The position numbers and the translations under genes are program-made. A stretch of 64,000 nt of DNA from Polyangiales bacterium (GTDB taxonomy: Bacteria; Myxococcota_A; Polyangia; Polyangiales; Ga0077539): contig JBGARZ010000019.1 in NCBI GenBank assembly GCA_044229975.1, positions 64,001-128,000 on the forward strand, in the 5' to 3' direction. The notes beneath the pieces were generated by a model that saw nothing but the letters and a program-made list of their open reading frames with translations, had not been told where the DNA came from and searched no databases. Below are positions 1 to 64,000 of this stretch, one piece after another (the first letter of the stretch is position 1; the number at the start of each line of letters is the position of its first letter).

Positions 1-668
1 GGGATGCCCGATGGGTGAGGCGCGGTGGAGCCGTTGATGCCGTAGGTGACGGCCGTGGCGCGCACGCTCAGGTCGTTGACCGTGAGCTCGGTGGTCTCAT
101 CGCCCGCGGTCGGTCCACCGAGGGCGGCGAAGCCCATCGAGCGCACCACCTCGCGGGTGCGTCGCAGGCCGTCCATGCCCTGGTCGAGCGCGTGGTTGTT
201 GCACAGCGACACGATGCGCGGGCGATCGCTCCGCCACGCGTCGAGGTACGCGGGGGGCGTGTTGTAGCGGAGCGTTTCGTACGTGTACGTCGGCACGGCG
301 AGCTCGGGGACCATCGGGGATTCGAGGTTGACGCACGCGAGGTCGGCGGCGGCGATGCGCTCGCGCAGGCGAGGGGAGAGGGCGTCGGCGAAGCCGCGAC
401 GGATCCACATGAGGTCGCCGCCGAGCACGACGCCGGTGGGGCGCGCGACGGGGCGTCGCCAGGTGCCGCCTTCGAGGTAGGCGCGGGCGCGCTCGGCGTG
501 GAGGCGGTCGGCCTCGGTCCATGGCGTGGTGCGGTGGAGGAGGCTCTTGGCGAGGTAGGGGAGGTTCTTGTCCCAGCGCCAGAGCGGCCACGCGCCGTCT
601 TCGTAGCGGGTGCGTTCGACGAGCGCGCCGAGCGCACCGAATGACGGGCGGGGAGAGGGGATGGACAA
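1..668 (-). CDS. CapA/PgsA-family metallophosphoesterase (3' end runs off the window)
   Basis: Not in the ORF track; translated by hand from TTG 668 (AGGAG just upstream): MSIPSPRPSF...VVLGGDLMW...CVNLESP...VSLCNNHALDQG. GD, NLE and NNH are CapA motifs. The frame stays open to the left edge. Confidence 0.75.
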   Translation of the reverse strand, partial: MSIPSPRPSFGALGALVERTRYEDGAWPLWRWDKNLPYLAKSLLHRTTPWTEADRLHAERARAYLEGGTWRRPVARPTGVVLGGDLMWIRRGFADALSPRLRERIAAADLACVNLESPMVPELAVPTYTYETLRYNTPPAYLDAWRSDRPRIVSLCNNHALDQGMDGLRRTREVVRSMGFAALGGPTAGDETTELTVNDLSVRATAVTYGINGSTAPHPSGI

Positions 669-675
669 GGAGCTC

Positions 676-3300
676 CTAGCGACCGTCGAGCACCTCTCGC
701 ACCCGGCGCAGGAGCGCGTCGGGCGTGATCGGCTTCACCAGGAACGCGATGCCCGAGTCGAGGATGCCGTGGCGGATGATGGCGTCTTCCGTGTAGCCCG
801 ACATGAAGAGCACCTTCATCGCGGGGCGCAGCGGCGAGAGGCGGTCGGCGAGCTCGCGGCCGCTCATGCGGGGCATCACCACGTCGGTGAGCAGCAGGTC
901 GATCTTGGCGCCGAACTGCTCGCAGATGAGGAAGGCCTCGCCGCCGTTGCGCGCGTCGAGCACGTTGTATCCGCCGCGCCGCAGGATGGTGCGAACGACG
1001 CTCTGCACCTGCTCGTCGTCCTCGACCACGAGCACCGTCTCGGTGCCGCGCAGCGTGGCGGGCTGCGGGGCCTCGGGCTCCTCCGCGTCGGGCTCGGCTT
1101 CGACGCGCGGGAGGTAGACCTTGAAGGTCGTGCCCATGCCGGGCTCGCTGTAGACCCAGACGTGGCCGCCGCTCTGCGTGACGATGCCGTACACCGTCGA
1201 GAGCCCGAGGCCGGTGCCCTTGCCCTTCTCCTTCGTCGTGAAAAACGGCTCGAAGATGTGTGACCTCACCGCGGCGTCCATCCCCACGCCGGTGTCCGTC
1301 ACGGCGAGCCGCACGTAGCGCCCCGGCGTCACCCCGTGGTGCGCGGCGGCGTAGTCCTCGTCGAGGGTCACGCACGCCGTCTCGATGGTGAGGCTGCCGC
1401 CCGTCGGCATCGCGTCGCGCGCGTTGACCACGAGGTTCATCACGACCTGCTCGACCTGACCCGGGTCGGCGAAGACCCGACCCTTCGGCGGCGTCGACAG
1501 GATGGAGAGGTCCACGCCGTCGCCCAGCAGTCGTTGGAGCATCTTCTCCAGGCCCGTCACCACCTGGTGGAGGTCGACCACGCGCGGGCGGAGCATCTGC
1601 TTGCGACCAAACGCCAGGAGCTGGTGCGTGAGCTCGGCCGCCCGCTCGCCCGCCTTGCGGATCTCGGCGATGTGCGGCCGCATCGGGTCGCCCTCCTTCA
1701 GCGTCGCGCCGAGGAAGTGCGTGTACGTGAGCACCACCGAGAGGAGGTTGTTGAAGTCGTGGGCGACGCCGCCCGCGAGCTGCCCCACGGCCTCCATCTT
1801 CTGCGCCTGGCGGAGCTGCTCCTCCAGCTTGCGGCGGTCGCTGATGTCCTGAAACGCGCCCTGCACCCGCGAGATGTCCCCCGCGGCGTCGCGCTCGGCG
1901 TGGCCGATGACGCGCACCCAGACCTCGCGCCCGGCGGGGGTCACGAGCTGCGCCTCGAAGTCGAAGGGCCGCCCCTGCGCCGCGCAGGCCGTCGCCCGCC
2001 GCCGCGCCATCTCCCGGAACTCCGGCGCAAACGCGTCGATCGCCTGCCGCGTCGTCGGCGTCGTCCCGGCGGGCACACCGTGGATGGCGCACACCTCGTC
2101 CGACCAGTCGACGCGCCCGCCCGGAACCTCGATGCTGAAGCCCCCGAGGTGCGCCGCGCGGACGGCGATGCGGAGCAGGGCCTCACTGCGTTCGAGCTGG
2201 CCGGTGCGCTCGCCGAGGGCGTCGAAGAGCCGTCGTCGCTCGCGCTCGTTGTCGTTGGCCTCGATGGTGAGCGAGATGTGGTCGGCGATGGCGCCGAGCA
2301 CCTTCACCTCCTCGGGGCCGAAGAAGTCCGTCGTGTCTCCGTAGATCGCGAAGATCCCCCGCGCGCCGTTGCCGAGCCGCAGCGGAAACACCGCGCAGGC
2401 GCGAAACCCGCGGCGCGCCGCGTCCTTCTTGAAGAAGAAGGTCGGGTCGTTGGCGATGTCGTTGGAGACGGCCGCGCAGCCCGTTCGCATGGCGCGCGCC
2501 GCGGGGCCCTGGTTGAGCCGCTCGTCGCGCATGCTGAGGCGGATCACGTCGAGGTAGCCCACGTCGCGGCCGAAGCTGGCGACCGGCTTCAGGTGGTCGA
2601 TGGCCTCCTCGTAGCGGCCCACCCAGGCGAGCTGCGCGAGGCCCTTCTCGACGGCGATGGCGCAGGCCATGTCGAGGATGGCCTGCGGGTCGCGCACCCG
2701 GACGATGGCCTCGTTGACGCTGCTCGACACGGCGTAGAGCCGCGCGAGGTGGTGTGCCCGCGCCTCGCTCTGGCGCAGCGAGCGCTCGGCCCGGTCGCGC
2801 ACGATGGCCACCGCGGCGAGGTGCGTCGCGGCGGTGACCCACGCGACCTCGCGCTCTTCAGGGCCGCGGGGCACGTCGTAGTACATCGCGAAGGTCCCGA
2901 GCAGCTCGCGCGTGGGCGAGAAGATGGGCGACGACCAGCAGGCGCGCAGGCCGCCCGACAGGGCGAGGTCGCGCACGATCGCCCAGTTGGGGTGCGTCGC
3001 GATGTCGTCGACGATGACGCGCTCGCGGCGGTACGCGGCCGCGCCGCAGGAGCCCACGTCGGGGCCCACCTTGATGCCGTCCACGACGGCCTGAAACGCC
3101 ACGGGGAGGTGTGGGGCGGCGCCGTGGGTGAGGGTCCCGCGCTCCTCGTCGAAGAGGAGCACCGAGCAGAGCATCCCTTCGGCCTGGCGCTCGATGAGCA
3201 GGACGATGGCTTCGAGGATCTTCGGCAGGGCGACGCCCCGCGTGACCTGTTCGAGCACGTCACACTGCGCCGCGTAGAACGACTCGTTCTCCCCAGGCAT
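676..3300 (-). CDS. Hybrid sensor histidine kinase/response regulator (GAF-GAF-PAS-HisKA-HATPase-REC)
   Basis: H-box [43 protein letters not shown]-terminal receiver LVVEDD...LLLTDVVMP...FLVKP. Confidence 0.95.
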
Positions 3301-3341
3301 CGTCCGAGACTACCCGAAGTCGCGGCTGTCGATGGCGATGT

Positions 3342-4298
3342 CTACGGGGCCTTCTTGAGGAAGGCGTGGCCGTCGGCGACGTAGGTGGGGCCCGCCACGA
3401 AGGCCCGCCAGAACACCTTGAAGTAGCCGTCGAAGACGGGCGCGTCGCGGCGGTCGAGGGCCTCGCGCAACCGCTCGTGGAGGCGCGGGAGCTGATGACC
3501 GGGGACGCGCGGGAAGAGGTGGTGATCGAGGTGGTGGTTGAGGCCGCTCCACAAGAAGGCCCACGACCGCGTGGTGCGAACCGTGGTGGCCGTGTGGAAG
3601 CGGTCGCCCGCCCATTGGTTGGCGTAGTGGTCGGCGATGGATTTGAGGCCGTTCCAGGGGGTGGCGAAGAGGAAGGGGACGAACCAGAGCGCGACGACGG
3701 CGCGCAGCCAGCCATAGGGGATGAGCACGTAGCGCACGGCCACGACCCACACGAGCGCGTTGGCCGCGAGCTCGACGAGGTGACCACGCAGTGCGCGGCC
3801 GCGCATGAAGACCGCGGGGTAGAGCACCCCGAAGTGAAGCGGCGCGAGCGCGAGCCCGAGCGTGACCACCACGTAGAACTGCACCCGCACGAGGAGACCA
3901 TCGGCGCCGGCGTTGTAGGCGTCGGGGTCGCGGGCGGTGCGGTTGTAGCGGTGGTGCCGGAGGTGCGCGTCGCGCGCCGACCGAAACGGCACGAACGACA
4001 GCAGACTGAACAGGTGCCCGAAGACCGCGTTGAGCCAGCGCGTGCGGAAGAGGTTGCCGTGCCAGGACTCGTGACCGAGCTGCACCAGCCCGTTGGCGAA
4101 GAAGCCCGCCGCGACGAGCAGCGGCAGCGAGACCCACCACCGCGGGGCGCGCCACGCGAGCCAGCCGAGGCCGACGGTGATGCCCATGAGCAGCGCCGTC
4201 ATCGCGACCGAGCGAACGCCGTCGGGCACGAGCATCGCGCGGAGCTCCTCGCGGGAGACGCCGAGCTCCTCGGGGCGCGTGGGGTCGTGCGGCGTCAC
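3342..4298 (-). CDS. Membrane fatty-acid desaturase family protein
   Basis: Three His boxes (HESWH, HLRHH, HHLDHH) with hydrophobic segments between. GTG start overlaps the upstream TGA. Confidence 0.9.
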   Translation of the reverse strand: MTPHDPTRPEELGVSREELRAMLVPDGVRSVAMTALLMGITVGLGWLAWRAPRWWVSLPLLVAAGFFANGLVQLGHESWHGNLFRTRWLNAVFGHLFSLLSFVPFRSARDAHLRHHRYNRTARDPDAYNAGADGLLVRVQFYVVVTLGLALAPLHFGVLYPAVFMRGRALRGHLVELAANALVWVVAVRYVLIPYGWLRAVVALWFVPFLFATPWNGLKSIADHYANQWAGDRFHTATTVRTTRSWAFLWSGLNHHLDHHLFPRVPGHQLPRLHERLREALDRRDAPVFDGYFKVFWRAFVAGPTYVADGHAFLKKAP

Positions 4299-4909
4299 GC
4301 GCGGGCTCCGAAGAGGTAGCGCGGCGTGCGCTCACGGTAGGCGGTCCAGGCGTCGCCGAAGCGCGCGGCGAGGAAGCGCTCCTCGGCGATCACGAGGCGG
4401 TGCATGGCGAGGGCGAGCGCGACGACGAGGACGATCTGCGGGGCGCTCGGGTGCCAGAGGGTCATCCCGGCGAGGAAGGTCCACGAGCCGAGGTAGATGG
4501 GGTTGCGGGAGAGCGCGTGCGGGCCGCGGGTCTGGAGTGCGTCGGCGGTGTCGGCGTCGTGTTGTCCGACGCGGAAGGCGGCGCCCATGGCGTACTGACT
4601 CGCGGCCATCGTGACGAGACCGAGCACCGCGACGGACCACGACACCGCGGGCGGGATCGCGACCAGGGCCGGAGCGACGCGCACGAAGGACGGCGACAGC
4701 GCCGACGCGACGAGCGCGGCGGCCCAGAGCAGCGAGAGCGCGGCCACGAGGCGGGTGGCGCGACCGTGCTCGGTGGCGCCCGCGCGGTAGAGCACCAGCG
4801 GGTTGCGCCCGAAGCGGAGGCGATGGACGGCGGCCGAGCCGAGGTGGCCCACCAGCAGGTGCAGCGACGCGAAGGCGAGGTGAGGGAGCGGCGCCGACTG
4901 GAGGCTCAC
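4295..4909 (-). CDS. Isoprenylcysteine/phospholipid methyltransferase (ICMT/PEMT-like) membrane protein
   Basis: LQTRGPHALSRNPIYLG and AEERFLAARFGDAWTAYRERTPRY motifs. Start trimmed to GTG 4909 (GTGA overlap with the upstream stop). Confidence 0.85.
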   Translation of the reverse strand: MSLQSAPLPHLAFASLHLLVGHLGSAAVHRLRFGRNPLVLYRAGATEHGRATRLVAALSLLWAAALVASALSPSFVRVAPALVAIPPAVSWSVAVLGLVTMAASQYAMGAAFRVGQHDADTADALQTRGPHALSRNPIYLGSWTFLAGMTLWHPSAPQIVLVVALALAMHRLVIAEERFLAARFGDAWTAYRERTPRYLFGARA

Positions 4910-6192
4910 GCGATGACCTCGGCGCCCGGGCCGTGGTGGCGGGTGATCCAGGCGCGCGCGGCGTCGACGAAGGCATCGAGCTCGGCGGCGCTCCAGAGGC
5001 CCGCGAAGGACGCGCAATTGATGACGAGCGCGTCGCGGAAGGAGAAGCCCGTGGCGCCCCAGGTTGGCGTGTGGGCCTGGAGCGTGTGGATGGGAAAGGG
5101 GGCGGCGGTGAGGTAGCGATCGACGGTTCCGAGGTAGGTGACGACCATGGTGTTGGCGCGGCGCTCGGCGACGAGGTCGGGGCGCAGGTGGTCGCGCAGC
5201 ATCGGCCGCGTCGCGACGCGCGAGACGACGAGGCACTCGACGAGCGTGGCCCAGTGGACGCCCGCGCGGAGCATCGCCTCGACGGCGTCGGGCACGAGCG
5301 AGCGCAGGCGCGCGGGGTCGTCGAGCGCGGCGGTGAGCGCGTCGTCGTCGACCTCGACGGCGAGGGCGGAGCAGGCGTTTTCGAGGGTGACGCCGATGCC
5401 GAGCTCGCGGCGCAGGTCGACGGGCAGACGCAGTCGAACGGGGCGCGCGATGCGGGCCGGGTCGCGGGTCGCGGCGATGCCCGCGAGCATGGCGGCGAAG
5501 TAGAGCGACGAGCGCTCACGGGGCGTAGTGCTCGGCGAGAGCGGGACGCGCAGCGAGCGCAGCATGGGAGCGCCGATGGTGGCGCCCGAGTGACGGAGCG
5601 ACTGCCCGCGCGAGGCGAGCACGCGGTGCTCGGACCGGGCGAGGGCGGCGACACCCGCGGGGCGCAGCGCCGCAGCGAACAGGGCGCGGCGGTCGCTCAT
5701 GGCGGGCTCGCCGAGGCGCGAGCCCTCGGTGGGGTGACCCGCGCACCACTCCCAGAAGCGACGCGTGAGGAAGAGCGACGCGCGCCCGTCGCCGAGCGAG
5801 TGGTGAAGCTGGATGGCGAGCAGCGTTCGGGGGGGTGCGCCGTCGGTGAGGGGCACCGTGGTGATGCGCACCGGGATGTCTCGCGCGAGGTCGATGGACT
5901 CGGCGATGAGCGCGGCGGTGGCCGCAGCGAGGGTCGCGGGGGGATGCTCGCGGACGGCGTCACGGAGGTCGCGCTCGGTGGCGGGCTGCGGGCGCCAGCG
6001 TCGCGCGGGCGAGTCCCAGCGGGAGTTGAGGCGCGGTGTCTCCGCGACGAGCGCGGCGAACGCGCGGCGCAACGTGTCGGGCGATGGCGGGGCGTCGGTG
6101 GTGAAGAGGCCGGTGATCCAGATGGTCGCGACGGCGCCGTCGGCGTCGGCCAGCAGGCGGTCTACGTAGTTTGCGCGCACCGGGTCATCCAC
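4906..6192 (-). CDS. Stand-alone condensation-domain/CoA-dependent acyltransferase (HHxxxDG)
   Basis: LAIQLHHSLGDG catalytic motif, LRRAF..LVAETPRL and PVDLRRELG. The ORF extension upstream of 6192 is shadow sequence; the exact start is uncertain (6192 or 6180). Confidence 0.75.
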   Translation of the reverse strand: MDDPVRANYVDRLLADADGAVATIWITGLFTTDAPPSPDTLRRAFAALVAETPRLNSRWDSPARRWRPQPATERDLRDAVREHPPATLAAATAALIAESIDLARDIPVRITTVPLTDGAPPRTLLAIQLHHSLGDGRASLFLTRRFWEWCAGHPTEGSRLGEPAMSDRRALFAAALRPAGVAALARSEHRVLASRGQSLRHSGATIGAPMLRSLRVPLSPSTTPRERSSLYFAAMLAGIAATRDPARIARPVRLRLPVDLRRELGIGVTLENACSALAVEVDDDALTAALDDPARLRSLVPDAVEAMLRAGVHWATLVECLVVSRVATRPMLRDHLRPDLVAERRANTMVVTYLGTVDRYLTAAPFPIHTLQAHTPTWGATGFSFRDALVINCASFAGLWSAAELDAFVDAARAWITRHHGPGAEVIA

Positions 6193-7121
6193 CCTTCGAC
6201 GAGGGGCGCGGCGGTGCCGGTGAGGGCGGACGCGCGGAGGTTGGCGAGGGCGTCGCGTCGCGCCTCGCGGGGGAGCCGTTGGAGGACGATCTCGTCGGGT
6301 CGCGTGGCGTGCAGGCGCACCCCGACGGGGACGAATCCCTCGGACTCGAAGCGGGGGAGGGAGAGCACGCGAGCGTCGGTCGGGAGGTGCACGAGATCGG
6401 TGCGGGCGGCGCTGTGATCGGTCACCGACGGGTCGCGCACGACGACGCGGCGGGTGAGGTCGATGGCGGTGTTGTGCTCGAAGGTCTCGGTTCCGACGGA
6501 GGGCGCGGTGCCCGTCGCGATGTCGGTGGCGAGGCCGAAGCTCGCGAACACCGAGCGCAGCCAGTCGCTCCACGGGCCCGGCGGGAGGAGGCGCGGTCGC
6601 TCCGTGGTGGGCGCGAGGCGCGAGGTCATGGTGACGGCGTCCATCGGGCGGTCGATGGCGGGCCATCCGATGAGGTGCTCGCCCACCGCGTAGCCGACGA
6701 TGACCCCGGCGGCGCGGGCGCGCATGTAGCGCTCGGCGTAGCGCTGCGCGAGGGGATGGCGGGTGGTGGTGTTCTGGTGGATGAGCGGGTGCGTTGCGGC
6801 GACGTCGTCGAGGATGCGCCGCCACGCGACCGCGTCGGGCGTCACGCCGCGCGCGCGGGGTCGCTTGAAGGACATCCCCGACTCCACGTAGTCGCCGCGC
6901 GGGTCTTTGTAGAGGATGCCGGTGTGCCCCGCGAGGCGACCGTCCTCGTCGAAGTCACCCCACAGCTTCGCGCGCTTCTCCCGCAGGAGACGCGCGACGC
7001 CGCCGGGCTCGTAGAGCGATCGGTACGAGTAGGTCGCGCCGTACACGTCGCGCAGGAGGCCCTGAAACGCCGGCTCGTCCTCCTCGCCGAGTGGGTGCAT
7101 GCCGACGCGGTGCTCGCGCAT
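6162..7121 (-). CDS. Hypothetical protein with probable N-terminal GNAT-like acyltransferase fold
   Basis: VYGATYSY...GRLAGHTG...VESGMSFKRPRARG...TTRHPLAQR resembles a degenerate GNAT pattern. Lies within the operon. Confidence 0.5.
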   Translation of the reverse strand: MREHRVGMHPLGEEDEPAFQGLLRDVYGATYSYRSLYEPGGVARLLREKRAKLWGDFDEDGRLAGHTGILYKDPRGDYVESGMSFKRPRARGVTPDAVAWRRILDDVAATHPLIHQNTTTRHPLAQRYAERYMRARAAGVIVGYAVGEHLIGWPAIDRPMDAVTMTSRLAPTTERPRLLPPGPWSDWLRSVFASFGLATDIATGTAPSVGTETFEHNTAIDLTRRVVVRDPSVTDHSAARTDLVHLPTDARVLSLPRFESEGFVPVGVRLHATRPDEIVLQRLPREARRDALANLRASALTGTAAPLVEGWMTRCAQTT

Positions 7122-7131
7122 GGCGGTGATG

Positions 7132-8316
7132 CTACCCCGCGCCGCGAGCGTCGCCCGTCGCGACCTCCGCCCGCCGGGTGAACACCGCGTGCATCCCCGC
7201 CGCGAGCGCGCTCACCGTCGCCGCCGCGCCCCACATGACGGGTCCGCCGAAGCGCTCGCGGAGGCCGGGGCCCAGCAGCGGCGCGAGCATCGAGGCGCTG
7301 GCCCAGCAGAGGGAGAAGGCGCCCTGGTAGGTTCCGCGTCGGTCGGGCGGGGCGACGTGCGTGACGAAGGTGGGCGACGCGCCCGAGAAGGCCACCTCGC
7401 CGAGCGACACGATGGCCATCGACGCCACGAAGCCCGGAACGTCGCGCGCAAACGCCGCCACGACGGCCGCCGACGTGACGAGGAGCGCGGCGAGGGTGAG
7501 CAGTCGCCACGACGGTTGTCCTCGCGTCACGCGGAGGAAGGGCGGCTGCAACGTGACGATCACCACGCCGTTGAAGGCGGCGATGAAGCCCACGTCGACG
7601 ACGCTCAGACCGCGCGCCCGCTCCTGCAACGGCAGCGTCACGAACGACTGGATGAACACCAGCAGCACCATGAACTGCGCCGCCGCGAAGCCCAGGAAGC
7701 GCGGATCAGACAGCGCGCGCGGCAGGCCCGTGATGCCCGCCTTCTCGCGGCCCTCGGTCTCGGGCGGGCGCGTCTCGGGGACGAACGCGTAGATGATGCC
7801 CGCGAGCGCCACGGTGGTGAGCGCGTCGCCGACGAAGAGCCAGCGGTAGCCGTGGCGGCTGAGGGTTCCGCCGAGGAGGGCGGCGAAGGTGAACCCGAGG
7901 TTGACGGCCCAGTAGAAGTACCCGAACGCGCGCTGGCGATCGGCGGGCGGGACGACGTCGCCGACGGCCGCCGAGAGCGCGGGGCCGTAGCCGTTGCACA
8001 CGCCGTGGGCGAAGGCCGCCGCGGCGATGCAGGGCCCGGCGGGGGCGATGCCGAAGAGGAGCAGCACCGCCGCGCTGCACGAGGTCAGGACGAGCAGCGT
8101 GCGGCGTCGGCCGAAGCGGTCGCTCGCCCAGCCGCCGAGGGAGGCGCCGAAGAGCCCGCCGAGGCCGAAGAGCGAGAGCACCGTGCCCGCGCGGGCGGCG
8201 GTGTAGTGGTGGTGTTCGGTGAGGAAGAGCGGGAGGAAGGTGAGGACGAAGCCGCCGAGGCGGTTGATGAACTGCCCGACCCAGAGCACCCAGTAGACGC
8301 GCGGCAGGCCGAGCAT
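7132..8316 (-). CDS. MFS transporter
   Basis: Motif A GWASDRFGRRR and about 12 hydrophobic segments. Confidence 0.92.
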   Translation of the reverse strand: MLGLPRVYWVLWVGQFINRLGGFVLTFLPLFLTEHHHYTAARAGTVLSLFGLGGLFGASLGGWASDRFGRRRTLLVLTSCSAAVLLLFGIAPAGPCIAAAAFAHGVCNGYGPALSAAVGDVVPPADRQRAFGYFYWAVNLGFTFAALLGGTLSRHGYRWLFVGDALTTVALAGIIYAFVPETRPPETEGREKAGITGLPRALSDPRFLGFAAAQFMVLLVFIQSFVTLPLQERARGLSVVDVGFIAAFNGVVIVTLQPPFLRVTRGQPSWRLLTLAALLVTSAAVVAAFARDVPGFVASMAIVSLGEVAFSGASPTFVTHVAPPDRRGTYQGAFSLCWASASMLAPLLGPGLRERFGGPVMWGAAATVSALAAGMHAVFTRRAEVATGDARGAG

Positions 8317-8334
8317 CGACGGGGCCGTCGGGCT

Positions 8335-9573
8335 TCAGTAACCGGGCGGGAGGATGACGCTGGAGAGCGGGACGCGCTGCGCCATGTCGGCCGTCCAGGT
8401 GATGGGGCCGTTGAGGTAGTCGACGTGGAGGTCGGTGTAGCCGCCGAAGTAGCCGGTGCCCGACGGGTCACGCGCGGTGCCCCAGGAGTTCTTGATGCGG
8501 AAGAACTCCACGGTGCCGTAGCGCGCCGCGAGCTCCTGATCGGCCTCGGAGGCGAGCTCACCCGCGCGCAGCGTGCGCTCGGGCTGACCCGGCTGGCGCA
8601 CGACGACCTGGTAGTCCTCCATCGAGGTGAGGTGGCCGCCCTGGCGCCCCGGCGACGTGAGGTTCGACATGCGGAAGACGCCCGTCGATGACATCGCGTT
8701 GAAGTCCACGAGCCAGGAGACGAGCACCGGCTGGTTGTCGTTGAGCGCGCGAATCACGCGCTGCTGGAAGCGCGTGCGCTCCGTCGCGCTGGTCGGGTAC
8801 GAGGCGCTGCGCCACGCGAAGCGGCCGTAGCCCGAGACGTCGGCGAGCGTTCCGTCGAGCTGCTGCGCGCGGCCGTTGCTGTACCGCGACGTGCGCGCCG
8901 GGATGGAGCTGAGCGGGCGGAAGTACCCGTCGGGCGTGGTGCGCGACGACGGGAGCGTGGTGGCGCCGCGCGCGCCGAAGACGCGGGTGATCTCCGCGCG
9001 CACGCTGTCGTTGAGCTGCCACGCGGTGAAGAGCGTCTGGAGGACGAGCGCCGGGTCGCGGCGGGCCGCGGTCGTCGCGAGCGCGCCGCCTTCGTTGAGG
9101 GCGGTGTTGATGGCGCGGAGCGCGTCGGCCTGCCGCGTCGAGCGGTCGATCGTCGCCTCCTCGGGGATGAACTCACCCTCGTACACGACACCGCGCGCAC
9201 GCAGGATGGTCATCGCGCCGTCCCACCAGCCGCCCGTGGGGACCTCCCAGCGGCCCATGGTCTGCGTCGCGCGGCCGCCGGTGATCTTGCCGTACCAGTC
9301 CCAGAAGGTGATCCAGCTCTCGGAGATGTTGATGTCCTGGCCGGTGCGCGCGCGGTGCAGCGACTCGGCCCACCCGGTGGCCGCGTAGGACCAGCAGTTG
9401 CCGATGGACTGGTTGCGCACCGCCGTGTGGTTCACGTCGGTGACGGGCTCGACGTACTCGCCGCTCTCGTCGATGGCCGTAGCTTCGTCCGTGGCGCAGC
9501 CGCTCATCGCGGGGACGGCGAGGGACAGGAAGAGGCCGAGGCGCCAACCGCGGCGCCAGCTTGGGAGGGTCAT
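8335..9573 (-). CDS. Papain-like C1 cysteine peptidase, lipoprotein
   Basis: VRNQSIGNCWSYA (Gln and Cys), GGHL (His), IKNSWG (Asn). Lipobox MSGC; AAGGAG RBS. Confidence 0.85.
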   Translation of the reverse strand: MTLPSWRRGWRLGLFLSLAVPAMSGCATDEATAIDESGEYVEPVTDVNHTAVRNQSIGNCWSYAATGWAESLHRARTGQDINISESWITFWDWYGKITGGRATQTMGRWEVPTGGWWDGAMTILRARGVVYEGEFIPEEATIDRSTRQADALRAINTALNEGGALATTAARRDPALVLQTLFTAWQLNDSVRAEITRVFGARGATTLPSSRTTPDGYFRPLSSIPARTSRYSNGRAQQLDGTLADVSGYGRFAWRSASYPTSATERTRFQQRVIRALNDNQPVLVSWLVDFNAMSSTGVFRMSNLTSPGRQGGHLTSMEDYQVVVRQPGQPERTLRAGELASEADQELAARYGTVEFFRIKNSWGTARDPSGTGYFGGYTDLHVDYLNGPITWTADMAQRVPLSSVILPPGY

Positions 9574-9585
9574 GAACATCACTCC

Positions 9586-11238
9586 TTAGAGGTGGAAGCC
9601 GACGAGCACCGAGGTGTCGATGTTGAAGAGGAAGGTCGGAAACATGAACTGCAACGCGACCTCCGCGCCGACGTGGAAGCCGTTGCGCAGGGCGTACTCG
9701 ACGCGCGCTCCGGCGTGGGCGTTGCCGTAGCCCGAGAGCACGTGCGCGCCGTCGCCCATCACGTTGGCCGGGATGGCGGGCTTGGGCTCGATCTGGCCGA
9801 CGCCGCCGCCCGCGAAGGCGCTGGCGACGAAGCCCTGCGCCGCGAAGCCGTGCGGCGTGAAGGCGTAGTAGAGGCGGGCCATCATCAGCAGGTTGGCGAA
9901 GGGGTTGCTGCGCGCGGTGCCGCCCATGGCGCGCTCCTGGGCGGTGGGCTCGACCGTCCAGTCGGCGCTGTCGGCGAACTGCCAGCGCATGACGATGGCG
10001 GCGCCGATGCGCGGCGTGAAGTTGTAGCGGGCGTTGATGCCGAGGAAGAGCGTCGGCGCGAAGCCCGGGTCGATGGTGGCGTAGCAGACGTAGCCGCTGC
10101 ACGAGCGGATCTGGGTGCCGCTCGACGACTGGAAGTAGCGCTGCTCGGCGTAGGAGGGGCGGCCCGTGAGGAAGGCCGCGCCGACGCCGAAGCTCGCGTC
10201 GAGGGAGAAGCGCGACGTGCGCGGGGCGTTGGGGTCCGTGGGCTCCGACGGACCCGTCTCGCTGCTGGACTCACCTACGGCGCAGGCGCCGGCGTCGCAG
10301 TGCAGGCCGTCGCCGCACCCGCTGTTGGAGCTGCACGGGTCACCGAGGCCGCCGCGCGGCGTGGGTCGCCGGCACTGCGGACCGGTGATGCCGGGCGGGC
10401 ACTCCTCGGCGTCGCTCGCGCAGGTCTCGGACGGCGCGCGGCCGGGGAGCGACGGAGCGGGGTGCGAGCGGCGGCTCACGATGGAGACCTGCACGGGCGA
10501 CGACTCGCTGCCCACCGTGGCGACGACCTGCGTGTTCGCGTCGACGGCGGTGACGTAGTACTCCATCGACGGGGCGATCATCGCGGCGCACGGGATCTCG
10601 GTGCCGTAGCCGTTGGCGGCGCGGGTCATCTCGCGGCGCTCGAAGGAGCGCATGCCGTTGCCCTTGTAATAGACGTAGACGTGCTCGACGGAGAACGTCC
10701 CGCTGGGCTCGACGTAGACGGGCAGCGGGGTGTTGCCGAGCTGCTCGGGCGCGGGCGTGTGGAGGAGCTCACCGCCGCCGGAGCTGGGGTTGTTCACCGG
10801 CCGCGGGTTGGTGGGCGGGGTGGTGATGGGGTTGGGGCGAGCGCCACTGGCGACCTGGCCCTGGGCCGAGCGAAACGCCTGGCTGATCTCCGGGGTGACG
10901 AGCATCGCGTCGGGCTCGGCGTTGGGGTCGAGCCGCAGCGCGCTGACCATCGACTCGACGCCGGCGGTGTTGTTCTGCTGGCCGCCGACCTGCACGATGC
11001 CCATGGCCATGTGGACCTTGGCCGTGACGGCGGGCGAGCAGCCGCTGTTGGCGCAGGTGCGCAGCGCGGCCTGCAGGCGCTCCAGCGACCGGTCGATCTC
11101 GAGGTTCTGGTAGTCCTCCAGCGCGGTGCTGATGAGCGAGCGCGCGGGCCGGTCGCGGGGACCCTGCTGCGCGAGCACTTCAGTCGGGAGAATCACCAGG
11201 GCGGTCAGGAAGACTGCGGTCCGTTGCCAGCTCATCAC
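9586..11238 (-). CDS. Secreted multidomain protein with helical (TPR-like) N-terminus and probable C-terminal outer-membrane beta-barrel
   Basis: Signal peptide, Pro-rich linker, Cys-rich knot, and amphipathic beta-strands ending ...VLVGFHL. Confidence 0.6.
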   Translation of the reverse strand: MMSWQRTAVFLTALVILPTEVLAQQGPRDRPARSLISTALEDYQNLEIDRSLERLQAALRTCANSGCSPAVTAKVHMAMGIVQVGGQQNNTAGVESMVSALRLDPNAEPDAMLVTPEISQAFRSAQGQVASGARPNPITTPPTNPRPVNNPSSGGGELLHTPAPEQLGNTPLPVYVEPSGTFSVEHVYVYYKGNGMRSFERREMTRAANGYGTEIPCAAMIAPSMEYYVTAVDANTQVVATVGSESSPVQVSIVSRRSHPAPSLPGRAPSETCASDAEECPPGITGPQCRRPTPRGGLGDPCSSNSGCGDGLHCDAGACAVGESSSETGPSEPTDPNAPRTSRFSLDASFGVGAAFLTGRPSYAEQRYFQSSSGTQIRSCSGYVCYATIDPGFAPTLFLGINARYNFTPRIGAAIVMRWQFADSADWTVEPTAQERAMGGTARSNPFANLLMMARLYYAFTPHGFAAQGFVASAFAGGGVGQIEPKPAIPANVMGDGAHVLSGYGNAHAGARVEYALRNGFHVGAEVALQFMFPTFLFNIDTSVLVGFHL

Positions 11239-11368
11239 TTTGCTCGTTGGTTATTCCAGGGGATCCGCCGAGAAACAGGCGGATACACGACCCCGTAGGC
11301 GATCGGGCGGCGGCATCCTACACGGTTTCCTCGCGGCGCCAACGACCCCGCGCACCCACGCGGTGGTG

Positions 11369-12475
11369 TTAGCGGATGAAGCGCCCGTCGGCGTCGATCT
11401 CGTTGAGCTCCACGCGCCGGTTGGCCGCGCGGCCTTCGGGCGTGGTGTTGCTCTCCAGCGGCGTCCGCGGGCCATAGCCACGCGAGGTGAGCCGCGCGGC
11501 GTCGATGCCGTGGGAGAGCAGGTACGTCCGCACCGTGGCGGCGCGGGCGGCCGAGAGTCGCTCGTTGAGCGCGCGCGAACCTTCGCTCGACGTGTGACCG
11601 CCGACCTCGTAGCGGAGCGCGCGGTTTTGCGTCTGCCCGAGGTACTGCACCACCTCGTCGAGGGTGACCGCCGCGGTGGGTCGCAGCGTCGCGCGGTTGA
11701 CGTCGAACTCCACCCGGAAGCGCACCCCATGCTGGGTGATCTGGAGGTGCTCGAACACCCGCGGGCACCCGTTGTTCTCAGGCGGACCAGGCTCGTTGGG
11801 GCACTGGTCGGTGAGGTCGGCGACGGTGTCCTGATCGTTGTCGTTGTCGGGGCAGCCGTCGGCGTCGTTGTACCCGTCGGGGTCTTCCGGCTCGTTGCGG
11901 CAGTTGTCCACCGTGTCGACCACGCCGTCGGCGTCGTTGTCGTTCTCGGGGCAGCCGTCCTCGTCGAGGTACTGATCCCGGTCTTCGGGCTCGATGGGGC
12001 AGAGGTCGCGCGAGTCGACGAGACCGTCGCCGTCGGTGTCCGGATCGTCGGGGCAACCGTCTTCGTCCTGGAAGGAGTTCCAGGTCTCGGGGTTGTCGGG
12101 GCAGCGGTCGTCGGGGTCGAGGTAGCCGTCGCCGTCGCGATCACCGGGCGCCGCGCGCGGCAGGCAGCGGTCGGGCGGCGACATCCGCAGCGCCGCGCGG
12201 GCGTTGAGGTCGGCCTCGTTGAAGTGCTCCTCGGCGCGGCGGAAGTGCGCCTCGTCGAGCTCCCGTTCCGCGAACTCGGCGTGGCTCCGTCCCACCGCGA
12301 GCTCGCGCGGGGCGCACTCGTGGGCGCCGTTGCGCTCGGCCTGCGTGAGCAGCGTGCGGGTCGCGTCGATGCGGCCGCGGAGGCCCGCGGTAGCGGCGCA
12401 GCCCAATAGACTGCTGCAACCCATCACCCCAGCGAGCAGCAGCGCGAGCGGGCGGTGGTCAGTGCGCCGGCGCAT
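11369..12475 (-). CDS. OmpA-family peptidoglycan-binding lipoprotein with DUF4398-like N-terminus and TSP3 Ca-binding repeats
   Basis: Four DxDxDG..D..DxCP repeats. OmpA C-terminal motifs GHTSSEG..NERLSAARA..ANRRVE. Lipobox LLGC. Confidence 0.9.
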   Translation of the reverse strand: MRRRTDHRPLALLLAGVMGCSSLLGCAATAGLRGRIDATRTLLTQAERNGAHECAPRELAVGRSHAEFAERELDEAHFRRAEEHFNEADLNARAALRMSPPDRCLPRAAPGDRDGDGYLDPDDRCPDNPETWNSFQDEDGCPDDPDTDGDGLVDSRDLCPIEPEDRDQYLDEDGCPENDNDADGVVDTVDNCRNEPEDPDGYNDADGCPDNDNDQDTVADLTDQCPNEPGPPENNGCPRVFEHLQITQHGVRFRVEFDVNRATLRPTAAVTLDEVVQYLGQTQNRALRYEVGGHTSSEGSRALNERLSAARAATVRTYLLSHGIDAARLTSRGYGPRTPLESNTTPEGRAANRRVELNEIDADGRFIR

Positions 12476-12764
12476 GACCCTGGCCCCGTGCGATGTCGCG
12501 AGCCCGGTTGCCGTACTCCTCGGCGACCCCGGCCATATCCATGGCGTCTTGATACTCGGCCGAGCTCGCGAACTCCTGGGCCTTGCGCAGGTGCTCGACG
12601 GCGAAGTGGTACTCGTAGGTCGCGCGGGCCGGGGCGCCCGACTGACGGGCCTCCTCGACGGCGTGCTGCGCCCCGGAGAGGTTCACCATGTAGAGCACCG
12701 GGCCACACCCCGAGGCGCCCAGGAGGAGCGAGAGACACCCGACGACGATCGCGAACCGACGCAC
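12459..12764 (-). CDS. DUF4398-like small lipoprotein
   Basis: Lipobox ASGC and AVEEARQSGA..A.YEY..A.EHL.KA pattern. Overlaps the OmpA gene start. Start placed at GTG 12764. Confidence 0.75.
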   Translation of the reverse strand: MRRFAIVVGCLSLLLGASGCGPVLYMVNLSGAQHAVEEARQSGAPARATYEYHFAVEHLRKAQEFASSAEYQDAMDMAGVAEEYGNRARDIARGQGHAPAH

Positions 12765-12837
12765 CGCGCGGACGCTACACGAGCGAAACAAACAGGGTCA
12801 ACGACACACGCAGGGGCGTCGACCGAACGACCGCCAC

Positions 12838-13042
12838 GGTCTCGTTCGAAGGGTCGAGGCTTCCGACGAGACCAACGGAGTCTCGTCAGGAGGGGGCGCA
12901 ACCTCCGACCGCGACCATCGTGGTCTCGTCGGAAGCCTCGACCCTTCGAACGAGACCATCGGAGTGACCGCAGGCCGTCTCCAGCGCCCCCAACGAGACG
13001 CCGTTGGTCTCGTCGGAAGGGTCGGACCCTGCCAACAAGACC
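12838..13042. repeat. REP/BIME-like array of about 5 palindromic units, ~42-bp period
   Basis: 12838-12874 and 12921-12957 are exact 37-bp reverse complements. A similar unit starts at 13006 and degenerate units at ~12879 and ~12963. Each unit is a GGTCTCGT...ACGAGACC hairpin. Confidence 0.85.
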
Positions 13043-13078
13043 CCATCGGCGCCTGGGCTCTGGTATGCCGCGCCTGCG

Positions 13079-13726
13079 ATGGACCGCGGAACCTGGATCG
13101 CCTGTGTTGGTCCCATTGGTGTCGGCAAGAGCACGCTCGCGGCGGTGGTCGCGCGCCGCACGGGCGCCCTCTTCGTCCCCGAGCGCTTCGGCGACAACGC
13201 CTTCCTCGAACGCTTCTACGGACCCGACGGCATCAAGCGCTGGGGCTTCCAGACGGAGGTGTCGTTCCTCACGCAGCGCTTCGATCAGGTGCGCGAGATC
13301 GACGCCCTGCTCGCCGCGGGCCGCTCGGTGGTCACCGACTTCACCCCGCAGCAGAACCTCATCTTCGCCCGCATCACCGTCGACCCGCTGGAGTTCTCCC
13401 TCTACGAGCAGCTCTACGACCGGCTCTTCGGCGCGCTCCCGCGGCCCGACCGGCTCATCTGCCTCGACGCCGACCTGCGCACCATCCTGCGCCGCATCCG
13501 CAGCCGCGCGCGCTCCATGGAGGCGGGCATTCCGTCGGCGTACATCCGCAAGCTGCGCGACGGTTACCTCACCTGGCACGAGCACCCGCCCGCCCCGACC
13601 CTCTGGATCGACACCTCCAAGATGCCCATCCCGAGCGACCTCGTGGCCCGCGCCGCCGCCCTCGACGCCGTGATGCTCTCGTTCGAACCCGACACCCGCC
13701 GCGCCCTCTTCGGCCGCGAAGGGTAG
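13079..13726 (+). CDS. Deoxynucleoside kinase family protein
   Basis: P-loop GPIGVGKST, FLERFY, FQTEVSFLTQR and lid RRIRSRARSME. Start trimmed to ATG 13079, downstream of the repeat array. Confidence 0.9.
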   Translation: MDRGTWIACVGPIGVGKSTLAAVVARRTGALFVPERFGDNAFLERFYGPDGIKRWGFQTEVSFLTQRFDQVREIDALLAAGRSVVTDFTPQQNLIFARITVDPLEFSLYEQLYDRLFGALPRPDRLICLDADLRTILRRIRSRARSMEAGIPSAYIRKLRDGYLTWHEHPPAPTLWIDTSKMPIPSDLVARAAALDAVMLSFEPDTRRALFGREG

Positions 13727-13731
13727 TCGTC

Positions 13732-15537
13732 TCACTCCGCCGGGAAGATCACCTCGGTCTCGCGCCCGCCCGCGACGCGCACCACCCGCTGCATCACGCG
13801 CCCATCCGGCCGCAGGCACCGCACCCGGTGCTCGCCCGCGCTCACCGCACGGTTGAACACCGGCGACTGCCCCATCCGTCGCCCGTCGACGCTCACCTCG
13901 CACCGCGGCGGATCGGCCCCCACCGTCAGCCGCCCCACCGTGCGCCGCACCACCGGCGCCATCGCGGGCTCCTCGGCCATCACCCCATCGTCCGCGTCGA
14001 CCACCACCCCCGCGTCGGGCGTCTCGATGGTCTGCTGCACCAGCATCGTCGACGCATCGACGACCTCCGCCACCGCGGGCTCCGGCGACATCGTCGGGAG
14101 CACCACCCGCTGCTCGTGGTCGGGCGTCAGCGTAAACGTCACCGCGCGATATCCGGGCGCCTCGACGCGCACCACCGTCGTCGCGGCGCTGCGTGTCGTC
14201 ACGACCTCCGCCCCATCGAAGGGCCGGTCGCCCACGAACACCCGCCCACCCGTCGGAACGCCCACGAAATGCAGCGCCACCGTCGACGACAACGGCGCCG
14301 TGTCGGGCGTCCGCGCGGGCAACGACACCGCCACCGCGGCCACCACGGACAGCACCGCCACCGCGGCCAGGCCCCACACCCAGCGCGAATGCGGCCGCGT
14401 CGGAACCGGCGCCACCAACGTCACCGCCCCACCCGGCGTTGGTCCGGTGAGCTCACCCGCGCCGATGACACCGGGCGGCGGCCCGATGGCGGGCGCCTGG
14501 ACGAGCGGCGGCGGAGGCAGCGTCGGCTCGCGGACCGGGAGCTCGGTCGCGATGGGGTACGCTCCGCTCGCCGCGAGGCTGGGCAGCACGCGCACCACGG
14601 TGGCCTCGCTCTCCATCAACGGCGCGTGGCGACCGCGCAAGACCGCGCGCAGTCCTTCGACGGCCTCGTTGGCTTCGGTGAAGCGCAGCTCGGGGTCGCG
14701 CTCGACGCAGCGGGCAAACCACGCGTCGAAGCCCGTCGGCAGGAGACCTGGTGCCAGCCCCTGCTCCAGGGCGCGCAGCCCCGGCGGCTCGATGGGATGA
14801 ACCACCACCTCCATCAGCAGGGCGTTGAGGTTGACCCCGTCGCTCTCGACGGCGCGCCAGTAGTGACGGCCCGTGAGCAGGAGGTACGCGAGCAGACCGA
14901 GCGGCCAGACGTCGGTGCTGCGTCGGAGCTTCGCCCCCGAGCGCGCCTGCTCGGGCGCCATGAAGAGGGGTGATCCGAGCTGCCGCGTGACGGTCACCGA
15001 GGTGGCGTTGTTGGCGATGACCTTGGAGATGCCGAAGTCGAGCACCTTCACGACGAAGGGCATGCCGCGCAGCCGCGAGCGGGCGACGAAGATGTTGCGG
15101 GGCTTCAGGTCGCGGTGGATCACCCCCGCTCGGTGGGCGGCGGCCAGCGCGTCGCAGAGCTGCTCGAAGATCTCCAGCACCTCGTGGGGAGCGAGCGCCC
15201 CGCGGCGCACGATGAGGTCATGGAGGTCTTCGCCTTCGAGGAGCTCCATCGCGAGGTAGGGGATCTCGGTCTCCTCGTCGACGCCCGCGGCGATGACCTC
15301 GACCACGTGGCCGCTGCCGATCTGTCCCCCGATGCGCGCCTCCAGCGTGAACTGCTCGCGGCTCGCCGGGTCGCTGACGAGGTCGGGGTTGAGCACCTTG
15401 AGGGCGCGCATCTTTCCCGACGAGAGCTGCTCGGCGACGAAGACCCCGCCCATGCCGCCCTCGGCGAGGGCGCGCACGATCCGGAAGTCCCGGGCGAACA
15501 CCACCCCCGGGCCAAGGCTCGCCAGCGCCGACGACAT
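13732..15537 (-). CDS. Membrane Ser/Thr protein kinase with C-terminal PEGA-like domain
   Basis: GGMGGVF, ALKVL, HRDLKPRN, DFG and MAPEQ motifs, then a TM helix and VSVDGRRMGQSP..V.AGEHRV. Confidence 0.93.
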   Translation of the reverse strand: MSSALASLGPGVVFARDFRIVRALAEGGMGGVFVAEQLSSGKMRALKVLNPDLVSDPASREQFTLEARIGGQIGSGHVVEVIAAGVDEETEIPYLAMELLEGEDLHDLIVRRGALAPHEVLEIFEQLCDALAAAHRAGVIHRDLKPRNIFVARSRLRGMPFVVKVLDFGISKVIANNATSVTVTRQLGSPLFMAPEQARSGAKLRRSTDVWPLGLLAYLLLTGRHYWRAVESDGVNLNALLMEVVVHPIEPPGLRALEQGLAPGLLPTGFDAWFARCVERDPELRFTEANEAVEGLRAVLRGRHAPLMESEATVVRVLPSLAASGAYPIATELPVREPTLPPPPLVQAPAIGPPPGVIGAGELTGPTPGGAVTLVAPVPTRPHSRWVWGLAAVAVLSVVAAVAVSLPARTPDTAPLSSTVALHFVGVPTGGRVFVGDRPFDGAEVVTTRSAATTVVRVEAPGYRAVTFTLTPDHEQRVVLPTMSPEPAVAEVVDASTMLVQQTIETPDAGVVVDADDGVMAEEPAMAPVVRRTVGRLTVGADPPRCEVSVDGRRMGQSPVFNRAVSAGEHRVRCLRPDGRVMQRVVRVAGGRETEVIFPAE

Positions 15538-15608
15538 CGCGGCGGCACTCTAGCGCATTCCCTCTCCCTTCCGCGCATCGTCGACGCCCCATAGACTGCC
15601 GGGCACCT

Positions 15609-16505
15609 ATGCGGGTCTCATCGCTCTGGATCCACCCCGTGAAGTCGTGCCGGGCCATCGCGGTCGACCGCGCGGAGCTCGACGAGACCGGCTTCCGGCA
15701 CGACCGGCGATGGATGATCGTCGACCCCGCCGGGCGCTTCATCACGCAGCGCGAGCGCCCCGACCTCGCGACGGTCTCGGTCACCGTGTGGGGCGACCAC
15801 GTCGCGCTCACCTGCGACGGGCACGCGGCCCTCACGCTGCCCTTCGACCCCGGCGCCCACGCTCCGGTTCGTACCGTCACGGTGTGGGACGACACGGTCG
15901 AGGCCCGCGGAGCGTCACCCGACGCGGCGCGCTGGCTGCTCACCACCCTCGGCATCGACGGGGACGTCGTCTGGCTGCCGCCGCCGAGCGCCCGCCCGGT
16001 GGACCCACGCTTCGCGCGCAGCGTCGACCGGGTGGGCTTCGCCGACGGGTTTCCGTTGTTGCTCGCGAGCGAAGGGTCGCTGGAGGCCGTCAACGCGCGG
16101 CTCGCGGAGCACGTGCCCATGGAGAGGTTTCGACCCAACGTGGTGGTCGCGGACGCGCCGGCCTTCGAGGAGGATGGCTGGTCGGTGTTTCGGATGGGGA
16201 TCGTTCGGTGTCGGGCGGTGAAGCCGTGTGCGCGCTGCGTGATCGTCAACACCGACCCCTGGACGGGCGCGCGGGGCATCGAGCCGCTCAAGACCCTGGC
16301 GCGCTTTCGCACCGGAACCGCCGACAAGGCCCGGGTGTACTTCGGGCAGAACGTCGTTCATTCGAGGGACGCCATCGGGCAGACGGTGGCGGTGGGCGAT
16401 GAGGTGGTGGTCGAGTCATGGCGCGAGGCCGACGACGCGCTGGTGCTCGACCCGGAGCGCGCCACCCCCGCGAGCGTCTTCCCAAAGCCCGACGGCCCGG
16501 AGTAG
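15609..16505 (+). CDS. MOSC domain protein (YcbX/mARC-like)
   Basis: HPVKSC, DRRWMIVD, FADGFPLLL, RFRPNVVV and KPCARC motifs. Confidence 0.92.
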   Translation: MRVSSLWIHPVKSCRAIAVDRAELDETGFRHDRRWMIVDPAGRFITQRERPDLATVSVTVWGDHVALTCDGHAALTLPFDPGAHAPVRTVTVWDDTVEARGASPDAARWLLTTLGIDGDVVWLPPPSARPVDPRFARSVDRVGFADGFPLLLASEGSLEAVNARLAEHVPMERFRPNVVVADAPAFEEDGWSVFRMGIVRCRAVKPCARCVIVNTDPWTGARGIEPLKTLARFRTGTADKARVYFGQNVVHSRDAIGQTVAVGDEVVVESWREADDALVLDPERATPASVFPKPDGPE

Positions 16506-16704
16506 TCTGCGAGAAGAACGTGGCCGCGGCAGGCGTACTAGCGACGCACGCTCAACCCCACACCGGCGTCTGTTCTGGTCACGCGGAGCCGACGCCGGCG
16601 CTTCACCACACGGAGGGGGGGACCCCGAGCCGACCAGCGGTTCAGTGTCCGTCATCCGGTTCAACCACCTTGCGCAGTACCAGCGCCCAAGGAGCCCCAC
16701 GCCC

Positions 16705-17160
16705 ATGTCGGACAACACCAAGAAGCCGCCGGTCGTCACCACCCTCACCGAGGACGACATCGTCGAGGAGAACCCGCGTCGGCGGTCGGTCCTCGCGCTG
16801 CTGAGCGCCACCGTCGTCGGAGGCGCCGCCAAGGCGCTCGGCGGGTGCATCGTCGCCAACCCGCAGCCCGTCCAGACGGGCCCGGTCTACGCGCAGCCCC
16901 AGGGGGTCGTCGTGCAGCAGGGAGCCGTCCAGACGGGCGTCACCGACGGTGACTCGGGCGCCTACGCCGACCCGGTCAACGGTGGTCGCGGCCAGCCGCG
17001 CGGCATGCAGACGGGCGTCACCGACGGCGACTCGGGCACCTACTCCGATCCCGTCAACGGCGGCCGTGGTCGCCGCGGCTACCAGACCGGCATCACCGAC
17101 GCCGACTCCGGGTCCTACGCCGACGGCGTCGGGCGCGGCCGCGGCGGCCGTCGCTACTGA
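16705..17160 (+). CDS. Small Tat-type lipoprotein/peptide with three Asp/Gly-rich core repeats; candidate RiPP-like precursor
   Basis: AAGGAG RBS at 16689-16694, ATG 16705. MSDNTKKPPVVTTLTEDDIVEENP-RRRSVLALL...LGGC, then 3x QTG(V/I)TD(G/A)DSGxY(A/S)DxVxxGRG. Confidence 0.8.
   Translation: MSDNTKKPPVVTTLTEDDIVEENPRRRSVLALLSATVVGGAAKALGGCIVANPQPVQTGPVYAQPQGVVVQQGAVQTGVTDGDSGAYADPVNGGRGQPRGMQTGVTDGDSGTYSDPVNGGRGRRGYQTGITDADSGSYADGVGRGRGGRRY
16930..17145 (+). repeat. Three 63-bp coding repeats (21-aa cores)
   Basis: Units start at 16930, 17008 and 17083. Many differences are synonymous, so conservation is at the protein level. Confidence 0.9.
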
Positions 17161-17196
17161 GCGCAGCGCTCCCCCGCCTCTTCTCTCCCCACCGCC

Positions 17197-18390
17197 ATGA
17201 ACCTGTCCTTCCCCACGCTGGCGCGGATCATCGATCCGTTGCCCGTCGAGGTGTTCTTCCGCGACCACTGGGAGCGCGCCCCGCTGGTGCTCCATCGCGA
17301 ACGCCCGCGCGCCTTCGAGGGGCTGCTCTCGCTGGGTGACATCGATCGCTACCTCGGCACCAACGACGTGCACCACCCGTCGGTGTCGCTCGTCGACCAC
17401 CGCCGCAAGATCGCCCCCGAGGAGTACGCGTACCCGAGCGGCCTCGTGGACGCGGTGAAGCTCTTCAAGCTCTACGAGGCGGGCGCCACGATGGTGTTCG
17501 CGCAGCTCGAAGGGAATCACCAGCCGCTGTTCGAGTGTGTGCGCGCGCTGGAGCACGAGTTCAGCACGCGCTTCCAGGCCAACATCTACCTCACGCCGGG
17601 CAACGCCCAGGGCTTCCATCCCCACTACGACAGCCACGACGTCCTCGTGGTGCAGGTCGAGGGAACCAAGCACTGGATGCTCTACGACCAGGTCATCGAC
17701 ACGCCCCTGCGCCGCCAGGAGTTCGACCCGAAGGAGACGGTCTGCGGGCCGCTGTCGCAGGAGTTCGACCTTCACCCTGGTGATGTCCTCTACATCCCGC
17801 GCGGCCTGATGCACGACGCGCGCACCGCCGACGGCGACGGCCACTCGCTGCACGTCACCTTCGGCGCGCTCTTCACGTCTTGGACGGAGCTCATGGCCGA
17901 GGCCCTCGGCCGCTGGGCCCTCACTGACGTGCACGGTCGACGCAGCCTCCCGGCGGGCTTCGCGCGCGACGGCTTCGACGCAGCGGGCGCGCGGTCGTAC
18001 TTCGTGGAGGCGCTCAAGCGCTTCACGGCGGCCGCCGAAGCAGACGCCGACGGTGTGCTCGAACACTTCGCCCGCGACCTCGTCGACACCCGACACCCGC
18101 GACTGCCGGGGCAGTTCTCACAGCTCGCGGGCCTCGGCGCGCTCACGGCCGACCGACCCGTCGGCGTTCGCCCCGGTGTGGTGCTGCGTGTCGATGACGA
18201 CGGTGATCGCGTGATCCTCGCCGCCTACGGAACCGAGCTCGCCTTCCCGTCGCACGTCGCCGCGGCGCTGCGCTTCGCGGTGACCCACGAGCGCTACACC
18301 GCGCGCGACCTCCCGGGGCCGCTCGATGAGGAGGGGCGCCTCGTGCTGGTGCGTCGGCTCATCCGCGAGGGCGTGCTCCAGGCGCTCTGA
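17197..18390 (+). CDS. JmjC/Cupin_4 Fe(II)/2-oxoglutarate oxygenase (YcfD/NO66/MINA-like ROX fold)
   Basis: FFRDHWERAPL, ANIYLTP, FHPHYDSHDV (HxD), QVEGTKHW, PGDVLYIPRGLMHDA (distal His), SLHVT, and C-terminal winged-helix-like LVRRLIREGVL. Confidence 0.92.
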   Translation: MNLSFPTLARIIDPLPVEVFFRDHWERAPLVLHRERPRAFEGLLSLGDIDRYLGTNDVHHPSVSLVDHRRKIAPEEYAYPSGLVDAVKLFKLYEAGATMVFAQLEGNHQPLFECVRALEHEFSTRFQANIYLTPGNAQGFHPHYDSHDVLVVQVEGTKHWMLYDQVIDTPLRRQEFDPKETVCGPLSQEFDLHPGDVLYIPRGLMHDARTADGDGHSLHVTFGALFTSWTELMAEALGRWALTDVHGRRSLPAGFARDGFDAAGARSYFVEALKRFTAAAEADADGVLEHFARDLVDTRHPRLPGQFSQLAGLGALTADRPVGVRPGVVLRVDDDGDRVILAAYGTELAFPSHVAAALRFAVTHERYTARDLPGPLDEEGRLVLVRRLIREGVLQAL

Positions 18391-19215
18391 CTACAGCCCG
18401 CGCACGCAGCGAAACCCCACGTCCACCCGCGCCTCCAGCGCGTTGATCGCCTCCCGCGCGAAGCCGCTCGCGTCGGCCTCCGCCGTGCGGAAGGACCCGC
18501 CTCGCGTCCAGCGCGCGTCACCCTCGGTGGGTCCCGTCGGGTCGCGGTCGATGCCCGTCACGGCGGTGAGCGAGCCTTCGCGATCGTTCACCCACTCGGC
18601 GACGTTGCCCACCAGGTCGAGAACACCCTCGGGCGAGGCGCCGGTGGGGAGCGTTCCGGCGAGGCGCGTGGTGTCGCCGCAGCCCGAGGTGTGCGCGCGG
18701 GCGCAGGTCGGGGGGAGGGTTCCCCAGGGTGAGCGACGGCCCTCGATGCCGCGGGCGGCGAGGGACCACTCGGCGTCGGTGGGCAGGCGCCCTCCCGCGA
18801 AGGTGCAATAGGCCGCGGCCTGGGCGTGCGTGACGTTGACGACGGGCGCCGTGGGGCGGGTCATCGCGGCGAGCGGGTCGGTGAGGGCGGGGCAGCGGTT
18901 CGCGGCGACGCACGCGCGCCAGCGGGCGACGGTCACCTCGGTGCGATCGATGGCGAAGGTGCCGACGGACACCCAGCGACCGCCGAGCCGCCAGGTGGCG
19001 CCCGCGACCAGGGCCATGCCGATGGGGACCCGGGCGCGCTGGGCTGCGGTCGGGACGACCGTGTGCGAGCTGAGGCCCGCGACGTCGGCGGGGTCGGCGG
19101 CGCGTGCGTCCGTGACGGCGGCATCGGCGCGGGGGGCGGGCTGCGACCACGCGTTGGTGCAGCCGACGGCGAAGTGGAGGAGCGCGACGACTCCGACGGC
19201 TGGGCAGGAACGCAC
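18391..19215 (-). CDS. FGE-sulfatase (SUMF1-like) domain lipoprotein
   Basis: IDRTEVTV, GGRLPTDAEW, DLVGNVAEWV, RGGSF and VGFRC motifs; lipobox AVGC. Start placed at GTG 19215. Confidence 0.85.
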   Translation of the reverse strand: MRSCPAVGVVALLHFAVGCTNAWSQPAPRADAAVTDARAADPADVAGLSSHTVVPTAAQRARVPIGMALVAGATWRLGGRWVSVGTFAIDRTEVTVARWRACVAANRCPALTDPLAAMTRPTAPVVNVTHAQAAAYCTFAGGRLPTDAEWSLAARGIEGRRSPWGTLPPTCARAHTSGCGDTTRLAGTLPTGASPEGVLDLVGNVAEWVNDREGSLTAVTGIDRDPTGPTEGDARWTRGGSFRTAEADASGFAREAINALEARVDVGFRCVRGL

Positions 19216-19356
19216 CGCGGCGGACCATACGCCACGGCCCGGCTGGAAACGTAGCGGCGTGGGCCCCCTTGCGGCGGATGGGTGGGTGGGTGCATCGTCG
19301 GGGACAACACCCACCCGGTGGTGGTGGTGGGTGCCGGGCAGATCGGGAGGGCACTC

Positions 19357-19782
19357 ATGGCCAACGACCGGACTCGTCGAGCGACATCGCAGATCACGGT
19401 GAGTCGACCGTCCCCGCGGGTACTAGAGCTCCGATCCGAGGGGTACATCACCCGCTTCGAGCTGGTGGCTGCGCTGGCCGAGGCCGAGCAGATCCTCGCG
19501 GAGTTTCCCGACGTCGACGCGATGCTCTGGAACACCCTCCACCACGACGGCCACGAGCCCGGCAACACCAACCTCGGGGTGGCCTTCCATCGCCAGCACG
19601 TGGGGCGCTTTCAGCGCGCGGTGATTCTCACCCACAGCGCCCCGATGGCCGCCCTCAGCAACATCGCGCGGGTGCTGATTCCGTCGCTCACCGTGAGTGT
19701 TTTCGCCCGTCGCGAAGACGCGCTCGCCTGGCTCACGCGCGGCCACAGCCAGCACGGCGGCAAGCGCACCCGCGCCGCGTAG
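19357..19782 (+). CDS. Hypothetical protein, STAS/SEC14 (SpoIIAA-like)
   Basis: GGGAGG RBS. Small alpha/beta pattern ending VFARREDALAWL. Confidence 0.55.
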   Translation: MANDRTRRATSQITVSRPSPRVLELRSEGYITRFELVAALAEAEQILAEFPDVDAMLWNTLHHDGHEPGNTNLGVAFHRQHVGRFQRAVILTHSAPMAALSNIARVLIPSLTVSVFARREDALAWLTRGHSQHGGKRTRAA

Positions 19783-19805
19783 TCACCCGCTCGCGCGGAG
19801 GGGCG

Positions 19806-20162
19806 TCAGTGCTCGACCGACCCGCCGCCACCGCTGCCACCGCCCTGCGGCGTCGCGGGGATGACCGTCACCGGGAACGTCATCGGGAGCTGCGAGATGT
19901 CGCGGCCGATGATGCGGGTGCGCCCCACGGCGATGCCCGTCACCCGCGCGTGGCCGTCGGGGAGCACCACCATCGTCGCGATGGAGTGGTCTTCGGTGTC
20001 GATGATCTGCGGGAGCCGCGGGAGCATGTAGTTGACGCTCTCGCCGACGCGAACCTCGACGCCGCCTGCGGTCTGCGCCGCCGCCGGACCGGTGGAGAGA
20101 CCGAGCGCGACGCACGCGGCGAGGCCGAGCGCGCGGAGGAAGGACGATCGACGAAACAACAT
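19806..20162 (-). CDS. Small secreted Ig-like protein (pilus-assembly N-terminal-domain-like)
   Basis: AGGAG RBS and signal peptide with AAA cleavage site. VGES...DHSIA.....G.ARVTGIAVGRT pattern. Confidence 0.55.
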   Translation of the reverse strand: MLFRRSSFLRALGLAACVALGLSTGPAAAQTAGGVEVRVGESVNYMLPRLPQIIDTEDHSIATMVVLPDGHARVTGIAVGRTRIIGRDISQLPMTFPVTVIPATPQGGGSGGGGSVEH

Positions 20163-20255
20163 GGCGTGACTCCTGTGCAGGGCTCTGTACCACCGGGCGC
20201 GGGTCGTGGCTCGCTTCCGACCAACGGCCCCTTTCGCTGCGGTGTGCGCGGCGCA

Positions 20256-20286
20256 TTGACAGTTGGTGCCGACCTCCCGATAGCAG
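20256..20286 (+). promoter_or_regulatory. Putative sigma70-type promoter with 19-bp spacer (leaderless)
   Basis: TTGACA (20256-61), N19, TAGCAG (20281-86), then 7 nt to ATG 20294. Confidence 0.4.
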
Positions 20287-20293
20287 TGGCCCC

Positions 20294-21262
20294 ATGAGAT
20301 TCACCTCCACCGCTCTCATCACGCTCCTGCTCGCGTCAGGCTGCGGCGCCAGCCGCCCCGCGACGCCCCCACAGACCGCAGCGACGGTCGCCACGCCCGT
20401 GGCCTTCGGCTCGCTCGACGCCGCCCTCGCGGGCTCGCAGCGCTCGGCCGCCGACCGCGCGCGCGATCAGTACCGCCACCCGCGAGAGACGCTCACCTTC
20501 CTGGGCATCCAGCCGGGGCAGACGGTTGTCGAGCTCGGTCCGGGCGGCGGCTGGTACACGGCCATCCTCGCGCCGCTGCTCCACGACTCCGGGCAGCTCG
20601 TCGCCGCGGCGCCGTCCGCGACCGGATCACGCGCCCAGTACAACCGGCGCTTCATGGACTTCCTCGCCACGCGCCCCGACCTCTACGGCAACGTGCGCGT
20701 CGCCTCCCTCGACCCGCCCGCCAGCGAGCTCGGCCCCGACGCGTCGGCCGACGCGGTGCTCAGCTTCCGCAACATCCACGGCTGGATCAATGACCACGCG
20801 GCCGAGCAGGTCTTCGCGGCGATCTTCCGCGTGCTGAAGCCGGGCGGCGTGTTCGGCGTCGAGGAGCACCGCGCGGCGACCGGCGCCGACCCCGCGGTGA
20901 CCTCGCGTCAGGGCTACGTTCCCGAGGCGTACGTCATCCAGCTCGCGACGGCGGCGGGCCTCGTGCTCGAAGAGCAGTCGGAGATCAACGCCAACCCGCG
21001 CGACACCCGCGACTACCCCGAGGGCGTGTGGTCGCTGCCGCCGACGCTGCGCCAGGGCGACACCGACCGCGCGCGCTACCTCGCCATCGGCGAGAGCGAC
21101 CGGATGACCCTCCGCTTCCGCAAGCCCGCCACCCCGCCGCCGGCCCCGGCCCCTGCCGTGGCCGAGCCCGCTCCGCCGGCAGCTCCGGCGCCCGCCGCTG
21201 CGCCTGCCGCCCCGGCGCGGGCCCCGGCGCGAACCCCCGCGCGCCCGGCCCCGCGGCGCTGA
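20294..21262 (+). CDS. Class I SAM-dependent methyltransferase lipoprotein (COG4798-like)
   Basis: RDQYRHPRETL, VVELGPGGGWYT, FRNIH, LKPGG and GESDRMTLRF motifs. Lipobox ASGC. Confidence 0.88.
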   Translation: MRFTSTALITLLLASGCGASRPATPPQTAATVATPVAFGSLDAALAGSQRSAADRARDQYRHPRETLTFLGIQPGQTVVELGPGGGWYTAILAPLLHDSGQLVAAAPSATGSRAQYNRRFMDFLATRPDLYGNVRVASLDPPASELGPDASADAVLSFRNIHGWINDHAAEQVFAAIFRVLKPGGVFGVEEHRAATGADPAVTSRQGYVPEAYVIQLATAAGLVLEEQSEINANPRDTRDYPEGVWSLPPTLRQGDTDRARYLAIGESDRMTLRFRKPATPPPAPAPAVAEPAPPAAPAPAAAPAAPARAPARTPARPAPRR

Positions 21263-21302
21263 TGCGCTGGCGACGCGCCCCGTTGTTGGGCATCGTCGCC
21301 TC

Positions 21303-23093
21303 GTGAACCCCTCCCGCTCCGTCGTCCTCGCGCTCTGCCTCGTCGCCTGCGGCTCCGCCCGCACCGTCGCGAGCAACCCCACCACGCCCCCCGCCGTCGC
21401 TCCCGCCGTGTCGCTGCTCGCGCCCGGCCCGGCAGCGACCTACGCCCGCTTCGCCGTCGCCACCGACCACCCCGAGGCCTCGGCCGCGGGCGCCGAGGTG
21501 CTCGCCGCCGGGGGGACCGCCGCCGACGCCGCCGCCGCCGCCATGCTCGCGCTCGGCGTCGCCGGGCCCGCGTCGAGCGGACTCGGTGGTGGCGGGTTTG
21601 CCCTCTACTACCGGGCGAGCGATCACAGCGTGACCTTCCTGGACTTCCGCGAGACGGCGCCCGCGGCGGCGACGGCGGCGATGCTCAACCCGCCGCCCGC
21701 ACCGGCCGGGGCAGGGGACGCGGGCGCGGCGCCGACCCGGGCCGCGGGCCTCGCGGTGGGCATCCTCGGTGAGCCGCGGGGCATCGAGGAGATGCTGCGA
21801 CGCTTCGGCACCATCGGCCGTGAGCGGGTCGTCGCACCCGCGATACGACTCGCCGAGGAGGGCTTCACCCCGAGCGAATACGTCGCCTCGTATTCGCAGC
21901 GCTTCGCGGCGGTGCTCCGGCGCGACGCGCTCGGCCGCACCTGGCTGCCGGAGGGGTCCGACGCCATCCGCGCGGGGGTTCCGCTGCGCAACCCGATGCT
22001 CGCGCAGACGCTCCGCAGCTTCGCCGCGCAGGGCGCGCAGGTGTTCTACGAGGGGGCGCTCGCGGAGGAGATCGTCCGCGCGACGCGGGCCATCGGCGGC
22101 GTGATGACGGCCGACGACCTGCGGGGCTATCGCGTGGTCGAGCGGCAGCCGCTCTCGGCCGAGCGCTACGGGCACCGCTGGGTCACCGCTCCGCCGGAGA
22201 GCGCGGGCGGGTACACGCTGCTCACGAGCCTCGGGCTGCTCGAACGCTGGCTGCCCTCAGGCGGTGCGCGTCCCTCCGAGGTCGACGCGCTGCACGCGAT
22301 GGCCGAGTCGTGGCGAGCGCCCTTCATCGATCGGGCGCGGTACTTCGGTGACCCGGATTTCGTGCGCGTCCCGATGGCGGCGTTGATGGCGCCTGAGCGG
22401 CTCGCGACGCGCGCGGCCCTCTTCGACGCGGCGCACTCGCGTCCGTCCCGCGACTACGACCAGCCCCTGCCCGATGGACCCTCCGCGGCCCTCGCCCCGG
22501 TGCCCGTCGGCTCTGGGACCTCGCACATCTGCGTCGTCGACGCCGAGGGCAACGTCGCGAGCGTCACCACCACCATCAACATCCCCTTCGGCGCGGGCGT
22601 GAGCGTCGGCGGCTTCTGGCTCAACAACGAGCTCGATGACTTCACCGTCCCACCCGCGCCCGGCGCGCCCGCCCCCGCGCTCCCAACCGGAACCTTCAAC
22701 CAGCCCGCGGCCGGTCGCCGTCCGGTGTCGACCATGACCCCGACCATCGTCTTCCGCGGCGCCGACCCCGTGCTGTGTGTCGGCGGCAGCGGCGGAACCC
22801 GCATCGTCACCTCGGTGGTGCAGGCCGCGTGGCGCGCCATCGTCCTCAATGACGCCGTGGCCGAGGCCGTGGCGCACCCGCGCGTCCATCAAGCCGCACA
22901 GCCCGACGTGCTGTCCACCGAGGCCGCGCTCGATGCCGCCGTCGTCGAGGGGCTGCGGACACGCGGCCACCAGACCGACCCGCTCCGCTTCGGCGCCGTG
23001 GTGCAGGCCATCCGTATCACCCGCGGCGCCGACGGCGTGCGCCTCGACGCGGCGAGTGATCCGCGCAAGGGCGGCCGCCCCGCGGGGAGGTAG
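21303..23093 (+). CDS. ggt: Gamma-glutamyltransferase
   Basis: GGTAADAA, SSGLGGGGF, LDFRETAP, GSG|TSH nucleophile Thr, NNELDDF and ASDPRKGG. Confidence 0.93.
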   Translation: MNPSRSVVLALCLVACGSARTVASNPTTPPAVAPAVSLLAPGPAATYARFAVATDHPEASAAGAEVLAAGGTAADAAAAAMLALGVAGPASSGLGGGGFALYYRASDHSVTFLDFRETAPAAATAAMLNPPPAPAGAGDAGAAPTRAAGLAVGILGEPRGIEEMLRRFGTIGRERVVAPAIRLAEEGFTPSEYVASYSQRFAAVLRRDALGRTWLPEGSDAIRAGVPLRNPMLAQTLRSFAAQGAQVFYEGALAEEIVRATRAIGGVMTADDLRGYRVVERQPLSAERYGHRWVTAPPESAGGYTLLTSLGLLERWLPSGGARPSEVDALHAMAESWRAPFIDRARYFGDPDFVRVPMAALMAPERLATRAALFDAAHSRPSRDYDQPLPDGPSAALAPVPVGSGTSHICVVDAEGNVASVTTTINIPFGAGVSVGGFWLNNELDDFTVPPAPGAPAPALPTGTFNQPAAGRRPVSTMTPTIVFRGADPVLCVGGSGGTRIVTSVVQAAWRAIVLNDAVAEAVAHPRVHQAAQPDVLSTEAALDAAVVEGLRTRGHQTDPLRFGAVVQAIRITRGADGVRLDAASDPRKGGRPAGR

Positions 23094-23094
23094 C

Positions 23095-23198
23095 GTCACC
23101 CACCCGTCACGCGCGCCTCACGCCGATGAGCGCGCAGCGTCGACGTCTTGTCGCGATCGCGCCGCGAGACGCTCACTTCGCAACGGTAGTCCTGTCGC
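23095..23198 (+). promoter_or_regulatory. 11-bp-phased (G/C)TC(A/G)C direct-repeat array, Pho-box-like
   Basis: GTCAC 23095, GTCAC 23106, CTCAC 23117, GTCGA 23139, GTCGC 23150, GCCGC 23161, CTCAC 23172, GTCGC 23194. All lie at multiples of 11 bp, upstream of exbB. Confidence 0.55.
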
Positions 23199-23254
23199 CG
23201 CGCAACGAGACCGGCTCATCGGTCAGTCCAAGCGGGGCGCAGACAGGTACTGCC

Positions 23255-24007
23255 ATGCACCGTTTCTCACTGATCAAGCTGTTCACCTCGTTCGCGATGC
23301 TCGGCGCCGAGTGGGTCATGTGGGTGCTCATCGCGCTGTCGTTCGTGACCGTATCAATCATGATCGAGCGGGCCCGGTACTACCGCTCGCTCAACGATGA
23401 CCTCGACACCCTCGCGACCAACTTCGACGCCCACCTCCGCAAGGGCGACCTCACCGCCGCCTCCAAGCTCCTGCGCGCGTCGTCGTCACCCGCCGCGCTC
23501 GTCGCGCTCGCTGGGCTGCGCGAGGTCGCTCGTGGCGCCGACGCCGCCGAGTGCGTGATGGCCGGCACCCTGGCCCGCGTCCGCCGCGAGCTCGAACGTC
23601 GCCTCGCCTTCCTCAACACCGTCGGCAACAACGCCCCCTTCGTCGGGCTCTTCGGCACCGTCATCGGGATCATCCAGGCCTTCGACGCCCTCAAGCCGCC
23701 CGCCGGTCTGCGCGGTGCCGCCGCTGCGGCCGCCGCCGCCGCCAACACCGGCCGCGTGATGGGAACCATCGCCGAAGCCCTCGTCGCCACGGCCATCGGG
23801 CTGCTCGTCGCGATTCCCTCGGTGGCCGCGTACAACCTCTTCCAACGCCGCATCAAGTCGATGCTCACGGACACCGAGGCGCTCACCCAGCTCGTGCTGG
23901 CCTACGCGCACGCGCCCATCGCACCGGCCGCCTCGGCGGTCGCCCCGGCGCCGCTCACCAACGGCCACGCCGTCGCCGCCACCTCCACCTCCGCGCAGGC
24001 GAGCTGA
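23255..24007 (+). CDS. exbB: MotA/TolQ/ExbB proton-channel protein
   Basis: NAPFVGLFGTVIGII and IAEALVATAIGLLVAIP. Start trimmed to ATG 23255. Confidence 0.92.
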   Translation: MHRFSLIKLFTSFAMLGAEWVMWVLIALSFVTVSIMIERARYYRSLNDDLDTLATNFDAHLRKGDLTAASKLLRASSSPAALVALAGLREVARGADAAECVMAGTLARVRRELERRLAFLNTVGNNAPFVGLFGTVIGIIQAFDALKPPAGLRGAAAAAAAAANTGRVMGTIAEALVATAIGLLVAIPSVAAYNLFQRRIKSMLTDTEALTQLVLAYAHAPIAPAASAVAPAPLTNGHAVAATSTSAQAS

Positions 24008-24011
24008 GACC

Positions 24012-24430
<419 letters not shown>

Positions 24431-24434
<4 letters not shown>

Positions 24435-25237
24435 ACGCCCCCGCCCCCATCGACGACGCCGACGAACTCGCCGGGAGCTCCGTCTTCCGCAAGCCGCCGG
24501 GGCGTGTGTGGGTCGTCTCCTTCGCGGCCCACGCGGCGGTCTTCGCCGTGCTCGGCGTCGTCGGAACCTTCATCGGCGTGAAGACCGGCTTCATCCCGCC
24601 GACCATCATCGAGCTCGAAGCGCCGCCCCCGCCGCGCCGCCCGCTGCCGCCGCCCGTCGCGCCACCGCCGCGCCCCACGGCGCCAGAGGCCACGGCGCCC
24701 CGCGCCCCGCGTCCTGCCAACCGTCCCGCCAACAACGCCGCGCGCCCCGGTCGCGCCGCCGCGCCGCACGTGCTCGCCGCGCAGGGCAACGGCCCCGGCA
24801 ACGGCGACGAGATGCCCGTCGGTGACAACAACGACTTCCAGGGCGGCGTCGTCGGCAACGGTGGCGGTGGCGCCGTGGAGACTCCGCGGCCTGCGCCCGA
24901 ACCCGAGCCCGAGCCATCGGTACACGCCGGGACGGGTCGTCGTGGCCCCGTACAGATTCCGGAGGAGGCCGTACCACCGGTCGCGGTCGATCGACCGATG
25001 CCGGCGTACCCCGAAGGTGCGCGGCGCAGCGGGGTGCAGGCCGAGGTCGTCGCCCGCGTGGTCGTCGACGAGGACGGCTCCGTGAGCGCGGTGGAGATCC
25101 TCCGCGGGCACCCCGACTTCGACACCCTCGTGCGCGAGGTGCTGCGTCGCTGGCGCTTCCAGCCGGCCACCATCGATGGCCACGCGCTCGCCGTCTACCA
25201 GATCGTCCGTGTCCCCTTCCGCCTCGAAAACCTCTGA
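24431..25237 (+). CDS. tonB: Energy transducer TonB
   Basis: N-terminal TM with SxxxH, Pro-rich linker, PAYPEGARRSGVQ and WRFQPA. Confidence 0.9.
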
Positions 25238-25249
25238 CGGAAGTCCCTC

Positions 25250-28021
<2,772 letters not shown>

Positions 28022-28024
28022 CGG

Positions 28025-28088
28025 GTCACCCCGTTGACACCAAACACCTCGATATCGGGACACGATGTTCGCGGGGTTGTCATAAGAG
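28025..28088 (+). promoter_or_regulatory. Possible second Pho-box-like site
   Basis: GTCAC 28025 and GACAC 28036 are 11 bp apart. TTGTCATAAGAG at 28077-28088. Confidence 0.35.
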
Positions 28089-28166
28089 CCTGAGAGATTC
28101 CTCCCCGCAATCCAGCAACGACTCCGTTCAACGATGAGCGGAGCCCTTCGAGGAGGCTAGATCATC

Positions 28167-29801
28167 ATGCGCTTCAATCGACACTCCAGCATCCTGGGCC
28201 CGGCGGTCATCGCCGCGCTGATCGCTTCATCGGGCATCGTTGTCGGTTGTGACGACGACGGCGGCGGCGACATCCTGAGCAACCGCGACTCCGGCACCGA
28301 CGCTGGCACCACGCCGACCGACGTCGGCACGACGCCCACGGACATGGGCACGACACAGACCGACGTCGGCACGACGCCCGCGGACACGGGCACCACGCCG
28401 ACCGACGTCGGTACCAACCCCACCGACACGGGCACCACGGAGGCGGGCACCACGCCCACCGACTCGGGTACCACGCCCACGGACGTCGGCGCCGACTCTG
28501 GCGTGACGTGTCCCGCGTCGCCCATGGAGGTTCACATCACGGCCGACACCATCACGGCCAACACCACCTGGGATTGTACGCGCACGTACATCCTCGACGG
28601 CGCCACGCCGACCTTCGTGATGTCGCCCGCGGTGCTCACCATCGGCCCCGGAACCGTCGTCCGCGGCAGCAACCCCTCGTCGGCGATCATCATCACCCGC
28701 GGGGCCCGGCTGGAGGCCAACGGCACCGCCGAGCAGCCCATCGTCTTCACCAGCAACCGCCCCGTCGGCATGCGCCGCGCGGGCGACTGGGGTGGGGTGG
28801 TGATGCTCGGCAACGCCCGCATCAACGACAGCGCCAACATGACCGGCTCGACCGGCACGAACCAGTTGGAGGGCCTCGACTCCACGGACATGCGTGGTCG
28901 TTACGGCGGCGGCGCGACGCCTGACGACGCCGCGAGCTGCGGCACGCTGCGGTACGCGCGCATCGAGTTTGCGGGGTACACGCTCTCGGCCAACAACGAG
29001 CTCAACTCACTCACGCTCTGCGCCTGCGGCTCGGGCACGACCATCGACTATGTGCAGGTGCACCGCGGCGCCGACGACGGCGTGGAGATCTTCGGCGGAA
29101 CCACCAACATCCGCCACATCGTCAGCACGCAGTCCGACGACGACGGCCTCGACTGGGACCAGGGGTGGCGCGGCAAGGGGCAGTTCATCGTGGTGCAGGG
29201 CCCCGCGATGTCGGGTGAGTCCGACCCGAGCGGCATCGAGGCCGACAACGACCGCGACGTCCCGACGTCCATGCCGACCTCCGAGCCGACGCTCTACAAC
29301 CTCACGGTGCTCGGCCCGGGGAACACCGTCTCCATCGCCAACAACCGCGCCGTCGTGCTGCGCCGCGGGACCGCGGGTCGCCTGGTCAACGCCCTCGTCG
29401 GCGGCTTCCCGGTGAGCGGCATCGACGTGCGCGACACGGCGACCTTCACCCTCGCGATGGGCGACACGCCGCGGCTACAGTTCGCCAACTCCCTCATCTG
29501 GGCCAACGGGCCCGATGGGATGCAGAACTTCCTCGACAACACCACGGACACCTTCGACGAGGCCGGGTGGTTCACCGCCGCCGCGCGCAACAATCGCGTG
29601 GGCACCGACCCGATGCTCCCGGCGCCGTACAACGCCACTGCGCCGGGCCTCGTGCCGCCCGCGGGCTCTGCCGCTGCGACCGGTGCTGCGACGCCCCCGA
29701 GCGACGGCTTCTTCGATGCGACGGCGACCTTCGTCGGCGCCGTTCCGCCTGGCAGCACGACCAACTGGATGTCCGGTTGGACGGCCTTCCCCGCCAACTG
29801 A
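28167..29801 (+). CDS. TBDR-associated surface lipoprotein, predicted parallel beta-helix
   Basis: GAGGAGG RBS and lipobox VVGC. AEQPIVFTS, GDWGGVVMLGNA, LRYARIEFAG, ELNSLT, DDGVEIFGG and DDGLDWD motifs. Confidence 0.8.
   Translation: MRFNRHSSILGPAVIAALIASSGIVVGCDDDGGGDILSNRDSGTDAGTTPTDVGTTPTDMGTTQTDVGTTPADTGTTPTDVGTNPTDTGTTEAGTTPTDSGTTPTDVGADSGVTCPASPMEVHITADTITANTTWDCTRTYILDGATPTFVMSPAVLTIGPGTVVRGSNPSSAIIITRGARLEANGTAEQPIVFTSNRPVGMRRAGDWGGVVMLGNARINDSANMTGSTGTNQLEGLDSTDMRGRYGGGATPDDAASCGTLRYARIEFAGYTLSANNELNSLTLCACGSGTTIDYVQVHRGADDGVEIFGGTTNIRHIVSTQSDDDGLDWDQGWRGKGQFIVVQGPAMSGESDPSGIEADNDRDVPTSMPTSEPTLYNLTVLGPGNTVSIANNRAVVLRRGTAGRLVNALVGGFPVSGIDVRDTATFTLAMGDTPRLQFANSLIWANGPDGMQNFLDNTTDTFDEAGWFTAAARNNRVGTDPMLPAPYNATAPGLVPPAGSAAATGAATPPSDGFFDATATFVGAVPPGSTTNWMSGWTAFPAN
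28296..28490 (+). repeat. About 9 heptapeptide (21-bp) TDxGTTP linker repeats
   Basis: TDAGTTP-TDVGTTP-TDMGTTQ-TDVGTTP-ADTGTTP-TDVGTNP... read directly. Confidence 0.9.
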
Positions 29802-29806
29802 TCTCG

Positions 29807-29834
29807 GGCGGTCACCTCCCCGCGAGGTGACGCC
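29807..29834. terminator. Hairpin at a convergent gene junction
   Basis: GGC(G)GTCACCTC-cccgc-GAGGTGACGCC just after the lipoprotein stop. No U-tract. Confidence 0.4.
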
Positions 29835-30873
29835 ACCGCCACACCACGATCCGCATCGCGCCCGCGTGACGGAGGGCAGTGTCGGTCAGGCCGCGTGAGC
29901 CCTCGTGGCGCAGCGTGTCCGAGCCGTCGAGCACTCCGTCACCGTTGGCGTCGGCGACCAGCGCGCCGATGTGATCCCAGGCGCGAGGGAGGCTGTGCCC
30001 GGCGTCTTCGGCGTAGTCGATGGTGACGAGGTCGCCCGGCCGAACGTCGCTCCCCCACCGCAGCGTGACGGCTCCATCGGCGCCGCGAATGGCTCCATCG
30101 GTCTCCACCCGCAGCACCCCGCTCTGCGCCACGGCGTACTCGTGGATGCCCGCCACCGAGGTGTACCGGACGGCGCGCATCCCGGAGGCGCGGAGCCCGC
30201 CGATGAGCACGTCGGCGCAGTCGGCGCCGGTGTAGCGGTCGGTCTGGTGGGTCGCGTCGGTTCCGCCGTTGGAGCCGAAGACGCTGGTGACGTGGAAGTA
30301 GGTCGAGAGCCAGCCGAGGTAGTCGTCGCCGCTGCGGTAGCTCACGCGCATCACCGTGGGCGACAGGCCCAACGTGTCGACGGCCGATTCGTTGGGTGTA
30401 CGTACGATCTGCCCGCCGGGGAGCGTGACGTCGGCCGCGTACCACGACGATCCGGCGCCGCCGTGCTCGTCGCCAGCATTGCGGACGGTGAGCGTCGGGC
30501 CCTCGGAGGCGACGGCGGCGGTCTCGTACTCCAGATGGTCGTAGCCGATCCAACGGCCGTGGCGCGGGCCGAAGAGGACGGCGTTGGAGAAGCTGGTGAG
30601 GCCGGGGTTGGGCGAGGGGGAGTCGCGGTGCTCGGTGCGCGGGACGACGCGATGCCAGCGGACGGTCGCGCCGGGCGGGAGCGGGGAGAGGCGGCCTCGC
30701 GCGGAGGCCATGACGGTGAGCGTGACGGGGTCGCCGACGCGGGCCTGGACGGGTGCGGTCGACCACGCGGGGCGGGCGGCGGTCTGCGCGACGACGCGCA
30801 CCGTGACGGGTTGCGCGGTGGCGACCGCGGGCAGGAGCGAGGCGAGGAGGAGGGGCAGGAGGGTCGCCTTCAC
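29812..30873 (-). CDS. Secreted protein with C-terminal NlpC/P60-like (Cys-His) domain
   Basis: Signal peptide ATA-Q; GADCAD, VRPGDLV and WDHIG motifs; EF-hand-like DANGDGVLD. Confidence 0.55.
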   Translation of the reverse strand: MKATLLPLLLASLLPAVATAQPVTVRVVAQTAARPAWSTAPVQARVGDPVTLTVMASARGRLSPLPPGATVRWHRVVPRTEHRDSPSPNPGLTSFSNAVLFGPRHGRWIGYDHLEYETAAVASEGPTLTVRNAGDEHGGAGSSWYAADVTLPGGQIVRTPNESAVDTLGLSPTVMRVSYRSGDDYLGWLSTYFHVTSVFGSNGGTDATHQTDRYTGADCADVLIGGLRASGMRAVRYTSVAGIHEYAVAQSGVLRVETDGAIRGADGAVTLRWGSDVRPGDLVTIDYAEDAGHSLPRAWDHIGALVADANGDGVLDGSDTLRHEGSRGLTDTALRHAGAMRIVVWRWRHLAGR

Positions 30874-30958
30874 GGGATGGACACCGTAGAGCAATCACTC
30901 ACGCTCGCCCAATGCGTCCCTTCGGGTAAGGTCGTCGACCGCGGGCCTGACCGGGAGC

Positions 30959-32263
30959 TCAGCGCGCCCGCAGCCACGCCAGCAGCGCCGCGCGATCGTC
31001 CTCCGCCAGCTCCGTGCCCCACTCGTGCCCCGGCACCGCGCCCACGCCGTGCACCCCGCGGTACGTCGGGCTCAATCGCTCCCGCGAGAACAACTCCTCC
31101 AGCGTCGCCACCGAGCCGTCGTGCAGGTACGGCCCGGCCTCGCCCACCGCGATCAGTGCCGGTGGCCGGTAGCGACCCGTCCCGCGCCCGTGGCCCGTCG
31201 CCAGCGCCGCGTTGGTGCCCACTCGCGCGGCGGTCACCAGCGGGCCGCCACCCGCCGCGTTGCTGTGACATCCGCGGCATTGTTCATTGAACAACCGCTC
31301 TCCCCGCGAGAGCAACGCGGCGTCTCTCGGGTAACGAGGCGGCGCTTGCAGGGTGTAGAGGTACATCGCGAGCGCCCAGGCGAGCTCGCGCGGTGGGCGC
31401 ACCCGCTCGTGGTTGGAGTGCAGGAGCTGCGTCTCCTGGCGTATCGCGAGCGCCGCCGGGCCGACGTGTCGAAGCGTCCCCGCCTGGGTGAGGTACTGCT
31501 GGTCGCGCAGGCCCCACAGGTCGGGGATCGCCACCGGGTCTTCGTCGCGGTCTTCGGTCACGTCGGCGCGCCCGCGACCCCAGGTGCGCATCCGCCGCGC
31601 GAGCTCGGGGTCGACGGATGTCCCGGTGTCGGCGTGGTAGGCGAGGCGCATTCGTCCGTAGTCGAACGATCGCCGCGCGCGGCCCACCACGAGCGCGCCG
31701 TCCGCCACGTCGGTGTGGCAGAGCGCGCAGGTGATGCCGACCCGCGCCTCACCGTCGACGTCGCGAAAGCGAACCGCGCCAGGGTAGGTTCCGTCGGGCG
31801 CGCGGAGGATGCCGACGTCGAGCGCGAGCGGCGGGCGGCCGAGGGCGTGCTCGACGTAGACCTCGGCCCTCAACGGATATCGGAAGAACACCTCGCGCCC
31901 CAGCGACACCCATTGGGACATCGATGAAGGGCGACGGCCGTCCCACAACGGCGCGACGCCTTCGAGGGACGGCGACGGCGCATCGGTGACGGGGACGGAG
32001 ACCGGGTTCCAGACGGGGAGGAGGTCCCAGCCGACGGTGACGCGCGCATAGTGGTCGAGGCGCTGGCGGGAGTAGGTGTTGTCGGGGTTGGTCAGCGACG
32101 CTTCGAGGCTGCGCCGACGGTGCGCGGGGTCATCGAGAAAGCGTCGGGCTTCATCGAGCAGCCACGGCTCGCTCCAGCGACCGGGCGCGGACGCGGTGTG
32201 GGTTCGCTCGCGACAACCGAGGAGGCAGAATACGGCCGCGACGATGGGCGACCGTCGGTTCAT
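30959..32263 (-). CDS. Di-heme c-type cytochrome lipoprotein (peroxidase/MauG/RoxA-like C-terminus)
   Basis: Lipobox LLGC, heme motifs CALCH and CRGCH, PYLHDGSVATLEEL, GHEWG. Confidence 0.8.
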   Translation of the reverse strand: MNRRSPIVAAVFCLLGCRERTHTASAPGRWSEPWLLDEARRFLDDPAHRRRSLEASLTNPDNTYSRQRLDHYARVTVGWDLLPVWNPVSVPVTDAPSPSLEGVAPLWDGRRPSSMSQWVSLGREVFFRYPLRAEVYVEHALGRPPLALDVGILRAPDGTYPGAVRFRDVDGEARVGITCALCHTDVADGALVVGRARRSFDYGRMRLAYHADTGTSVDPELARRMRTWGRGRADVTEDRDEDPVAIPDLWGLRDQQYLTQAGTLRHVGPAALAIRQETQLLHSNHERVRPPRELAWALAMYLYTLQAPPRYPRDAALLSRGERLFNEQCRGCHSNAAGGGPLVTAARVGTNAALATGHGRGTGRYRPPALIAVGEAGPYLHDGSVATLEELFSRERLSPTYRGVHGVGAVPGHEWGTELAEDDRAALLAWLRAR

Positions 32264-32267
32264 GCGA

Positions 32268-32903
32268 TCAGGTCACGACCTCGGGCGCGCGCATCAGCTC
32301 GCCCGAACGCAGCACGAGCGTCTGTCCGTTGACCTCGACGGTGACCTCCAGGCGATAGGCGCGGCCGTAGGTGCTCCACGTGTTGCCGCCGCCGATGGCA
32401 GCCCAGTTGGGGGCGGTGAGCTTGTAGCTGCCGCGGGTGTCGCCGTACTCGGTGAGGTTGCCGTCCCAGGTGACGTACTGCGAGCCCGTCCAGCGCTGCG
32501 GCTCGCGCGCGGTGAGCACGTCGAGCTGCGCATCGTTGGTGGCGTCGAGCAGCCGAACGCGGGTGACGACCACCGCGCGCGCGGGCGCCGGGGTGACGGG
32601 CGTTCCGACGGCGGCGAGCGTGAAGTTGATCTGGAGGTTGGTCTGTCGGCAGAAGGGCGTGCCGCACGCCCGGTCTTGCTGGCCGCCCGCGTCGACGGAG
32701 AGCTGCGCGCAGGGGGCGGCGGCGCCCGACGAAGCGGTGGGGCAGTTGTCGGCGAGCGACGCGGCGGCGATGGCGGCGGTGACGGTGACCGCGGGGTTCG
32801 TCTGCGCGTCGGAGGCCGCGTCGGTCTCGGGGACCGTGAGCGCCGTGCCGCCCGAACAGGCCGAGAGGGCGAGAAGAACAAAGGGAAGAACGCGACGCAT
32901 CAT
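32268..32903 (-). CDS. Hypothetical lipoprotein
   Basis: GAGGT RBS, lipobox LSAC, normal codon bias. Confidence 0.7.
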   Translation of the reverse strand: MMRRVLPFVLLALSACSGGTALTVPETDAASDAQTNPAVTVTAAIAAASLADNCPTASSGAAAPCAQLSVDAGGQQDRACGTPFCRQTNLQINFTLAAVGTPVTPAPARAVVVTRVRLLDATNDAQLDVLTAREPQRWTGSQYVTWDGNLTEYGDTRGSYKLTAPNWAAIGGGNTWSTYGRAYRLEVTVEVNGQTLVLRSGELMRAPEVVT

Positions 32904-33021
32904 GGTGGACCTCGTGGATCGCAAAGGGAGTCTGCCTCTGGTTCTTGAGCGAGAGGCGTGCCATCGCGCAGGGCGAAGAACGCAGGGAATCAGCGTGTGA
33001 CGGGTTGTGCCAGGGGTGTGG

Positions 33022-34137
33022 CTACGGCGCGCCCGGACCCACGTCGACGAAGTCCCCGACCCCAGTGCCGATCACACCCGCCCACCGGCTCAGCGGAACG
33101 CCGTCGACGAGGGTGGAGTTCCACCGCAGGAGCCAGGTGTGGTTTTCGGAGGTGATGAAGTAGCTGCGCAGGCTGGTGCCCGCGAGGCGCTGCCGCGTCG
33201 CCAGCAGACCCTGACCGAACTCCTCGGCGGTGATGTCTCCCTGTCGCGCGCAGTCGCCGCCGTGACCCCAGGAGAAGAAGTACCGGGGCGAGGCGTCGCC
33301 CATCGCGCTGATGAGCCCGAGCCGACGCGTGGGGTACTTGCGCGCGAGGAAGTCCGTGAGCCGCGAGAGACCACCACCGTCGGCTTGAGCACGGCACTCG
33401 GTGCAGTCGGCGGGGAGCGTGGCGTCGAGGTTCCAGAGCGTGCGCCAGGTGCGTTGCAGGCACGGGGCGAGCACGTCGTCGCCGAGCGGCGGACCCGAGT
33501 CGTTGAGCAGCGAGACGTCCGTGGTCGGGCCGAACGCCTGCGCGATGCCGTCGTAGTGCCAGGCCGCGCCGAAGCCACCGGCACTCAAGCCGGTGACGAG
33601 CACGCGACCCACACCGCGGAAGGTCGGCAGCAGCCGCCGCAGCGCGACGCGCACGTTGCGGGACCCGACGAACACCCGGCGCGTGCCGCCGATGACGACG
33701 CCGTCGGGGTTGTCGCCCGCGTGGGCGTCGCCGGTGCAGTACCCGATGTACGCGTAGCTCCAGTTGCGGAACGCGTTGTTGGTGTCGCTGCGCGACAGGG
33801 GCCCCACCGCGCTGGCGAGCCGCATCTCCGTGCGGAAGGCGGTCTCGACGAAGCCGTTGGCGTGCAACACGCTCGCGCAGCTCTCCTCGTTGAAGCAGGC
33901 GCCACCGCCCATCAGGAAGATCACGAGGCCCTCGGCGTTGGGCACGACGTTGACGCCGATGCCCGTCGGCGAGCCGTCGATGCAGCGCATGCCCTCGATG
34001 GGAACCCACGCCCACTGCCGCGGCTCCGCGACGACGATGGGGCTGTCCGGGCCCACGGTGGCGGGCGGCGCATCGGTCGTGTCGCCGCAACCGACGAGGA
34101 GTGCGGTCAGCCCTGCCACGAATCGACGAGAGTTCAC
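33022..34137 (-). CDS. Pectinacetylesterase/Notum-family hydrolase lipoprotein
   Basis: CIDGSP, FLMGGGAC, YCTGDAHAG, GLSAGGFG and NDSG motifs; lipobox LVGC. GTG 34137 overlaps the upstream TGA. Confidence 0.85.
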   Translation of the reverse strand: MNSRRFVAGLTALLVGCGDTTDAPPATVGPDSPIVVAEPRQWAWVPIEGMRCIDGSPTGIGVNVVPNAEGLVIFLMGGGACFNEESCASVLHANGFVETAFRTEMRLASAVGPLSRSDTNNAFRNWSYAYIGYCTGDAHAGDNPDGVVIGGTRRVFVGSRNVRVALRRLLPTFRGVGRVLVTGLSAGGFGAAWHYDGIAQAFGPTTDVSLLNDSGPPLGDDVLAPCLQRTWRTLWNLDATLPADCTECRAQADGGGLSRLTDFLARKYPTRRLGLISAMGDASPRYFFSWGHGGDCARQGDITAEEFGQGLLATRQRLAGTSLRSYFITSENHTWLLRWNSTLVDGVPLSRWAGVIGTGVGDFVDVGPGAP

Positions 34138-34796
34138 CGCGCACTCCGCACGAGGTCGGTGACCAGCGCGTAGTGGCAGGCGCACGCGACCACCGTCAAC
34201 GTGTGAAACACCTCGTGGTAGCCGAACACCGCAGGCACCGGGCTGGGCCGCTTGAGCGCGTAGGTGACGGCGCCGAGGGAGTAGACGATGCCGCCGCCGA
34301 GGAGCAACGCGAGGTGCGCGGGGGAGAGCGCGGCGCGCACGGCGCCGAAGTAGGGGACGACGGTCCAGCCGACGAAGAGGTAGAGCGCGGCGCTGACGGG
34401 CTTCGGGGCGCGCACCCAGAAGATCGACTGCAACACACCGAGCGCGGCGGCGATCCAGACCCAGAAGAGAAGGCGCGACCCGGCGGCGTCGCCGAGGCCG
34501 AGGCGGCAGATGGGCGTGTACGTTCCTGCGATGAGGACGAAGATCGCGGCGTGGTCGAGGCTGCGCATGAACGCGCGGGGCTTCGGCTTCCACGTGGGCC
34601 GGTGATAGACGGCGCTCACCGTGAACAGCGTGCAGACGCTCAGCGCGTAGATCAGCGCCGCGAAGGCCGCGCGCGATGTGGGCGCCATCCCGACGAGGAC
34701 GACGCCCGCGCCGAAGGCCGCAACGGCGCTCCAGTGATGGATCACGCCGCGCAGGGTGGGCTTGACGGGAGGAGCGCTCGCCCCGGTGGTGGTCAT
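34134..34796 (-). CDS. Hemolysin III/PAQR-family membrane protein
   Basis: KPTLRGVIH, SAVYH, LDHAAIFVLIAGTYTP and GYHEVFH. Confidence 0.93.
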   Translation of the reverse strand: MTTTGASAPPVKPTLRGVIHHWSAVAAFGAGVVLVGMAPTSRAAFAALIYALSVCTLFTVSAVYHRPTWKPKPRAFMRSLDHAAIFVLIAGTYTPICRLGLGDAAGSRLLFWVWIAAALGVLQSIFWVRAPKPVSAALYLFVGWTVVPYFGAVRAALSPAHLALLLGGGIVYSLGAVTYALKRPSPVPAVFGYHEVFHTLTVVACACHYALVTDLVRSAR

Positions 34797-34816
34797 CGGG
34801 GCAGTCTCCAACATTC

Positions 34817-35716
34817 TCAGTCGAGCGTCGGGTCGTACTCGCCCAGTACGGTGTTGTCGATGAGCCGCGTGGCGCCGATCTTCACGGCCACCGCGAGCAC
34901 CGCGCGTTGCCCCGCGGAGAGCGTCGCGGGGGGCGCCGTGAGGTCGTCGGCGTCGCGGAGCTCGACGTAGTCGATGCTGTCGACCGACGTCGTGAGGCCC
35001 CGTGTGACCGTGTCGAGCAGGGCGGCCGTGTCGCGCTCGCCCTTGGCGTAGCGGGCCCGCGCAGCGCGCAACGCGGTGGGGATGGCGACGGCGCGTTGGC
35101 GGTCGGCGGTCGCGAGGTAACGGTTGCGGGAGCTCAGCGCGAGGCCGTCGGGCTCCCGGATGGTGGGGAGCCCTACGATCTCGGCCGGGAGGAAGAGGTC
35201 GGTGGTGAGGCGCGAGATTACCCTGAACTGCTGGTAGTCCTTGCGGCCGAACACTGCGACGCAGGGCCCCGTGAGCGCGAGGAGCTTGGTCACCACGGTG
35301 GCGACGCCCTCGAAGTGGACGGGCCTGCTCACGCCGCACATCGGACCGGCGAGCTCGGGGACGCGCACCCGGGTCTGATCGCCCGCCGGGTACATCTCCG
35401 ACGGTGGAGGGGCGAACACGGCGTCGACCCCGACGGAGGCGCAGCGGGCGACGTCGGCGTCGAGCTCGCGGGGGTAGCGGGAGAAGTCCTCGTTGGGGCC
35501 GAACTGCGTCGGGTTGACGAAGATGGACACCGCGACGAGGCCGTCGGCTCCGACGCGCCGACGGGCTTCCTCCATCAGCGCGAGATGTCCGCGGTGGAGC
35601 GCGCCCATGGTCGGGACGAGCGCCACCCGGCGACCCTCCGCGCGCGCCTTGTCGCAGGCGTCGCGGAAGGCCGCGGCGGTGGGGATCACCGCGGGCGATT
35701 CAGTGGGTCGGGCCAT
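34817..35716 (-). CDS. panC: Pantoate--beta-alanine ligase
   Basis: [41 protein letters not shown] and RLIDN. Confidence 0.97.
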
Positions 35717-36584
35717 ACGACGCCGGCGCGTGGCGGGGGAGGAGGGCGTCGGCGCTGCGGGGCTCGGCGGGCAGACCGAAGCTGTGCTCGGGGCCCGGGA
35801 AGACGCCGCCGCGCACCTCGTCGATGTACGCCCGCGTCGCCTCGGTGCCGCGCTGAAAGAACTCCTCGAAGCGCTTCACGAACTTCGGTCGCATCGTGTC
35901 ATTGAGCCCGAGGAGGTCGTAGCTCACGAGGATCTGCCCGTCGCACCCGACGCCCGCGCCGATGCCGATGGTGGGTACTTCGACCGCGCGCGTGATGCGC
36001 TCGGCGAGCGGCGCGGGGACGCCTTCGACGACCACCGCGTAGGCGCCGGCTTCGCAGACCGCGATGGCGTCTTCGAGGATGGCGTCGGCCGCGTCGTCGT
36101 TGCGCCCCTGCACCTTGAAGCCGCCCATGGCGTGAACGCGCTGCGGCATGAGCCCGACGTGCGCCATCACGGGGATGCCCATGCGAACCATGCGGCGGAT
36201 GACGTCGGCGATCTCCTTGCCGCCTTCGAGCTTCACGGACTCCGCGCCGCCTTCCTTCATGAGTCGGCCCGCCGCGATGAGCGCCGCGTCGGGGGACGCC
36301 TGGTAGCTCATGAAGGGCATGTCGCCGATGACGTGGGCGTTGCGCGTCCCGCGGGCGACGGCGCGGCAGTGGTAGATGACCTCGTCGAGGGTCACCGGCA
36401 GGGTGCTGGTGCCCCCTTGGATGACCATGCCGAGCGAGTCGCCGACGAGGATGGCGTCGACGCCCGCGCCGTCGAACATCCGCGCGAAGGTCGCGTCGTA
36501 GGCGGTGACCATCGCGAGCTTGTCGCCACGCCCTGCGGAGGACTTCCGCGCGCGCAGCTCCGGGACCGTGATCTTGGACGGCAT
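35700..36584 (-). CDS. panB: 3-methyl-2-oxobutanoate hydroxymethyltransferase
   Basis: [35 protein letters not shown] and IGIGAG..CDGQ. Start trimmed to ATG 36584. Confidence 0.97.
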
Positions 36585-36730
36585 CGGAGAACCAGTGTTT
36601 CTGTCGGTCACGGCCGTCGTGATAACGGTCCGCGCCAACGAGCCGAGATGTAGCACCGCCCTCGGGCGTTGGAAACGGGGGGCGCTCACGCCGGTCGCGT
36701 GGTCTCTGCGCCGCGTATCATCGGCGCCCC

Positions 36731-37708
36731 ATGAGCTCGCTACCCGACCTCGCCCGCGCCGCCATCGCCTTCGAGCAGAACATCCGCTTCCTCGCGCCGA
36801 CTCCCACCGTCGCGGCGCTCGGGCCCGACGTCATCGAGTTCGCCCGATCGCGCTACGGCGCGCACCTCGCGGCGCTCGCTCCACACGCCGCTGCGCCGCT
36901 GCCCGAGGCTCGCGTGGAGGTCGTGTCGGGTATCCCGGCGGTGTGGCGACGCATCGGGCTCGCGGTGCCCGGTGATCCGTTGCCCGCGATGGCGACCACG
37001 GCGGACCCGACGACTCCGACGGCGCCGCCTTCGATGATGAGAACGGACGGTCCGAGCATCGTGATGCCCGACGCGATGCACGCGTGGCAGAAGGCGCGGG
37101 ACAAGGCGTGGAGCAGCGCCCCCGAGGCGATGCGCCGCGACCCGAAGACCCACGATCGGCTGTGCGAGCTGGGCACGGCGATGGGCGTGAAGTCGTCGCA
37201 GACGGACCCGTACCACCACCTCGCGGAGGTCGTGCGCGAACCGCTTCGCGTGGCGCGTTGGGAGCATCCGGGGCGCGGCGCGAGCGAGCACGTTCCGGCG
37301 GTCATCGAGCGGCCGCACGAGGTCGCGTCGCGGATGCTGGAGGCGCACCTCCATTGGGTCACGGCCTTCGGTGATTCGTTGGCCTCGCCGTGGTGGCCTG
37401 CCATCGAGCTGTGGTCGCTCGGTCTGTGGTCGCTGGTGGCGCCCGACGGGGTGTTGGTGTTGTTCGCGCCCACGGTGCACGAGGGGCGGGTGGTCTTCGA
37501 TGAGGCGAACCCGCCGGCGCCGTGGCCGAAGATCGGGTTTCGTACGTCGGGCATGAGGCACGACCGCTGGGAGAGCTTCGACGCGTACGCCAATCTGGTC
37601 ACCCACGCGGGCTTCGGCCCGGTCCCCGGGGAGTTCTCGGTGCTGCATGGCAACCCGCCAGGGCCGTCGTTCGGTGGCGGTCCCGGACCGGGACCGGGGC
37701 CGCGCTGA
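36731..37708 (+). CDS. Hypothetical protein
   Basis: 325-aa ORF with protein-like composition. TATCAT box 9 nt before the ATG; divergent from panB. Confidence 0.7.
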   Translation: MSSLPDLARAAIAFEQNIRFLAPTPTVAALGPDVIEFARSRYGAHLAALAPHAAAPLPEARVEVVSGIPAVWRRIGLAVPGDPLPAMATTADPTTPTAPPSMMRTDGPSIVMPDAMHAWQKARDKAWSSAPEAMRRDPKTHDRLCELGTAMGVKSSQTDPYHHLAEVVREPLRVARWEHPGRGASEHVPAVIERPHEVASRMLEAHLHWVTAFGDSLASPWWPAIELWSLGLWSLVAPDGVLVLFAPTVHEGRVVFDEANPPAPWPKIGFRTSGMRHDRWESFDAYANLVTHAGFGPVPGEFSVLHGNPPGPSFGGGPGPGPGPR

Positions 37709-37748
37709 CGGTCGGTCGCGACGGGCCTCAGGCACTGCGGCGAGAGAA

Positions 37749-37889
37749 GCCGCAAGGGCGCAGGGGTCGCAAGGGAGAGGGGACGGTGGTGGTGCTCGAA
37801 ATGTCACCCGCGGTGAGCGACTTCGTTCGCCCCCAAACCTTTCGTGACACCAGATTCCGTCTTCCTTGCGACCCCTGCGCCCTTGCGGC
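37749..37889. repeat. 26-bp perfect inverted repeat pair around an 89-bp spacer (MITE/REPIN-like)
   Basis: GCCGCAAGGGCGCAGGGGTCGCAAGG at 37749-37774 and its exact reverse complement at 37864-37889. Confidence 0.85.
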
Positions 37890-37924
37890 CTCTCCTCCGA
37901 TGACGGCCTATGATCCCGCCGGTC

Positions 37925-39367
37925 ATGCGCTCGCTCCCCATCGCCGTCGCCATCGCGCTTACGGCTGCCTGCCACCATCCGCCCGTCGCCACGCTACCGC
38001 CGCCGCTGCCACCGCCACCACCAGCGCCACCGTCGCTGCCCGCGTCACCCATGGTGCATGTGCACGTGCGGCTCGACACCGCGCAGCCCGCGGTCGGCAG
38101 CCTGTTCGTCACCTGGCTCACGACCGACGAGTGGACGGCCCTCTCGGAGCGCGGAGCCCTCGGACCCATCGTCGACATGATGCCCCGCGCGGTCGTGACC
38201 TCCGCCCGACTGGGCGCGGGCGAGGCCCCCGTCGACGTCGCGCTCCCTGGTGCGGTGCCCGATGGCGCGGTGACCTTCGCGGTCTTCGACACGCAGCACC
38301 GCTTCTTCGACAACCTCTTCGGCAATGACGTTGCGGGCGACGCGCTGGGTCGCGGCTTCGTCACCGACCGCGCCTCCGAGCTGCGACTCAGGACCATCGG
38401 CGCCCCACGACCGGAGGCCGATCGCTGCGTCGGTGACCGCTGGCAGCGCCTCGTCGTGGAGTCGCCCGACGTCGCCGGGTCCATCGGCAACCCGACGGCG
38501 CGGCGGCTCTGCGTGCGCCTGCCCGCGAGCTATGCGACGGCGCCCCGGCGGCGCTACCCGGTGGTCTATCTGCTGCCCGGATTGATGGGCAACGAGGACG
38601 CCGCGCGCCACGCCGACGACGCGCCCGACGGCGCCCGCGAGGCGATCTACGTGGGCATCGACACGAGCACCCGCGCGGGGTCGAGCTACCTCGTCGACGG
38701 ACCCGTCACGGGCGCCTGGGAGCGCTTCATGATCGACGGGGTGGTCGCGACCGTCGACGCGCGCTTTCGAACGATCCGCGACGGGCAGGCGCGGGCGCTG
38801 GCGGGGCACTCGACGGGCGGCTTCGACGCGGTGTCGCTGGCGATGCGTCGGCCCGAGGTGTTTGGGGCGGTGGGCGCCTCGTCGCCCGACGCGCTCGACT
38901 TTGCGCACTGGATGCTCGGCGAAGACGGTCGCGCCCGTCCGCTGTGGCTCGGGTGGGTCCGCGTCGAGGATGCGGTCGGCCCGCCGGGGCAGTTCGCGAG
39001 CTACGGCGCCGACTGGTCGCCCGATGCCAACGAGCGGCGCGGATACGCGTGGCCGGTGGACCTCGCGACGGGCGAGGTGGTCCCCGCCGTGTGGTCGCGG
39101 TGGCTGACGCACAGTCCGGTGACGTGGCTCGACCAGGCCGACGGGCTGGCGCGGGCGCGTCGCCTCGCGGGGCGCATCTACCTGACCTGCGGGCGCGCCG
39201 ATGAAGCACGGCTCTTCGAGCCGACAGAGCGCTTCGCCCAGGCGCTCGATCGGGTGGGCATCGCGCATGTGTGGGCGCCGCGCGAATGGGGCCACCTCGG
39301 GCATCGGCGCGAGCGGTGGGAGCCGCTGCTGGCGCACCTGCTGTCGGTGATGACCGCCGCGCGGTAG
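37925..39367 (+). CDS. Alpha/beta-hydrolase esterase (Fes/antigen-85-like) lipoprotein
   Basis: RYPVVYLLPG, AGHSTGG nucleophile elbow, WGH; lipobox TAAC. Confidence 0.85.
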   Translation: MRSLPIAVAIALTAACHHPPVATLPPPLPPPPPAPPSLPASPMVHVHVRLDTAQPAVGSLFVTWLTTDEWTALSERGALGPIVDMMPRAVVTSARLGAGEAPVDVALPGAVPDGAVTFAVFDTQHRFFDNLFGNDVAGDALGRGFVTDRASELRLRTIGAPRPEADRCVGDRWQRLVVESPDVAGSIGNPTARRLCVRLPASYATAPRRRYPVVYLLPGLMGNEDAARHADDAPDGAREAIYVGIDTSTRAGSSYLVDGPVTGAWERFMIDGVVATVDARFRTIRDGQARALAGHSTGGFDAVSLAMRRPEVFGAVGASSPDALDFAHWMLGEDGRARPLWLGWVRVEDAVGPPGQFASYGADWSPDANERRGYAWPVDLATGEVVPAVWSRWLTHSPVTWLDQADGLARARRLAGRIYLTCGRADEARLFEPTERFAQALDRVGIAHVWAPREWGHLGHRRERWEPLLAHLLSVMTAAR

Positions 39368-39376
39368 CGCGCGAGC

Positions 39377-39943
39377 CTATTGGTGGTGGTCGGCCACGGC
39401 GTAGCGGCCGAAGAGGTTGAGGTACCGCTCGCCGAAGCGCACGAGGGTGACGTCGTCGAGGGAGACGCGGGTGACGGCGCCTTCGAGCGTTCCGTCGACG
39501 TGGACGTAGTGCATCGCGACGCTGTCGACGTCGTCGTCGGGGACGAGCTCGCCCAGGAAGAAGCCCGAGCCGTCGCCGCGCTCGCACTCCACGATGGCGA
39601 AGCGGTGCTTCGCGCGAACGGCTGCCATCACCGCGCGCCACGAGCTCAGCGGGAGGTCGGGCGTGGTGAGTCCCTCCAGCGATTTTTCCCCGTGCAGCAC
39701 GCGGCGAAAGAAGCGCTCGGCGCTGCCGTTGCGCACCTCCGTGAGGTCGCGCACGCGCATCACCGCGAAGCCATCGAGGTCGAAGTCGTGGAGCGTTCGC
39801 ACCAGCAGCAGGTCGCCGTCGAGCGAGAGGGGGAAGCCGTTCCAGGTGGGGTTTCCGGCGAAGCCACGCGCGAGCTGAACGTTGTCGCCGCGATCGATCG
39901 CCCGCTCCAGGGCCGCGACGATCGCCTCATGGTCGTCTGACAT
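39377..39943 (-). CDS. Hypothetical protein
   Basis: 188-aa ORF from ATG 39943 (TACGGT box 8 nt upstream) with strong codon bias. Confidence 0.7.
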   Translation of the reverse strand: MSDDHEAIVAALERAIDRGDNVQLARGFAGNPTWNGFPLSLDGDLLLVRTLHDFDLDGFAVMRVRDLTEVRNGSAERFFRRVLHGEKSLEGLTTPDLPLSSWRAVMAAVRAKHRFAIVECERGDGSGFFLGELVPDDDVDSVAMHYVHVDGTLEGAVTRVSLDDVTLVRFGERYLNLFGRYAVADHHQ

Positions 39944-39989
39944 CGGCGCGCACCGTACACGATGCGGGGCTGCGCTATCGTGGCGACCG

Positions 39990-40898
39990 ATGGAGCCCCC
40001 GTGGCCGGTCTGGATCCCGTGGCCCCTGCTCGTCGTCGGCGCGACGCTCGGCGCCGTGTATGTGTTTCGTGTCATCGGGGCGTCCATCAACGCGGCGGTC
40101 TTCGCGATGGTGGTGCGCAAGCTCCTGGCCGCGGCCAATGTCGACCGCACGCTGAAGCTCTGCCGCGCCGCGAGCCCCGCGCCCGTCGCCGCCGCCGTAC
40201 ACGCCGCCGTGGTCGCGTGCGGGAAGGGCATCGCCCACGACCACTCCGCCGCGGACTACCGCAGCGCCGGCGACCTCTCCCCCGAGCGCGTGCTCGCCCC
40301 GGTGCGCGCGGCCTACGACGCGGCCTTCGCGGCGTCCGCGTCACGTGTCCGCTACGCCCGCTACGCGGCGATCGTCAGCGCGTTGCTGCTCGTCGCGGCG
40401 CTGGCCCTCGCGTTGTCCCACCCGTCGGGCGAGCCGCTGCCCGCGGTCGGGGCCGGCCTCGGCCTGCTCCTGCTCGCGTGGGCTGCGCTGCGGGAGCGCG
40501 CCATCCTGTTCTCGCGCGGCGCAACCTACGTGGTGCTCGCGGAGGGCTTCGACACGCTCATCCGTGACCCGTCGCGCGTCCCGGTCGCGACACCGCTGAC
40601 GCGCGTGCGGGTGGCCTTCGAGGTGAGCGAGCCGGGGCGCCCGATGCGCGTGGTGGAGTCCGACTCCGACGTCATCAAGATCGGATCGATGGAGACCGCG
40701 CAGGTGTGCCTCGACGCGCCGGGCGTCTCTCGCATGCACGCGGTGGTGGAGTGCGCGGACGACGGGTTCTCGGTCATCGATCTCGGTGGCCGACCGACGA
40801 CGCGGGTGAACGGCGAGGCCGTGAACAAGCGCGAGCTCTCCGACGGCGACGTGCTCTCCATCGGCGACGCCGAGCTGCGCGTGCGGCTCTACGGCTGA
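39990..40898 (+). CDS. Membrane protein with MotA/AglR-like N-terminal region and C-terminal FHA domain
   Basis: Three TM segments and INAAVF..VRKLLAAANVDRTLKLC. FHA motifs IKIG, VSRMH, VIDLG, TRVNG and L.DGDVL.IG. Confidence 0.75.
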   Translation: MEPPWPVWIPWPLLVVGATLGAVYVFRVIGASINAAVFAMVVRKLLAAANVDRTLKLCRAASPAPVAAAVHAAVVACGKGIAHDHSAADYRSAGDLSPERVLAPVRAAYDAAFAASASRVRYARYAAIVSALLLVAALALALSHPSGEPLPAVGAGLGLLLLAWAALRERAILFSRGATYVVLAEGFDTLIRDPSRVPVATPLTRVRVAFEVSEPGRPMRVVESDSDVIKIGSMETAQVCLDAPGVSRMHAVVECADDGFSVIDLGGRPTTRVNGEAVNKRELSDGDVLSIGDAELRVRLYG

Positions 40899-41037
40899 CG
40901 ATCTGCGCTCTCGGGTGGTGGGCTCCTGCGCGCCGTCCGGTCGCAGTGCCCCGCGCCGAGCGGGTCGATGGACGTCGCGGCGCAGCTTTCAGGTGCATTC
41001 AGGTCGAGGCCCCGATCGACGCTCGTACCGTTGGCCG

Positions 41038-42048
41038 ATGACCAACCAGGGACAAGACCTCGCGCAGTGGTTTCACCGCTCGCTCCTTCCGCCGGTGCTC
41101 GAAGCGGGTGAGGTGATCGGCCTCATCGGGAAGGCGACGTGCGACGGACCCGTCACCCGCGACGCCAGCGGCCGGATCGTCGGGCTCTTCAGCGGAATGA
41201 AGTGGGCGGGCCAGACCTCGGACGCCAACGCGGATGCGTTCATCGTCTTCACGTCGACGCGCGTCCTCCTGATGCCGGGCTTCGTGTTCATGAGCGAGCA
41301 CGGGCAGCAGAACATCGTCTACGGACTCAGCAGCATCCGCTGGTCGGCGGTCACGCGGATCAACGTTCCGTCCGAGGCGATCTCCGGGCAGAAGCGCTAC
41401 CTCAACCTCCACCTCTACGACCCCAGCAACCCCAACGGCTTCACCGTCGTGAAGCTCGCCATCTGGTTCAAGGACGACGGCATCGCGACGCAGCGCGACT
41501 TCTTCGATCGGGCCGCCGCCGTCGCCCAGGAGCGGGTGCAGTCTGCGCAGGCCGCGCGCGTCCCCGCTCCGCCGCGCGCGTGGGACGTCCTCTTCTGCAA
41601 CGAGATCAACGATCGACCCGACATGGACGCGCTGGCCGCCGTGAAGCGGGCCGAGCGCGCCGCGGCCCACGCGAAGCGCTACTCCCCGAAGAACGTCCTC
41701 CGCGCCGGAAGCGTCCTGGCGCTCCTGGCGGCGCTCGGTGCCGCGGGCGCCGCCGCGAACCAGTGGTCCGAACACATCGACTCCATCGACGACACGCGAC
41801 GGGTGCAGGACTCGCTCCGGCGCGAGGAGGGCCGCTCCTCCGCTCTCTCCCGCGCGGAGACGGAGTTCTATCGGCTTCGAGACGAGAACCGCCTCTCGTA
41901 CCTCCGCCGGAAGACCGACAAGACGATGGCGCAGGGCGTCGCCCTCTCGGTCGCGGTGGTCTCCCTCGCCGCGTTGTCCGCGTGGTTGTTCGTGCGCGCG
42001 AAGAAGCTGCCATCGACCGAAGCGGGAGCGGCCCTCGCTCCGGCGTAG
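41038..42048 (+). CDS. Hypothetical membrane protein (possible PH-like N-terminal domain, two C-terminal TMs)
   Basis: FIVFTSTRVLL-type strand pattern; two hydrophobic helices flank a charged coil. Confidence 0.65.
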   Translation: MTNQGQDLAQWFHRSLLPPVLEAGEVIGLIGKATCDGPVTRDASGRIVGLFSGMKWAGQTSDANADAFIVFTSTRVLLMPGFVFMSEHGQQNIVYGLSSIRWSAVTRINVPSEAISGQKRYLNLHLYDPSNPNGFTVVKLAIWFKDDGIATQRDFFDRAAAVAQERVQSAQAARVPAPPRAWDVLFCNEINDRPDMDALAAVKRAERAAAHAKRYSPKNVLRAGSVLALLAALGAAGAAANQWSEHIDSIDDTRRVQDSLRREEGRSSALSRAETEFYRLRDENRLSYLRRKTDKTMAQGVALSVAVVSLAALSAWLFVRAKKLPSTEAGAALAPA

Positions 42049-42095
42049 GTGACGGGCGGTTCGCACGGACGGCACCCACGGCGTAGCGTCGCACC

Positions 42096-42620
42096 GTGAC
42101 CTCCCCACCGACCCGATCAGGTTCATCGCCCGCGCTCCTCATCGCAGGCGCCTTTGTCGTCGTGCTCGGTGGCATCGGCACCTGCGCGGCGTACTTCCTC
42201 GCGCCACGCGGCGAGCGCGTCGGCGCGATCGATCTCATCGCCCACGCTCCGATCACCGTGAACCTCGCCGCGCGGAGCAAGCTCTCCTTCCGCCTCGACG
42301 CGACGCTGCCGTCTCCGACCAACGAGCACAGCTCCCGATCGAAGCGCAACGCCGTCTACAACACGCTCGGCGAGTCACGGCTCGTGGTCACCGTGACGCG
42401 CGAAGGTGGTGCGCCGCAGGTGACCCGCTGTGCGGCGTACGAGGGGCGCTTCGTGTCGGCGAGCGACACCAACACCGAGGTCGCGGTGACCGGCATCCCG
42501 CTGACGTGCGCGATCGATGACGCGAGCCCCGGGCGCTACACGATCACGGCGCAGGCGACCTGGGCGCGTGGCGTGACGGCGCGGCGGGCCTCGTTGGAAG
42601 TGCGCGCAGAGTCGCGCTGA
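42096..42620 (+). CDS. Hypothetical membrane-anchored beta-rich protein
   Basis: N-terminal TM segment; TAGCGT box 6 nt before the GTG. Confidence 0.65.
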   Translation: MTSPPTRSGSSPALLIAGAFVVVLGGIGTCAAYFLAPRGERVGAIDLIAHAPITVNLAARSKLSFRLDATLPSPTNEHSSRSKRNAVYNTLGESRLVVTVTREGGAPQVTRCAAYEGRFVSASDTNTEVAVTGIPLTCAIDDASPGRYTITAQATWARGVTARRASLEVRAESR

Positions 42621-42651
42621 GGTCTATCCTGCGCCGACGAAGGGCGCTCGA

Positions 42652-44919
42652 TCAGTCGCAGGTGGAGGCCGCGCAGACGGCGGGCGGCGCCTCGGGGCAG
42701 CGGCCGTCGACGAGCTGGATCGCGTCGAAGTCCGCGGTGCCCGGCGACCCGGCGACGAAGATCTCGGTCTTCAGCACGACGTGCGTGTAGCTCGGCATCG
42801 TGAACTCGCGCGCATACCAGTGCCACTGCCCGTCGGGTCGCACCGGCGACACCGGAACCGCGAAGCCCGACGGGTAGCACTCGTTGCCGATGAGCCAGTG
42901 TTCGGTGCCGACGGTGCCGCTCGCGTTGGAGGCGTTGATGCCGAGGAAGGGCTGGGTGCTGGCGCTCCCGCGGATCCACGCCGACAGGCAGTACACCTGC
43001 CCCGCCCGCACCGGGATGCCCGCGCGCGTGAAGGTGCGCCCGCCGCTGAAGAGAACCGTCTCCCGCATGAACGGCCCGCGGCACGCGCTGCCATCGCTCA
43101 TCACGACGATCGGCCCGCCGTCGACCGTGCGCCACGCCGTGGTGGTGTCCCAGGGCTCGACGAAGGCCTGGGTGCCGCACACGTTGCAGGCGCTCCCCGA
43201 GCACGACCGCGTCGGCAGGCAGGTGTTGCTCTCGCAGACGCCGTAGGTGCACGTGGTGTTCGTCGGGCAGACGTTGCCGCACGCGCCGCAGTTGGCGTTT
43301 TCGGTGTTGAGGTTGCGGCACACGCCGCCGCAGTTGCGCTCGCGGACGCCGCAGCACAGCCCCGCCTCGCACTGCCGACCGCTCGCGCAGGCGTTGTTGC
43401 ACGCGCCGCAGTGGGTGGCGCTGGAGAGCGGGTCGACCTCGCAGCCGTTGCTCGCGACACCGTCGCAGTCGAGGTAAGCCCCGTCGCAGGTCAGGCCGCA
43501 CGCGCTGCCCGCGCAGGTCGCGGTGCTACGGGCGCCCATCGGGCAGACGCGCGCGCACATCCCGCAATGAGCCACCGTGGTGCGGGTGTCGATCTCGCAT
43601 CCGTTGCTCGCGTCACCGTCGCAGTCGGCGTAGCCCGCGTCGCAGGTGAAGGCGCACGTCCCGCCGCCGCAGGTGGCGGTGGCGTTGGCGCGCGCCGGGC
43701 ACGCTCCGCCGCAGCGTCCGCAGTGGGCGGTCGACGACCCGAGGGTCACCTCGCAGCCGTTGGTCGCGTCGCCGTCGCAGTCGCCGAAGCCGTCGTTGCA
43801 GCGCAGACCGCACGCGCCCGTCGCGCAGGTGGCCGAGGCGTTGGCGGGCGTCGGGCACATGGTTCCGCACGCGCCGCAGTGGGTGAGCGTGATGCGGGTG
43901 TCGACCTCGCAGCCGTTGCTCACGTCGCCGTCGCAGTTGGCGAAGCCGTCCGCGCAGGAGCTCACGCCGCACACGCCCGCGACGCAGGCTGCGGTGCCGC
44001 TGGCGACCATGCAGGTGTTGCCGCACGTTCCGCAGTGGGTGGCGTCGGTGGCGAGCGTGACCTCGCAGCCGTTGCTCGGGTCACTGTCGCAATCGGCGAA
44101 GCCCGCGTTGCAGGCGTAGGCGCACGCGCCCGTCGCGCAGCTCGCGGTGCTGTTGGCGCGGGCGGCGCACGCCCTGCCGCAGCCGCCGCAGTGCATCACG
44201 TCGGTGGAGGTGTCGGTCTCGCACCCGTTGCTCGCCGCGCTGTCGCAGTCGCCGAAGCGGCCGGTGCAGGTCGCGACCGCGCACGCTCCGCCGACGCAGG
44301 CCGCGGCGCCGTTGGCGATGGCGCAGGCCATCCCGCAGCCGCCGCAGTGGGCGGTGTTGCTCTGCGCGTCGACGCAGGCGCCTGTGCAGCAGGTCGTGGC
44401 CGCGGGGCAGGCTTGCGTGGGGCTGCACCCGGCGACGCACTCGTTGCCCGCGCACACCCGACCCGCCGGGCAGTGGGCGTCGGTGGTGCAGGCCACGCAC
44501 TGGCGCGTGGTGGTGTTGCAGCGAAGGGAGGACGCACCGCCGTCGTCGCCCGCGCGGGCGCACGCCGCGTCGTCGCGACAGCCCGCGACGCAGCGGAAGG
44601 TGGCGCCCTCGCAGTACTGGCCCGACGGGCAGGTGTCGGTGGCGGGGGTGCAGGTCACGCAGCGCCCCGAGGCGACGTCGCAGGCGAAGTAGCCGAGCTC
44701 GTGGCCGCGGCAGTCGTCGTCGCGGTTGCATCGCAGGGTGCCCGCGTCGACGGGCGGTCGGTCGACGGGCGGGATGTCCATGCCGGTGTCGAGCGCGACG
44801 TCGAGGCCGAGGTCGGTGCCGACATCGGCGACGGCGGCGTCGTCGGGTGGGCCTCCGACGACGGAGCGGCCCGCGCAACCGAGCGCCATCAGCGCGACCA
44901 GCAGGAGTGTTTGGCGCAT
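42652..44919 (-). CDS. Cys-rich repeat (Stig1-like) lipoprotein with C-terminal carbohydrate-binding-like domain
   Basis: Lipobox ALGC. Six ~60-aa units HCGxCG...DCDxxxxNGCE. C-terminal GQVYCLSAWIR...GQWHWY. Start trimmed to ATG 44919. Confidence 0.85.
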   Translation of the reverse strand: MRQTLLLVALMALGCAGRSVVGGPPDDAAVADVGTDLGLDVALDTGMDIPPVDRPPVDAGTLRCNRDDDCRGHELGYFACDVASGRCVTCTPATDTCPSGQYCEGATFRCVAGCRDDAACARAGDDGGASSLRCNTTTRQCVACTTDAHCPAGRVCAGNECVAGCSPTQACPAATTCCTGACVDAQSNTAHCGGCGMACAIANGAAACVGGACAVATCTGRFGDCDSAASNGCETDTSTDVMHCGGCGRACAARANSTASCATGACAYACNAGFADCDSDPSNGCEVTLATDATHCGTCGNTCMVASGTAACVAGVCGVSSCADGFANCDGDVSNGCEVDTRITLTHCGACGTMCPTPANASATCATGACGLRCNDGFGDCDGDATNGCEVTLGSSTAHCGRCGGACPARANATATCGGGTCAFTCDAGYADCDGDASNGCEIDTRTTVAHCGMCARVCPMGARSTATCAGSACGLTCDGAYLDCDGVASNGCEVDPLSSATHCGACNNACASGRQCEAGLCCGVRERNCGGVCRNLNTENANCGACGNVCPTNTTCTYGVCESNTCLPTRSCSGSACNVCGTQAFVEPWDTTTAWRTVDGGPIVVMSDGSACRGPFMRETVLFSGGRTFTRAGIPVRAGQVYCLSAWIRGSASTQPFLGINASNASGTVGTEHWLIGNECYPSGFAVPVSPVRPDGQWHWYAREFTMPSYTHVVLKTEIFVAGSPGTADFDAIQLVDGRCPEAPPAVCAASTCD

Positions 44920-44986
44920 GAGCCGACGGTGCCGACATCGCGCGAGGTGCGTCAAGGATCGGCGCAGGTCGACGTCGCCCGACCTG

Positions 44987-45697
44987 CTACCAATCGCGCC
45001 AGTCAAACGCGAAGGGGGTGGCGACGCGACGTGTGTCGAACGGCGCCCTTGTGCCCAGGCGCAAGAACACGCGGCCGTCGAACAGGTGTTGTGCATGGAC
45101 CCAGATGCCGTCGCCCCGCAGGCATGCCTCTCGCGGGTTCCCTTCGGGCATCGTTTCGAGACCGGCCGACACGAGACCGGCAATGATCGCGTCGAAGTCG
45201 GCCTTGTTGCCCGTCATCGCATGGAACCGATACGGGCAGCGAGCGAGCTCCATCGTGACGAAGACGCCGCACATCAACATCGACGAAAAGGAGTGACACA
45301 GCAGGCGGGGGTTGCCTCCCTCGTCGAGCAGATGGACCGCGGGGTCGTCGCCGTCGTCGAGAAAGACCGCGTAGAAGCAGGTCTGCATTCCGTCTGCGCC
45401 GAAGAGCAAGACGCGTCGACCGTCGTGCGTGAAGTCGATCCAGTCCAACGACCATGCTTCGGCGTCGGCGAATGAGACGTCCATTTCTCCATTGAACAAT
45501 CCCGCCAGCGGGCGCCGTCCCATCAGACTCCAATATTCCCTCAAGGTTGCGGGTAAGGGTGCGCCGAGACGCTGCTGGAAATCGTCCAGATCGCGCTCCG
45601 CGACTCCCGCCGCGTCCGGACCGTCATGCTCGGGGGACAACACCGTCAGGCGGTCGACGAATCTCTTCAGGACGACGACGTGAGTGGGCACTGGCAT
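44987..45697 (-). CDS. SMI1/KNR4 (SUKH) family immunity-like protein
   Basis: GVAERDLDDFQQRLGAPLPATLREYW, DDPAVH and SFSSML. GC visibly lower than the flanks. Confidence 0.7.
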   Translation of the reverse strand: MPVPTHVVVLKRFVDRLTVLSPEHDGPDAAGVAERDLDDFQQRLGAPLPATLREYWSLMGRRPLAGLFNGEMDVSFADAEAWSLDWIDFTHDGRRVLLFGADGMQTCFYAVFLDDGDDPAVHLLDEGGNPRLLCHSFSSMLMCGVFVTMELARCPYRFHAMTGNKADFDAIIAGLVSAGLETMPEGNPREACLRGDGIWVHAQHLFDGRVFLRLGTRAPFDTRRVATPFAFDWRDW

Positions 45698-45945
45698 CAA
45701 CCCGACGCGGCTTGTGGCGAGAGTTGTTCGGAGCTGAACAAGCCGCTTCGTGGAGAGGTACCGCACGAAGACTGGCAGCGTCAGGGGCGCTCCCCCTCGC
45801 TCACGCTCTGGGTCTGGCTCCAGGTTCTGGGACGTCTCGGTCGAACCGCGCGTCGGACCAGCGGGTTTCAGGTGACCAACCGACCCGATGAGGGCCTCGC
45901 GGCGCTCCGTCGCTGAGCCGTTCACCGAGCGGGCGTCGCGGCTCG

Positions 45946-46386
45946 TCAGGGTGAGCAGGCGGAGCTTCGCGGCAGGGGCATCGGGACGTGGAAGCGCACC
46001 TCGCGCGTGCCGTCGGTGAGGACATAGTCGCCCTCCGGCAGAGGCCCGGGCGTGCACTCCACGATCGGCGCAGAGCAAGCGGGAGGAATGGGGCCCGAGG
46101 GACAGTCGACGTCGACGGTGATGTGCCCTTGAACGCGCAGGGTGTTGCCCTCGCGCAGGACCGAGCAGGAGCTCGCCACCAACGTGTCGCAGATCGGGCG
46201 GCACCGCTGCGACAGAGAGACACCGATCGAGACGCGCGTCGGTTGGTCGGTCACCAACGCCAGCCCTCCTGCGACGAAGCCGTTGGCCACGACGCAGATC
46301 TGATCGAGGGTGAGCTCCTCCCTCCTCGGGCCGCAGGCGAGGAGCGCGGCGAGCGGAACGATCAATCGAAGCGTCGCGGGCGTCAT
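45946..46386 (-). CDS. Hypothetical Cys-containing lipoprotein
   Basis: MTPATLRLIVPLAALLAC lipobox. Confidence 0.7.
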   Translation of the reverse strand: MTPATLRLIVPLAALLACGPRREELTLDQICVVANGFVAGGLALVTDQPTRVSIGVSLSQRCRPICDTLVASSCSVLREGNTLRVQGHITVDVDCPSGPIPPACSAPIVECTPGPLPEGDYVLTDGTREVRFHVPMPLPRSSACSP

Positions 46387-46391
46387 GGGAC

Positions 46392-46928
46392 TCAGCGACA
46401 CACCCCCGAATACCGGCTCACGTACTCGTAGCGGGGACAGTCCGTCGAGCTGCCGCGGCACTGCCCGGAGAGCGTGCACCAGTTGCAGCTCTGGCTGGAG
46501 GAGATGCACGCGGCGCAGCCCGCAAGCGGGGTGCAGATGACCGAGCCGCAGGTGTCGCTGTCGGTCACGCGCGCGCCGGTGCACGGGTCACCCGCGGGCT
46601 GGCAGGTGTTGCTGGTCACGCACCATGCGCAGGTCTGGAGGGCGTTGCCGCACGAGCCACACGTCCGGAGGGCGCGGCAGTTGTCGGGGTCGGGACCCTC
46701 GCAGGTGGCGAAGCGCCACATGGGACAGGCGGCGCCCGTGGGGCCGAGGGAGGTGCCCGGCTGGCAGGTGTTGGTGCCGAGACACCAGCCGCAGCCCTCG
46801 CGGTCGGCGCAGGCGTCGCAGGTGGTGGCGCCGGTGCAGTCGGCGTCCGTTGGCTGGATGAGGCAGCCGACGTCGCCTGCGAGCCCGCCGAGGAGACCGA
46901 GGACGACGACGAAGGGAGACGCGCGCAT
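46392..46928 (-). CDS. Small secreted protein with three PSI(plexin)-like Cys repeats
   Basis: C....TC..C.....C.WC.....C pattern three times (CGWC, CAWC, CNWC) after an N-terminal hydrophobic signal. Confidence 0.7.
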   Translation of the reverse strand: MRASPFVVVLGLLGGLAGDVGCLIQPTDADCTGATTCDACADREGCGWCLGTNTCQPGTSLGPTGAACPMWRFATCEGPDPDNCRALRTCGSCGNALQTCAWCVTSNTCQPAGDPCTGARVTDSDTCGSVICTPLAGCAACISSSQSCNWCTLSGQCRGSSTDCPRYEYVSRYSGVCR

Positions 46929-46930
46929 GC

Positions 46931-48793
46931 TCACCACCCGAACTCCACCGAGGCGCTGAAGAGTCGCAGTGGAGTGTCCGCGCCGCGTTGGACCTCCTGC
47001 CATCCGAGGCCCGCCAGGATGCCGCCGACGTGGATGAAGCCTTCGAGCCGGTACGACGCCGCCGTGAAGGTCGAGCGGTTCTCCGCGTAGACCCAGCCCG
47101 GCGTGTAGAGCACCCGCGCGACGCCGCGCACCGAACGCCCGATGGAGACCTGCGCCCCGACGGCGGCATCGGCGTGTGCGGCCACCTCGCTGCGCCACGT
47201 CCCGATGTCCGCGCCGAGGCCGAGCATCGGGCTCACCCGCACCAGCGCCGGGCCGAAGTCGGCGACGTTGACCATGAAGCCCGCGCCGCCGGTGAAGCCG
47301 TTGAAGGTCGAGGCCTGCGGCGAGTCATCGATGACGCCGGCCAGTCGCAGTTGGAAGTGAACGCGCGAGGGCGTCGGGCGCGCCATGCACGCGCCGTTGC
47401 TGCACATGTTGCCGGCGCCGCAGGCCGCGTCGTTCTGGCAGAGGTTGGGGGCCACGCAGACGCCGGTGTTGAGCGAGCACGCGAGGCCGGGCGCGCAAGG
47501 GTCGCCCATGCAGCACGCCTGCCCGAGGCCGCCGCAGATCGATCGGTGCTCGATCATGTCCATCGCCGACAGAACGTCGTGCGCGAAGGGGTAGTGGCGT
47601 CGCACCGTCGGGTCGTCGGCCTGCGCCTGCCGACAGAGCGACACCATCAACTGGAACATCCCCGTCACGCGGCGCTGGTCGTCGGGCGGGAGCTGGTCGA
47701 CCTCGGCGACGGCGCGGTCCTCCAGCATGATCATCACCATGTTCCAGAGGTTGGCGGCGATGAGCACGCGCACCGGGGGCGTGGTGGCGCGCCGCGAGAG
47801 CTGCTCCAGGTGGCGGTTGACGTTCTCGTCGAACATCAGCCCCCAGGAGCCCGCCCGCACGATGTCGGTCACGAGCTGCGCGACCTCCTGCACCGACGCG
47901 ACCTGATCGGCGGGGAAGGCCTCGACGGGCGCGGCCGTGAGCTGCCCGCGCGCGGCGTTGAGCACCGTCTGGATCGGCTCGATGAGGGTGATGCCCTGCG
48001 CGCCGTGGGTGGGGTCGGCGCCCTGGCTGACCACCCCGAGGAGGTGGCCGTCCGCGTCGATGATGGGGCCGCCCGAGTTGCCCGGGTTGAGCGACATGGC
48101 GAGCTGCACGCGGCCGTCGTCGTTGACGCGGCTCACCTCGCCAGAGGTCGCAGCGGGCGTGCGCTCGCGCGCCTCCAACGGGTAGCCCGAGGCGGAGACG
48201 CGCTGGAGCATCTGGAGCGGCGGCGCGGTGGCGGGGAGCTCGACGAAGTCGGTGAAGGTTCCGGGCACCGAGAGGAAGGCCACGTCGTGGTCGCGGTCGA
48301 CGAAGAGCACCCGCGCGGGGAGCGCCTGCGCGGCGCCGGGGAGCAGCACCGCGAGCACGTCGGCGTTGGTCACGACGTGGCGCGCCGTGAGCACGATGCC
48401 GTCGCCGCGGACCATCACCCCGCTGCCGTGCGAGACGTCGGGGACGGCGACCAGACGAACGCGCCCCGATCGGTCGCCGCGCACCTGATCGGACGAGACG
48501 CCGTGCAGGGCGACGATGCGAACGGTGGCCCGATCGATGGGGCGCAGGGCCATCACCGCGGGCGAAGGAACGGGCGCGTCCGAGATGGGCGGATTGACGG
48601 CGTAGACCTGAGTCACGACGGCGGGAGTGGTCGGCGCGGAAGCGGGGGGCGTCGCGGCGGGGGTTGCGGGGGCAGGCTGCCGTCGCGGCGCAGGCGGTCG
48701 TCGCGGTTGGGCCGACGCGAGCACGGGCGCGAGGGCGACGCACAGCGCCACCCGGAGGGTCAGCGACCGAGAAGCCGCACGAAGGAGACGCAT
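46931..48793 (-). CDS. Trypsin-like (S1) serine protease with Cys-rich region and probable C-terminal beta-barrel
   Basis: LTARHVV, DVAFL and GNSGGP triad motifs; signal peptide; C-terminus ...SVEFGW. Confidence 0.88.
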   Translation of the reverse strand: MRLLRAASRSLTLRVALCVALAPVLASAQPRRPPAPRRQPAPATPAATPPASAPTTPAVVTQVYAVNPPISDAPVPSPAVMALRPIDRATVRIVALHGVSSDQVRGDRSGRVRLVAVPDVSHGSGVMVRGDGIVLTARHVVTNADVLAVLLPGAAQALPARVLFVDRDHDVAFLSVPGTFTDFVELPATAPPLQMLQRVSASGYPLEARERTPAATSGEVSRVNDDGRVQLAMSLNPGNSGGPIIDADGHLLGVVSQGADPTHGAQGITLIEPIQTVLNAARGQLTAAPVEAFPADQVASVQEVAQLVTDIVRAGSWGLMFDENVNRHLEQLSRRATTPPVRVLIAANLWNMVMIMLEDRAVAEVDQLPPDDQRRVTGMFQLMVSLCRQAQADDPTVRRHYPFAHDVLSAMDMIEHRSICGGLGQACCMGDPCAPGLACSLNTGVCVAPNLCQNDAACGAGNMCSNGACMARPTPSRVHFQLRLAGVIDDSPQASTFNGFTGGAGFMVNVADFGPALVRVSPMLGLGADIGTWRSEVAAHADAAVGAQVSIGRSVRGVARVLYTPGWVYAENRSTFTAASYRLEGFIHVGGILAGLGWQEVQRGADTPLRLFSASVEFGW

Positions 48794-48932
48794 GGACACC
48801 TCTGCAGACGCGCCCCGAGATGAGGCCCCGTTCCCGCGTGAGATGTCGTTACTTCAACGCAGAGCGACGGGTCAACCCGTCGGGGAGCTCGGTAGTGTCC
48901 TTGGTTGAGGCCCAGTGTCCCACGTTGAGAGT

Positions 48933-49183
48933 CCGCGTCGCTCACGCCGGAGTTCACCGTGCCGTCCCCGCGCTCACCGCGCTCGGTTCACTCCGGGCTA
49001 TTTCACGCGGATCGCCCCGCCCGAAGCGGGGCTCAGGCGGCTCTTGCTGCGGTGGTGGGTTCGCCCAGGATCGGATTCACGGAGCCCCGCTCCGGGCGGG
49101 GCGATCCGCGTGAAATAGCCCGGAGTGAACCGAGCGCGGTGAGCGCGGGGACGGCACGGTGAACTCCGGTGTGAGCGACGCGG
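48933..49183. mobile_element. 251-bp fold-back element with 102-bp terminal inverted repeats (MITE/REPIN-like)
   Basis: 48933-49034 vs 49082-49183 are reverse complements at 100/102 positions, with a 47-nt loop. Confidence 0.7.
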
Positions 49184-49243
49184 GTGTCCTGCTTTGACGG
49201 GCGCACGAGAGTCAGTGTCGCAACGCGGACACCACCGCAAGTT

Positions 49244-52200
49244 CTACTCCTGCCCGCGTCGCCGCCTGCGTCGCGTCGCGCCCATCGCCACCACCGCCAG
49301 CGTCATCCACAGCCCGCCGTTCGCTCCGTTGGGCGCCTGCGTCCTGCATCCGCAGCCGTCGCTTCCGCCCGGTGCCGTGCCGCCGTCCGCCACCGCGCCC
49401 GCGTCGTCCGTCGCGCCCGCGTCGTCGGTCGTGCCCGCGTCCGTCGTCCCGACATCCGTCGCGCCCGCGTCTGTCGTCCCGACGTCCGTCGTCGCCACGT
49501 CCGTCGCTGCGTCCACGGCCGCGTCCGTCGTGCCTGCGTCCGGGTCCTCCGACGGCCACATGAAAGTCCCCATCGCCGATCCCGTTCGGTCGGCCACGTC
49601 GCGCGCTTCGACCGTCACCGTCCACGCGCCCGGCGTGGTCACGGCCGCCCGCGCGTCCCAGGTGGTGTCGATCACCGCCACGGTGCCCGTGAGCGGCCCC
49701 GTCGTGCGGTACGCCTCCGTGCCCGAGGGCGACAGCACCCGCAGCGTGTAGCCGCGCAGGTCGGTCGCGTCGCGCGCCATCGCCGTGATCGCCACCTGCC
49801 GCGGCGAGAGCATCGGCACCGCGCGCACGTCCATCACCACGGGCGGGCTGCTGTCGACGATCTGCACCGGCGCCGTCAGCACGAGGTCCGCGCGCGCCGC
49901 GCCGGGCGCCTGGGCGCTGATCTCCACCACGTAGCGCAGGCCCGGCGTGAAGATGCCCGACGCGATCCAGGTGACCGTGGCCGCGCCCAACGCGTGCGTC
50001 ACCGGCGCCCACGGAACCACCGGCGAGCCGTTTACCGTCAGCACCCGCGCGCGGTACTCGCTGTTGCGCAGCGCCGACGGGTCGTCCCAGGCCGCGCCCA
50101 GCACCCGCACCGACTCCGAGGTCGTCACCGCCACGTCGGGCATCGGAATCGTCGCTACGCCGCCCGTCACCGACACCGCCACCACCCGCGGGTTGCGGAT
50201 CACCGGGTCTGTCGATGATCCCGCGAGCGCCGTGACGTAGCCGTCGCCGGTCGGAACCATCAACCCCAGCGACCCATCACCGTCGACGTCCGCCACGATG
50301 GGCGAGCCCACTGCCGTCTGGAAGTTGTACGAAAACTCCAGCGCCCCGGTCTCCGCCGCGAGCACGTAGAGGTACCCGTCGTCCGACCCCACGATGAACT
50401 CGTCGCGCAGGTCGCCGTCGATGTCCGCCGTCGCCGCGTCGCTCAACGCGCGACCGCCCGCGCAGTCTCCCGAGGACGTCCCCGTGACCGTGTCCGCCCG
50501 CCCGTTGCGCAAGCACCGCGCCCACCGCAGCGGGAGCGTCGCGTCGGTGCGCGTCGTCGGCTCCAGCGCGTAGAACACCCCGCTCGACGACCCGAAGCCG
50601 AAGCCCACCGGGTCGGTCGCGCCGTGTGCCGCGGGCATCGCGTACGAGGCCGCCGCGCCCGTCGCGACGAGCGTCCCTTCGGAGAACTCCGCGTGTGTCC
50701 ACGCCGCCACGCTGGTCGCCCGAGTCGCCGACGGGACCACGTTGTGCAGCGACGCACCCTGACCGCCGAAGAAGCCGATGCCCGAGAGCAGCGAGCGCGT
50801 GAGCGACAGGTCGAAGGTGCCAAACACCGGCCAGCCGTAGGCGATGCCGCGGGTGATGGTCGACCCTGGTGCCGTCACCGCGCGGTTGTCGCCCTGGTAG
50901 AGGAGCTGCGCCGCGCCCGCCGCGGTGCCGTCGCCCGTGCGCACGACGACGCCGGCGTTCATGGCGATGGCCACGTCGTCGCGGCCGTCGCCGTTGATGT
51001 CGGTGGTGGCGCCCGCGGCCGACCAGCAGCACGTCCCCTGTCCCGCCGTCTCCGGCGAGAACGAGTTGGCCCAGAGCAGCGGGTGGTTGCTGCCCGCCGC
51101 GCCGCGCCCGCTCACCACATTGAGAAACGACGACCCGCAGCAGGTGAGCTGCCCGTTGGAGAGCAGCCCGTCGAAGGAGACGGCGATGTCGGCGGTGCCG
51201 TCGCCGTTCACGTCACCGACGCTCGGGGGGTAGTGGTTGAAGCGGCCGTTGGGCGGCAGGGTGATCGGGTCGGAGCGCCACAGCTCCGTCGGGCCGAGCG
51301 CGTTGATGGCGGCAAAGTACGGGAGCGTACCAAGGTGATTGGCGACGATGACCCGCAGCGCCATGTCGTCGCCGCGCACCACGAGCGGGTACTGGGTCGT
51401 TCCGCCGAAGTAGCGCGCGGTCGCGGTGGGCGCGCGCACGAGGCTGGCGTCGTCGGTGGGCACCACGCTGAGGGCGCCGTCGCTCTCGGTGGTCACGAGG
51501 TCCATGCGCCGCGGGTTGGTGCCCGCGAGCTGGGCCGCCGCGATGCTCGCGATGAACCCGCCCGACGTCACCACGCCCATGTTGCCGATGGTGGTCGGGG
51601 GCGGTCCGAAGCGGAGGTTGAAGATCTTGAAGGTTCCGTCGCTGTCGCTCACCACGATGGCGTCGGGCGCCGTCAGTCGCGGCGCCGTGCGAGCGAGCCC
51701 GAGCGGTCGCGCCTGTCGTCCGCGCGCGAAGGAGTAGGTCGCCTGCGGGGCGCCCGTGACCGCGTCGACGAAGACCAGCCCGGTGGGTCGACCGACGGCC
51801 GTCGACGAGGGGTCGCCCTGGTAGAGCAGGAGCTGCCGACCCGTTCCCGATGGGATCAGCAGCGGGACGTTGGTGCGTGGCGTGAGGCCCGGCCGGTCGC
51901 GCTCGACGACGCCCGCGAGCCCGGCGTTGGGGACCTCCCAGAGCCGCGCGAGGGTTGTCCGCTCGGTGGCGCTGTCGAAGGTCACCCCGTAGGCCGAGAT
52001 GCTCGTCACCCGCGGCACGTCGTACTCGTTGCCCGCGCTCTGCGTGAGGATCTCGGGTCGCCCATCACCCGTCACGTCGACGGTGGCGAGCGCGACGCGG
52101 TCGGCGATCTCGGTGACGAGCACGCCGGTGATCGGGTTGTAGAGCGCCATGTGCCACCGCCTGACGCCCGCCGGGTCGTTGACGCCGTCGAGGTCGCTGC

Positions 52201-53356
52201 ACGTCGACGAAGGGAAGGCGCGCACCTCGCAGTCGTGCGAGTCGAAGACGTTGACCACGAGGTAGCCGGGCAGACCGTCGGCGGCGAGGTAGGGGCTCTC
52301 GGGGGAGGACACGTTGCGCGCATCCCCGACGCCCGCGGCGACACCACCAGCGCCGCGCGCGGCGTACACGACGCCCCACGAGCGGGAGGCGGTGGCGTCA
52401 GCGTCGACGAGGGCGAACTCACCGGGGCTCACCACGAAGGCCGCGTCGCGCGTGGCGCCGGGGAAGCGCACGGCCGCGGTGGCGAGCAGGCCCGTGATGA
52501 CCGGGGCGCCGTCGTGGGAGCCGTTGGGGAGGACGGTTCCGCGGAGGGCGGTGTCGTCGGCGCCAGAGTGGAGGCGGGTCGCGCCGGAGCCGATCTGTTG
52601 CACCGCGACGTCGAGGCGGGCGTCGCCGTTGTAGTCGCCGAGCCCGAGGTGCGGAAACCAGTGGGTGGACGGCGTCACGCCGACGGGGAAGCGCCAGGCG
52701 TCGACGGCGTCGGCGTAGGTTCCGGGGAAGGTGAAGGCGTGGACGATGGCCTCGCCACCGGACACGCGAAGCACGACGGCGGGGCGGCCGGCGGGGGTTC
52801 CGCTGCCGTCGGTGTTGAGGTCGGCGACGCGGGCGTTTTGCGCGTCGACGGACTGGCCGCGGTTGACGAGCTGCGCGGGGTCGTTGAAGTCCTCGCGCGA
52901 CCAGCGGACGGTGCCGTCGCGGCTGTCGACGAGGTAGACGCCCGCGGGCGGCCCCGAGCGCACCGCGACGATGACGGGGTACCCGAGTCCCGCGAGGTCG
53001 CGGAAGCCCACGATGGACGTGAGCCCGAGCGGAACGGAGTCCCACAGCACGCGGTCTTGCAGGTCGCGGGCGACGAGCTTGCCGCCGACGATGGCGACGA
53101 CCTCATCGACGCCATCGCCGTTGACGTCGGCCACCATGGCGGCCGCGGGCGCGACGTTGCCGCCGACGTAGTACGACCATCGCGTGCTGCGGGTGGCGTC
53201 GAGGCGGCCGGGGCCGGGCGCCCACCCGGTGCGCTGCGGGTCGCGGGCGCGCATGGGCCACGAGCCGGGGTCGGGGGTGGTGCCCTGGGCCGCGGCGGCG
53301 GTGGCGGCGAGCAGCGTGGCGAGGGCGAGCGCGACGTAGGACGGGCGACGGTTCAT
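49244..53356 (-). CDS. Large FG-GAP/VCBS beta-propeller surface protein with MYXO-CTERM-type sorting tail
   Basis: Many DxNGDGxxD/E motifs, a signal peptide and a TDxG linker. C-terminus GCGCR...LWMTLAVVAMGATRRRRRR. Start trimmed to ATG 53356. Confidence 0.88.
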   Translation of the reverse strand: MNRRPSYVALALATLLAATAAAAQGTTPDPGSWPMRARDPQRTGWAPGPGRLDATRSTRWSYYVGGNVAPAAAMVADVNGDGVDEVVAIVGGKLVARDLQDRVLWDSVPLGLTSIVGFRDLAGLGYPVIVAVRSGPPAGVYLVDSRDGTVRWSREDFNDPAQLVNRGQSVDAQNARVADLNTDGSGTPAGRPAVVLRVSGGEAIVHAFTFPGTYADAVDAWRFPVGVTPSTHWFPHLGLGDYNGDARLDVAVQQIGSGATRLHSGADDTALRGTVLPNGSHDGAPVITGLLATAAVRFPGATRDAAFVVSPGEFALVDADATASRSWGVVYAARGAGGVAAGVGDARNVSSPESPYLAADGLPGYLVVNVFDSHDCEVRAFPSSTCSDLDGVNDPAGVRRWHMALYNPITGVLVTEIADRVALATVDVTGDGRPEILTQSAGNEYDVPRVTSISAYGVTFDSATERTTLARLWEVPNAGLAGVVERDRPGLTPRTNVPLLIPSGTGRQLLLYQGDPSSTAVGRPTGLVFVDAVTGAPQATYSFARGRQARPLGLARTAPRLTAPDAIVVSDSDGTFKIFNLRFGPPPTTIGNMGVVTSGGFIASIAAAQLAGTNPRRMDLVTTESDGALSVVPTDDASLVRAPTATARYFGGTTQYPLVVRGDDMALRVIVANHLGTLPYFAAINALGPTELWRSDPITLPPNGRFNHYPPSVGDVNGDGTADIAVSFDGLLSNGQLTCCGSSFLNVVSGRGAAGSNHPLLWANSFSPETAGQGTCCWSAAGATTDINGDGRDDVAIAMNAGVVVRTGDGTAAGAAQLLYQGDNRAVTAPGSTITRGIAYGWPVFGTFDLSLTRSLLSGIGFFGGQGASLHNVVPSATRATSVAAWTHAEFSEGTLVATGAAASYAMPAAHGATDPVGFGFGSSSGVFYALEPTTRTDATLPLRWARCLRNGRADTVTGTSSGDCAGGRALSDAATADIDGDLRDEFIVGSDDGYLYVLAAETGALEFSYNFQTAVGSPIVADVDGDGSLGLMVPTGDGYVTALAGSSTDPVIRNPRVVAVSVTGGVATIPMPDVAVTTSESVRVLGAAWDDPSALRNSEYRARVLTVNGSPVVPWAPVTHALGAATVTWIASGIFTPGLRYVVEISAQAPGAARADLVLTAPVQIVDSSPPVVMDVRAVPMLSPRQVAITAMARDATDLRGYTLRVLSPSGTEAYRTTGPLTGTVAVIDTTWDARAAVTTPGAWTVTVEARDVADRTGSAMGTFMWPSEDPDAGTTDAAVDAATDVATTDVGTTDAGATDVGTTDAGTTDDAGATDDAGAVADGGTAPGGSDGCGCRTQAPNGANGGLWMTLAVVAMGATRRRRRRGQE

Positions 53357-53405
53357 GGCAGCGACGACAGAACACCACGCGCGCACGGCGGGCAACGGCC
53401 ATCGG

Positions 53406-54239
53406 TCAGGGCGTCGCGCCGGCCTGCTCCAGCTCCTCGGCGCCGTAGCCGGGTCCGCCCTCCTGACAGAGCGATCGCCCTTCGGCGTCGCAGCGGGTCG
53501 AGCGGTTGAGGCACGCTTCGAAGCACCCGGGGCCATGGTCGGTGCTGTCGCACGATCGGTAACATCGCAGGCACTCGGCCGCACAGCCGCCCTCGCGGTA
53601 GCGACGGATCAACCGCTGGCGGCACACCCGGTGTCGGGCGGCGCAGCCCGCGGTGAGGCAGTAGTCCCGGGCGTCGATGCAGGTCTGGAGACACCTCCCG
53701 CATCGGGTGGCACAGGCGTAGTGACACGCGGGCGTGGTGCAGGGCGCGCGGCACTCGGAGCACTCGGCGCGGCAGGTGGTGTCGCAGGTCTCGCAGGCGC
53801 CGCCGCAGGTGACGCGGCAGGGTGTCTCGACCTCGTCGAAGCACGGATCGACGGCGTGCGACTGCCGCGCGACCCAGGTGGCGCAGTGGAGGGGATCGCC
53901 GACCCCCGCCGCGTTGGGTGCCGGGGGTCGATAGCGACAGGTGGAGGCGAGGCGACGGATGGCGGCGTTGTCGGTCCAGGCAGTGGCCCAGTGACCGGGG
54001 ATCGGCCGTCGACGCATGTGCCAGCCAGGGGGCGCGTTGCCCTGCGGGATGGGCGGCAGACCGACCAGCATCGGGTGCGCCGGGCCCGTGTCGACGGGAG
54101 GGCGATCGACGGGGACGTCCATCGGCGGCGGCGGGACATCGATGACAGGGCGGGCGCGTGGCCCAGCGTCGGGAGGAGAGGGGATGGGGGCACACCCGAG
54201 GAGCGCGATGCTGACGATCCATCGGACGCGCGGGGTCAT
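53406..54239 (-). CDS. Cys-rich hypothetical lipoprotein
   Basis: Lipobox LLGC, Pro-rich linker, and Cx3C-periodic C-terminal half. Confidence 0.75.
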   Translation of the reverse strand: MTPRVRWIVSIALLGCAPIPSPPDAGPRARPVIDVPPPPMDVPVDRPPVDTGPAHPMLVGLPPIPQGNAPPGWHMRRRPIPGHWATAWTDNAAIRRLASTCRYRPPAPNAAGVGDPLHCATWVARQSHAVDPCFDEVETPCRVTCGGACETCDTTCRAECSECRAPCTTPACHYACATRCGRCLQTCIDARDYCLTAGCAARHRVCRQRLIRRYREGGCAAECLRCYRSCDSTDHGPGCFEACLNRSTRCDAEGRSLCQEGGPGYGAEELEQAGATP

Positions 54240-54247
54240 CGCCCCTA

Positions 54248-54281
54248 ACGCTACGCGATTCGCCGCGATGATTGTCAACGC
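54248..54281 (-). promoter_or_regulatory. Promoter copy 1: TTGACA-N19-TAGCGT
   Basis: Minus strand gcgTTGACAatcatcgcggcgaatcgcgTAGCGT, 8 nt before ATG 54239. 31/34 identical to 55355-55388. Confidence 0.65.
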
Positions 54282-54757
54282 AACGAAGCGCCGTCGAGCG
54301 TCTTCAGGAGTCGTTCGGGTGTGACGATGAGGGTGCGGTCCCGCCACGGGTCGCGCCCCGCCATGGCCAGGAGGAGCTTGTCCCGCGTGAGCAGCAGGTG
54401 CGCCCCGCCCTCCCACGCCAGCTCCAGAAACTTCTGGTCGTCGCGGTCCTTGCACCGCGGGAGTGCGGTCGCGGCGGCGGACGGTCCGTCGAGGCGCTCG
54501 GTGCGCGCGCGGTACTCGGAGGCGATCTCCGCGCGACGCGCAGGGGTGATGCCGAAGTCGGAGAAGGCGAGCACGCGGGTGAGCTCGTCGAGGCAGTCGT
54601 CGCGCGTGAGGAGGGCGGCGCGTCGTCGCTCCAACCAGGCCAGCAGTCCCAGCATCCGCGGGTGCCGGAAGTGCCAGAACGACAACACCACATGGGTGTC
54701 GAGCACCACGCGCAGGTCGACGTCGTCGGAGGGGAGAGCGAGGAGCGGGCTGCTCAC
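54275..54757 (-). CDS. PIN-domain protein (putative TA toxin, PIN_3-like)
   Basis: RVVLDTHVVLS, DELTRVL, CKDRDDQKFLELA and LLTRDKLLL. GTG 54757 overlaps the upstream TGA. Confidence 0.88.
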   Translation of the reverse strand: MSSPLLALPSDDVDLRVVLDTHVVLSFWHFRHPRMLGLLAWLERRRAALLTRDDCLDELTRVLAFSDFGITPARRAEIASEYRARTERLDGPSAAATALPRCKDRDDQKFLELAWEGGAHLLLTRDKLLLAMAGRDPWRDRTLIVTPERLLKTLDGASLR

Positions 54758-55347
54758 CGGCGGGTGTTGGCGTCGCAGGGCGCGCTCTCCGACGCGGGCA
54801 CGCGGCACGCCCCCACCTGCGTCGAGCAGCGGAACGTCGGGATGCGCGCACACCGCCCCGGCGCCGCCTCGTACGTGAACGACTCCACCGTCACCTCTCC
54901 ACCCTGCGGCGCGCACGGAAACGAGAGGTCATGGGACGCCTCGCACTGCTCGACGCTGCCCGCGGGGGGACACCACCGTTCGGGCGTGAAGAAGCAGAGC
55001 GGAGACGAGGGCGGCGCATAGAAGCCCGCGCGAACCCGCAGCCAGCCGGGGTGTTCGGGCGGCGAAGCGACCCCGGCGTCGGGGCAGTCGATGGAGAGGG
55101 CGGGCGGCGGGTTGCACATCACCCCGGGAGGACAACCGCCGACGGCCTGCCGGTAGTTGCAGCCACCAAGGGGCGACGCAAACACGGCCGACGGCGACAT
55201 GTTGGCTGGCGGCGGCGGCGGCGGTGGGGGCGTGGCTGCGTGATCGGTGGTCGGCGGATGGCGGGGCGGGTCGACGCTGCTGGTTCCGCGGCAGCCGACG
55301 AGGCCGCCGAGGGTGATGACGATGGAGGCCCGCAGTGGGTGCTTCAT
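54754..55347 (-). CDS. Pro/Cys-rich hypothetical lipoprotein
   Basis: MKHPLRASIVITLGGLVGC lipobox; CPPGVMCNPPP motif. Confidence 0.75.
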   Translation of the reverse strand: MKHPLRASIVITLGGLVGCRGTSSVDPPRHPPTTDHAATPPPPPPPPANMSPSAVFASPLGGCNYRQAVGGCPPGVMCNPPPALSIDCPDAGVASPPEHPGWLRVRAGFYAPPSSPLCFFTPERWCPPAGSVEQCEASHDLSFPCAPQGGEVTVESFTYEAAPGRCARIPTFRCSTQVGACRVPASESAPCDANTRR

Positions 55348-55354
55348 CCGACCG

Positions 55355-55388
55355 ACGCTACGCGATTCGCGTCGATGCTTGTCAACGC
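55355..55388 (-). promoter_or_regulatory. Promoter copy 2: TTGACA-N19-TAGCGT
   Basis: Minus strand gcgTTGACAagcatcgacgcgaatcgcgTAGCGT, 7 nt before ATG 55347. Confidence 0.65.
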
Positions 55389-55418
55389 GGCGGCCGTCGG
55401 GCTCTATCGCGCGCCCGT

Positions 55419-56633
55419 ATGGTCCGTCGCGCACCCGCCTCGATGCTTGTCCTCGCGCTGATGAGCTGTCGCGGCAGCGCCCGCCCCGACGCGGCGGTGG
55501 TCGCAGATGTGTTGCGGGTGGATGTTCAAACGGTGGACGCCGGGGTCGAGGCGGGCGTGGACGTTCCGGTCGTGGCGCCGCAGCGCCGCGTGGTGGTGAC
55601 GCTCACGGGTGATGTGATGCTGCACCGCGGGCTGCTGGAGAACTTCGACGACCACGCGCCCGAGACCGGCATGGCGTGGTCGCTCCACTGGCTGGCGTCG
55701 TTCATTGCGCCGCGCGAGGTGGCGCTCACGTGGCTGGACTCGCCGCTCACCGACGGGTTTCGTCCGCCGTTCGTGGGGGCTCCTCCGGCGCTGGGGGTTC
55801 CGCGGGCGCAGGCCCGGACCATCGCGCGCGACATGGCCCGCGTGGGCCTCGACGGGGTGTGCCTCGCGACGCACCACGCCTACGACCAGATGGGCGACGG
55901 GCTCGCGGAGACGGTGGCTGCGCTGCGCGGCGCCAACCTCGGCGTGGCGGGCGCGGGCGACTCGGAGGACGCCGCGTGGACACCGTGGGTGACCGAGCGC
56001 GAGGGCATCCGGGTGGCGTTTGTGTGCCTCACGCAGCGGGTGCTGATGGGGGCAGGGCGCAACGCGAGCCACACGGTGGTGGCGCAGTCGGCGGATGGTG
56101 CGCGGGCCCTGGCAGCGCTGGCCGCGGCGCGCACGCAGGCCGACGTGGTCGTAGCCGGCATCCAATGGAATCGAACGCCGTTTCGCGCGCTCGGAGAAGA
56201 CCAGCGGGCGTTGGCGCGGCAGCTCGTCGAAGCGGGCGCCGACGTGGTGGTCGGCACCGGGTCGGTGACGCAGGGGCGGGTCGAGCGGGTGACGTCGCCG
56301 CGGGGTGACGCGCTGATCGCGTGGTCGATGGGCTCGCTGCTCTCCAACTACGGGGCGCAGTGGCGGGGCTCGCAGGCGACGCCGCCGACCATCGAGCGGG
56401 TGCTGTGGGACCCGGCGACACGCGACGCGGCGCTGATGCGGGCGCAGTTCGAGGTGGGCGATGGGGGAAGGTTGTCGCTGGTGACGCTGACGGCCAACGC
56501 GCTGTGGATGCAGCACGGGGGCGACGGGGTGCGGGTGGTTCCGCTGCGGACGCTGGACGACGACGGGCTGCGGCGGCAACGGGCGGCGGCGGTGCGCGAG
56601 GCGCTGGGTCCGGCGGTGCGGGTGCGGGAGTAG
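55419..56633 (+). CDS. CapA-family lipoprotein with degenerate metal-binding motifs
   Basis: TGDVMLH, WLDSP, ATHHAYDQ, QWN, GTGSV and WSMGS align in order with the CapA motifs GD, NLE, ANNH, HWG, GHHPH and YSLGN. Confidence 0.75.
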   Translation: MVRRAPASMLVLALMSCRGSARPDAAVVADVLRVDVQTVDAGVEAGVDVPVVAPQRRVVVTLTGDVMLHRGLLENFDDHAPETGMAWSLHWLASFIAPREVALTWLDSPLTDGFRPPFVGAPPALGVPRAQARTIARDMARVGLDGVCLATHHAYDQMGDGLAETVAALRGANLGVAGAGDSEDAAWTPWVTEREGIRVAFVCLTQRVLMGAGRNASHTVVAQSADGARALAALAAARTQADVVVAGIQWNRTPFRALGEDQRALARQLVEAGADVVVGTGSVTQGRVERVTSPRGDALIAWSMGSLLSNYGAQWRGSQATPPTIERVLWDPATRDAALMRAQFEVGDGGRLSLVTLTANALWMQHGGDGVRVVPLRTLDDDGLRRQRAAAVREALGPAVRVRE

Positions 56634-56652
56634 GGCGCGAGTCGCCCCGCGC

Positions 56653-59403
56653 TCACCCTTCCCGTGACCTCCGCGCCGCCTTCAGCGCCGCCATCGTTGA
56701 CGCCCCACCCTCCGCCTTCTCTGCCCTCTTCCTCTCCCGCGTCTGCGCCTTCTCTCGCGGCCGCTCCCGCTTCGTCGCCACCCGCTGGGCCCGCAGCGCG
56801 TCCACCGTCGTCGGTGCCCTCTTCTCCGTCGCCGCCGCTGCCACCACCACTCTCGTCGCCGATGGTACGGCCACCGAACCAACTCGCCGCAACCGCTTCT
56901 CCACTGCCCCGACGCCTCGCTCCCATCTTCCCGGCAGTCCCAGTCGTCGCAGCAACACCGCCGCCACGCCCAAAGCCAGCGCCACCCGCAGTAGCCACGG
57001 CCCCAGCGGCGTCTCCCCGTACCGCGGCTCACCCCGCGCCTCAAACACCGCCGCGCCCGACGAGAGCACCCGTCCGCCCGTCAGCGCCGCGATGCGCTCC
57101 AGCGCCGCAGGGTCGTCCGCCGCGCGAAACTCCTCCGCCGCCGTCCGCAGCGCGCCCGCCGTCGCCACCAGCGCGCCGCTCGCCTCGTCGCGCACCGCCA
57201 CCGCATACGCGCCCCGCGCCGCGATGGGCAGGTCGGCGGCGTACGTTCCGGCGCCCGCCGGGTCGAGCGCCACGTCGCGCGTGCTCCCGTCGGGCAGCGC
57301 CACCCGCGCCGTCAGTCGTCGCAGGCCGTCGGCCCGCCCCTCGGCGTCCGTCGCCGTCGCTCGCACCTGCAATACACCGCCCGTCGCGTCGGCCTCCGCG
57401 CGCACCCGGCCGTCGTCCTGCCGCGCCAGCGAGCGCGCCAGCGAGGCCCACAGCCGACCCGTTCCGGGCCAGGTCAGCCACGCGGCGCCCCAGCGGTCCT
57501 TCGCGTCGGACGTAAACACCGCGACGTGCCCGACGCCCGCGGCCCACGTCGCCAGCAACGGGTCGCCCTCCGCCGCGCGCAGCAGCACCGCGCCTCGCGG
57601 CTTCGGCAGCGTCACCACGTAGCCGCCGAGCGTCGGCGCCGTCGCGAAGTCGAGCCCCGCGGTCACCGTGTCGGGCACGGCTGGCGCCGCGCGAAAGGGC
57701 TGCTCCCGGATGGCAGCCCGCGTCGCCAGGATGGTCTCCTGCGAGAACACCGTCGGCAGCCGCAGCGCGTCCTCCACCAGGTAGAAGCGACCGTGGCCCT
57801 CGCGCGAGAGGTGCTCCAGCTCGGGCGTGTCCGCGCCCCGGCCGAGCGACACCACGCTGGTCGTGATGCCCTCGCGAAAGGCTTCTCCCACGGTGCGCGC
57901 GCAGCCCGCCATATCCTCGGCGTCGTCGCCGTCGGCGAAGAGCAGCAGGTGCCGCAGGTCGGTGTGCGCCCCGCGCAGCGCCGCGTACGCGTCGTGGAGC
58001 GCCGTCGGAACAATGATCCCGCCGCCGCCCGCCGCCACCGCGCGGATGCGGCGCAGCACCGGTTCGAGGTTGTCGACGGCGCCGAGCGGCATCGTCCACC
58101 GGGTACTGGTGTCGACGTGGGCGACGCCGAGCAGATCGCTCTCTCCCAGCAACAGCGCGCTGCGAGCGGCGGCCTCGTTGGCCAGCCGGATCTTGGTGTA
58201 CCCGCCCACCACCGCCGTCATCGAGCCGGAGTAGTCGATGGAGATCACCTCCGCGAGCGACGCCCGACGACGCTCCTGCCGCAGATCGAAGGACACCGGC
58301 GAGATCTCTTCGACGGGCGTTCGCGCGTAGCCGCCAGGGCCGAGCGAGCGGTCGCCGCCCAGCAGCCACAAGCCTCCGCCGAGGTCGCGCACATAGGTGC
58401 GAAGCCACTCCATCTGCTCGGTCGAGAGCGCTCGCGCGGGGACGTCCGACAGCACCACGAGGTCGTACGCCGCGAGGCCCGCGAGGTCCGTCGGGAAGCC
58501 GAACGGCCCCGCCTCGACCACGCGCATCCCGCCGTGCCGCAAAGCCTCCGCGAGCGGCGCCGAGGCCCCGGCGTCGCCCTCCATCAACAGCACCGACGCG
58601 GGCCCCCGCACCCGCACGAACCAACCGCCGCGGTTGTCCTCGGGCACCCGATCGAGCGTCGGGTCGCGCGGGATCACCTCCACCTCGTAGCGATGCATCC
58701 CCGGCGCGGGCGCCGTCTCGGGCAGGGAGAGCAACCCTTCGCCCGCATCGAGCCGCGCGCGCCCGCGGTGCACGACTGCTCCGTCGAGGGAGACCCGCAC
58801 GTCGACCTCGCACGCCTCCGTCGAGAAGGTCACTACCCGCAGGTCGAAGGCCTCAGCCTCGTCGAGCCGCGAGGGCGCTCGCACGGACGTCACCCGCAGC
58901 TCCCGCCGCGACGTCGCCCGCAGCGGAAACACGTCCACCGGAACCCCCGCCGCCGTCGCCCGCGCCGCCGCCGCGAGGGCGTCTCCGCGGTTGCCCGCCC
59001 CATCGCTCACCAGCACGATGCGGGCGGCGGTGTCGGCGGGTCGTTCGGAGAGCGAACGATCGATGGCGGCGGCGAGGTCGGTGCCGTCGCGATCGACGGA
59101 GACGAGCTGCGACGAGGACGTCAGCGCTCGCTCGTGGAGGGACTGTTCGGTGGCGGCCCCGGCGCCGAAGACCACGCGCCCCAGGCGATCGCCGTCGCGC
59201 ATGCGGGCGACGGCCTCGGCCTCGAAGCGGCTGGCGCGAGCGTCGGCGTCGGGAACGCGCTCCAACGAGCGCGAACGATCGACGGCGAGGACGACGGTGA
59301 GGTGGTCGTGGCGATGGCGCCAGTGCGGGTCGACGAACGCGGCGACGGAGAGGGCACCGGCGAGGCCGAGGAGCGCGAAGGCGAGGCGGTCGGTGCGCGT
59401 CAC
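56653..59403 (-). CDS. Double VWA-domain protein with GATase-like domain and C-terminal TM
   Basis: MIDAS motifs DRSRS and DYSGSM, LVSDG, YDLVVLSDVP..GGGL. GTG 59403 overlaps the upstream TGA. Confidence 0.85.
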   Translation of the reverse strand: MTRTDRLAFALLGLAGALSVAAFVDPHWRHRHDHLTVVLAVDRSRSLERVPDADARASRFEAEAVARMRDGDRLGRVVFGAGAATEQSLHERALTSSSQLVSVDRDGTDLAAAIDRSLSERPADTAARIVLVSDGAGNRGDALAAAARATAAGVPVDVFPLRATSRRELRVTSVRAPSRLDEAEAFDLRVVTFSTEACEVDVRVSLDGAVVHRGRARLDAGEGLLSLPETAPAPGMHRYEVEVIPRDPTLDRVPEDNRGGWFVRVRGPASVLLMEGDAGASAPLAEALRHGGMRVVEAGPFGFPTDLAGLAAYDLVVLSDVPARALSTEQMEWLRTYVRDLGGGLWLLGGDRSLGPGGYARTPVEEISPVSFDLRQERRRASLAEVISIDYSGSMTAVVGGYTKIRLANEAAARSALLLGESDLLGVAHVDTSTRWTMPLGAVDNLEPVLRRIRAVAAGGGGIIVPTALHDAYAALRGAHTDLRHLLLFADGDDAEDMAGCARTVGEAFREGITTSVVSLGRGADTPELEHLSREGHGRFYLVEDALRLPTVFSQETILATRAAIREQPFRAAPAVPDTVTAGLDFATAPTLGGYVVTLPKPRGAVLLRAAEGDPLLATWAAGVGHVAVFTSDAKDRWGAAWLTWPGTGRLWASLARSLARQDDGRVRAEADATGGVLQVRATATDAEGRADGLRRLTARVALPDGSTRDVALDPAGAGTYAADLPIAARGAYAVAVRDEASGALVATAGALRTAAEEFRAADDPAALERIAALTGGRVLSSGAAVFEARGEPRYGETPLGPWLLRVALALGVAAVLLRRLGLPGRWERGVGAVEKRLRRVGSVAVPSATRVVVAAAATEKRAPTTVDALRAQRVATKRERPREKAQTRERKRAEKAEGGASTMAALKAARRSREG

Positions 59404-61268
59404 GCGGGCCTCGATCGGCGGGCGAGGTGCACGAGGTCGGCCGCCCAGGCGAGCGCGGCGAGGAGCGCGAAGATGCGGGTGAGCTCGACGGGCTCGGGGA
59501 GCGTCGGGGCATCGCGGACGGTAGGGGCGGCGATGTCGAGCGGCCGGTCGCGGAGGTCGGCCTCGGACTCGGAGAGCAGGTTGACGGGGACGAGGGTCTC
59601 GCGACGGGCTGATCGCACCCGATAGAAGCCGGCGCGGGCGGTGTCGGCGAGGACGGCGGTTGCGGGGAGGGCCGCGAAGGCGACGGGACCGTCGGGACCC
59701 ACGACGGCAGTGGGGACATCGCCCGATGGGAGGTCGACGCGGGCCGTGTCGCCGGTGCGAAAGCGTGGCGCGAAGGCGGCCGCGCGGTGGGCGCGGGCGA
59801 GCTCCACCACGTTGCGAAGAAACACCACGAACGACGCCCGCAACGGCCAGTCGGAGCTGCCGGGGTCGACACCGACGACGGTGACGGTGCGGTCGGCGAG
59901 GCCCGCGTCGGCGGCGAGCACGAGCGACCCCGCGCGGACGAGCGCCGTGGCGCGCCCTGGGAGGGCGAGCGGCCGGGCCGCCGCGAGATGAACGCCGTCC
60001 ATGGTGAGGAAGCGCCAGCGCGGGTCGGTGGTGGCGAAGGACGTGATGGCCGGGGCGTCGACCTCGGGCAGCACCGTGAGCCCCACGCAGGGTCCAGTTG
60101 GTGGAGAGAGCACGAGCGTCTCGCGTGCGGGGAGCACCGCGGGACAGGTGTCCTGCAACACCAGCAGCGCATCCGCAGGGAGCGACGCGGGGATGGAACT
60201 CCCGGCGAGCGTGAGCTGCGCCGAGGGGTCGGCGCCGAGCGCGCGGACGACCCACGGATCGGGCTCGCGAGCGACGAGCACCACCGGGATCGACGGTGGC
60301 GGCGGGATGCGGGCGAAGGCGACGTTGTCCGCGGCGAGCGCGTCGTCGGGGGAGAGCACGACGCGCACCGGGCGCCCGACGTCGCTCGGCGTGACGGGGA
60401 GGAGGATGGCGAGCGGGGTGCGTGCGCCCGGCGCGATGGCGGCGCGGGCCTCGGCGAGCACCGCACCACTGACGGCGTCACGGACGCTGATGGAAGCGTC
60501 GGCGGAGTGTGCCGAGAAGCTCGCGATGAGGGCGTGCACCTGCGCGACGGGTCGGCCGTTGGCGTCGAGGACGGAGCGCACGTCGAGGCGCACGAGGGCG
60601 AGGTTGTCGACGGGGTGTCCCACCCGTGCGAGCTCGATGGGCAGGGTGTCATCGGCGGGAGCGCCCCCGCGAGCGAGCGCGCCGTCGGTGACCACGAGCA
60701 GTCGGCGGAGCCCAGGGAGCGGGCGCAGGCGGTCGGCGGCGAAGCGAACCGCGGCGGCGAGGTCGCCCTCGCACTCGGTGGGTTCGAGCGCGGAGAGGGC
60801 GCGGTCGAGGGCCGCACGGTCGCGGGTGAGGGGAGATCGTACGGTGGGCGAACGATCGGCCGAGACGAGCATCACCTCGGCGTCAGAGGGCAGCGACCGG
60901 AGGCGGGTGCGGGCGGCGCGGAGGGCGGCGGCCCAGCGCAGGCCATCGGCATCGTGGGCGCCCATGGAGGCGCTGGTGTCGAGGACGAGCGCGACGCGGG
61001 TGGGGAGCGATCCGGCGGAGCGCGTCGGGCGGGCGAGGGCGAGGGCGGTGAGGGCGACGGCGAGGAGTTCGAGGAGGAGGGAGAGCTCGCGGGGTGGTGG
61101 TTGCCACGGGCGGCGGGCGCGGGACTCCGGGGCGACGTCGCGCCAGAGCTTGAGCGAGCTGACGCGCACCCGCTGACGCCGCGACTTGAGCAGATACACC
61201 GCGAGCACGGGGACGCCCGCGAGCAGCGCGAAGAGTCCGGCGGGGTTGAGCAGCGCGACGCCCGCCAT
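59400..61268 (-). CDS. BatA-type N-terminal/VWA domain membrane protein
   Basis: LLNPAGLF..P.L..YLLK...SSLKLW, LALARP, VLDTSASM and VVTDG. Confidence 0.88.
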   Translation of the reverse strand: MAGVALLNPAGLFALLAGVPVLAVYLLKSRRQRVRVSSLKLWRDVAPESRARRPWQPPPRELSLLLELLAVALTALALARPTRSAGSLPTRVALVLDTSASMGAHDADGLRWAAALRAARTRLRSLPSDAEVMLVSADRSPTVRSPLTRDRAALDRALSALEPTECEGDLAAAVRFAADRLRPLPGLRRLLVVTDGALARGGAPADDTLPIELARVGHPVDNLALVRLDVRSVLDANGRPVAQVHALIASFSAHSADASISVRDAVSGAVLAEARAAIAPGARTPLAILLPVTPSDVGRPVRVVLSPDDALAADNVAFARIPPPPSIPVVLVAREPDPWVVRALGADPSAQLTLAGSSIPASLPADALLVLQDTCPAVLPARETLVLSPPTGPCVGLTVLPEVDAPAITSFATTDPRWRFLTMDGVHLAAARPLALPGRATALVRAGSLVLAADAGLADRTVTVVGVDPGSSDWPLRASFVVFLRNVVELARAHRAAAFAPRFRTGDTARVDLPSGDVPTAVVGPDGPVAFAALPATAVLADTARAGFYRVRSARRETLVPVNLLSESEADLRDRPLDIAAPTVRDAPTLPEPVELTRIFALLAALAWAADLVHLARRSRPA

Positions 61269-61277
61269 ACGGTGACC

Positions 61278-62144
61278 TCAGCGCCCCTGGTCGGGTCGGA
61301 GGAGGGCGCGCACGGCCTCGATGGCGGGCTCGTCGCCGAGGGCGCGCACGAGACGCACCCCGCGCGACCGCGCCGCGTCGTCGAGAGAGTCGCACCAGCG
61401 GGCGAAGCGTTCACGGTAGCGCGCGAGCACGGCGGTCGTGGCGGTGAGGGGCAGGATCTCTCCGGTCTCGGCGTCTTCGAGGTCGAGGTCGCCGTCGAGG
61501 GTGGGCGCTGCGTCCTCGCGCGAGAGAACATGGACCACGCGCAGGTCGTGGTGGCTGGCGTCGAGGTCGCGCGCGAAGGGAGCAGTGTCGCTGCTGTCGA
61601 GGAGGTCGCTGAGGACGACCACCATCGACGATCGAGCGGGGCGCAGGGCGAGGGCGAGGGCGCGTGGGAGGTCGGTGGTTCCGCCGGGGCGGAGGTCGAC
61701 GAGGGAGCGGAGGAGCGAGGGGACGGCGGCGCGTCCGCGGTCGGGTCGTCGACGGGCGTCGGGCTCGCTCGCGAAGGGAACGATCTGCACGCGCTCGCCG
61801 CCCTGTAGCGCGAGGTACCCGAGGCCGGCGGCGATGCGGGCGGCGTGGGAGAGCTTGGGTCCCTCCATGGAGGCGCTGGTGTCGATGAGCACCCGCACGA
61901 GGACGTCTTCTTCCGCGCGGAGGTTGCGGGTCACGGGCTCGCCGGTGCGGGCGAAGGCCATCCAGTCGACGCGCCGGAGGTCGTCGCCAGGTGCGTAGGG
62001 GCGGTGGTCCTGAAACTCCTGGCCCGAGCCGCGGTGCCGGGTGCGGTGGTCGCCCGCCGTCCCCGCGGCGAAGCGCGGCGAGAGGTGGCGTCGCAGCAGA
62101 TCGAGCTCGCGGCGATAGTCCCCATCGAGTAGATCGTCCGTCAT
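61278..62144 (-). CDS. DUF58 family protein
   Basis: GSGQEFQDHRPYAPGDDLRRVDW, IDTSASM and VVLSD. Confidence 0.93.
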   Translation of the reverse strand: MTDDLLDGDYRRELDLLRRHLSPRFAAGTAGDHRTRHRGSGQEFQDHRPYAPGDDLRRVDWMAFARTGEPVTRNLRAEEDVLVRVLIDTSASMEGPKLSHAARIAAGLGYLALQGGERVQIVPFASEPDARRRPDRGRAAVPSLLRSLVDLRPGGTTDLPRALALALRPARSSMVVVLSDLLDSSDTAPFARDLDASHHDLRVVHVLSREDAAPTLDGDLDLEDAETGEILPLTATTAVLARYRERFARWCDSLDDAARSRGVRLVRALGDEPAIEAVRALLRPDQGR

Positions 62145-63475
62145 CGAACGACCTCCCGCGCTCGCCGCGCGCCGAACCACGCCAGCGTGACGAGCAGCGT
62201 GCCGTACCCGTACACGTTGCGCATCGTGTGGTGAGCCGCCTCTCGCCACCCGAGGGCTCCAGGCACGCGGGCTTCGTGGGCGATGAGCTCCAGCGCGCCG
62301 AGCGGAGAGAGCGGGGTGGCCCAGGCGCCGTCGGGTCCGAGCAATTCGCGGATCATCGGCGGGACCGCGCACCACGCGACGACGGCCCCGAGGGCGACGA
62401 GGGCGCCGCGTCGGGGAGAGAGGCGGCGCAGCGTCGAGGCGACGAGCAGCACGCTGGCGGCGACGGCCACGCTCGCGATGGCGCTGTCGGGGAGCCAGCG
62501 GGCGGCATCGAGGCCGGTCGCACCGACGCATCCGAGGAGGGCGGCGCCTCCGAGCGCCACGAGGAGACAGAGCTCATCGTCGAGGGCGGTGAGGGCGAGC
62601 GACGTCCAGGCGACGAGGGCGGCGTGCAGGCACGCGAGGCGGTCGAGCGGGCGCGTCACGGCGTGCACCGCGAGGGCCATGGGAACAGCGAGGAGCGAAC
62701 CCGCGAAGAGCGCGACGCGCCACGAAGGGCGGGCCGGTACGAGCCGCCGGGCGGCGACATCGAGGAGCCACGGGGTGGAGGCGCCGACGACCCACCACGG
62801 GGCGAAGACACCCACGCGGCGCAGCGCGGTGGAGGCGCGGCCGTCGGTGAGGAGGGCGATCCACCAGAGGGTTCCGTGCGGGGCGATGTGGCGCGGGGAG
62901 AGCACCACGTCGGCCGCGGAGTGACCGAGCGCGTGGTTGCCCGCCGCGCCGAGCAGCGTCACCGCGAGCGCCGCGCGACGGGGAGAGGCGGAGGCCACGC
63001 CGACGAGCGCGCCGAGGGAGGCACACGCGAGGGTCGAGGCGAGGGCGCTCGCGAGCAGCGACGCAGGGAGCGGGCGGTAGAAGAAGGAGAGCGTGACCAT
63101 CGGGCTCGCGAGCGCGGTGAGCGCAGCGGCGTGGGCAGCGGCGCGCAGGGCGACCGCGAGGGCGATGTCGGCGCCGGCAGCGCCCGCGAGGAGCAGGTGG
63201 TCGAGCCAGCCTTCGCGACGGAGGCGGGCGATGGTGGCGCTGGCGAAGAGCGCACCGAGCGCGAGCGCGACGAGGTGGAGCGCGCCAAAGGTGCGATGGA
63301 AGAGGCGATCGCCGAGCGCATCGGGCCGCGCCCACGCGGGCATGCGCTGCACCTCGACGGCCGCGACACCGGTGATCGCGACGACGGTGACGGAAAGCGC
63401 ACCGAGCACCCGCGGCGGTCGATCGAGCGCGTCGAGGGCGCGGAGGAGCCGGGCGACCTTGAGGACTGTGATCAC
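62141..63475 (-). CDS. Polytopic membrane protein, probable ABC-2-type permease
   Basis: Many TM segments and A.IARLRREGWLDHLLL pattern; coupled to the ABC ATPase gene. Confidence 0.6.
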   Translation of the reverse strand: MITVLKVARLLRALDALDRPPRVLGALSVTVVAITGVAAVEVQRMPAWARPDALGDRLFHRTFGALHLVALALGALFASATIARLRREGWLDHLLLAGAAGADIALAVALRAAAHAAALTALASPMVTLSFFYRPLPASLLASALASTLACASLGALVGVASASPRRAALAVTLLGAAGNHALGHSAADVVLSPRHIAPHGTLWWIALLTDGRASTALRRVGVFAPWWVVGASTPWLLDVAARRLVPARPSWRVALFAGSLLAVPMALAVHAVTRPLDRLACLHAALVAWTSLALTALDDELCLLVALGGAALLGCVGATGLDAARWLPDSAIASVAVAASVLLVASTLRRLSPRRGALVALGAVVAWCAVPPMIRELLGPDGAWATPLSPLGALELIAHEARVPGALGWREAAHHTMRNVYGYGTLLVTLAWFGARRAREVVR

Positions 63476-64000
63476 GGCGCCTCCCCCATGCGGTGGTCGG
63501 CGGTGAGGGAGAGCACGCGGTCGCAGGCGTCGGCGAGCGCGTCGAGCTGCGACGAGGCAACGAGCACGGCCTTGCCGAGCGAGGCGAGGGTGACGAGGAA
63601 ATCCGCGAGGTCGTCGCGGGCGGCTCCGTCGAGTCCGAGCGCAGGGTCGTCGAGGAGCAGCAGCGAGGGGTCGGGGAGGAGGGCGCGGGAGAGTTCGAGG
63701 CGCCGGCGCTCACCGAGGCTGAGGGCGCGGCCGCGAACGTCGGCGCGGTCGAGGAGGTCGGTGAGTTCGAGGGCGCCGTCGAGGTCGTCGTCGCTGCGGT
63801 CGTAGAGGGCGGCCGCGGCGCGGAGGTACGCGCGCACGGTGAGGCCGTCGGGACAGCCGTGCGACGGCGAGACGTAACCGATGTGGGGGCGCTGCGCGGC
63901 GTGGGCGCGGCGGTCGAGGTCGTCGAGGGAGACGGTTCCTGAGGTGGGGGAGAGCAGGGTGCTCGCGACGCGCAGGAGGGTGGATTTGCCTGAGCCGGTC
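63472..64000 (-). CDS. ABC transporter ATP-binding protein (5' end outside the window)
   Basis: Hand translation from the right edge: TGSGKSTLL (Walker A), LSLGERRRL, LLLLDDPALGLD. Confidence 0.85.
   Translation of the reverse strand, partial: TGSGKSTLLRVASTLLSPTSGTVSLDDLDRRAHAAQRPHIGYVSPSHGCPDGLTVRAYLRAAAALYDRSDDDLDGALELTDLLDRADVRGRALSLGERRRLELSRALLPDPSLLLLDDPALGLDGAARDDLADFLVTLASLGKAVLVASSQLDALADACDRVLSLTADHRMGEAP

Follow-up and report, generated by a model that had tools for sequence, protein, structure and literature searches.

The window analysed, i.e. the whole stretch of 64,000 nucleotides from a Polyangiales bacterium (contig JBGARZ010000019.1), contains a short open reading frame for a repeat-bearing peptide (P0001), followed by a gene for a JmjC oxygenase (P0002). 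This arrangement raises the question of whether the enzyme is dedicated to the peptide and, if so, which residue is modified and with what result. The reading proposed here, held with modest confidence, is that P0002 binds the leader of P0001 through an RRE-type domain and beta-hydroxylates Asp in each D-x-D repeat, the peptide then leaving by the Tat route as a lipoprotein that stays intact and would bind metal through its looped repeats.

Organization of the locus

The features of the locus are reported below, with their coordinates in the window and their strand.

16689..16694, +: Shine-Dalgarno-like AAGGAG, read from the sequence, 10 nt 5' of the peptide ATG
16705..17160, +: peptide ORF P0001, 151 aa, precursor-like, predicted to be disordered
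16741..16770, +: acidic leader TLTEDDIVEE, residues 13-22, predicted RRE recognition sequence
16777..16848, +: twin-arginine signal (RRRSVL from residue 25), hydrophobic helix and lipobox LGG-C48 (LGGC, residues 45-48)
16849..16929, +: Gln/Pro/Val-rich linker from the lipobox Cys to the repeats, read from the sequence, of variable length among homologues
16930..16992, +: repeat 1, residues 76-96, with D81, D83 and D89
17008..17070, +: repeat 2, residues 102-122
17083..17145, +: repeat 3, residues 127-147
17197..18390, +: JmjC oxygenase P0002, 397 aa, of the NO66/MINA-like Fe(II)/2-oxoglutarate type
17560..17889, +: JmjC barrel, with ligands H143, D145 and H206, 2OG-site residues K158, T133 and Y131, signature residues Q127, H147 and G223
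18184..18387, +: C-terminal winged-helix/RRE-type domain, three strands followed by helices in the AF2 model
18322..18372, +: basic last helix LDxxGxxxLxRRLxREG, within the winged-helix/RRE-type domain, whose motif tracks the leader

The two genes are adjacent and intact, and the enzyme ORF begins 36 nt downstream of the peptide stop codon. An earlier, sequence-only reading of this DNA had described the open reading frames, ribosome binding site, leader, twin arginines, lipobox, three 21-aa cores, 36-bp gap and HxD...H motif, all of which are as stated there. A purine box like AAGGAG also precedes the peptide ATG in six same-genus loci; a sequence scan found neither a sigma-70 promoter nor a terminator at the locus. 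With twin Arg, hydrophobic helix and lipobox Cys in the peptide, and TatC encoded in this genome, all the elements of a Tat lipoprotein are predicted to be present.

The peptide family

P0001 carries a LxDxDI leader and, after it, a twin-Arg/lipobox signal; its three 21-aa repeats, of the pattern TDxDxGxxxDPxGxGRG, are joined by Arg/Gly-rich spacers. In its AF2 model (pLDDT 50, pTM 0.13) the signal helix alone is formed and the rest is disordered, so that no fold was usable for a structure search. No family was found in Pfam or NCBIfam for the peptide or its repeats (P0001, plus 47 relatives by Pfam); TIGR01409 is not matched by P0001 and only weakly by relatives, and a search of the ESM Atlas returned nothing at 0.9 or more and no named family. 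The repeats are distinct from TSP type 3 or DxDxDG calcium repeats, position 5 being Gly, with no TSP_3 or other Pfam match in P0001 or the 47 relatives.

Homology searches found 82 peptide homologues, and 878 clusters at 50% identity. The three core Asp positions are occupied by Asp in 603, 600 and 602 of 607 repeat units, with Glu occurring once. A test for leader plus Asp repeat was positive at 45 of the 63 enzyme loci from metagenomes and at 27 of the 28 from actinobacteria; of 500 windows taken at random from this genome, 33 were positive. Given these family numbers and the conservation of the repeats, the P0001 pattern is not due to chance. Locus L076, initially taken as encoding a family peptide, was dropped on inspection.

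The leader follows the consensus T-L-x-D-x-D/E-I-x-T (logo of 120 leaders), and its Leu sits 12-14 residues before the twin arginines in 101 of them. R26 and R27 are invariant in two homologue sets (67/67 and 93/93), and a lipobox-like Cys is found in 83 of the 120 leader-bearing members; members with an Ala-x-Ala site instead are predicted to be soluble periplasmic forms. One and the same leader precedes unrelated repeats, namely the GRG type, the (Q/S)DPDK or DPD type and DADGTD, the last found in actinobacterial peptides which carry the leader without an export signal. A ribosomal precursor with a conserved leader and separate cores, as expected for a RiPP, is therefore recognizable. Cys pairs flank 104 of 108 repeat units of family peptides, which suggests looped repeats within an intact exported protein; the repeats of P0001 itself contain no Cys. 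A fusion to a peptidoglycan-binding domain was detected in one peptide, P0086, of the 47 scanned.

Co-inheritance of peptide and enzyme

The enzyme has a conserved repeat-peptide neighbour. The peptide lies upstream of the enzyme at 18/18 of the closest orthologue loci, in one case apparently frameshifted, and such a peptide is present at 58 of the 63 metagenome enzyme loci with upstream room, the other five having none nearby. Among 41 related genomes, 23 contain the enzyme, 23 the peptide, 22 both (22/23 of the enzyme-positive ones) and 17 neither. A peptide was also found at 27 of 28 actinobacterial enzyme loci, confirming for Actinomycetota the occurrence of acidic LxDDI-leader peptides by these enzymes in other phyla, as stated in the earlier reading.

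A GTDB scan revealed the enzyme at most 5 kb from the peptide at 27 of 66 loci. Of the other 39, 38 belong to 35 genomes, 34 of which carry the enzyme elsewhere (E<1e-126); in the control, made of genomes with chance pattern matches, the enzyme was found in none of ten. The pair alone is kept in 4/4 other-genus loci, and no other conserved neighbours were found across groups. Genes for MOSC, FGE-sulfatase-domain, methyltransferase, gamma-glutamyltransferase and TonB proteins were considered as parts of the system and dropped, since their synteny is limited to the same genus; no metal-uptake gene is linked, a TonB cluster 4.7 kb away occurring in 2/4 same-genus and 0/4 other-genus stretches. 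Cultured hosts include Parasphingopyxis lamellibrachiae DSM 26725, Rhodophyticola porphyridii and Roseicyclus persicicus, and no relative was found in the viral contigs searched. A co-encoded and co-inherited candidate maturase, another mark of a RiPP system, is thus present.

An improbable alternative is that the peptide is an unmodified, Asp-rich, Ca- or metal-binding envelope protein, the enzyme being co-regulated with it or held by its leader while hydroxylating, for example, a ribosomal protein. The D-x-D...D spacing resembles that of calcium loops, many peptide genes lie apart from the enzyme gene, the fold of P0002 is that of ribosomal oxygenases, several of its homologues bear the automatic JGI name 'ribosomal protein L16 Arg81 hydroxylase', and a close orthologue of YcfD is lacking in this genome (best E 1e-8). 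The distribution of the two genes is however patchy yet strictly joint, one genome holds two separate GRG-type pairs and a DADGTD pair, and the one leader occurs on unrelated repeats, with and without a signal. Moreover, at locus L215 a relative of the enzyme with a different pocket (Trp127, Ala147) has as its partner a short peptide that contains His and carries this leader too.

The JmjC oxygenase

P0002 matches Pfam JmjC_2 (E 1.3e-27) and contains H143-D145...H206 and K158; the iron triad is found in 96/96 enzymes, K158 in 95/96. Its AF2 model (pLDDT 94.5) has the whole three-part fold of the ROX proteins NO66, MINA53, YcfD/RoxA and B. subtilis YxbC, with JmjC barrel, helical dimerisation region and C-terminal winged helix, together with the triad and the basic 2OG ligand. 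Its nearest relatives by fold are NO66 and MINA, YcfD being distant (VIA Z 32.0 to NO66 4diq, rmsd 4.7 over 385 residues, 27.0 to MINA and 19.2 to YcfD), and by sequence NO66 is matched at E 1e-31 versus 4e-5 for YcfD. Identity to E. coli YcfD is 23%, in agreement with the view that P0002 forms a dedicated pair with the peptide and is not a YcfD orthologue. Clustering with YcfD and lack of a conserved peptide neighbour had been named as observations that would speak against that view; neither was made.

In R. marinus YcfD the target Arg is bound by D118 (PMC5862942). At the matching position (Q127 in P0002) 90/96 enzymes of the P0002 family have Gln, the alignment register being uncertain by one residue; neither the Arg-binding acidic residue nor the orthology expected of a YcfD/RoxA protein is found. 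In a quick tree, built without NO66, MINA, PhaI and BipG, YcfD falls outside the P0002 family on a long branch (a long-branch join). The position which we take to be that of NO66 Ser421, counted on the alignment from His405, is Gly in the P0002 family. In a set of 108 enzymes that spans all three repeat types, Q127, N129, Y131, H147 and G223 show 100% conservation. Arg172 was considered as a universal carboxylate binder and dropped, being present in 33% of the DPD-type enzymes.

The C-terminal domain and the leader

The C-terminal domain of the P0002 model contains strands 330-334, 338-343 and 346-351, followed by helix 352-363, a turn at 369-371 and helix 378-390, and is predicted to be a beta3-alpha3 RRE-type domain; its strand-strand-strand-helix order matches the RRE definition given in the text of PMC12710340. 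When the PDB was searched by sequence with these C-terminal 80 aa, nothing significant was obtained, Pfam winged-helix models did not match any of 37 family members, and the whole-model fold search, whose result list is taken up by the JmjC barrel, says nothing on this domain alone. NO66, MINA and YcfD, whose substrates are ribosomal proteins, have a winged helix as well.

The basic helix motif is found in 41/43 enzymes paired with leader-bearing peptides, against 0/40 of those with leaderless partners. Likewise, the charge of the last helix is +2.6 in the former and -0.1 in the latter, that of the peptide N-region -2.4 in leader-bearing and +1.9 in leaderless peptides. The motif is also present in 28/28 actinobacterial enzymes, whose peptides carry the leader without a signal. 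Acidic leader and basic RRE helix are both lost in one alphaproteobacterial clade, where 41 enzymes are paired with leaderless peptides; being a single event on the tree, this joint loss counts as one observation. Leaderless peptides remain paired with the enzyme. Residue covariation, evaluated as mutual information over 112 leader-enzyme pairs (effective number 62), showed no enrichment of the RRE domain as a whole (12 of the top 50 pairs vs 10 expected), with 7 pairs vs 3.3 expected in strand 3 and helix 3. The proposal that the enzyme binds the acidic leader agrees with the tracking of the winged-helix/RRE helix, but does not extend to the whole family.

The leader also bears on a very improbable reading, in which the peptide would be a Tat carrier, bringing the oxygenase to the periplasm for envelope substrates. 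P0002 has no signal sequence of its own, and Tat can co-export partner proteins. On the other hand, the leader precedes the twin Arg and so belongs to the segment that remains cytoplasmic and is removed, actinobacterial peptides retain it without any signal, and the invariant repeats would be left unexplained.

The target residue and its product

Asp is the only invariant residue common to the unrelated repeat types. As, in addition, the pocket (Gln127, His147) is constant, Asp beta-hydroxylation by P0002 is favoured and appears to be the best inference from the sequences. The earlier proposal had named Asp, or else Arg or Asn; Asp stands as the likeliest target, while Arg and Asn, absent from many partner repeats, are poor candidates. 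DPD-type peptides contain no Arg in 11/23 cases, no His in 16/23 and no Asn in 11/23, and 24/25 GRG-type peptides contain no Lys.

That another residue is modified, possibly a different one in each subfamily, such as the GRG Arg (as in YcfD) or the Pro of DP, is judged unlikely. In the GRG type Gly-Arg is as invariant as Asp, in 72% of units the third Asp has Pro next to it on the C-terminal side, and Arg, His or ornithine is the target of the relatives characterised so far. Against this, the same pocket occurs in enzymes whose partner repeats have no Arg or no Lys, Gln replaces the Arg-binding Asp of YcfD, and DADGTD repeats are nearly devoid of Pro (2.5%) and Arg (2.4%); Arg as the target is thus unlikely.

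According to the proposed mechanism, the leader would dock onto the RRE-type domain at its strand 3 and helix 3, the acidic leader facing the basic helix. Cytoplasmic chemistry with Fe(II), 2-oxoglutarate and O2 would then add 16 Da at C3 of at least one Asp per repeat, for which Tat export of a disordered chain would leave time. Export, lipidation of Cys48 and cleavage by signal peptidase II are predicted to follow. Signal peptidase II would take off leader and signal together, making a dedicated protease unnecessary; the signal peptidase sites of the sequences could serve for this, and a linked protease was not found. In the last and most speculative step, beta-hydroxy-Asp loops might act in the envelope as chelators of Fe(III) or of a comparable hard cation such as Ca or a lanthanide; beta-hydroxy-Asp is known to serve as a Fe(III) ligand (PMC10391617).

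Asp might instead be oxidised to something other than a stable beta-hydroxy-Asp ligand, through desaturation, decarboxylation, backbone scission or cross-linking, or the repeats might be cut into signalling or antimicrobial peptides. FIH can desaturate besides hydroxylating (PMC9994133), the Arg/Gly spacers look protease-sensitive, and a sucrase/ferredoxin-like gene accompanies the actinobacterial versions and the C23 locus of this genome. Such outcomes have a minor but real share of probability: the Tat-type pair has neither a linked protease nor a second enzyme among its conserved neighbours, and the frequent lipobox, the paired Cys loops and the P0086 fusion point to an intact envelope protein. 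The suggestion that a protease releases single cores finds no support, as no protease is linked and the Cys-closed loops suggest an intact repeat protein.

Relation to known systems

Published precedents exist for RiPP hydroxylases of the JmjC type, for fusions of JmjC and RRE, and for RiPPs with a signal peptide (PMC8784127, PMC12707348, PMC12710340, PMC11626156). The PF08007/JmjC enzymes PhaI (phaeornamide, PMC8784127) and BipG/BpmG/PbsQ (biphenomycins, PMC12707348, PMC12257519) are described there as RiPP hydroxylases; like P0002, they are 2OG/Fe JmjC enzymes encoded with a ribosomal precursor, theirs being hydroxylated (+16 Da). Their reported target is ornithine, in multi-enzyme clusters with proteases or transporters, so that by description they are set apart from the single enzyme, multi-repeat Asp cores and Tat/lipoprotein signal found here. 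RRE-Finder 2025 lists an HMM named Cupin_JmjC_RRE (RREFam042), and bacterial homologues of eukaryotic JmjC-RRE proteins are reported to lie in RiPP-like contexts (PMC12710340); the passages of that paper considered here do not mention a precursor of this kind, its leader motif, an export signal or the chemistry, and the pairs may be contained in its figures and Data sets.

Bufferins, as reported in PMC11626156, follow the same scheme as proposed here, with a general export signal, cytoplasmic modification, an envelope metal binder and leader removal by signal peptidase. They differ in using Sec, not Tat, and MNIO plus DUF2063 acting on Cys, with copper binding. Bufferins can also be modified without their signal; in the present system, by contrast, a separate conserved leader lies ahead of the signal. 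The MNIO (DUF692) and DUF2063 genes, Cys cores and Sec signal that define bufferins are missing, with no such conserved neighbours.

The alpha-hydroxycarboxylate Fe(III) ligand of beta-hydroxyaspartate siderophores, such as the tistrellabactins (PMC10391617), corresponds to the product that P0002 would form. Tistrellabactin-type compounds are secreted small molecules with receptors, made by NRPS and classical beta-hydroxylases (PMC10391617), whereas P0001 is ribosomal, repeated, predicted to be retained in the envelope and without a linked receptor. Unlike the other ROX proteins, P0002 apparently has a co-encoded exported repeat peptide as substrate, carries Gln for the Arg-binding Asp of YcfD, and bears on its last helix a basic motif which tracks a peptide leader. 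A literature search found no description of this leader-peptide/JmjC system.

Implications

A broader reading, to be taken as tentative, is that of a widespread RiPP class with an RRE sequence ahead of a Tat signal, so that export would be gated by maturation; poly-beta-hydroxyaspartate in the envelope would be the tethered, ribosomal counterpart of siderophores, and the winged helix of human NO66 and MINA a leader-binding RRE by descent.

The pair provides a testable substrate for a large bacterial NO66-like family, whose members are now annotated as hypothetical proteins or L16 hydroxylases. If the proposal is true, the ROX fold would have Asp as a further hydroxylation target, and two genes would suffice as a route to multi-site beta-hydroxy-Asp peptides, of use in metal capture and in the binding of lanthanides or iron. 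The LxDxDI leader would be portable across unrelated cores, a function would be offered for the ROX winged-helix domain, and the family would represent an undescribed, probably metal-binding, peptide of the cell envelope.

The locus and its two genes

All the features described in the sequence-only reading, i.e. two open reading frames (ORFs), an acidic leader, a twin-Arg signal, LGGC, three 21-aa repeats and a JmjC enzyme, are present in the sequence.

Features of the two genes, from the sequence
16705-17160: peptide ORF, 151 aa
10 nt upstream of the peptide ORF: AAGGAG box
Peptide residues 13-22: acidic segment (leader)
Peptide residue 25 onward: RRRSVL
Peptide residues 45-48: LGGC
Peptide, after LGGC: Gln/Pro/Val linker, then three 21-aa repeats
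17197-18390: JmjC ORF, 397 aa, 36 nt past the peptide ORF (PF08007, E 1.3e-27)

The source genome (10 Mb, about 71% G+C) encodes TatC, and the named close homologues belong to Polyangiales/Myxococcales-type deltaproteobacteria. Elsewhere in the window, on the minus strand, a DUF4398 lipoprotein precedes an OmpA-family protein that carries Asp-rich repeats of thrombospondin type 3 (11369-12791), and a lipoprotein predicted to be a papain-like C1 peptidase (weak Pfam match, E 3e-4) adjoins a secreted protein of 550 aa that matches nothing in Pfam (8335-11238).

Two more systems occur in this genome: contig C39 has another pair like the window's, and contig C23 a system of a signal-less type.

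Further systems of the source genome (G000)
C39:292371-292769 and 291175-292344 (L039, L336): 132-aa peptide with GTG start, and JmjC paralogue
C23:338586-336438 (L206): peptide, JmjC and PF06999 gene

The C39 peptide has the leader, the twin Arg, an AEA-C site and Cys-flanked repeats, and its JmjC paralogue shows 36% identity. The C23 peptide has RDADGTD repeats and a different N-terminus, its JmjC a different last helix; the third gene is sucrase/ferredoxin-like, in a three-gene layout as in actinobacteria.

The peptide family

A word search gives 82 peptide homologues and a profile search 878 clusters at 50% identity, in Myxococcota-type bacteria and Alphaproteobacteria (Rhodobacterales, Sphingomonadales, Maricaulaceae); the repeats fall into no family of Pfam or NCBIfam. 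AF2 predicts disorder except for the signal helix. The repeat unit, defined on 777 units from 222 proteins, is [TS]-G-[LIVC]-[TS]-D-x-D-x-G-x-x-x-D-P-x-G-x-G-R-G. Its three Asp are almost never substituted, Glu occurring once among 607 units.

A Cys preceding the unit is accompanied by a second one after its Gly-Arg in 104/108 cases, against 16/653 otherwise, counts that come from 53 proteins and are not independent. From this pairing, a disulfide formed in an oxidising compartment probably joins the two ends of the unit into a loop. The twin Arg is invariant across the family; a lipobox-like Cys occurs in 83 of the 120 members that bear the leader and an Ala-x-Ala site in others, both forms sometimes in tandem at one locus. 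In one family peptide (P0086) a C-terminal peptidoglycan-binding domain (PF01471) is fused. Four loci of Parasphingopyxis and Maricaulis (L077, L091, L084, L097) array 3-5 leaderless repeat-peptide genes before one enzyme, and many Sphingomonadales genomes also have single peptide genes scattered at a distance from it.

Pairing of peptide and enzyme

A scan of the surroundings of enzyme homologues found the conserved repeat-peptide neighbour expected if the two genes form one system. The peptide lies directly upstream in 18/18 of the closest orthologues (one apparently frameshifted) and adjoins two further ones in divergent orientation. Among metagenome enzyme loci preceded by 700 nt or more of sequence, it was detected at 57 of 63 by HMM and at one more by inspection (58/63), with none at five. 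Across 41 related genomes, enzyme and peptide are each present in 23 and both in 22, the exceptions being G015, an assembly 77% complete in which the peptide stands at the end of a contig, and G036, with three enzymes of different pocket. One stretch of the latter (L208, G036:C521:3500-10950) holds a tandem of three NO66-like JmjC genes together with a Cupin_8 JmjC and a gene of PCMT (isoaspartate methyltransferase-like) type. No precursor was found within this stretch, which runs out at the contig end.

Scanning GTDB by pattern yielded 79 loci together with their flanking sequence. A regex peptide is present at 66 of them, and the enzyme lies within 5 kb in 27 of the 66. Of the 35 genomes behind 38 of the other 39, 34 encode the enzyme at E<1e-126; the locus in the 35th was rejected as a false peptide call. 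Two of the 12 loci without a regex peptide are real peptides with the enzyme present in the genome; the other 10 are chance pattern matches, where the best enzyme match in the genome is never better than 4e-71.

All-against-all clustering revealed no other neighbour common to several groups, and at four other-genus loci the pair alone persists. An ExbB, ExbD, TonB and TonB-dependent receptor cluster (23126-28021, plus strand), 4.7 kb downstream of the pair, recurs in 2/4 same-genus stretches and 0/4 of other genera.

The enzyme and the leader

The view of the enzyme as a dedicated one, and not a YcfD orthologue, is supported. The enzyme shares 23% identity with E. coli YcfD across 193 residues, and NO66 and MINA are nearer by sequence and fold: they head the PDB sequence search (E about 1e-31), followed by YxbC (1e-12) and lastly YcfD (4e-5). 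According to a confident AF2 model (37 sequences, pLDDT 94.5), the enzyme is of the ROX fold, matching NO66 from end to end (Foldseek TM 0.74; VIA Z 32.0, rmsd 4.7, 385 aligned, against Z 19.2 for YcfD). The iron triad is invariant in 96/96 sequences. The modelled C-terminal domain consists of three strands, then helices, an order shared with the RRE as defined in PMC12710340, where strand 3 and helix 3 form the leader cleft.

The leader, L-x-D-x-D/E-I-x-T, stands 12-14 residues ahead of the twin Arg in 101/120 members. It also heads Tat peptides with Lys-rich (Q/S)DPDK repeats adjoining the same enzyme on metagenome contigs (L232-L287) and, as the sequence-only reading had suggested for other phyla, DADGTD or ADGG peptides at 27/28 actinobacterial loci. 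The latter have no export signal, so the leader is more than a component of the signal. A motif in the last helix, LDxxGxxxLxRRLxREG, was scored by script in 41/43 enzymes paired with the leader (the two misses are anchor errors, the motif being visible in both), in 28/28 actinobacterial enzymes and in 0/40 paired with leaderless peptides; between the two kinds of pair, charge is reversed in both enzyme and peptide. On the enzyme tree (a quick search of 97 rows, 12 labelled by hand and 12 unlabelled) this is one change, counted as one event, and residue-level covariation between leader and enzyme was uninformative. From these data we infer that the RRE-type domain binds the leader.

The probable target residue

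Asp is the sole residue always present and invariant across repeat types: of 23 DPD-type peptides, 11 have no Arg, 16 no His and 11 no Asn, and 24/25 GRG-type peptides have no Lys. Seven enzyme residues, Q127, N129, Y131, H147, H219, T221 and G223, show no variation across the enzymes, whether DPD-type (27), other metagenome (53) or actinobacterial (28). The Arg-binding positions of YcfD (D118, M120, Y137, S208 in R. marinus numbering; PMC5862942) fall at about Q127, N129, H147 and T221, although the register of the strand may be off by one. No Asp-repeat partners accompany the relatives with Trp127 and Tyr/Ala147. One of them (Trp127/Ala147) follows a short peptide (L215:4273-4467, G019:C10) that shares the LxDxD leader and goes on with another leader-like stretch, closed by Ala-Gly, and a tail of 11 residues that contains His; this is a more classical RiPP-like precursor, and its chemistry is probably different. 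Counting on the PDB-search alignment from His405, which we take to be the NO66 anchor, NO66 Tyr328 is kept in the window's enzyme and the Ser421 position is Gly. In NO66 these two residues bind His (PMC9994133). Modification of the peptide by the enzyme is very probable and, given modification, Asp is the likely target.

Proposed mechanism and relation to known systems

We infer a mechanism in which the enzyme most likely attaches to the leader while both are in the cytoplasm and would then hydroxylate Asp, repeat after repeat; the chain would afterwards be exported by Tat, leader and signal being removed together by signal peptidase. Given the fixed distance from leader to Arg-Arg, bound enzyme might hold back export until modification is complete, which would parallel Tat proofreading chaperones. 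Protease release of the cores, also suggested earlier, is disfavoured: no protease is linked, and because of the lipobox, the Cys loops and the one peptidoglycan-binding fusion we favour an intact envelope protein. Since beta-hydroxy-Asp is well known to ligate Fe(III) (PMC10391617), metal binding would be the simplest purpose; no metal-uptake gene was found linked to the pair.

JmjC enzymes hydroxylating RiPP precursors are known in PhaI (PMC8784127), BipG (PMC12707348) and PbsQ/BpmG (PMC12257519), and bufferins are signal-peptide RiPP metallophores (PMC11626156). The window's pair would work like such an enzyme-precursor pair, core modification being predicted. JmjC-RRE fusions in RiPP-like contexts are reported in PMC12710340, whose figures and Data sets may include pairs of the window's type; the accessible part of PMC2938197 gives bacterial MINA/NO66 neighbourhoods, this pairing not among them, and that of bioRxiv 10.64898/2026.10.04.756588 mentions JmjC only in passing. 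The literature searched, with few subscription papers, contains no description of a Tat-exported, Asp-repeat precursor with an LxDxDI leader and such an enzyme. The two-gene system is real, widespread and apparently undescribed; the proposed mechanism is cheaply testable.
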